A DNA stretch of 28,896 nucleotides, taken from contig JAXLQJ010000003.1 in NCBI GenBank assembly GCA_046331705.1, positions 186,001 through 214,896 on the forward strand, given 5' to 3'. Positions 1 to 28,896 of the stretch are shown one piece after another. The notes under the pieces were generated by a model. It was not told the origin of the DNA. It saw only the letters and a program-made list of their open reading frames with translations, and ran no database searches. Position 1 is the stretch's first letter. The number at the start of each line of letters is the position of its first letter. Position numbers and translations under genes: made by a program. The DNA is from a bacterium. GTDB taxonomy: Bacteria > JADJOY01.

Positions 1-1
1 T

Positions 2-3000
2 CCGCCGCTCGTCCAGGACGTCTTCATCCCCAGCGACGACGACGGCACGGCGACACCATCCGACGCGATCCTGCGTCCGCGCGCGCCCGCCAAGGACATC
101 AACGGACAGATCTGCCTGCTCCACGACGGCAGCGCGTTCGTCGCCGGCGAGGACACCCATCAGCAGCACCCGCCGGCGGGCTGGGGGATCTTCGACCGCA
201 CGGGCACGCAGATCGGCAAGCTCTCCGCCACCTACTACGTCGAGGGGCCCGAGCCATTCGGATGCGTGGTCGATGCCGATGGCCGCCTCTTCACCACCGA
301 GGTCGGCAACCAATCGTTCGGGCACCCGCAGGGACAAGTCATCCTCTGGTTCCCGCCCTTCGACGGGTTTCCCGGTCCCGCAGGCGCCTACCCGAACACC
401 GACGAGCGCAGCTCGAACTACTGCAAGCTCGCGACCGACCTGAGCACCGCCTCCAATCTGGCGGTGGACGAGCAAGGCCGCATCTACGTGACCGAAGCGG
501 GTGCGTTCACCGTGCGTCGCTACTCGCCGCCCTTCCCCACCTCGCCCGACGCCGCTGGCGGCTGCGGCAAGCGCGACGCGCTCGGCTCACCGCTCGCCGA
601 CGAAGTCCACGAGGAGACGTTCATTCGCGATCCCGGCCACCTGCTGACTCCCGCGGGCCTGGCTCGGGCACCCAACGGCAACTGGTACGTGTCGAGCGTG
701 TTCACGGGAGTGATCGCCGAGTACGACCGCGATGGGCAGTTCGTGCGCGACATCCTCAACCCTGGCCCGCTCGCGATCCTGAACCTGCCGATCGCGACCG
801 GCCACCCCAACGGGCTGGCGGTCGATTCCCAGGGCGACCTCTACTACGCCGACATCCGGCTCGCGATCACCGCCGGCGGCATCGACCAGCAATCGGGTGG
901 CGGCAAGATCTGGCGGATCGGCTTCGTCGACGGCGAGCCCCAACCACCGCAGCTCCTGCGTGAGGGTCTCGACTTTCCGGATGCCGTCTCCATCCTGCCC
1001 GGCGACCTGGAAGACACCGCCGCCGATTGGCCGACGCTCTCGGGCGGACCGCGGCGGCTCTTCTTCAACGACTTCGACGACACCTGGAGCGCGAACGCCA
1101 TCCTCGACGAGCGCGGCGGCTCGCGGGTGCGTGAGGCGTGGGAGCATCCCACGGGCGCGATCGTGACCAACTCGCCCTCGATCGCGCGTATCGCGCTTCC
1201 CGAGGAAGGCGTCGTGCCCGTGGTGTTCCAATCCTCGTGGGACGGCAACGTGTACGCGTTGCGACTCGCCGATGGCCGCGAGCTCTGGCGTTTCACCACC
1301 GAGCCACAGCCCGGCGCCACCTTCCCGTCCGCGGGGTCGGCGCACGTGGAGAACGTCGACGGCGAGACGCGGGTGTTCGTGGCGGGGGGTGAGACGATGT
1401 ACGCCCTCGACGCCGTGACCGGCGCGGAGCGGTGGCGCTTCCACGCCGGAACCGGCTGCCTGGGCGTCGCCGGCTGCGGTTTCGACAGCGAGCGGAACGA
1501 GATCGAATCCACGCCCGCGTTCGCCGAGGGCAAGGTCTTCTTCGGCATGGACGTGAACACCGACCCCCTCGGCAAGGGTGGGCTCTACGCGCTCGACGCG
1601 CGCGATGGCCGGCTCGCTTGGTTCTTCGACCTGGAGAGCGGCCAGACCTGCCGTCCCAACGCCGACGACACGATCCGCGCCTTCGACGGCTACCACAGCG
1701 AGGCCGAGCTGGGGCTGCCCGCGGGCTTCCTCGCCACCCGCGCGGGCTGCGATTTCCCTCGCAACAGGACGGGGTGCGAGGGGATCTGGTCGTCGGCCGC
1801 CGTGGACCTCGAGCGGCGCGCTCTCTTCACCGCCTCGACCAACTGCTACACCGACGACGATCCGACGACGTCGATTCCATCGCCGCCCATGCCTCCGTAC
1901 GACGAGGCGCTCTTCGCCATCGACCTCGACGGCAACCCGCTGTGGCGCTGGCGCCCGCGAGAGGTCGATCCGAGCGACCTGGCGTTCGGCGCCGTGCCCA
2001 ACCTCTTCAGCATCGACGTCGCCGGCACCCGGCGCGAGGTGGTGGGCATCGGCAACAAGGACGGCACCTACTACGTCCTCGACCGCGACGGCGTGAACGC
2101 GGTCAACGGCGTCGCCTGGAACAGCGGCGATCCCGCGGCGCTGCCCTACTGGGCCACCAAGGTCGTGCCCGGCGGCGACAACGGCGGCATCATCGCCAGC
2201 GCCGCGGTGGACCCGGTGTCGCGGCGCGTGTACTTCAGCACTGCGCCTGGCGAGAACGGGGTCTCCGAGATCCAGCGGCCGACGATGCACGCGCTCGATC
2301 TCGACTCCGGTGCGATCGTCTGGGAGAACACCGGCGAGCCCGACGCCGACGCGAGCTTCGCCCCGGTGAGCGCGACCCGCGGGACGGTCTTCGCCGGCAC
2401 CAGCGTGCTCGCCGGGCTCCGGATCTACGACAGCGCGTCCGGCGAGCGCTTGGAGCGGGTCGAACTCGACAATCTGGGGGCCGCATCCGCGCCAGCCATC
2501 GTCGACGGTCGGCTGGTGGTGGGTGCCGGGCTGGGCGCGCGCGACGAGAATCCGCTCGAGCTGGGGGAGATCGCGTCGCGCACGCCGTCGCCGATCCGCG
2601 CCTTCTGCCTCGCCGGCACCCCGGGCTGCGCCGAGGGCTGCGACTCGGCGCTCGACCGCGACGGCGACTCGCGCGGCGACGCCTGCGATCGCTGTCCCGA
2701 TGCCTACGATCCGAGCCAGCGCGACGACGACGGTGACGGCGTCGGCAACGTCTGCGACACGACCTGCTCGGCTTTCGGCGAAGCGACGACGATCACGCGC
2801 CTCTCGCGCGCGTCGGTGTCGACCGGTGACGTCCTGACGATCACTGGAACGGGCTTCGGTCCGAGCGCGCGGGTGTGGTTCGGTGCCGTCGAGGGCGGCA
2901 TCGTGTCCGTCGCGCCGAGCGCGCTGCGCGTCACCGTTCCGGAGGTCTTCCACGCGGATCGCGTTGCGCTCCGCGTGGTCAACCCCGAAGGCTGCGCGTC

Positions 3001-3034
3001 CCAGGAACACCCACTCGTCGAGCTCGAACGCTGA
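2..3034 (+). CDS. 5'-truncated multidomain protein, probably secreted: NHL/SMP-30-like beta-propeller + PQQ-binding-like beta-propeller (PVA-dehydrogenase-like) + thrombospondin type-3 repeat + IPT/TIG domain
   Basis: The frame of ORF 266..3034 is open back to base 2 (PPLVQDVFIPSDDDG...), so the true start lies upstream of the window. NHL-like repeats (LAVDEQGRIYVT, PNGLAVDSQGDLYYAD); PQQ-propeller motifs (DWPTLSGG, YALRLADGRELWRF, YALDAVTGAERWRF, GIWSSAAVD, GNKDGTYYVLDR); TSP3 DRDGDSRGDACDRCP...DDDGDGVGNVCD; IPT GDVLTITGTGFG...VVNPEG. Confidence 0.85.
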   Translation, partial: PPLVQDVFIPSDDDGTATPSDAILRPRAPAKDINGQICLLHDGSAFVAGEDTHQQHPPAGWGIFDRTGTQIGKLSATYYVEGPEPFGCVVDADGRLFTTEVGNQSFGHPQGQVILWFPPFDGFPGPAGAYPNTDERSSNYCKLATDLSTASNLAVDEQGRIYVTEAGAFTVRRYSPPFPTSPDAAGGCGKRDALGSPLADEVHEETFIRDPGHLLTPAGLARAPNGNWYVSSVFTGVIAEYDRDGQFVRDILNPGPLAILNLPIATGHPNGLAVDSQGDLYYADIRLAITAGGIDQQSGGGKIWRIGFVDGEPQPPQLLREGLDFPDAVSILPGDLEDTAADWPTLSGGPRRLFFNDFDDTWSANAILDERGGSRVREAWEHPTGAIVTNSPSIARIALPEEGVVPVVFQSSWDGNVYALRLADGRELWRFTTEPQPGATFPSAGSAHVENVDGETRVFVAGGETMYALDAVTGAERWRFHAGTGCLGVAGCGFDSERNEIESTPAFAEGKVFFGMDVNTDPLGKGGLYALDARDGRLAWFFDLESGQTCRPNADDTIRAFDGYHSEAELGLPAGFLATRAGCDFPRNRTGCEGIWSSAAVDLERRALFTASTNCYTDDDPTTSIPSPPMPPYDEALFAIDLDGNPLWRWRPREVDPSDLAFGAVPNLFSIDVAGTRREVVGIGNKDGTYYVLDRDGVNAVNGVAWNSGDPAALPYWATKVVPGGDNGGIIASAAVDPVSRRVYFSTAPGENGVSEIQRPTMHALDLDSGAIVWENTGEPDADASFAPVSATRGTVFAGTSVLAGLRIYDSASGERLERVELDNLGAASAPAIVDGRLVVGAGLGARDENPLELGEIASRTPSPIRAFCLAGTPGCAEGCDSALDRDGDSRGDACDRCPDAYDPSQRDDDGDGVGNVCDTTCSAFGEATTITRLSRASVSTGDVLTITGTGFGPSARVWFGAVEGGIVSVAPSALRVTVPEVFHADRVALRVVNPEGCASQEHPLVELER

Positions 3035-3040
3035 CCCGAG

Positions 3041-5308
3041 CTACGCGAGCGCCTCGAGGCGCGCTGGAACGTGCTTGTGCCACGGCGTTCCCGCGAACGG
3101 GTCGCGATCCTCGCTGGCGGTGAGCTCGTTGGGCGCCACGCCCGCCAGCGCGCGTCGCCCGTCGGCGCTCGGAAAATCCACGCCGAGCCCGTTCGGCAGC
3201 GATACGTGCCCCGGCTGCATGGTGTCGGTGACCTCGACCGCGACCTCGACGCTCGCGCGCTTGGTGGTGAGCCGCGCCCGCGAGCCGGTGGCGAGACCGA
3301 GCCGCGCGGCATCCGCGGGGCTCACGCGCAGCGCTCCAGCCGCGTCTTCCTTACGCCAGCTCGGGTCGCGGAAGATCGTGTTCGCGGTGAACGCGCGCCG
3401 CTCACCCGCGGCGAGGACGAAGGGAAAGAGCGGGTCCGGGGCGGGCGGCTCGTCGCGCAGCCGATCCAGCTCCGCGAGCAGCTCGGGGATGACGAGCTCG
3501 AGCTTGCCGTGGGGCGTGCCGAGGCGCTTCCACGTGTCGGAGTGATCGTCGACGGAAAACACCACGCCCGAGGGGCTGGCGAGGATGGCCTCGAAGAGCT
3601 TCTCGCCGGGCTCGAAGCCCGCACCGGTGAATCCGGCGCGCGCCACCGATTCCGGGCTCTGCATGGCGAAGAGATGCGCCGCGCCCCAGAGCGCCGCGGC
3701 GGAGGCCGCCCCATCGGGCAGCGTGGGACCGAGGGTGCGGTAGAGCACCACCGGCACCAGGCGCGCGAGCTGCGGGTTGGTGGCGTTCCACGCGAAGAAG
3801 GCTTCGGTGAATGCCGCGCGACCCGATGCGAGCGCCTCGCGCAGCGGGGCGAGATCGGCCTCGGTGATCGCACCGAGCGCTTCCACCAGGCGCGCGTGGA
3901 TCTCGGGCTCGGGCAGCGGTCCGTCGGGCGCGGCGAGGATTGGCCGGCGCAGGTGGAAGTAGTTCTTCGGGAACTCGAAGTTGAAGAACGTGGCCTCCCA
4001 TTTCTCGTATTGCGTGGGCGCCGGCAGCACGTAGTGAGCGAGGCGTGCCGTCTCGGTCATCGCCACGTCGATCACGACCAGCGTGTCGAGCGCCGCGAGC
4101 GCCGCGCGCATGCGCTGGCTGTCCGCGAGCGAATGGGCGGGATTGCCGCTCTCGACGATCATGGCGCGGTAGCGCTTGGGATGATCCGTGAGGATCTCGT
4201 CGGCGATGACGTTGCAGGGCACCAACCCCGAGATGATGCGCGCACCGACGACCGGGCTCGGTCGAGTGCGCGAAGAGGCCGAGAAGAGCTTCCCCAGCGT
4301 CGAGAACGCGTTCTGGGTGCCGGGCTTGGCGAAGTGACCGGTGAGCGCCCAAACGAGCTTCTCGAGATAGCTCACGAGCGTCGAGTGGCGATTCATCTGG
4401 ACGCCGAGGTCCTCGGCGATGGAAACGCTCGACGCGCGCGCGATGCGCCGCGCGACGTCGCGTACCGTCGCTTCGGATATGCCGCTCAGCGCCGCGTACT
4501 CGGCGACGGGAACCGAGCGAAACCGCGCCAGCACTTCCTCGGTGCCGTTCGCGTGCTCCGCGAGCCAAGCGTGAGCGACCAAGTCTTCTTGAACGAGCAC
4601 GCCCACCAGCGCCGCGACCAGCCACGCGTCGGTACCGGGCCTCACCGCGAGGTGGATGTCCGCGAGCTCGGCGGTCTCGGTCCGCCGCGGGTCGATGACG
4701 ATCAGGGTGCGGTTGGGATCCTTCGCGATCTGACGCAGCGTGTGACGCGCCCGCGGGAGGCCGTGCGAATGCCACGGATTCTTGCCGAGGAAGATCGCGA
4801 CCTCGGCGTGCTCGAAGTCACCGCGTGCTCCGGCGCCCAGCATGAAGCCGTGCACCCAGAAATCACCGGTCTTCTCCTGCGCCAGCGCGCTCGAGCGGTA
4901 GCGCGAGCCGAGCGCCGCGAGGGTCGCGTTCGAGTACGCCCCGCCCAGATGGTTCCCCTGCCCGCCGCCGCCGTAATAGAAGATCGCTTCGCCGCCGTGG
5001 GTATCGCGCACGGCGGCGAGGCGCGCGGCCACCTCGCGGATCGCGACGTCCCAGTCGATCTCCTCGAACGTGCCGTCGGCACGGCGCCGGAGCGGGCGCG
5101 TGATGCGATCCGGCCCGTGCTGGTAATGATCGAGCCTGAGCGCCTTGTTGCAGGTGTAGCCCTGCGACGACGGGTGATTCCGGTCGCCACGAATGCGCGT
5201 CAGGTGACGGCCTCCTTCACCGCCAAGCTCGACCTGAATGCCGCAATTGCACTCGCAGAGAATGCAGGCCGTGGTCTTCCAGCCGGTCACCTGCGTGGTC
5301 TCGCTCAT
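3041..5308 (-). CDS. Molybdopterin-dependent oxidoreductase (DMSO reductase/MopB superfamily), probably cytoplasmic, with N-terminal [4Fe-4S] motif
   Basis: TACILCECNCG...YTCNK Fe-S motif; GKNPWHSHG, IVIDPRRTETAELADIHL, DVAMTETARLAHYVLPA; C-terminal MGD-binding domain (VSPADAARLGL, PGHVSLPNG). SD GAGGGA upstream. No Tat RR signal visible. Confidence 0.93.
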   Translation of the reverse strand: MSETTQVTGWKTTACILCECNCGIQVELGGEGGRHLTRIRGDRNHPSSQGYTCNKALRLDHYQHGPDRITRPLRRRADGTFEEIDWDVAIREVAARLAAVRDTHGGEAIFYYGGGGQGNHLGGAYSNATLAALGSRYRSSALAQEKTGDFWVHGFMLGAGARGDFEHAEVAIFLGKNPWHSHGLPRARHTLRQIAKDPNRTLIVIDPRRTETAELADIHLAVRPGTDAWLVAALVGVLVQEDLVAHAWLAEHANGTEEVLARFRSVPVAEYAALSGISEATVRDVARRIARASSVSIAEDLGVQMNRHSTLVSYLEKLVWALTGHFAKPGTQNAFSTLGKLFSASSRTRPSPVVGARIISGLVPCNVIADEILTDHPKRYRAMIVESGNPAHSLADSQRMRAALAALDTLVVIDVAMTETARLAHYVLPAPTQYEKWEATFFNFEFPKNYFHLRRPILAAPDGPLPEPEIHARLVEALGAITEADLAPLREALASGRAAFTEAFFAWNATNPQLARLVPVVLYRTLGPTLPDGAASAAALWGAAHLFAMQSPESVARAGFTGAGFEPGEKLFEAILASPSGVVFSVDDHSDTWKRLGTPHGKLELVIPELLAELDRLRDEPPAPDPLFPFVLAAGERRAFTANTIFRDPSWRKEDAAGALRVSPADAARLGLATGSRARLTTKRASVEVAVEVTDTMQPGHVSLPNGLGVDFPSADGRRALAGVAPNELTASEDRDPFAGTPWHKHVPARLEALA

Positions 5309-5456
5309 GATTCCCTCGCTCGACTCGGGACGTGGAACGTTGGCGCCTGCACGATCCTCCGCCGGTCTCGCCGGCGGACCGACGGGGTGGGCGGCGGCCT
5401 GCGTCGTCGCGGGCCATCACCCGCGAACGGCCTCGCTCACGACCCCGCGGCGAGTC

Positions 5457-5509
5457 CGTTCGTTAGTGAAACGAACGCTAGCATGGTGCGTTCGTTAGCG
5501 CAACGGACT
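5457..5509. promoter_or_regulatory. Two tandem palindromic operators overlapping divergent sigma70-type promoters (probable HxlR-regulator sites)
   Basis: CGTTCGTT-agtga-AACGAACG (5457-5477, perfect) and CGTTCGTT-agcgc-AACGgACt (5489-5509). Minus-strand TTGCGC(5503-5498)-N17-TAGCGT(5480-5475); plus-strand GTGCGT(5486-5491)-N17-TATGCT(5509-5514). Confidence 0.7.
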
Positions 5510-5556
5510 ATGCTCGCACCGAACGGCCACGCTCTTCCGGAAGGTGACGACGACCG

Positions 5557-6105
5557 ATGAAACGAACTTCCTTCGCCCGCTGGCCCTGCTCGATCGCGCG
5601 CACCGTCGACCTGCTCGGCGATTGGTGGACTCCGCTCGTCATGCGCGAGGCATTCTACGGAGTGACGCGCTTCGAGGATTGGCAGCGCAATCTCGGCATC
5701 GGACGCAACGTGCTCACCGAGCGGCTCAAGCGGCTGGTCGCCGAGCAGATGCTGGATCGGCAGCCGTACCAGTCCAACCCCGAGCGCTTCGAATACCGCT
5801 TGACCGAGAAAGGCCGCGACTTCTTCGGCGTGCTCATGGCGATGGTCCGGTGGGGCGATCGGTGGCTCGACGGCGAGCGCGGCGCCCCAGTCCGCGTCCG
5901 GCACCTCAACTGCGGGCAGCTCACCCACGCCGAGGTGGTGTGCGCGAGATGCGGCGAGCCGCTGCGGCACGGCGAGGTGCAAGGCGAGCTCGGCCCGGGA
6001 TTTCCTGCCAAGCTCGCCGAGCTGCCGCTCGTGCGGGCGCGGTTCGGGCGCCGCCGCGGCAAGAACAGCGCGCGGCGCGCGACGCCCGCGGAGGCGGCCT
6101 CGTGA
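5557..6105 (+). CDS. HxlR/DUF24-family winged-helix transcriptional regulator with N-terminal Cys and C-terminal H-x2-C...C-x2-C motif
   Basis: WPCSIARTVDLLGDWWTPLVMREAF..RF, LTERLKRL, YRLTEKGRDF, WGDRW, HLNCG...VCARCG. Confidence 0.92.
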   Translation: MKRTSFARWPCSIARTVDLLGDWWTPLVMREAFYGVTRFEDWQRNLGIGRNVLTERLKRLVAEQMLDRQPYQSNPERFEYRLTEKGRDFFGVLMAMVRWGDRWLDGERGAPVRVRHLNCGQLTHAEVVCARCGEPLRHGEVQGELGPGFPAKLAELPLVRARFGRRRGKNSARRATPAEAAS

Positions 6106-6230
6106 CGAACCCATCGACCCCCTCGAAGAAGCGCTTCGCCATCGCGGTGCTGATCGTGGTCGGCATGGTCGGCCTGGCGGCGGCCATCGCCACGGTCGTG
6201 GTGTTCGGCCTGCACCTGCCGCGGCATTGA
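6102..6230 (+). CDS. Small single-pass membrane protein (42 aa)
   Basis: GTG start overlaps the HxlR stop (GTGA), with GGAGG upstream. MTNPSTPSKKRFAIAVLIVVGMVGLAAAIATVVVFGLHLPRH is a basic patch followed by one hydrophobic helix; codons are GC3-rich. Confidence 0.6.
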   Translation: MTNPSTPSKKRFAIAVLIVVGMVGLAAAIATVVVFGLHLPRH

Positions 6231-6375
6231 CGGGAGCGAGATCCAGGTGCCGGCGGGATGCCACCGGCGCGGCGATCGCCGTGAAGCTGGCGGTGGAGCT
6301 CGCGCGATGGCGCGTCCGTCGCAGCGCGTTTAGGCTGTCGCGTTCGAACGCCCATTCGCCGAGGAGGTCGCCGCC

Positions 6376-7284
6376 ATGTCGTCCCACGCTTCGCCGCCCT
6401 CACCCGGCTCGGCCGCCCCGACTGGCGCCGCAAGCGACGCCGCGAGCCGCGCCGTCGTGAAGACCGTGCGCGGCCGCCCGACCAGCGACGGCGCCGGCGT
6501 GCGCCTCACGCGCGTGATCGGCGGCGGCGAGATCTCCGAGCTCGATCCGTTCCTGCTCCTCGACGAGTTCGGATCCGAGGACGCGACCGACTACATCGCC
6601 GGCTTCCCCGACCACCCCCACCGCGGCTTCGAGACCGTGACGTACATGCTCGATGGTCGCATGCGCCATCGCGACAACCAGGGGAACTCGGGACTGCTCG
6701 GTCCCGGCAGCGTGCAGTGGATGACCGCCGGACGAGGCATCGTCCACTCGGAGATGCCCGAGCAAGAGAACGGGCTGCTGTGGGGGTTCCAGCTCTGGGT
6801 GAACCTCCCCGCGAGCAGCAAGATGACCGCGCCGCGCTACCAGGACATCGCGCCCGAGCGCATCCCGCGCGTGGCGGTCGCGCCAGGTGTGTCGGTGCGC
6901 GTGGTGGCGGGCCGCTTCGGCGACGCCGTGGGGCCGGTGGAGAACGAAACCATCGGCGCGCTCTACCTCGACGTGGCGCTCGAGAGCGGCGCCTCGCTCG
7001 ACGTGCCCGTTCCCGTCGAGCACGCGGCCTTCGTCTATCCCTTCGTCGGCGCGGTGCGGATCGGCGAGACGACCGCCGCGGCCACGCTGCTCGAGCGCGG
7101 CACCCTCGGCGTGCTCGGCCCGGGCGCCACGGTGAGCGTCGCAGCGGCGAACGGCGCCGCCCGCGCCCTCCTGGTGGCCGGACGACCGCTGCGCGAGCCG
7201 GTGGCGCGCTACGGTCCGTTCGTGATGAACACGCAAGCCGAGATCCGCCAGGCGCTCGAGGACTTCCGCGCCGGCAGGCTCTGA
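6376..7284 (+). CDS. Pirin family protein (bicupin, Fe-binding)
   Basis: DPFLLLD, GFPDHPHRGFETVTY, QWMTAGRGIVHSEMP, QLWVNLP, YGPFVMNT; SD GAGGAGG. Confidence 0.96.
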   Translation: MSSHASPPSPGSAAPTGAASDAASRAVVKTVRGRPTSDGAGVRLTRVIGGGEISELDPFLLLDEFGSEDATDYIAGFPDHPHRGFETVTYMLDGRMRHRDNQGNSGLLGPGSVQWMTAGRGIVHSEMPEQENGLLWGFQLWVNLPASSKMTAPRYQDIAPERIPRVAVAPGVSVRVVAGRFGDAVGPVENETIGALYLDVALESGASLDVPVPVEHAAFVYPFVGAVRIGETTAAATLLERGTLGVLGPGATVSVAAANGAARALLVAGRPLREPVARYGPFVMNTQAEIRQALEDFRAGRL

Positions 7285-7325
7285 TTCCGCGCCACTCGCG
7301 TCACCGGTCGAATCGAGGACTCGCC

Positions 7326-8315
7326 ATGAAGATCGTGCTCTGCAAGGAACACGGACCTCCCGATCGACTGGTCGTCGAGGAGGTGGAGCCACCGCATTGC
7401 GACGCGTGGAGCGTGCGCATCGCGGTGCGCGCCGCGGGCCTCAACTTCCCCGACCTGCTCATCATCCGCGGCAAGTATCAGTTCCAGCCGCCCCTGCCGT
7501 TCGCGCCCGGGTCGGAGGTCGCGGGGATCGTGACGGAGGTGGGCAGCGAGGTGCGCGGCGTGAACGTCGGCGATCGCGTCCTCGCCATGCTCGGCTGGAA
7601 CGGCTTCGCCGAGGAGGTCGTCGCGCCGGGGGCGGCGTGCCTCGCGATCCCGCCGGAGATGGACTTCGACACCGCGGCCGGCTTCTCGATGACGTACGGC
7701 ACCAGCTACCACGCGCTGGTGCAGCGCGCCCGGCTGGCACCCGGCGAAACGCTGCTGGTGCTCGGCGCGAGCGGCGGTGTGGGCACCGCCGCCATCGACA
7801 TCGGGCGCGCCCTCGGCGCACGCGTGATCGCGGCGAGCGCCAGCGCCGAGAAGCTCGCGCGGCTGACGGCGCATTTCGGTCTCGAGCAGGTCGTCCAGAC
7901 CGGCACCGGCCGCCCGCTCAAGGAGCTCGTGGGCGAGCTCACCGGCGGAGATGGCGCCAACGTGATCTACGATCCCGTCGGCGGCGAGCTCTTCGAGGAA
8001 TCGCTGCGCGCCGTGGCGTGGGAGGGCCGGATCCTGGTGGTCGGCTTCACCTCCGGCACGATCCCCGCGGCCAAGGCCAACTTGCTCCTGCTCAAGGGCG
8101 CATCGGCGGTGGGGGTGTTCTGGGGCGCCTTCGCGCGCCGCGATCCCGTCACCAACGCGCGGAATTTCGAGCAGCTCTTCGCGTGGTACCGCGAGGGCAA
8201 GCTCGCTCCACTGCTCTCGCACCGCTTCCCGCTCGCGCAGGCCGCGCTGGCACTGCAAACGCTCGAACGTCGCGAGGTGATCGGCAAGGCGGTGCTGCAG
8301 GTGAGCCCGGCGTGA
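7326..8315 (+). CDS. NADPH:quinone oxidoreductase family (zeta-crystallin-like, Zn-independent MDR)
   Basis: Likely start MKIVLCKEHG at 7326 after GAGGA; AAGLNFPDLL..GKYQ..PPLPFAPGSEVAG, LGASGGVG, YDPVGG, VGFTSG, GVFWG. Confidence 0.93.
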   Translation: MKIVLCKEHGPPDRLVVEEVEPPHCDAWSVRIAVRAAGLNFPDLLIIRGKYQFQPPLPFAPGSEVAGIVTEVGSEVRGVNVGDRVLAMLGWNGFAEEVVAPGAACLAIPPEMDFDTAAGFSMTYGTSYHALVQRARLAPGETLLVLGASGGVGTAAIDIGRALGARVIAASASAEKLARLTAHFGLEQVVQTGTGRPLKELVGELTGGDGANVIYDPVGGELFEESLRAVAWEGRILVVGFTSGTIPAAKANLLLLKGASAVGVFWGAFARRDPVTNARNFEQLFAWYREGKLAPLLSHRFPLAQAALALQTLERREVIGKAVLQVSPA

Positions 8316-8354
8316 TCCGCCCGCGGCGTGCCACGCGCACCGACGGCGCGGGCG

Positions 8355-9269
8355 TCACGCCGCCGAGGAGAGGCCGCGCCGCGCGCTGCTCGTGAGCGTG
8401 GGCACCAGCGCGCGGGCCACGACCTCCAGCACCTCGGTGTCGGGGCGGACGAACAGCACGTCCGCCCGGCTCACCGCGTCCGCGTAGAGAACGCCCACCA
8501 CCCGCGCGCCCTCGAGGATCGGCACCGCGAGGACGGATCCGCTCGCCGACGACTCCTCGTCACCGCTGCCCACCAGCACCGAGACGCCGCCGGTGGCCGA
8601 GAGGCGGATCGCGTCCCAGCACCACTCGGGTTGCGTCTCGCGTGCGCCGCACTCGTCCGCGCTGGCCGTGGCGTCGGTCTCGAGCGCCCCGCTCGCACCC
8701 ACGCGCACCACCATCGTTCGATCGGCGCCCAGCAGCCCGAGGACTCCGAGCAGCGCCTGCTTGAACACCAGGCTGCGATGGCGTCCCGAGCGGATGGCGT
8801 CCTTGAGCGACGCCGCGAGCCGCGTGACGCGCATGGCGCGACGATCGATCTCCGCGTCCAGGTCCACGACGTTGCCGCCGCCGGCCGCGCCCGCTCCGCG
8901 CGCCGACGGAATCGTCGACAACCGGACCTCGTTCCGCACGTTCTTGCCCGCCAGCACCGCGTCGCGCGCACCGCGCTCGTCCGGCACGACCTCGAGCACC
9001 GTGCCGCCCACGCGGATCTGCTCGCCGACCGCGAGCACGTGCTCCTCGAGGCCGAGCAGCGCGGTGCCCACGAAGGTGCCGTTGTGGCTCTTGAGATCGG
9101 TGATCACGTGACTGGATCCGTTCCAGCGGATCAGCGCGTGACGGCGCGACACCTCGCCGTCCACCACTTGGATCGCGTTCTGGGGATCGCGCCCGAGCGT
9201 CAGCACGCGGGTGCCGAGGCGATAGGTCGTCCCGGCCTGCGCCCCTTGTCGAACCAACAAGCTCAGCAT
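8355..9269 (-). CDS. FHA domain + GAF-like domain protein with no output domain
   Basis: Start MLSLLVRQG at 9269 after GAGGAGG, overlapping the kinase stop. FHA motifs LGRDP, VSRRHA, DLKSHNGTFV; GAF-like SVLAVPI..VVGVLYAD..F...DTEVL. Confidence 0.85.
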   Translation of the reverse strand: MLSLLVRQGAQAGTTYRLGTRVLTLGRDPQNAIQVVDGEVSRRHALIRWNGSSHVITDLKSHNGTFVGTALLGLEEHVLAVGEQIRVGGTVLEVVPDERGARDAVLAGKNVRNEVRLSTIPSARGAGAAGGGNVVDLDAEIDRRAMRVTRLAASLKDAIRSGRHRSLVFKQALLGVLGLLGADRTMVVRVGASGALETDATASADECGARETQPEWCWDAIRLSATGGVSVLVGSGDEESSASGSVLAVPILEGARVVGVLYADAVSRADVLFVRPDTEVLEVVARALVPTLTSSARRGLSSAA

Positions 9270-11233
9270 TCCGGTTTCCTCCTCAAGTCCGCGGTGGACG
9301 GTTCCTCGGGCAACATCTGGGCGAGGTGCCATTTGCGCAGCAAGAGCTCGACGTCGCGGCGGTCGAGCTCGTCGCGCAGGATGCCCACCCAGGCCGCCGC
9401 CGCGACGATGATCGCGAGGTTGGCGAAGAGCAGCACCGTGAGCGCGGGGCCGCGCGTGAAGCTCAGCGCTTGGGGCATGATCTGGATCACGCCGTCGCGA
9501 AACGCGTAGCTCGGCGGCAGGATGCCGAGCGCTTCGAGGAGCACCGGCGCCACGATGCCGATCCCGGTGCCGATGACGACGAACGCCACCCGCCGGCGGC
9601 GGGACTCCGACATGGCGAACGACAGCATGTTCACCGCCACCGCCGTGGGCACCAGCACCAACGGCCCGAAGCCCCGGCTCGCGGTCGCGAGGCTGAGCGA
9701 GGTGACCACCAGCATCCCGTACTGGCGCGCCGGCGAGATGACCTTCTGCTTGCTCGACAGGAACGCGTAACCGCTGGTCGCGACCGTCGTGAGCATGAAG
9801 AACGCGAGCAGCCAGCCGCTGCGCACGCCCATCCACAGACACGCGGGAATGCACACCACCCAGCTCAGGTAGCAAAGCGAGCCGAGCTGGAAGGCGCGTC
9901 GCAACAGCTCGTTGGCGCCCTTCTCGAACTCGGCCTTCACCTGCGGTGGCACGTGGCGCGGCTTCTCGCCGAGCAGCCGCACCATCACGCGAAAGGCGCG
10001 CGGGTCCTCGGGGTCGAGCGCCAGCGCGCGACCGATCTCCTTCATGGCGCGGGCGCGTTCGGCGAGCGCCGACTCGTCGGCGCGCTCCAGGGCTCGATCG
10101 ACCGCAGCGTCGGCCTCCGCCAGATGGCGCGCCGCCAGCGAAGCGCGCAGCTCCAGATCGCGCTCGCCGTCGAGATGGCGCTGCAGCGCTTGGTGAAGCT
10201 CGTGCGCGGTGCCGAAGCGGTCCGCGGGATCGTAGGCGAGCGCCTGGACGCAGATCGCGTCCAGCTCGGGTGCGATGTCGTGGTCCGGCGCGCGCAGCGA
10301 GGGGCGCGGATCGGGAGCGTCGATGGTTGCCGCGGCCCGCTGCGACGGCGTCTCGCCGCCGACGTACGGGACCCCCGCCAGCACCTCGTAGAGCACCGCC
10401 CCCAGGCTCCACACGTCGGAACGCACGCTCACGCGCGCGGCGGCACCCGCGATCTGCTCGGGGGCTGCGTAACCCGGCGTTCCGATCTGCTGCGACGAGC
10501 GCAGCGAGGCGAGCGGGTCGGCGGTCGCGGCGTCCCGCGCGTGACCGGTCTCGTCGCTCGCCTCGCGCTCCGCGGCGGTCGCGCCGCTCAGCACCGGGAA
10601 CCAGGTGTCCACGGCGATGCCCCAGTCGAGGATGTAGACCTCGCCGAAGTCGCCGAGCATCAGGTTGCTGGGCTTCAAGTCGCGGTGGATCACGCCCAGC
10701 ACGTGGGCGTAGTCGACGGCGAGCGTGGCGCGGGCGAGCGCATCCACGAGACGGCGCCGCGGATAAGCCTTTCGCACCGCCTCGTCCCCCGCGTGGATGC
10801 GCTCGAGGATCTCGTAGAGCGTGATGCCGCGCACCTTCTTCATCGTGAAGAAGGTGCGGCCGTCCGGCGTCCGCCCGATGTCGTAGACCGGCACGATCGA
10901 GGGATGCTCGAGGCGCGCCTGCAGGCGAAGCTCGTGCTCGAACTGGCGCCGCGCCGCCATCCCTGCCACCAGATCGGAGCGCAGCGTCTTGAGCGCCACC
11001 TCGCGGCCGAGCAGCTCGTCGTGCACCGCGCGGACCTCGCCCATCCCCCCCACGCCGAGGAGCGCCAGCTCGCGATAGCGATCGCCGGCAGCGCCCGCCT
11101 CGGGCTCGCCGACGGATGCGACGTCGCGCTCGGGGAGCGGGGTGCGAGTGCGGCTCGGCTTGGTGGCGCTGGGCAGGCGAGCGCCGTCTGCGGATCCTTC
11201 GTACCGTGACTCGGGTGGCAGCGCTCGCTCCAT
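9263..11233 (-). CDS. Hanks-type Ser/Thr protein kinase with C-terminal multi-pass membrane domain
   Basis: LGVGGMGEV, VALK, HPSIVPVYD, IHRDLKPSN, DWG (for DFG), GTPGYAAPEQ, DVWSLG; about 5-6 hydrophobic segments at the C-terminus. Confidence 0.93.
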   Translation of the reverse strand: MERALPPESRYEGSADGARLPSATKPSRTRTPLPERDVASVGEPEAGAAGDRYRELALLGVGGMGEVRAVHDELLGREVALKTLRSDLVAGMAARRQFEHELRLQARLEHPSIVPVYDIGRTPDGRTFFTMKKVRGITLYEILERIHAGDEAVRKAYPRRRLVDALARATLAVDYAHVLGVIHRDLKPSNLMLGDFGEVYILDWGIAVDTWFPVLSGATAAEREASDETGHARDAATADPLASLRSSQQIGTPGYAAPEQIAGAAARVSVRSDVWSLGAVLYEVLAGVPYVGGETPSQRAAATIDAPDPRPSLRAPDHDIAPELDAICVQALAYDPADRFGTAHELHQALQRHLDGERDLELRASLAARHLAEADAAVDRALERADESALAERARAMKEIGRALALDPEDPRAFRVMVRLLGEKPRHVPPQVKAEFEKGANELLRRAFQLGSLCYLSWVVCIPACLWMGVRSGWLLAFFMLTTVATSGYAFLSSKQKVISPARQYGMLVVTSLSLATASRGFGPLVLVPTAVAVNMLSFAMSESRRRRVAFVVIGTGIGIVAPVLLEALGILPPSYAFRDGVIQIMPQALSFTRGPALTVLLFANLAIIVAAAAWVGILRDELDRRDVELLLRKWHLAQMLPEEPSTADLRRKPEC

Positions 11234-11304
11234 CGCTTCCCGGCACCGCGGATCGGGGCGACTTGGGCGTCGCCGCTCGCTCGCTCGGTGGCGTGGTCGC
11301 CCCG

Positions 11305-11320
11305 TGCAAGCGAAGTGCCG
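11305..11320 (-). promoter_or_regulatory. Putative sigma54 (-24/-12) promoter for the kinase/FHA operon
   Basis: Minus strand reads CGGCAC-TTCGC-TTGCA, i.e. GG-N10-GC with one mismatch to TGGCAC-N5-TTGCW, about 70 nt upstream of the kinase ATG. Confidence 0.65.
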
Positions 11321-11570
11321 CGGCCCTCCAGTCGCAAGCCCCCGAAGTCACGCGGATCTCGTCCGCGACCCCCTCGATCGGGTGTCAACAATTCCGAGAT
11401 CCGTCGCGCCGCTGACCGAGCCAGCGGCTCGCTCGCCGCTCTCGAACGCGCAGCCTGCGCGCTGCGGGGTGCGAGATCCGCGTGCAGAATCCGCACGCCT
11501 CGGCAACGTGCTCTCGCGCCGCGACGACGACGAATCCCTGGGGCGACGCTGCGCGCACGGCACGCCATCC

Positions 11571-11600
11571 TTGACGATCGCGCGCCGGTGTCACTACGTT
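11571..11600 (+). promoter_or_regulatory. Putative sigma70 promoter for the yceD-rpmF-plsX operon
   Basis: TTGACG(11571-11576)-N18-TACGTT(11595-11600), 53 nt before the yceD ATG. Confidence 0.45.
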
Positions 11601-11653
11601 TGATCGCTTTTTTCGCTGGCGCTGCGCATGCATCGCCGGCGGGTCTTGGCGCC

Positions 11654-12205
11654 ATGCGCGTTCGCATCGACGACCTGCCGCCGGAGGGGCGTAGCTTCTC
11701 GATCGAGGTTCCGATCGCGGAGCTCGATCGCGCCGTTCAGCCCGATCGTGACCCGGGACTTGCCTGGAACGCACCGGCTCAGGCCGAGATCGCGCTGCAC
11801 AAGGCCGGTCGATCGCTGCGCATCCACGGCGACGCGCGGTTCTCGTTCACGGAGCCCTGCGCCCGTTGCCTGGTGGAGGTCGAGCGCTCGACCCGCAGCA
11901 CCATCGACCTGACCAAGCTGCTCGGCGCCGCACCCGACCAGCCGCGAACCCACGAGCTTCGCGAAGACGAGATCGACGAGGACTACCTCGATGCACCGGA
12001 GATCGATCTCGACGAGGTGGTCCTCGAACAGATCGTGCTCGACCTGCCGCAACGCGTGCTCTGCTCCGACTCGTGTCGGGGCCTCTGCCCGAGCTGCGGC
12101 GTGAATCTGAATCTCGCCGCGTGCTCGTGCCAGCCGAGTCACGGCGATCCCCGCTTCGCGGTGCTCGCCAAGCTCTTCCCTGGCGAGCCTCCCGCCGAAA
12201 GCTGA
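11654..12205 (+). CDS. yceD: YceD/DUF177 family protein (large ribosomal subunit accumulation)
   Basis: MRVRIDDL start; PCARCL, IDLDEVVLEQIVLDLP..LCSDSCRGLCPSCGVNLN..CSC...DPRFAVL; directly upstream of rpmF. Confidence 0.92.
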   Translation: MRVRIDDLPPEGRSFSIEVPIAELDRAVQPDRDPGLAWNAPAQAEIALHKAGRSLRIHGDARFSFTEPCARCLVEVERSTRSTIDLTKLLGAAPDQPRTHELREDEIDEDYLDAPEIDLDEVVLEQIVLDLPQRVLCSDSCRGLCPSCGVNLNLAACSCQPSHGDPRFAVLAKLFPGEPPAES

Positions 12206-12247
12206 CCCCAGGAACGCACAGCAGGACATCCCCGAGGAGAAGTCATC

Positions 12248-12433
12248 ATGGCCGTACCCAAGAAGAAGACCTCACGCATGAAGCGCGGCATGCGCCGCGC
12301 GCACAAGCACGCCACGGCTCCCACCGTGGTCCATTGCTCGCGCTGCGGAGAGCCGCGTCTCCCGCACCACGCCTGCCCGAGCTGCGGGTTCTACCGGCAG
12401 GGCGTCGAAGTTCCCGTCGCCAAGGGCGAATGA
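12248..12433 (+). CDS. rpmF: 50S ribosomal protein L32 (Zn-ribbon C+ form)
   Basis: [19 protein letters not shown]...[26 protein letters not shown]. Confidence 0.98.
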
Positions 12434-12581
12434 CCGGACGCCGTCGCTGGCGTCTCGGCCGGCCGCGCGGGCACGCGCCGCGCGACGCGCCCTGCGCGGC
12501 GAGCACCCTCCGGTCACCCGGTTCCCCACCGCGTCCGTCCTGCTCGACGGCGCGGGCATGCACCGCGCCTGAGCCACGCGC

Positions 12582-14639
12582 ATGAAGATCGTCGTCGACG
12601 CGATGGGCGGCGACCACGCCCCGGGCGTGGTCGTCGACGGCGCGATCGCGGCGGTGCGCGAGCTCGGCGTCGAGGTCCTGCTCACGGGACCCGGCGAGAT
12701 CGTGCAGCGCGAGCTCGCGAGCCGCGGCGCCGAGAAGCTCATCGAGGTGCGGCACGCCTCCGAGATCGTCGGCATGGACGAGCACCCCGCGGCCGCCGTG
12801 CGCCGCAAGCGGGACTCCTCGATTCGAGTCGGCCTCGAGCTGGTCGCCACGGGCGGCGCCGATGCCTTCGTGAGCGCCGGCAACACCGGCGCGGTCATGG
12901 CCACCGCCACCTTGGTGCTGAAGCGAACCCCCGGCGTGGAGCGCCCCGGAATCCTGACGCTCTTCCCCACCATCACGGGCGAGCCCGCGCTGCTCATCGA
13001 CGCCGGCGCGAACGTGGACTGCAAGGCCGCGCACCTCGCGCATTTCGGCGTGATGGGCTCGGTCTACGCGCAGGCGATCCTGGGGCGCCCCTCGCCCACC
13101 GTCGGCGTGCTGTCGAACGGTGAAGAGGAAGGCAAGGGCAACGAGCTCACGCGCGAGGCGGATCAGCTGTTGCGCGGAACCTCGTTGCGCTACGTGGGTT
13201 ACGTCGAGGGCCGCGACCTCTTCAACGGCCGCGTCGACGTGGTCGTGTGCGACGGGTTCGTCGGCAACGTCGCGCTCAAGGCCAGCGAGGGCGTCGCGAG
13301 CGCCATCCGGACGCTGCTCGAACGCGGCTTTCGCGCCAGCCTGCGCGGCAAGCTCGCCTACCTGCTCGCGCGCCCGGTGCTGCGGGACATGAAGAAGGCG
13401 TTCGACCACCACGAGTATGGCGGCGCGCCGCTGCTCGGCGTGCAGGGCGTATGCATCATCGCCCACGGCAGCGCCACCGCGTACGCGATCCGCAACGCCA
13501 TCCGCCAGGCGCAGAGCCAGCGCCGCGAGGACGTCACCACCCGGATCGAGCGCGCGCTCGGCGAGGTGCACATCCTCCCGGATCTCGACAAGCGATCGAG
13601 TGGTGACCGGGTCGTGTTCTTGAAGGAGCTCGCCAAGAAGATGCGCATCCCGCGACGCGGCGCCGCGTCGACCGAGGCGCAGTCGCCGATTCGCGCCGCC
13701 TTCGTCTGCCCGGGACAGGGTGCCGAGTTCGTGGGCATGGGCGCCGAGCTCGCGACCCGCCACGCCCTGGTGCGCGAGACCATCCGCGAAGCCAGCGAAG
13801 CCGCGGGAATCGACCTGGCCGCGCTGATGGTGAACGGTCCGATCGAGCGGCTCAGGCTCACCGAGCACTCCCAGCCCGCGATCGTCGCGCTCTCCGTGGC
13901 GGTCGCGCGGCTCCTCCAGGCGGAGCTGGCGCTCAAGCCCGCGGTGGTCCTCGGGCACAGCGTCGGCGAGTACACGGCGCTGGTCCTGGCCGGATCACTC
14001 GGCTTCGCGGACACCATCCGGCTCTTGCGCGAGCGCGGCAAGCTCATGCACGAAGCCTCGCCGCCCGGGCGCGGCTCGATGGCGGTCGTTTCCGGGCTTC
14101 ACCGAGCGTCGCTGGCGAAGATCGTCCAGGACGCGGCCCAGGGCGCGGTCCTCGAGATCACCGACGAGCAAGGGCCGGAGCAGTTCGTGATCTCCGGCGA
14201 CGCTCGCGCCGTCGACCGAGCCATCGACGCGGCCACCTCCGCCGGGGTGAAGCGCGCGACGCTGCTGCCGGTGACGGCGCCGTTCCACTCGAGCCTGATG
14301 ACCCCCGCCGCCGAGCGATTCGCAACCGCGCTCGCCGCTCTCGCGATCCGGGAGCCCGAGATCACGCTGCTCTCGAGCGTCACCGGCGGCCGCCTCGCCT
14401 CGATCGACGAGATCCGGACGGCGTTGCTGGCTCAGGTGACCGGCCCGGTGCGCTGGTTCGGTGCGGTGCGGCAGCTGGTGGACGCCGCTCCCGAGCTGGT
14501 GGTGGAGGTCGGCCCGGGGTCGTCCTTGACAGGAGCGTTGCGCCGGATCGAACCTCGCTTGCGGGTCGCAGCGGTGGACGATTTGGAGGGCCTCAAGGCG
14601 CTTCGCGACGCGACACAGCGATTGTTGACACCCCGATGA
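12582..14639 (+). CDS. plsX-fabD: Fusion of phosphate acyltransferase PlsX and malonyl-CoA:ACP transacylase FabD
   Basis: N-half: MKIVVDAMGGDHAP, SAGNTGA, DAGANVD, SNGEEEGKGN, CDGFVGNVALK, GGAPLLGV..IAHGS. C-half: FVCPGQG, SQPA, GHSVGEY, RG.LM, APFHSSLM, PVRW, EVGPG. One uninterrupted 685-aa frame. Confidence 0.93.
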   Translation: MKIVVDAMGGDHAPGVVVDGAIAAVRELGVEVLLTGPGEIVQRELASRGAEKLIEVRHASEIVGMDEHPAAAVRRKRDSSIRVGLELVATGGADAFVSAGNTGAVMATATLVLKRTPGVERPGILTLFPTITGEPALLIDAGANVDCKAAHLAHFGVMGSVYAQAILGRPSPTVGVLSNGEEEGKGNELTREADQLLRGTSLRYVGYVEGRDLFNGRVDVVVCDGFVGNVALKASEGVASAIRTLLERGFRASLRGKLAYLLARPVLRDMKKAFDHHEYGGAPLLGVQGVCIIAHGSATAYAIRNAIRQAQSQRREDVTTRIERALGEVHILPDLDKRSSGDRVVFLKELAKKMRIPRRGAASTEAQSPIRAAFVCPGQGAEFVGMGAELATRHALVRETIREASEAAGIDLAALMVNGPIERLRLTEHSQPAIVALSVAVARLLQAELALKPAVVLGHSVGEYTALVLAGSLGFADTIRLLRERGKLMHEASPPGRGSMAVVSGLHRASLAKIVQDAAQGAVLEITDEQGPEQFVISGDARAVDRAIDAATSAGVKRATLLPVTAPFHSSLMTPAAERFATALAALAIREPEITLLSSVTGGRLASIDEIRTALLAQVTGPVRWFGAVRQLVDAAPELVVEVGPGSSLTGALRRIEPRLRVAAVDDLEGLKALRDATQRLLTPR

Positions 14640-14652
14640 GAATCGGTATGCT
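14625..14652 (+). promoter_or_regulatory. Putative internal sigma70 promoter for acpP
   Basis: TTGACA(14625-14630)-N16-TATGCT(14647-14652), overlapping the plsX-fabD stop; the spacer contains CCGAT-N4-ATCGG. Confidence 0.6.
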
Positions 14653-14856
14653 TGCGCGAAGCTCGTGGCCCCGGCCCTCGTTTTCCCCGGAAAACACCCT
14701 CTATTTCGCAGAATTCCGGCATTTTCGTGAGCGTCGGAGCGCACCATCCGGGGCCCGCTACGCGCGTCGTTCGCAGGATCGCTCGATCGCAAGAGTGCGG
14801 CACGGAGCTCACTCGGCGATCGCCCCAACGGACATGACACAAGGGAGAGTCAGCAG

Positions 14857-15096
14857 ATGACACCAGACGAGATCATGGCGAAGGTCAAGGAGATCATCGT
14901 CGAGCAGCTCGGCGTGAACGAGGACGAAGTGGTCGCCGAAGCCTCGCTGCTCGAGGATCTGGGCGCGGACAGCCTCGACATCGTCGAGCTGGTCATGGCT
15001 TTCGAGGAAGAGTTCGACATGGAGATCTCGGACGAGGAAGCCGAGAAGATCCACACCGTCGGCGAAGCCGTGAAGTACATCCAAGACCACCTCTGA
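14857..15096 (+). CDS. acpP: Acyl carrier protein
   Basis: [12 protein letters not shown]...[32 protein letters not shown]; phosphopantetheine Ser in DSL; SD AAGGGAG. Confidence 0.98.
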
Positions 15097-15181
15097 GCCT
15101 CCACTCGATCGAAAGACGCGCGCCACCCCCAGAGCCCTCCTCGCCCAGCACCCTTCCCGCGACGTCCGCGACGACGAGATG

Positions 15182-15208
15182 CCCCTCCTCCGGAGGGGTT
15201 TCGTGTTT
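15182..15208 (+). terminator. Putative intrinsic terminator downstream of acpP
   Basis: CCCCTCC-tcc-GGAGGGG stem followed by TTTCGTGTTT. Confidence 0.5.
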
Positions 15209-15264
15209 CCGCCAACGCCTGTTCGCGGCACGCGCGAGACCGCGCGACGCGGTCTCGTGAGTCG

Positions 15265-15293
15265 TTGCCCGCCGGAGGGGGCTGTGGTATCCA
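15265..15293 (+). promoter_or_regulatory. Putative sigma70 (extended -10) promoter for rpiB-glyA-nrdR
   Basis: TTGCCC(15265-15270)-N17-TATCCA(15288-15293) with TG just upstream of the -10; preceded by a perfect 10-bp hairpin at 15235-15257. Confidence 0.45.
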
Positions 15294-15371
15294 AGGCGCG
15301 CGCGAGAGCCCGGCAGGCGCGCATCCCGACAACCGTCTCCCGGCACCGCCCACCCCCCTCACGGAGGCCAC

Positions 15372-15824
15372 GTGATTCTCGCGCTCGCCAGCGATCACGC
15401 GGGATTCGAGCTCAAGGAAGACCTGAAGCGCTTCCTCGCCGACCTCAAGGTCGAGGTGAAGGACTTCGGCCCCCGCGACGACGCGTCCGTCGACTATCCC
15501 GAGTTCGGTTCGCAAGTCGCGCAGGCGGTCGCCTCCGGCACCGTCGACGGCGGGGTGCTGGTCGACGGGTCCGGCATCGGCATGTCGATCGTCGCCAACA
15601 AGTACCCGAAGGTCCGCGCGGCGCTGGTGTCCAGCGTGTACGCGGCGCGCATGGCCAAGCGCCACATGGGTGCCAACGTGCTGTGCCTGTCGGGCTGGTT
15701 CACCGGCAAGGGCGAGGCGCGCGAGATGGTGCGCACCTGGATCGAAACCGAGTTCGAGGGTGGTCGCCATCAGCGGCGGCTGGACAAGATCCGCGAGCTC
15801 GAAGAGCGGCTCAAGAGCGAGTGA
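15372..15824 (+). CDS. rpiB: Ribose-5-phosphate isomerase B family protein
   Basis: GTG start after GGAGG; ASDHAGFELK, VDYP, GSGIGMSIVANK, ANVL, FEGGRHQRRL; canonical position before glyA. CGTG is replaced by DGSG. Confidence 0.93.
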   Translation: MILALASDHAGFELKEDLKRFLADLKVEVKDFGPRDDASVDYPEFGSQVAQAVASGTVDGGVLVDGSGIGMSIVANKYPKVRAALVSSVYAARMAKRHMGANVLCLSGWFTGKGEAREMVRTWIETEFEGGRHQRRLDKIRELEERLKSE

Positions 15825-15887
15825 GCCTCCGTCCACGTCGGCCGATCCGAGCGCCTCGGACGACCGATCCAGCGAAACGAGAACGTC

Positions 15888-17168
15888 ATGACCGGCAACC
15901 CTCCCGCCCGATCCTTCACCTCGTCGCTCAGCGCGAGTGACCCCGAGATCTTCCGCACCATCCAGGACGAGACGCGTCGCCAGGGCGCCCAGCTCGAGAT
16001 GATCGCGTCCGAGAACTTCGTCAGCACCGCGGTGCTCGAAGCGCTCGGCTCGGTGATGACGAACAAGTACGCCGAGGGCTATCCGGGCAAGCGCTACTAC
16101 GGCGGCTGCGTGCACGTGGACCAAGCCGAGGAGCTCGCCCGCGAGCGCGCCAAGCAGCTCTTCGGCGCGGCGCACGTGAACGTGCAGCCGCACTCGGGCT
16201 CGCAAGCGAACATGGCCGTCTACTTCGCGTGCCTGAAGCCCGGTGACACGATCCTGGCGATGGACCTGGCCCAGGGCGGTCACCTCACCCACGGCAGCCC
16301 GGTCAACTTCTCCGGCAAGCTCTATCGAGTGGTCTCGTACGGCGTCGAGCGCAGCTCGGGCCGGATCGACATGGATCAGGTTCGCAAGCTCGCGCACGCC
16401 GAGAAGCCGAAGCTGATCATGACCGGCGCCTCGGCGTATCCGCGCGCCATCGACTTCGCGGCGTTTCGCGCCATCGCCGACGAGATCGGCGCCGTGCTGG
16501 TGGCGGACATCGCGCACCCCGCGGGCCTGGTGGCCAAGGGGCTGCACCCGAGCCCGGTTCCCTACTGCGACTTCGTCACCACGACCACCCACAAGACCCT
16601 GCGCGGACCGCGCGGTGGGATGATCATGGCCGGCGAGAAGAGCGCCAAGGCGGTCGACTCGCAGATCTTCCCGGGCATCCAGGGCGGACCGCTCATGCAC
16701 GTGATCGCCGCCAAGGCGGTCGCGTTCCGTGAGGCCCTGAGCGACGATTTCGCGGCCTACGCGAAGCAGATCATCGCGAACGCGCAGGCGCTGGCCACGG
16801 CGCTGACCGGCGGCGGCCTGGATCTGTGCTCCGGCGGAACCGACAATCACCTGGTGCTCGTCGATCTCACCCGCACCGGGATCTCGGGCAAGCAGGGCGA
16901 GCACGCCCTCGATCACGCCGGCATCACGGTCAACAAGAACATGGTGCCCTACGACACCCGCAAGCCCATGGAAACCAGCGGCATTCGCCTCGGAACGCCG
17001 GCCCTCACCACGCGCGGCATGAAGGAAGGCGAGATGAGCGCCATCGGCCGCATGATCGTGCGCGTGCTCTCGAACCCCGAGGACCAAGCGGTCCTCGACA
17101 CGGTGCGCGGTGAGGTGACGGAGCTCTGCGAGCGCTTCCCGCTCTACCGCGAGCGACTCGTCGGATGA
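15888..17168 (+). CDS. glyA: Serine hydroxymethyltransferase
   Basis: [57 protein letters not shown] (PLP Lys), [17 protein letters not shown]. Confidence 0.99.
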
Positions 17169-17644
17169 AGTGCCCGTTCTGCGCCAAGGACAAGGACCGG
17201 GTCATCGACTCCCGGACCAGCCGCGACGGCGAGCTCATTCGCCGTCGTCGCGAGTGCTTGAAATGCTCGCGGCGCTTCACCACCTACGAGCGGGTCGAAG
17301 AGAACCTGCCGATGGTCATCAAGAAGGACGGCCGCCGCGAGCCCTACGATCGGCAGAAGGTCATCGCCGGCATCCGGCGCGCGTGCGAGAAGCGTCCCGT
17401 TTCCACCGAGCAGGTCGAGCAGATCGTCCGCAACATCGAGGGCTATCTGCAGGACACCGGCGAGTCCGAGATCTCGAGCCGCGACATCGGGGAGCGCGTG
17501 ATGCTGTCGCTGCGCGACCTGGATCAGGTCGCGTACGTGCGTTTCGCGTCGGTGTACCGCGAGTTCAAGGACTTGAACGCGTTCATCGAGCAGCTGAACG
17601 AGCTGTTGCGCAAGGGACCGCCGCCGGCTTCGGCTCCGTCGTGA
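17165..17644 (+). CDS. nrdR: Transcriptional repressor NrdR
   Basis: [35 protein letters not shown]-cone [26 protein letters not shown] overlap with glyA. Confidence 0.98.
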
Positions 17645-17766
17645 CGCTCGAAGCCGGGCGTGGGCGTGCGAGTCGGCGCATGGGGTCGCGAGCGCGGGAT
17701 CGCGTCGCGGTGGCGCCCTGAGGACCGCGCGGTGCGAATCGGACGGCAACGGAGCTCGGGCACACG

Positions 17767-18417
17767 ATGTTCACCGGATTGATCCAATCGCTCGGTACCA
17801 TCCGCCGGCGCGAGCCGCGCGCCGGTGGTCTGCGCTTTCGCATCGAGACCGAATCGCCGTTCGAGAACGTGGTCCTCGGCGAGAGCATCGCCGTCGACGG
17901 CGCGTGCCTCACGGTGGTCACGTTCGCCGGCCGGCACTTCGAGATCGACGCCTCGCCCGAGACCCTCGCCCGGACGACGCTCGGCTCGCGCCGCGAGGGC
18001 GACCCGGTCCATCTCGAGCGCGCGATGCGCGTCGGCGACAGGCTCGGCGGGCACATCGTGCTGGGTCACGTCGACGGCGTCGGCAAGCTCGTGGACCGGC
18101 GCACCTCGGGCGAGTACACCTTTCTGGGCTACGAGGCGCCCGCCGAGGTGCTGCCGTATCTGGTTCCGAAGGGTTCCATCGCGATCGACGGCGTGAGCCT
18201 CACGGTGAACGCCATCACCGATCCGCGCTTCGAGGTCGCGATCATCCCGCACACCGCGACCCACACGCATCTCGCCCGGAAGGCCGTCGGCGACACCGTC
18301 AACCTGGAAGCCGACATCCTCGCGAAGCACGTGGCTCGGCTGCTCGAGGCCTGGCGCGCACCCACCGGCGGCGTGACGCGCGAGCTGCTCGCCAAGCACG
18401 GGTTCGCGAACGAGTGA
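17767..18417 (+). CDS. ribE: Riboflavin synthase (alpha chain; ribC in E. coli nomenclature)
   Basis: MFTGLI, GESIAVDGACLTV, LERAM..RLGGHIVLGHVDG, KGSIAIDGVSLTVN, IIPHT, VNLEAD. Confidence 0.98.
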   Translation: MFTGLIQSLGTIRRREPRAGGLRFRIETESPFENVVLGESIAVDGACLTVVTFAGRHFEIDASPETLARTTLGSRREGDPVHLERAMRVGDRLGGHIVLGHVDGVGKLVDRRTSGEYTFLGYEAPAEVLPYLVPKGSIAIDGVSLTVNAITDPRFEVAIIPHTATHTHLARKAVGDTVNLEADILAKHVARLLEAWRAPTGGVTRELLAKHGFANE

Positions 18418-18483
18418 CCTCGGCTCGCCGGCCCCGCCCACGCGGCGCGCGCGAGCCGGAGCCCGGACTCGACGCGCGAAGAA

Positions 18484-18507
18484 GCCGCGAAATCGCGGCA
18501 TTTCCTT
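18484..18507 (+). terminator. Possible hairpin/terminator between ribE and ribBA
   Basis: GCCGCG-aaat-CGCGGC followed by ATTTCCTT. Confidence 0.3.
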
Positions 18508-18541
18508 GAAGCGACCCCAGCCGCTCGATTACCCTCGCCCG

Positions 18542-19792
18542 ATGCCCATGAAGCACCGCGCCACCGTCGAAGAGGCCTGCGAGGAGCTGCGTCGCGGACG
18601 TCTGCTGATCCTCGTCGACGACGAGGATCGCGAGAACGAAGGCGATCTCGTGGTGGCCGCCGAGCACGCCACGGCGGAAGCCATCCACTTCATGGCCAAG
18701 TACGGACGCGGCCTCGTCTGCATCGCGCTCACCGAGGAGCGGATCGCCGAGCTCGGCATCCGCATGATGACCGAGGAGAACCGGTCGAGCTTCGGCACCG
18801 CGTTCACGGTCTCCGTGGATGCCCGCGACGGCATCCACTCGGGCGAAAGCGCGACGGATCGCGCGCGCACCGTCGCGGTGCTCGTCGATCCCGCCAGCAC
18901 CCCGGACGACCTCGCGAGCCCCGGGCACCTCTTCCCGCTGCGGGCGCGCAAGGGCGGCGTGCTGGTGCGCGCGGGGCAGACCGAAGGCTCGGTGGACCTG
19001 GCGCGGATCGCCGGCCTGAAACCGGCGGCGGTGATCTGCGAGGTGATGCGCCCCGACGGCACGATGGCGCGGATGCCGGACCTCGAGGAGTTCGCCGAGG
19101 AGCACGGCCTCAAGATCCTCACCGTCGCGGATCTCATCGCGCACCGCATGCGCAACGAGCGGCTCGTGCACCGGATCGCCGAGTCGAATCTTCCCACGGC
19201 CTACGGCGGCGAGTTCCGCGTGATCGTGTATCGCAACGACGTCGACGTGCACGAGCACCTGGCGCTCGTGAAAGGCACGCTCGAGCCCGGCGTGCCGACG
19301 CTGGTGCGAGTCCATTCCGAATGCCTGACCGGCGACGTGTTCGGATCGATGCGCTGCGATTGCGGCGAGCAGCTCCACGCGGCCATGCGCATGCTCGACG
19401 AGGCCGGCACGGGCGTGATCGTCTACATCCACCAGGAGGGTCGCGGGATCGGCCTCGGCAACAAGATCCTCGCCTACAATCTCCAGGATCAGGGCAAGGA
19501 CACGGTCGAGGCCAACGAGGCGCTCGGCTTCAAGCCCGATCTTCGCGACTACGGCCTCGGCGCGCAGATCCTGCGCGATCTCGGCATCACCAAGATGCGA
19601 CTCATGACCAACAACCCGAAGAAGATCACCGGGCTCGAGGGTTATGGGCTGTCGGTCGTGGACCGCGTGCCGGTGGAGATCCCGCCCAACGAGGTCAACC
19701 GCCGCTACCTCGAGACCAAGCGCGCCAAGATGGGGCACGTGCTCAGTCTCGAGCCCGGCGGCGTCGCGCTGCCGGCGACGAAGGAGGCGTGA
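18542..19792 (+). CDS. ribBA: Bifunctional 3,4-dihydroxy-2-butanone-4-phosphate synthase / GTP cyclohydrolase II
   Basis: DDEDRENEGD, GTAFTVS, PGHLFPL, RAGQTEG, ICEVM; RVHSECLTGDVFGSMRCDCG, QEGRGIGL, RDYG.GAQIL, TNNP.K, YLETK..KMGH. Start uncertain (ATG 18542 or 18548, or TTG 18506). Confidence 0.97.
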   Translation: MPMKHRATVEEACEELRRGRLLILVDDEDRENEGDLVVAAEHATAEAIHFMAKYGRGLVCIALTEERIAELGIRMMTEENRSSFGTAFTVSVDARDGIHSGESATDRARTVAVLVDPASTPDDLASPGHLFPLRARKGGVLVRAGQTEGSVDLARIAGLKPAAVICEVMRPDGTMARMPDLEEFAEEHGLKILTVADLIAHRMRNERLVHRIAESNLPTAYGGEFRVIVYRNDVDVHEHLALVKGTLEPGVPTLVRVHSECLTGDVFGSMRCDCGEQLHAAMRMLDEAGTGVIVYIHQEGRGIGLGNKILAYNLQDQGKDTVEANEALGFKPDLRDYGLGAQILRDLGITKMRLMTNNPKKITGLEGYGLSVVDRVPVEIPPNEVNRRYLETKRAKMGHVLSLEPGGVALPATKEA

Positions 19793-20263
19793 ATGGCGGT
19801 CATCCGCGAAGGTCAGCTCGTCGCCAGCGGTCGCAAGTTCGGGATCGTCGTGAGCCGCTTCAACTCGTTCATCGCGGAGCGGCTGCTGGAAGGCGCCATC
19901 GACGGGCTCGTCCGCCATGGGGCGACGGAAGCCGACATCGAGGTGGTGCGCGTGCCGGGGTCGTTCGAGATCCCGCTCGCCGCGCAATGGCTCGCGGCGG
20001 CCAAGCGCCACGACGCGCTGATCTGCGTCGGCGCGGTGATCCGTGGCGGCACGCCCCACTTCGAGTACGTCGCCGCCGAGGTCACCAAGGGGATCGCACA
20101 CGTCCAGATGCAGCACGGCATCCCCATCGCGCTCGGCGTGCTGACGACCGACACCATCGAGCAAGCCATCGAGCGCGCCGGCACGAAGGCCGGCAACAAG
20201 GGCTGGGACGCGGCGATGAGCGCCATCGAGATGGTGGATCTCGCCGCCAAGCTCCGCGCCTGA
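19793..20263 (+). CDS. ribH: 6,7-dimethyl-8-ribityllumazine synthase
   Basis: [57 protein letters not shown]. Confidence 0.98.
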
Positions 20264-20308
20264 ACGCGTTCCACGAACCGGTCGGAGCAGGCTCCGACGG
20301 CCACGATC

Positions 20309-20764
20309 ATGGGATCTCGACATCGCGCTCGCACCTTGGCGCTGCAGGCGCTCTACGGTCTCGAGCTCAAGCCGCCGCGAGACGTGGAGGCTGAGCTCGC
20401 GCGATTCCTCGAGCATTTCCACCCGGACGAGGGGCTGCGCCCGTTCTTCCTGTCGCTGGTGCGCGGCACGCTGGCGCACCTGGGGGAGATCGACCAAGCG
20501 CTGGAACGGTGCTCGCAGCATTGGAAGCTCGAGCGGATGCCGGCGGTGGACCGCAACCTGCTGCGGGTCGCGGCCTACGAGGTCCTGCACGAACGCGAGG
20601 TTCCCGCCGAGGTCACCATCTCGGAAGCGGTGGATCTGGCCAAGCGCTTCGGCGGGGCGGAGACACCGAGCTTCGTCAACGCGATCCTCGATCGCGTCGC
20701 CCGCGAGGCCGGGCGCCTGCCGCTCGCGTCCGGCGCCAAGCCGGCCGAGGCGAAGCGCCCATGA
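20309..20764 (+). CDS. nusB: Transcription antitermination factor NusB
   Basis: RHRARTLALQALY, WKLERM..VDRNLLR.AAYE, P.EV.ISEAVDLAKRFG..SFVNAILD; follows ribH. Confidence 0.96.
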   Translation: MGSRHRARTLALQALYGLELKPPRDVEAELARFLEHFHPDEGLRPFFLSLVRGTLAHLGEIDQALERCSQHWKLERMPAVDRNLLRVAAYEVLHEREVPAEVTISEAVDLAKRFGGAETPSFVNAILDRVAREAGRLPLASGAKPAEAKRP

Positions 20765-21198
20765 AGCTCGTGCTCTTCGTGCTCTTCGCGACGCTCTACG
20801 TGATCGCGTGCGCGGCCACCGACGGTCTCTTCAACCGGCTCGTCTTCCGCGAGCACCGGCGGCTCTCGTACTTCTCGACCGAGAAGCGGCTCATCTACCT
20901 GCGGGGCGAGTGGTCGTGGATCTCGGTGCTCTTCCTGCTCTACCTGGGGCTGGTGGCGCCGAGCCTCGCGAGCTTCGCGATCGGCGGCGTGCGCTACCTG
21001 CTGGTGTTCTGGTTGATCTTCGCGCTCGTGAACTGGGACGTGATCTTCGGCCGCATCGTCTTCGACGACTGGCTCGGCGACCTGCCGAGCATGAAGCTCT
21101 TTCGCCTCGGCTGGATCCACACCTCGATCTGGGTGAGCATCGGGGTACGCTTGGCGCTCGCCGGGGTGATCGCATTCGCGCTCGCGCGGTGGTATTGA
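20761..21198 (+). CDS. Hypothetical integral membrane protein (145 aa, about 4 TM)
   Basis: ATGA overlap with the nusB stop; MKLVLFVLFATLYVIACAATDGLFN...; four hydrophobic stretches, Trp-rich, GC3-rich codons. Confidence 0.8.
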   Translation: MKLVLFVLFATLYVIACAATDGLFNRLVFREHRRLSYFSTEKRLIYLRGEWSWISVLFLLYLGLVAPSLASFAIGGVRYLLVFWLIFALVNWDVIFGRIVFDDWLGDLPSMKLFRLGWIHTSIWVSIGVRLALAGVIAFALARWY

Positions 21199-21315
21199 GT
21201 TCGGCCGCTCGACGGGCCCTGGCACGACCCGATCGATCCACGGCCAGATCCCGGGCCCGCTCGAAACGCGCAGCCCACATCCAACGCACCGGCCACTTTG
21301 GGTCCGGGAGGAACC

Positions 21316-21750
21316 ATGCAGCGACTCGATTCCGTGATGACCAAGGAGCTGGTGACGGTGAAGCCGCGCGACACCATCGCCTTCGCGCGCAAGCTCGCGG
21401 TGCAGCACCGCGTGAACCAGTTCCCCGTCGTGCAGGGCGGCAAGCTGGTGGGGATCCTGACCGATCGCGACCTCCGCGACGCCTTCCCCTCGGTCTTCGA
21501 CGAGGCCGAGCACGACGCCAAGGGCGTGCACGCCGACGCCTGGACCCCGGACCACGTCCGGGTCGAGTCGGTGATGAGCCGCGACCCGCACACCCTCGCC
21601 CCCGAAGCCAGCCTCGCCGACGCCGCGCGCCTCATGCGCAAGCAGCGCATCGGCTCGGTGCCCGTCGTGGACGCCCAGGGGCACCTGCTCGGGCTCATCA
21701 CCCGCAGCGACGTTCTCGACGCCTACATCCGGCTGGACGAGGCGCGCTGA
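21316..21750 (+). CDS. CBS-domain pair protein
   Basis: SD GGAGG; VMTKELVTV, FPVV..GKLVGILTDRDL, VESVMSRDP, IGSVPVVD..LLGLITRSD. Confidence 0.93.
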   Translation: MQRLDSVMTKELVTVKPRDTIAFARKLAVQHRVNQFPVVQGGKLVGILTDRDLRDAFPSVFDEAEHDAKGVHADAWTPDHVRVESVMSRDPHTLAPEASLADAARLMRKQRIGSVPVVDAQGHLLGLITRSDVLDAYIRLDEAR

Positions 21751-21801
21751 ACGATCGAGCCGGCGCCGCCGCGCGGCCACCCGGCGTGGACCGCGAACCG
21801 G

Positions 21802-22008
21802 TCAGGGCGTGGCGGGGATCTCGCGTTTGAGACCGGCCTTCCCGAGCAGCCACATCATCGGGCACCACCGCGTGAAGGCACTCTGCAGGAGATTGATCCC
21901 CACGAACGCCGTGAAGAGATACCAGCCAGGGTGAACCCAGTAGCCGAGCGCCACGCTCAGCAACACGAAGAAGCCAGCGGCCGCTCGAAGTCCTTCGTTG
22001 ATCGTCAC
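21802..22008 (-). CDS. DUF2892 / YgaP-like membrane protein
   Basis: GTG start after AGGAGAAGGA; LRAAAGFFVLLS..LFTAFVGINLLQSAFTRWCPM..L signature. Confidence 0.9.
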   Translation of the reverse strand: MTINEGLRAAAGFFVLLSVALGYWVHPGWYLFTAFVGINLLQSAFTRWCPMMWLLGKAGLKREIPATP

Positions 22009-22043
22009 GATCCTTCTCCTCGTCGCGCGCGCCGAGACCCGCC

Positions 22044-22334
22044 TCAGAGCGCGCGCTCGATGCACAGTACGAATGCGTGCAGACCTTCCGCCGGGTAGCA
22101 GCGCTCGGCGAGCGCGCCCAGCGCGCTCATGATCGCGTCCACCCGGTCGTCGGGCACCACCGTCCACGTCATCGTCGTGGTGCCCGGAAACATCCGCGTG
22201 CCGAGCTTGCGCCCGGTCTTGCCCGCGCCCGTGAGCGCGCCGATCTCGGTGTAACCCTCCACGCCCAGGTCGAGCAGCACCTGATGCAGCTCGTCGCTGC
22301 GGCTCGTGGAGCACATCGCCACGATCAGCTTCAT
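22044..22334 (-). CDS. P-II-like, transporter-associated small protein (PG0541-like)
   Basis: MKLIVAM..., LGVEGYT, T-loop-like GAGKTGRKLGTRMFPG, VVPDDRVDAI, GLHAFVLCIE; TGATG overlap with the RND stop; SD AAGGAGG. Confidence 0.8.
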   Translation of the reverse strand: MKLIVAMCSTSRSDELHQVLLDLGVEGYTEIGALTGAGKTGRKLGTRMFPGTTTMTWTVVPDDRVDAIMSALGALAERCYPAEGLHAFVLCIERAL

Positions 22335-25300
22335 CACGCGCCTCCTTCGCTCGGACGAGTCGCCGCCGGCTCGGCGCCCCGGACCATCGCGTAGATCACC
22401 GGCACCACGCCCAGCGTGAAGAGCGTCGATGCGAAGATGCCGAAGATGAAGGCCCACGCGAGCCCCGAGAAGATCGGGTCGAGCGTGATGACCCAGGCAC
22501 CGAAGATCGCCGCCCCCGCGGTGAGCAGGATGGGCCGGAGACGCACGGCGCCCGCCTCCACCACCGCCTCGGCGAGCGGCCGTCCGCGACTGCGCTCGAC
22601 CTCGATGAAGTCGATCAGGATGATCGAGTTGCGCACCACGATGCCGGCCAACGCGATCATCCCGATCATCGCGGTCGCCGTGAAGAAGATCGGCGAGGTG
22701 TAGCCGGCGACCGTCTTCCCCGCGACGACGTTGAGCAGCCAGAAGCCGGGCAGGATGCCGATCAACGTGAGCGGGATCGCCGCCATGATCACCAGCGGGA
22801 TCCCGAAGCTCTGGGTCTGCGCCGCCAAGAGCACGTAGATCCCCGCCAGCGCCACGCCGAAGGCGAGCCCGAGGTCGCGGAACACGTCCACCGTGATCTT
22901 CCACTCGCCCTCGCCGGCCATGTCGATCTTGAATCCGCTCGGCGAGGGTTGCGCCTCGAGCTGACGCTCGATCCCGAACACCGCCTCGACGGGCGAGGTT
23001 CCGGCGACCTCCGCGGTCACGAACGCGAAACGCCTCAGATCCTTGTGGTAGTGGGTGATCTCCTCGGCGCTCTCGACCGCGCGCACCAGGGCGCCGAGTC
23101 GGACCGAGCTTCCGTCGCCGGCACGCATCTCGAGCGCCAGCGCATCGTCGATGCGAGCGCGATTCGCCTGCGCGAGGCGCACGCGCACCGGTATCGAGTC
23201 GCGCTCGCCGAGCACCTGCAAGGCCGCCGGGTCCGCGCCGCCGAGCGCCGCCCCCAAGGTCTTCACGACGTCCGCGGGCGCGATGCCGTGAAGCGCCGCC
23301 TTCTCGCGATCGACCGCCAACGTCCAGCGGCTGCGCGGCTCTTCGGCCGTGGAGTCGACGTCGACGACGCCGGGCACCGCGCGGAAGAGGCCCTCGATGC
23401 GGCGCGCTTCTGCGGCGATCTCGGTGTAGCTCGCGTGCTCGGGGCCGTAGACCTCCGCGACCACCGTCGCGAGCACCGGCGGACCAGGCGGCGTCTCGAC
23501 GATCTTGAGGCTGGCGCCGGTGCGCGCCGCGATGCGCTCGATCTCCGGTCGGATGCGAAGCGCGATCTCGTGGCTCTGCATCTGGCGCTCGTGCTTCGGC
23601 AGCAGGTTCACGCGCACCTCGCCCACGCTCCCGCCGCGGCGAAGGAAGTAGTGCCGAACCATCCCGTTCATGTCGGTGGGACCGGCCTCGCCGACGTAGC
23701 TCTGGAAATCCCGTACCTCGGGCAGCGCGGCGAAGAACTCCTCCACCTCGCGTGTGACGCGGTCGGTGTCCTCGAGCGCGGTGCCGTCGGGAGCATCGAT
23801 CACCACCACCAGCTCGTCCTTGTTGCCGAACGGCAGCATCTTCATCGGCACCAGCCCCATCGCCGCGAGCGCGACGGACGCGAGCAGCGCCACCACCACC
23901 GCGCCCAGGAAGAGCGTCCCGCGCCGCCGCGAGCCCAGCAGAGAACGCGCGAATCTCCGGTAACGATCGACCAGGGGGCCCGAGGCCGTGTCGTGCTCGG
24001 CGTGCTGCGCGAGAGCCTGCGAGCCGCCCGGTGCGCCACCCGGCGCGGGACGCCCCGGGTGCGCCTTGCGCAACAGCCGGTAGCTCGCCCACGGCGTCAC
24101 CGTGAACGCCATCACCAGCGACAGCACCATCGCCAGCGGCACGTGATACGGCATCGGCCGCATGTAGGGCCCCATCATCCCGGTCACGAAGAACATCGGC
24201 AGGAACGACAGGATCACGGCAATGGTGGCGAGGATCGTCGGCGGGCGCACCTCGTCGACGGCGAAGAGCGTCGCCTCGCGCGGCGGCAGCCGGCCCAGCT
24301 GGAAGTGGCGGTGAATGTTCTCGACGTCGACGATCGGATCGTCGACCAAGAGGCCGAGGGAGAGGATGAGCGCGAAGAGCGTGACGCGGTTGATCGTGTA
24401 GCCGACCATCCAGCCGCCCAGCAGCGTCAGCGCCAGCGTCATCGGCACCGCCAGCGCCACGATCGCCGCTTCGCGCGTCCCCAGGCTCAGCGCCAGAAGC
24501 GCGATGATGGTGACCACGGCGATGGTGAGGTGCTTCACCAGCTCGTTGACCTTCTCGTTGGCGGTCTCGCCCCAGTTGCGCGTGACGCGCACGCCCACGT
24601 CGCTGGGGATGGTCTGGCCGCGGAGCTCGTCGACCCGCGCCAGCACGTGCTCGGCGACGGTGACCGCGTTCGAGCCCTTGCGCTTCGCGATCGCGATCGT
24701 CACGGCATCGCGGGTCGCGCCGCTCTCCGGATCGCCCGGTCCGAAACCGATGCGCGTGTAGCTGGTCGGCGACTCGGGTGCGTCACGCACCGTCGCCACG
24801 TCGCCCAGATGAACTGGCGCGCCGTCGTGAACGCCGATCACCAGGGCTTCCACATCCGCTGCGCTCGCGAGCGCGGGCCCCACGTCCACGGCGGTCTCGC
24901 GTCCGTTGGCGACCAGGGATCCAGCGCGCGCCGTGCTCGAGGCGCCGGCGAGGGCATGCAGCACGTCGATCGTGGTCGCGCGCCGCGCGGCGAGCCGCGC
25001 GGGATCGATCGCCACGGCGACCTCGCGGGCGCGCCCGCCGATCACCGTGATCCGCGCGGTGTCGGAGACCTCGCCCAGGCGCTGCGCCGTCTCACGCGCG
25101 ATCTCGCGAAGCGCCTGCTCGTCGACCTCCGAGCCGCGCTCCGCGAACAGCGTGAGCGTCACGAACGGCAGGTCGTCGATCTCGATGGGCTTCACGACCC
25201 AGCCCGCGACGCCGGCCGGCACGCGGTCCACGTTCATCGAGATCTTGTTGTAGAGCTTCACGATCGAGCGCTCGCGGTCCTCGCCCACCTTGAAGCGAAC

Positions 25301-25600
25301 CGTGACCACGGCCTCGCCCGGTCGCGCCATCGAGTAGACGTGCTCGACGCCGTCGATCTCCCACAGCAAGGACTCGAGACGGTTGCTGACCAGATCCTCG
25401 ACCTCACGAGCGCTCGCGCCGGGAAACGACACCAGCACGTCCGCGACCGGCACCACGATCTGCGGCTCCTCCTCGCGCGGCATGCCGACCAGCGTCGCGA
25501 TCCCCGCGAGCAGCGAGAACACGATCAGAAGCGGCGAGAGCTTCGACGTCAGGAAGACATCGACGATCTTCGCCGTGAAGCCGAGCGGCTCGGACTTCAT
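22334..25600 (-). CDS. RND efflux permease subunit (AcrB/AcrD/AcrF superfamily), 1088 aa
   Basis: Start MKSEPLGF overlapping the MFP stop (ATGA); PREEEPQI, FPGASAREVE, LGLLVDDPIVDVENI, GMMGPYMRP, GIVVRNSIILIDF, RLRPILLT. Confidence 0.95.
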   Translation of the reverse strand: MKSEPLGFTAKIVDVFLTSKLSPLLIVFSLLAGIATLVGMPREEEPQIVVPVADVLVSFPGASAREVEDLVSNRLESLLWEIDGVEHVYSMARPGEAVVTVRFKVGEDRERSIVKLYNKISMNVDRVPAGVAGWVVKPIEIDDLPFVTLTLFAERGSEVDEQALREIARETAQRLGEVSDTARITVIGGRAREVAVAIDPARLAARRATTIDVLHALAGASSTARAGSLVANGRETAVDVGPALASAADVEALVIGVHDGAPVHLGDVATVRDAPESPTSYTRIGFGPGDPESGATRDAVTIAIAKRKGSNAVTVAEHVLARVDELRGQTIPSDVGVRVTRNWGETANEKVNELVKHLTIAVVTIIALLALSLGTREAAIVALAVPMTLALTLLGGWMVGYTINRVTLFALILSLGLLVDDPIVDVENIHRHFQLGRLPPREATLFAVDEVRPPTILATIAVILSFLPMFFVTGMMGPYMRPMPYHVPLAMVLSLVMAFTVTPWASYRLLRKAHPGRPAPGGAPGGSQALAQHAEHDTASGPLVDRYRRFARSLLGSRRRGTLFLGAVVVALLASVALAAMGLVPMKMLPFGNKDELVVVIDAPDGTALEDTDRVTREVEEFFAALPEVRDFQSYVGEAGPTDMNGMVRHYFLRRGGSVGEVRVNLLPKHERQMQSHEIALRIRPEIERIAARTGASLKIVETPPGPPVLATVVAEVYGPEHASYTEIAAEARRIEGLFRAVPGVVDVDSTAEEPRSRWTLAVDREKAALHGIAPADVVKTLGAALGGADPAALQVLGERDSIPVRVRLAQANRARIDDALALEMRAGDGSSVRLGALVRAVESAEEITHYHKDLRRFAFVTAEVAGTSPVEAVFGIERQLEAQPSPSGFKIDMAGEGEWKITVDVFRDLGLAFGVALAGIYVLLAAQTQSFGIPLVIMAAIPLTLIGILPGFWLLNVVAGKTVAGYTSPIFFTATAMIGMIALAGIVVRNSIILIDFIEVERSRGRPLAEAVVEAGAVRLRPILLTAGAAIFGAWVITLDPIFSGLAWAFIFGIFASTLFTLGVVPVIYAMVRGAEPAATRPSEGGA

Positions 25601-26706
25601 GACTCGCTCCCGCCCACCACGACCTCGTCGCCCACGGCGAGTCCGGCGAGGATCTCCACGAGATCCCCCGATGGACCCAACCCGCGGCGGCCCACGCGCA
25701 CGTTGAGAACGCGCATTCCACGCTCGGCGGTCGCGACGCGCACCGTCTGGACCTGGCCCACCGCGCGTACCGCGCGCTCCGGCACCGCCAACACGCGATC
25801 CGCGGCGCCCGCGAGGACCAGCCGCGCGAACGTGCCGGATCGCACCGGCGTGCCGGCGGGGATCGCCGCCTTCACGATGACGGTGCGAGTGCGCGGGTCC
25901 GCCGCGGGCACGATCTCGTCGACGGTCACGGCGAGCGGCGCGCGCTCGCCGTCGATCATCACCGTCGCCGGACTGCCGAGGGCGAGCGAACGCGCGGCAT
26001 CCTCGCCGACGGTGGCCTCGACCCGCAGATGGTCCGGGTCGATCACCACGAGCAGCGGCACGCCGGGGGCGGCGAGCGCACCGGGGTCCACGCGTCGCTC
26101 GACCACCACTCCCGCGAACGGCGCGACCAGCTCGGCCTCTGCGCTGAACACCCGCGCCTGGTCGACCGCGCGCGCGGCACCCGTGGCCGCCGCACGCGCC
26201 GCCTCCAGGGCGGCGCGCGCCTGATCGAGCTGCTGCGGGGTCGCCGCTTTCTCGGCGAAGAGCTGCTCGACCCGCGCTGCGTCCTTCTGAACCCGCTCGG
26301 CCTCGGCCTGCGCGGACGCCAGCGCGGCCTGTGCTTGGCTCAGCTTGGCGGTGGTGTCGCGGGCATCGAGGCGCACCAGCACCTGACCGGCCTCGACCCG
26401 ATCGCCGGGGTTCACCAGCACCTCGCGCACCGCCGCCTGAATCCGCGGCGCCAACCCGGCCTCGCTGCGCGAGCGCACGGTGCCGGGAGCCTCGATGGCG
26501 CGGGGCACGTTCAGCGCGACCACGCGCACCGTGGCGGCGCCGGCGGGCAACGTCGCTTGCGCGCTCGTGCGCGCGGCGTCCTCGGGACCGATGCGGTGCC
26601 CGGAGAACGTGCCCTCGAGCCACGCGAACATCGCGATGAGACCCAGGGCTGCGCCGATGGTGGCCCACGCCTTGGGAGCGATTCGTCTTCGATTGGCGGT
26701 GCTCAC
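25597..26706 (-). CDS. RND efflux periplasmic adaptor (membrane fusion protein)
   Basis: GTG start overlapping the TolC stop; N-terminal TM; lipoyl halves VNPGDRVEAGQVLVRLD and APFAGVV...PG; coiled-coil hairpin; PAADPRTRT, SGTFAR, GLAVGDEVVV. Confidence 0.92.
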   Translation of the reverse strand: MSTANRRRIAPKAWATIGAALGLIAMFAWLEGTFSGHRIGPEDAARTSAQATLPAGAATVRVVALNVPRAIEAPGTVRSRSEAGLAPRIQAAVREVLVNPGDRVEAGQVLVRLDARDTTAKLSQAQAALASAQAEAERVQKDAARVEQLFAEKAATPQQLDQARAALEAARAAATGAARAVDQARVFSAEAELVAPFAGVVVERRVDPGALAAPGVPLLVVIDPDHLRVEATVGEDAARSLALGSPATVMIDGERAPLAVTVDEIVPAADPRTRTVIVKAAIPAGTPVRSGTFARLVLAGAADRVLAVPERAVRAVGQVQTVRVATAERGMRVLNVRVGRRGLGPSGDLVEILAGLAVGDEVVVGGSES

Positions 26707-28118
26707 GGTTCCTCCCGGGGAGTCGCGGTCGCGTTGGAAGTGTCGGCCGGGGACGCGGTCAGCGCGGCCGTGAGGCGTCCCAGCGCGTGCTCGCACTCCG
26801 CCCAAGCCAGCAGCACTCCGTGACGTGCCTGAAGCTCGCGAAGACGCGCCGCCGAGAACGCCGACTCGGCGGCGGCCAGCTCCGTCCACGTGGCCAGTCC
26901 TTGCTCGTACCGTCGCGTCACCACCCGCCGTGCCTCGGCGGCCAGATCCGCTGCGCCGAGCGCCGCCGCGAGACGTGCGCGCGACGTCGCTAGCGCCGCG
27001 TCACGCGCGCCGATCTCGAGGCGCGCGGCGCGTTCTGCCGCCTCGAGCCGCGCGGCGGCGGCGCGGGCCTGCGACGCCGCCACGTCGAGCTTGGCGCGAT
27101 CGCCGCCGCCCGCGAGCAAGTTCCAATCGAGCGCCACGCCGACCGTGTAGGACCACTCGCCGTCGCTGGCGAAACGCTCGCGGTCCCACTGCTCGCTCGC
27201 CACCAGCCCGAGCGTCGGCAGGAACGAGGCACGCGCCGCCGATTCGGCAGCGCTCGCGGCCGAGGCTTGGTGACGAATCGCCGCGAGGTCGGGGCGTGAC
27301 GCGAGCCCCGCGTCGAGGTCGGTGGCGACCGCCCCGTGCTGCGCCCGCTCGGCGAGCCACGCCGGCACGTCCGCCAGCGCGCCGACGCTCGCGCCACCGT
27401 CGAGCAGCGAAGCGAGCCCCAGCTCGGCGACCCGCGCATCACCCCGCGCGGCTTCGAGCAGCTCGGCCTGGCTGCGCGCGTGAACCTGGGCCTGGAGCGC
27501 GTCGGCCTCGAGCGCCGTCCCGGCGCGCACCAGCGCGGACGCGCGCTCGAGGTCGGCGAGCGCGACACGGTGGGATTCGTCGGCGACCTGCACCGCGTCG
27601 CGCGCGAGCCCCAAGCCCAGGTAGGCGCGCACCACTTCGAGCGCGAGCGTCTCGTGCGTGAGCGTCTCGCCGGCGCGCGCCGCGTCGGTGGCGGCGCTCG
27701 CCGCGGCGCGCCCGTACCACGCGGGTACGGCGACGATCGGCTGCTCGACCGAGACACGGGTCTGGAAGCGATCGAGCGCGGCAGGATCGTTGAGGCGCTT
27801 CACGTCGAAATCGCGCTCGCTGAACCGCCCCTGCTCGAGGAGCGTGCCGAACGCGAACACCGGATCGTCGGAGCGAGCCCACGACTCGCGCATCGCCACC
27901 TGCGGCAGAAGGCGCGCCGTGGCCTGGCGCTCTCCCGCCTCGGCGGCGTCGCGCTCCGCCGCGGCGGCCTGGCCAAGGGGATGGCGCGCGAGCGCGACCT
28001 TCACCGCCGCCGTCAGCTCGAGCGGCTCACTGCTCTGCGCCACGAGGGGCGCGAACGCGACCAGGCCGAGGGCCGTCGCGATCGCAACCGCGGGATACCG
28101 CATTGGTGATCTTCCCAT
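26703..28118 (-). CDS. TolC-family outer membrane efflux protein
   Basis: Signal-peptide-like MRYPAVAIATALGLVAFAPLVA; LLPQV, VVRAYL, RPDL, FLPTL, RYEQGL. Start at ATG 28118 (GAGGT SD) or 28103. Confidence 0.9.
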   Translation of the reverse strand: MGRSPMRYPAVAIATALGLVAFAPLVAQSSEPLELTAAVKVALARHPLGQAAAAERDAAEAGERQATARLLPQVAMRESWARSDDPVFAFGTLLEQGRFSERDFDVKRLNDPAALDRFQTRVSVEQPIVAVPAWYGRAAASAATDAARAGETLTHETLALEVVRAYLGLGLARDAVQVADESHRVALADLERASALVRAGTALEADALQAQVHARSQAELLEAARGDARVAELGLASLLDGGASVGALADVPAWLAERAQHGAVATDLDAGLASRPDLAAIRHQASAASAAESAARASFLPTLGLVASEQWDRERFASDGEWSYTVGVALDWNLLAGGGDRAKLDVAASQARAAAARLEAAERAARLEIGARDAALATSRARLAAALGAADLAAEARRVVTRRYEQGLATWTELAAAESAFSAARLRELQARHGVLLAWAECEHALGRLTAALTASPADTSNATATPREEP

Positions 28119-28123
28119 GTCGG

Positions 28124-28170
28124 TTGACCTCACGCTTATGATCATATAATCATATACGCATGACAGTCAA
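28124..28170. promoter_or_regulatory. AT-rich divergent promoter / probable ArsR operator
   Basis: Strikingly AT-rich patch: palindrome TATGATCATA (28138-28147) and tandem ATCATATA x2 (28141-28156). Minus-strand TTGACT(28170-28165)-N18-TATGAT; plus-strand TTGACC(28124-28129)-N15-TATAAT. Confidence 0.6.
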
Positions 28171-28288
28171 GCGACCTGCTATGCTCGTGCCGTCGCCCGC
28201 GGAGATCGAACGACGATTCGTGGCTGCGCAGGTCTGCATGCTCCCTCGCCACGCCGCCGCCACGAGCGCCGACACCGAGGAATCAGCC

Positions 28289-28675
28289 ATGACCGGCCCC
28301 GTCTCCAACGCCAGCGCGTTCACCCTGCCACCCGAGGCCTTCGATCTGATGGCGGAGCGCTTCCAGGCGCTGGCCGCGCCGTCACGTCTCGCGATCCTCA
28401 ACGTGCTGATGCAAGGCGAGCGAACCGTGCAGGAGCTCGAGGAAGCCACGGCACTCACCCAGACCAACGTCTCGCGCCACCTCGCCGTGCTACGTCAGGC
28501 GGGAATCGTCACACGCACCGCGCACGGCAATCGCGCGCTCTATCGGATCGCCGATCCGACCATCGAGGCGCTCTGCCATCTGGTATGCAATAGCCTGGCC
28601 GCGCGCCTCGAGGGTCAGATGGGCGCACTCGACGGCGCGCGTCCGGACGCGCGCCGCAAACGCCGCGCCGGCTGA
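28289..28675 (+). CDS. ArsR/SmtB-family transcriptional regulator with C-terminal CxxxC
   Basis: SD GAGGA; RFQALAAPSRLAIL..L.GERTVQEL..QTNVSRHLAVL..AGIV..G..YRIAD..LCHLVC. Confidence 0.93.
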   Translation: MTGPVSNASAFTLPPEAFDLMAERFQALAAPSRLAILNVLMQGERTVQELEEATALTQTNVSRHLAVLRQAGIVTRTAHGNRALYRIADPTIEALCHLVCNSLAARLEGQMGALDGARPDARRKRRAG

Positions 28676-28737
28676 GCCGGGCGCCGCCCGCGGCCGCGCC
28701 GCGAAGCCGTGCCGGCTCGCCGTCACGGGTCCAGGAT

Positions 28738-28896
28738 TCAGGTCAAGAACACGGGCGAGCGCTGGACCGCGCGCATGTACTGGGCCCGTTCGAAGGCCTC
28801 CGGGCTCTCGCATTGCTCCTGACTCATGCTGCCCTGCATCTGGCGCACGGATTCGTACTCGTGCGCCTCCATCCAATCCACGAGCTCGGCGCGAAC
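28738..28896 (-). CDS. 3' end of a dihydroorotate dehydrogenase-like protein (truncated by the window edge)
   Basis: Not in the ORF track. Minus frame from 28896 reads VRAELVDWMEAHEYESVRQMQGSMSQEQCESPEAFERAQYMRAVQRSPVFLT*, matching the WM..H.Y.S...GSMS....AFERA.Y C-terminus of this family. Confidence 0.8.
   Translation of the reverse strand, partial: VRAELVDWMEAHEYESVRQMQGSMSQEQCESPEAFERAQYMRAVQRSPVFLT

Follow-up and report, generated by a model that had tools for sequence, protein, structure and literature searches.

Gene content of the locus

In the window (the whole 28,896-nucleotide stretch of DNA that was analyzed), one open reading frame of 685 codons runs from ATG to TGA without an internal stop and encodes a phosphate acyltransferase (PlsX), a linker, and a malonyl-CoA:acyl carrier protein (ACP) transacylase (FabD), in that order (Table 1). 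The surrounding gene order, yceD-rpmF-fusion-acpP-rpiB-glyA, is kept in relatives. The true start of yceD probably lies inside the frame listed. The gene rpmF is the usual upstream neighbor of plsX, and it also lies upstream of the fusion in the related genomes G001, G002, and G003. Downstream, at a distance of 217 nt, is acpP, which is 99 to 100% identical in relatives and is the sole ACP gene in the genome above the TIGR00517 cut-off, the other matches falling below it. A sigma-70-like promoter match overlaps the 3' end of the fused gene, upstream of acpP (one found versus 0.1 expected in shuffles). The locus does not contain fabH, and the one fabH of the genome that scored above its cut-off is on contig C41. 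One plsY was found in the genome (163.1 bits versus a cut-off of 137.2), and a profile search of the genome detected no plsB above the cut-off.

Table 1. Features of the fusion locus, in window coordinates
Feature	Residues	Position	Strand	Basis or remark
yceD (DUF177)		11288..12205	+	Pfam YceD, 95.6 bits, frame residues 180-296; same place in G002 and G003
rpmF (ribosomal protein L32)		12248..12433	+	Pfam Ribosomal_L32p, 85.5 bits
plsX::fabD fused gene		12582..14639	+	Single open reading frame, 685 codons plus TGA
PlsX half, phosphate acyltransferase	1-330	12582..13571	+	TIGR00182; 6A1K alignment
Linker, variable flanks around a conserved core	331-371	13572..13694	+	No family match
Linker core FLKELAKKMRIPRR	346-359	13617..13658	+	MAFFT columns of the standalone-PlsX tail motif
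FabD half, malonyl-CoA:ACP transacylase	372-685	13695..14636	+	TIGR00128; 1MLA alignment
Sigma-70-like promoter match		14625..14652	+	TTGACA-16-TATGCT, 10/12; consensus match only
acpP		14857..15096	+	Pfam PP-binding; TIGR00517, 112 bits versus cut-off 70.45
Terminator-like hairpin after acpP		15181..15199	+	8-pair stem followed by a T-run; consensus match only

Family assignment and predicted fold of the two halves

An earlier note on this DNA had described a complete PlsX, a linker, and a complete FabD in one frame with no stop, and that description holds. NCBIfam equivalog cut-offs were used as the criterion for both halves, and both exceed them. The PlsX half scored 369.7 bits against TIGR00182 (cut-off, 243.4) over residues 1 to 329 and model positions 1 to 330 of 337, and 373.1 bits against Pfam FA_synthesis over residues 1 to 320 and profile positions 1 to 323 of 324. 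Residues 1 to 328 align end to end with Bacillus subtilis PlsX (PDB 6A1K, 259 bits) and also with 1VI1; an upstream rpmF and a plsY in the genome are further points that the window's PlsX has in common with standalone PlsX. The difference from the B. subtilis protein, which is 334 amino acids long and lacks the tail motif described below, is the addition of a linker of 41 residues followed by a complete FabD.

The FabD half scored 123.7 bits against Pfam Acyl_transf_1 (residues 374 to 655) and 267.7 bits against TIGR00128 (residues 372 to 658; cut-off, 260.9), a narrow pass with a margin of only 7 bits. Residues 372 to 671 align without gaps to residues 4 to 303 of the 1MLA chain (231 bits), and Q379, S460, R485, H569, and Q618 are identical to the residues at 1MLA positions 11, 92, 117, 201, and 250, which we take to be the sites with catalytic roles in FabD. 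The Ser-His dyad in GHSxGE and xxFH and the Gln of PGQG presumably act as in the E. coli FabD literature, and the Arg at 1MLA position 117 presumably binds the malonyl carboxylate and selects dicarboxylic extender units. The APFH motif is also kept, and the retention of the catalytic signatures claimed previously (S460, R485, and H569, at 1MLA positions 92, 117, and 201) is thereby confirmed. Compared with standalone FabD (E. coli, 1MLA/2G1H), with which it shares the five residues, the gapless alignment, and the TIGR00128 match, the window's FabD half differs in sitting behind PlsX, in its narrow score margin, and in coexisting with a standalone FabD. Acyl_transf_1 domains are also covalently joined to lipid-synthesis domains in type I FAS/PKS megasynthases, but there the partners are KS, DH, ER, KR, and ACP, and no PlsX partner was seen. 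PKS frames are present in the window's genome, and matches of FAS/PKS transferases to the window's FabD half were far weaker (about 30 to 37% identity).

In the AlphaFold2 model both halves are full-length and confidently folded (mean pLDDT, 93.8; FabD half above 90 and PlsX half, residues 1 to 330, mostly above 90). At a pTM of 0.65, the arrangement of the PlsX and FabD halves relative to each other is not confident in this model. The dN/dS values were 0.02 to 0.09 for the PlsX half and 0.09 to 0.31 for the FabD half, and by this measure both halves are under purifying selection.

Distribution and origin of the fusion

The carriers of the fusion are a small group of uncultured sludge bacteria whose phylum holds six species genomes. 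As the earlier note had suggested, the reading frame was compared among these genomes: the 685-codon frame is uninterrupted in G000 to G003 at 80 to 91% identity, the partial sequence from G005, which belongs to a second genus, covers residues 230 to 685 and spans the junction, and in G004 the frame is cut by the contig end at residue 331. The sequence searches indicate that the PlsX-FabD architecture is rare. Both Pfam domains occurred in only 10 of the 120 matches listed from metagenome protein collections, and only 2 of the best 150 matches among 1.84 billion representatives extended over both halves; a widespread architecture was rejected on these counts. Three of the 10 two-domain entries (P0007, P0008, and P0037) look damaged. 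A search of the ESM Atlas returned no two-domain cluster and only FabD clusters (score, 0.81), a lead-level result that says little. Acidobacteriota loci that match residues 3 to 672 were considered and proved to be two adjacent genes rather than fusions. The earlier note named no characterized example, and literature searches likewise found neither a paper on a PlsX-FabD fusion nor a characterized one.

Of the 80 top-ranking genome loci, 2 carry the fusion. In 30, fabD is a separate gene that immediately follows plsX, with 12 of these pairs sharing a frame, and in 23 a gap of fabH size lies between the two genes. Fused loci thus make up 2 of the 32 adjacent-or-fused loci among these 80, and both come from the window's phylum. 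In one unfused locus (G015), plsX is followed after 6 nt by fabD, with one TAG between them. The view that fabH normally lies between plsX and fabD therefore fits the 23 loci with a gap but not the 30 in which fabD follows directly. The related proposal that fabH was lost or moved is borne out insofar as fabH is located outside the locus; the fusion does not call for any particular loss of fabH, because adjacency of plsX and fabD is common and one stop loss is enough. Bacillota have a fapR-plsX-fabD-fabG operon (PMC5028935). Adjacent, unfused plsX and fabD genes, found in Bacillota and in many Acidobacteriota, Rokubacteria/Methylomirabilota, and "Deltaproteobacteria" metagenome-assembled genomes, have the same order as the fusion and no fabH in between, but unlike the fusion they are divided by a stop codon and in many cases also differ in frame. 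Stop-loss fusion of adjacent operon genes is a common event, and the likely origin of this fusion is that plsX lost its stop when fabD was already its direct neighbor.

The other fusions from metagenomes (P0004, P0005, P0006, P0011, and P0121) have the same two Pfam domains in the same order, and one of them, P0006, carries the source name "PlsX/malonyl CoA-acyl carrier protein transacylase"; none of the five was found characterized in the literature searches. Phylogenies of the two halves were built with a "quick" method and carry SH-aLRT support only. The label "fused" requires at least five changes on starred branches of the PlsX tree, and a single origin for all PlsX-FabD fusions was rejected on this tree. 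P0005 lies beside an unfused Acidobacteriota locus, P0006 is nested in a clade of unfused sequences in either tree, and P0004 forms one clade with the window's fusion on the PlsX tree (support, 100), the only tree on which it was placed, since its GHG motif led to its omission from the FabD tree. The places of P0011, P0037, P0121, and PlsX2 are unsure because of long branches. These phylogenies indicate that fusions arose several times; only P0004 appears to share its origin with the window's fusion, whereas P0005, P0006, P0011, and P0121 have separate origins, and each of these is a cluster of 1 to 3 sequences.

The linker and the PlsX tail motif

The linker comprises 41 residues, of which the stretch quoted by the earlier reader is residues 333 to 369, and no Pfam or NCBIfam family matched it. 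Its dN/dS is 0.11 to 0.51. The 14-residue core, FLKELAKKMRIPRR, is invariant in all five of the genomes whose sequence reaches it; synonymous changes occur within the core, and its flanks vary. A nucleotide-level cause of this conservation is not supported, since synonymous sites vary. AlphaFold2 assigned a pLDDT below 50 to residues 336 to 363 and drew a helix at residues 337 to 353.

In a MAFFT alignment the core shares columns with a tail motif that standalone PlsX and the fusions P0004 and P0006 carry, and these two fusions retain the motif in their linkers as the window's protein does; FLKELAKKM in the window is paired with IWQRIKSKI and similar tails. We define the motif of long-tailed PlsX as hydrophobic-W-x-x-hydrophobic-K/R at 45 to 60 residues past GGAPLLG, a grouping made here rather than a curated family. 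The window's linker agrees with it in position and alignment columns; in the window's phylum Leu takes the place of the motif Trp, which the sister P0004 retains (LWTQL). The motif was found in 87 of 107 long-tailed PlsX among the listed matches from metagenome collections and in 6 of 25 long-tailed PlsX among the 80 PlsX-only sequences within the best 150 of the 1.84 billion representatives. The hydrophobic moment of the window's linker core, 0.58 to 0.67, is not above that of shuffles (362 of 500 shuffled linkers reach the maximum); in P0004, P0014, and P0124 the tail motif is the hydrophobic-moment maximum, which 13 to 15 of 500 shuffles reach. The motif was not found described in the literature searched, including the available part of PMC6702220. 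B. subtilis PlsX has an internal membrane-binding peptide at residues 250 to 262 (PMC6702220), and the stretch aligned with this peptide is present in the window's protein.

By the alignment and the pattern of conservation, the linker is more than an arbitrary spacer, and its basic 14-residue core descends from the motif that many standalone PlsX carry on their C-terminal tails. Most likely it would serve as a further point of contact, either with the membrane or with a partner protein.

Junction integrity and alternative readings

A lost stop or an indel in the window's assembly alone could have joined two separate genes, and some fused database entries do look faulty: the C-terminal parts of P0008 and P0037 read like out-of-frame sequence, and P0007 is without part of its FabD. 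At this locus, however, a frame of identical length is present in four species genomes at 80 to 100% identity, the linker core is conserved at the protein level, and contigs of three further studies run across the junction. The earlier note had asked for a check of positions 13540 to 13700, and mapping of contigs detected no indel in this interval in any of the three. Record 4 of run X1 spans 13251 to 15015, record 25 of run X6 spans 13251 to 13759 with a single substitution (13671 A>G, T364A), and records 19 and 20 of run X3 span 13259 to 13652 and 13625 to 14864, all with 0 gaps, although one of these runs may be the source sample of the window's assembly. An assembly or sequencing artefact is so improbable given the intact frame in G000 to G003 and the contigs bridging the junction that it was rejected. 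Coverage from an RNA run consisted of one 198-base contig (13806 to 14003), which could be DNA carry-over. It is also conceivable, though quite improbable, that an internal start at Met354 (ATG at 13641) yields a free FabD besides or instead of the fusion, which would then be minor at the protein level. A Shine-Dalgarno-like AAGGAG (13623 to 13628) lies 12 nt upstream of this in-frame ATG, and Met354 is kept in five of the five genomes. Yet the sequence at that site is AAAGAG in G002, the linkers of P0004 and P0006 contain no Met, and the AAGGAG may be incidental, because AAG and GAG are expected codons at 70% G+C. The 14 residues around the Met are invariant while their codons vary, which points to a function of the peptide, and with no stop after the PlsX part a long product would be made whenever the first start is used.

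With the frame taken as genuine, the alternatives concern the activity of its C-terminal half. The earlier note had raised a scavenging shunt, in which the FabD-like half would take long-chain acyl groups from acyl-CoA and load them onto ACP, for PlsX to pass on as acyl-phosphate. Only the juxtaposition of the two domains speaks for this scheme, and the score above the malonyltransferase equivalog cut-off, and the retention of both Arg485 (1MLA position 117) and the APFH motif disfavor it to the point that we give it very little credence. A more serious, if still unlikely, contender is that of a genuine fusion whose FabD half has ceased to act as the malonyl transferase of the cell, a task left to a standalone FabD, and is under relaxed or altered constraint, for instance as an ACP-docking module that would deliver acyl-ACP to PlsX or as a transferase with shifted specificity. 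The same genome does encode, on contig C86, a standalone canonical FabD, which scored 285.4 bits versus 270.5 for the fused half in a genome search with TIGR00128 and which is intact in G000, G001, G004, and G005, and thus in at least four of the six genomes. The narrow TIGR00128 pass noted above points the same way, as does the divergence of the FabD half, which is 1.5 to 4.2 times that of its PlsX half (median in unfused gene pairs, 1.23; 5 to 95% range, 0.98 to 1.83; n = 138), so that it evolves faster than the FabD of unfused pairs. So do its long stem in the FabD tree (1.31), the replacement of PGQG by PGLG (Gln to Leu) in G005, and GHGVGE in the sister P0004, where the nucleophile Ser is Gly. 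Against this, all five checked residues are retained in the window's protein and in G001 to G003, the dN/dS of the FabD half indicates clear purifying selection, and P0004 is a single metagenomic sequence that could carry an error. The stem of the standalone FabD is equally long (1.29), so neither FabD copy looks undisturbed. The genome's second PlsX is divergent (305 bits versus 372 for the fused copy), with altered motifs and an end branch of 2.13; by these measures the fused PlsX is the main, canonical copy, in a canonical rpmF context. The presence of these two further copies, one a canonical FabD and the other a divergent PlsX, weakens the idea of the fusion as the sole entry and exit point.

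Proposed function and implications

We therefore favor, with fair confidence, the reading that this is a genuine inherited fusion, a bifunctional PlsX-FabD enzyme that would have arisen by loss of the plsX stop in an rpmF-plsX-fabD-acpP arrangement. In the proposed scheme, the PlsX half would dimerize and sit on the membrane like B. subtilis PlsX, converting acyl-ACP and phosphate to acyl-phosphate for PlsY and releasing holo-ACP. A FabD half would be tethered to each PlsX subunit by the linker of roughly 40 residues and would transfer malonyl from malonyl-CoA onto holo-ACP via Ser460 and His569, with Arg485 holding the carboxylate. The fusion would fix a 1:1 stoichiometry and bring the production of malonyl-ACP close to the point where the pathway exits at the membrane. 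Direct recycling of the released holo-ACP to FabD, as raised in the earlier note, would be a speculative further step. A bolder and rather doubtful extension is that the basic linker/tail peptide is an undescribed second PlsX targeting element for the membrane or a partner protein, and that in this phylum it anchors PlsX2-FabD2 at the membrane, where the first loading and the last unloading of ACP in fatty acid synthesis would share a site and a holo-ACP pool; if true, this would amount to a minimal FASII-phospholipid metabolon made permanent through gene fusion.

Where enzymes encoded separately in other organisms are fused, the fusion is a classic hint that they are functionally coupled. Here the ACP-loading FabD is joined with the ACP-unloading PlsX, and selection has maintained the fusion across a whole, if small, uncultured phylum. 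Interest in it is tempered by the fact that both enzymes are textbook ones and both have paralogues in the genome, and any channeling between them would be hypothetical. The tail motif may have wider use than the fusion through which it came to light, as its presence on a sizeable subset of PlsX suggests that PlsX has another surface for interactions besides the internal amphipathic peptide known from B. subtilis. The fusion itself offers a natural construct for asking whether flux changes when FabD is held next to PlsX on the membrane and whether ACP is passed on locally.

One reading frame encodes both enzymes

The plsX::fabD gene is a single open reading frame in which the PlsX half (residues 1-330) and the FabD half (residues 372-685) are joined by a linker, and each half is recognized by its own domain models (see the table). 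Its coordinates, the linker string (residues 333-369) and the catalytic motifs were all as the earlier note had described them. Residues 372-671 align without gaps to chain residues 4-303 of Escherichia coli FabD (PDB 1MLA), and because the alignment is gapless, Q379, S460, R485, H569 and Q618 could be matched to 1MLA positions 11, 92, 117, 201 and 250, which we take to have the functional roles given in the FabD literature. Each checked residue of this FabD half is intact. An AlphaFold2 model (input alignment of 102 rows) had pLDDT values above 90 in both halves (mean, 93.8) and below 50 at linker residues 336-363; with a pTM of 0.65, it places the halves relative to each other without confidence.

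Coordinates of the fusion, its junction and neighboring features
Feature	Position	Detail
plsX::fabD (+)	window 12582..14639	685 codons, ATG to TGA
Pfam FA_synthesis	residues 1-320	373.1 bits
NCBIfam plsX TIGR00182	residues 1-329	369.7 bits, cut-off 243.4
Pfam Acyl_transf_1	residues 374-655	123.7 bits
NCBIfam fabD TIGR00128	residues 372-658	267.7 bits, cut-off 260.9
Run contig, X1 record 4	window 13251-15015	0 gaps
Run contig, X6 record 25	window 13251-13759	0 gaps; 1 substitution, 13671 (T364A)
Run contig, X3 record 19	window 13259-13652	0 gaps
Run contig, X3 record 20	window 13625-14864	0 gaps
Linker core	residues 346-359	14 residues
AAGGAG to Met354 ATG	window 13623-13643	
Ser/Thr protein kinase gene (-)	window 9263-11233	directly upstream of yceD
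Sigma-70-like promoter match	window 14625-14652	overlaps 3' end of fusion
Terminator-like hairpin	window 15181-15199	after acpP
Second plsX	G000:C21:54211-55209; L030:7197-8354	

The junction was found in contigs of public sequencing runs from three separate studies, all of which span the linker without an indel; the earlier note had proposed mapping reads across this region. The source sample of the window may be among these runs, and the junction is better supported by separate assemblies from related species. The GTDB phylum, class and order of the window hold the same six species genomes, which belong to two genera of a single family. In the comparison with related genomes that the earlier note had proposed, the 685-codon frame is complete and without a stop in the window's own genome (G000), G001 (91% identity), G002 (90%) and G003 (80%). 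In G005, from the second genus, one contig covers residues 230-685 at 71% identity, junction included, with the N-terminal part on a different contig; in G004, the contig ends at residue 331. The gene order yceD-rpmF-fusion-acpP-rpiB-glyA(-nrdR) is conserved in the relatives to the contig limits. For practical purposes, the run contigs and the related-species assemblies rule out misassembly as the source of the fusion, and the probability that it is an artefact is close to nil. Two of the six genomes bear the NCBI titles "Deltaproteobacteria bacterium" and "uncultured bacterium", and the runs carrying the stretch, from 12 studies, are labelled activated sludge, sludge or anaerobic digester metagenomes.

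Rarity and origin of the architecture

The single-protein PlsX-FabD architecture is rare. A word-indexed search of 5.8 billion clusters returned both Pfam domains in 10 of the 120 matches listed (P0001-P0008, P0011 and P0037), in clusters of 1-5 sequences each, and on reading the sequences P0007, P0008 and P0037 were judged shortened or out of frame. P0006 is named PlsX/malonyl-CoA-ACP transacylase by its source's automatic annotation. An exhaustive phmmer search of 1.84 billion 50%-identity representatives gave, among the best 150, a single-stretch match over both halves only for P0001, from the window's lineage, and P0121 (662 aa, 40% identity), although clustering at this level may mask more fusions behind unfused representatives. 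In a survey of 185,579 species (one genome each), the best 80 loci were classified by motifs: 2 were fused (G003 and G005, both in the window's phylum), 30 had plsX followed directly by a separate fabD (12 in the same frame), 23 had a fabH-sized gap, 6 had other spacing, 17 had no fabD at the locus and 2 were unclassed by the motifs used. The earlier note had named an already widespread architecture as a refuting outcome, and these searches reject it. No two-domain cluster was found in the ESM Atlas, where scores of 0.81 are at the level of leads only, and titles and abstracts on PlsX-FabD fusions or PlsX C-terminal extensions held only operon names and unrelated work. PlsX or FabD also lies within open frames of 674-777 aa in three unrelated genomes (G029:C36:39204-40175, G031:C8:18748-19749 and G040:C5:129315-130235), which may be further fusions (e.g., with FabH or FabG) or frames that are open by chance.

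Because plsX and fabD are widely found side by side, the loss of one stop codon suffices for fusion. In the unrelated, low-G+C genome G015, the genes are 6 nt apart with one TAG between them, and fapR-plsX-fabD-fabG is a known gene order in Bacillota (excerpt of PMC5028935). The view that fabH normally separates plsX from fabD holds for the loci with a fabH-sized gap but not for the larger group with direct adjacency. In a tree of PlsX domains (62 rows, IQ-TREE quick mode, SH-aLRT), the phylum and P0004 formed one fused clade with support of 100, and P0006, P0005, P0008, P0121 and P0011/P0037 were placed outside it. The label "fused" required 6 changes, of which starred branches force no fewer than 5, with uncertain positions for the long rows P0011, P0037, P0121 and PlsX2 (the second, divergent PlsX of G000). 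P0005 is near-identical to an Acidobacteriota locus with unjoined genes, and both the PlsX tree and the FabD tree put P0006 with the same unfused loci. This scatter, with P0005 and P0006 beside unfused loci, shows that fusion arose repeatedly, with lineage-wide fixation only in the window's phylum, as far as sampled.

Remainder of the pathway

The fabH gene, which the earlier note supposed lost or moved, scored above its cut-off on contig C41 of G000. A standalone fabD (C86; 285.4 bits versus 270.5 for the fused half in the genome search) and a second plsX (C21; 305.2 versus 371.9 bits) are also present, and all three are surrounded by unrelated genes. PlsX2, found in 5/6 phylum genomes at 38-41% identity to the fused PlsX, has altered signature motifs (GAGSTGA, NGTEPTKG and CEGFLGN) and a very long branch (2.13); therefore, the fused PlsX is the canonical copy. 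The plsX2 gene has genes for an M20 peptidase and an alpha/beta hydrolase as neighbors. The motifs of the standalone FabD are canonical, and it is intact in G000, G001, G004 and G005; it was not found in G002, and in G003 (L124; G003:C3:144300-147300) it is split into two frames near residue 206, with 75% identity on either side, which is either a newly arisen frameshift or an indel from the assembly. G000 has one plsY and one acpP above cut-off, and no plsB above cut-off was found in this genome. The acpP gene sits 217 nt downstream of the fusion, between a promoter match and a hairpin (see the table), and the layout suggests that it can be transcribed separately. Ser/Thr protein kinases are frequent: besides the one next to yceD in the window, kinases joined to PilZ or receiver domains are encoded at L029 and L030 of G000, close to plsX2 and the standalone fabD.

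A conserved peptide in the linker

The linker core, FLKELAKKMRIPRR, is identical in all five genomes covering it, with synonymous codon changes inside and free variation in the flanks; as the protein is invariant while the codons vary, the constraint acts on the peptide. Long PlsX proteins from the word-indexed search carry a C-terminal tail motif (hydrophobic, W/F, x, x, hydrophobic, K/R; e.g., IWQRIK, LWKQIK and FWSHVK), present in 87 of the 107 listed PlsX with tails of at least 20 residues, a set biased to long proteins by the length filter. Among 80 PlsX-only phmmer representatives without this bias, 25 had such tails and 6 had the motif. Unguided MAFFT alignment placed FLKELAKKMRIPRR in the same columns as the tail motifs, together with LWTQLTRRLRKSRK of P0004 and IWHQIKSKIETIG of P0006. 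The core points to a putative, previously undescribed PlsX tail motif; the PlsX literature searched holds no mention of one. Its hydrophobic moment (0.58-0.67) is not above that of shuffled linkers, and AlphaFold2 places a low-confidence helix at residues 337-353. The membrane-binding element of Bacillus subtilis PlsX is an internal peptide, residues 250-262 (excerpt of PMC6702220), distinct from the linker core, and the aligned stretch is present in the fusion too. A considerable share of standalone PlsX proteins, from Nitrospinota, Binatota, "Deltaproteobacteria"-labelled and other sources (P0012-P0128; alignment A1), have the motif ahead of a low-complexity stretch of polar residues, and in P0127, P0022 and P0042 (about 510-534 aa) W-W-x-L-K-like words are repeated further down the tail. 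Internal initiation at Met354, whose in-frame ATG follows an SD-like AAGGAG by 12 nt inside the conserved core, is very unlikely; G002 has AAAGAG at this place.

Is the FabD half still FabD?

Pairwise Nei-Gojobori dN/dS was 0.02-0.09 for the PlsX half, 0.09-0.31 for the FabD half and 0.11-0.51 for the linker; dS probably suffers from saturation or bias at a GC3 of about 90%, making these values rough yet clearly below 1. The FabD half has diverged quickly: the ratio (1 - identity of FabD)/(1 - identity of PlsX) was 1.5-4.2 in the fused clade versus a median of 1.23 (5-95%, 0.98-1.83; maximum, 2.86) for 138 pairs of comparably diverged unfused loci. Key motifs are also altered in relatives, with PGLG for PGQG and TPLHS for APFHS in G005 (L021/P0003) and GHGVGE for GHSxGE, a nucleophile change from Ser to Gly, in P0004 (687 aa, 55% identity), the nearest relative with the fusion from beyond the phylum; this one metagenomic sequence would have a FabD-like half without the nucleophile. 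Together with the canonical standalone FabD, these features would fit a fused half that is relaxed or repurposed, partly redundant or shifted in role. Given the intact residues in the window's own copy, we regard this as unlikely, if worth keeping in mind.

Proposed role of the fusion

The fusion is probably a bifunctional enzyme. By homology, its PlsX half would be a membrane-peripheral dimer that supplies PlsY with acyl-phosphate and releases holo-ACP, which the FabD half, on its tether of about 40 residues, may malonylate. Fusion would fix the stoichiometry and co-locate the two activities and might allow a hand-over of ACP, and the linker core may provide an extra contact, for which our first guess is the membrane. 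The alternative of an acyl-CoA shunt, proposed in the earlier note, we consider extremely unlikely. Both enzymes are textbook and the fusion of operon neighbors is common, whereas the pairing of PlsX with FabD is rare, conserved and directly testable, with an informative linker. The PlsX-FabD fusion is genuine, lineage-wide and uncharacterised.
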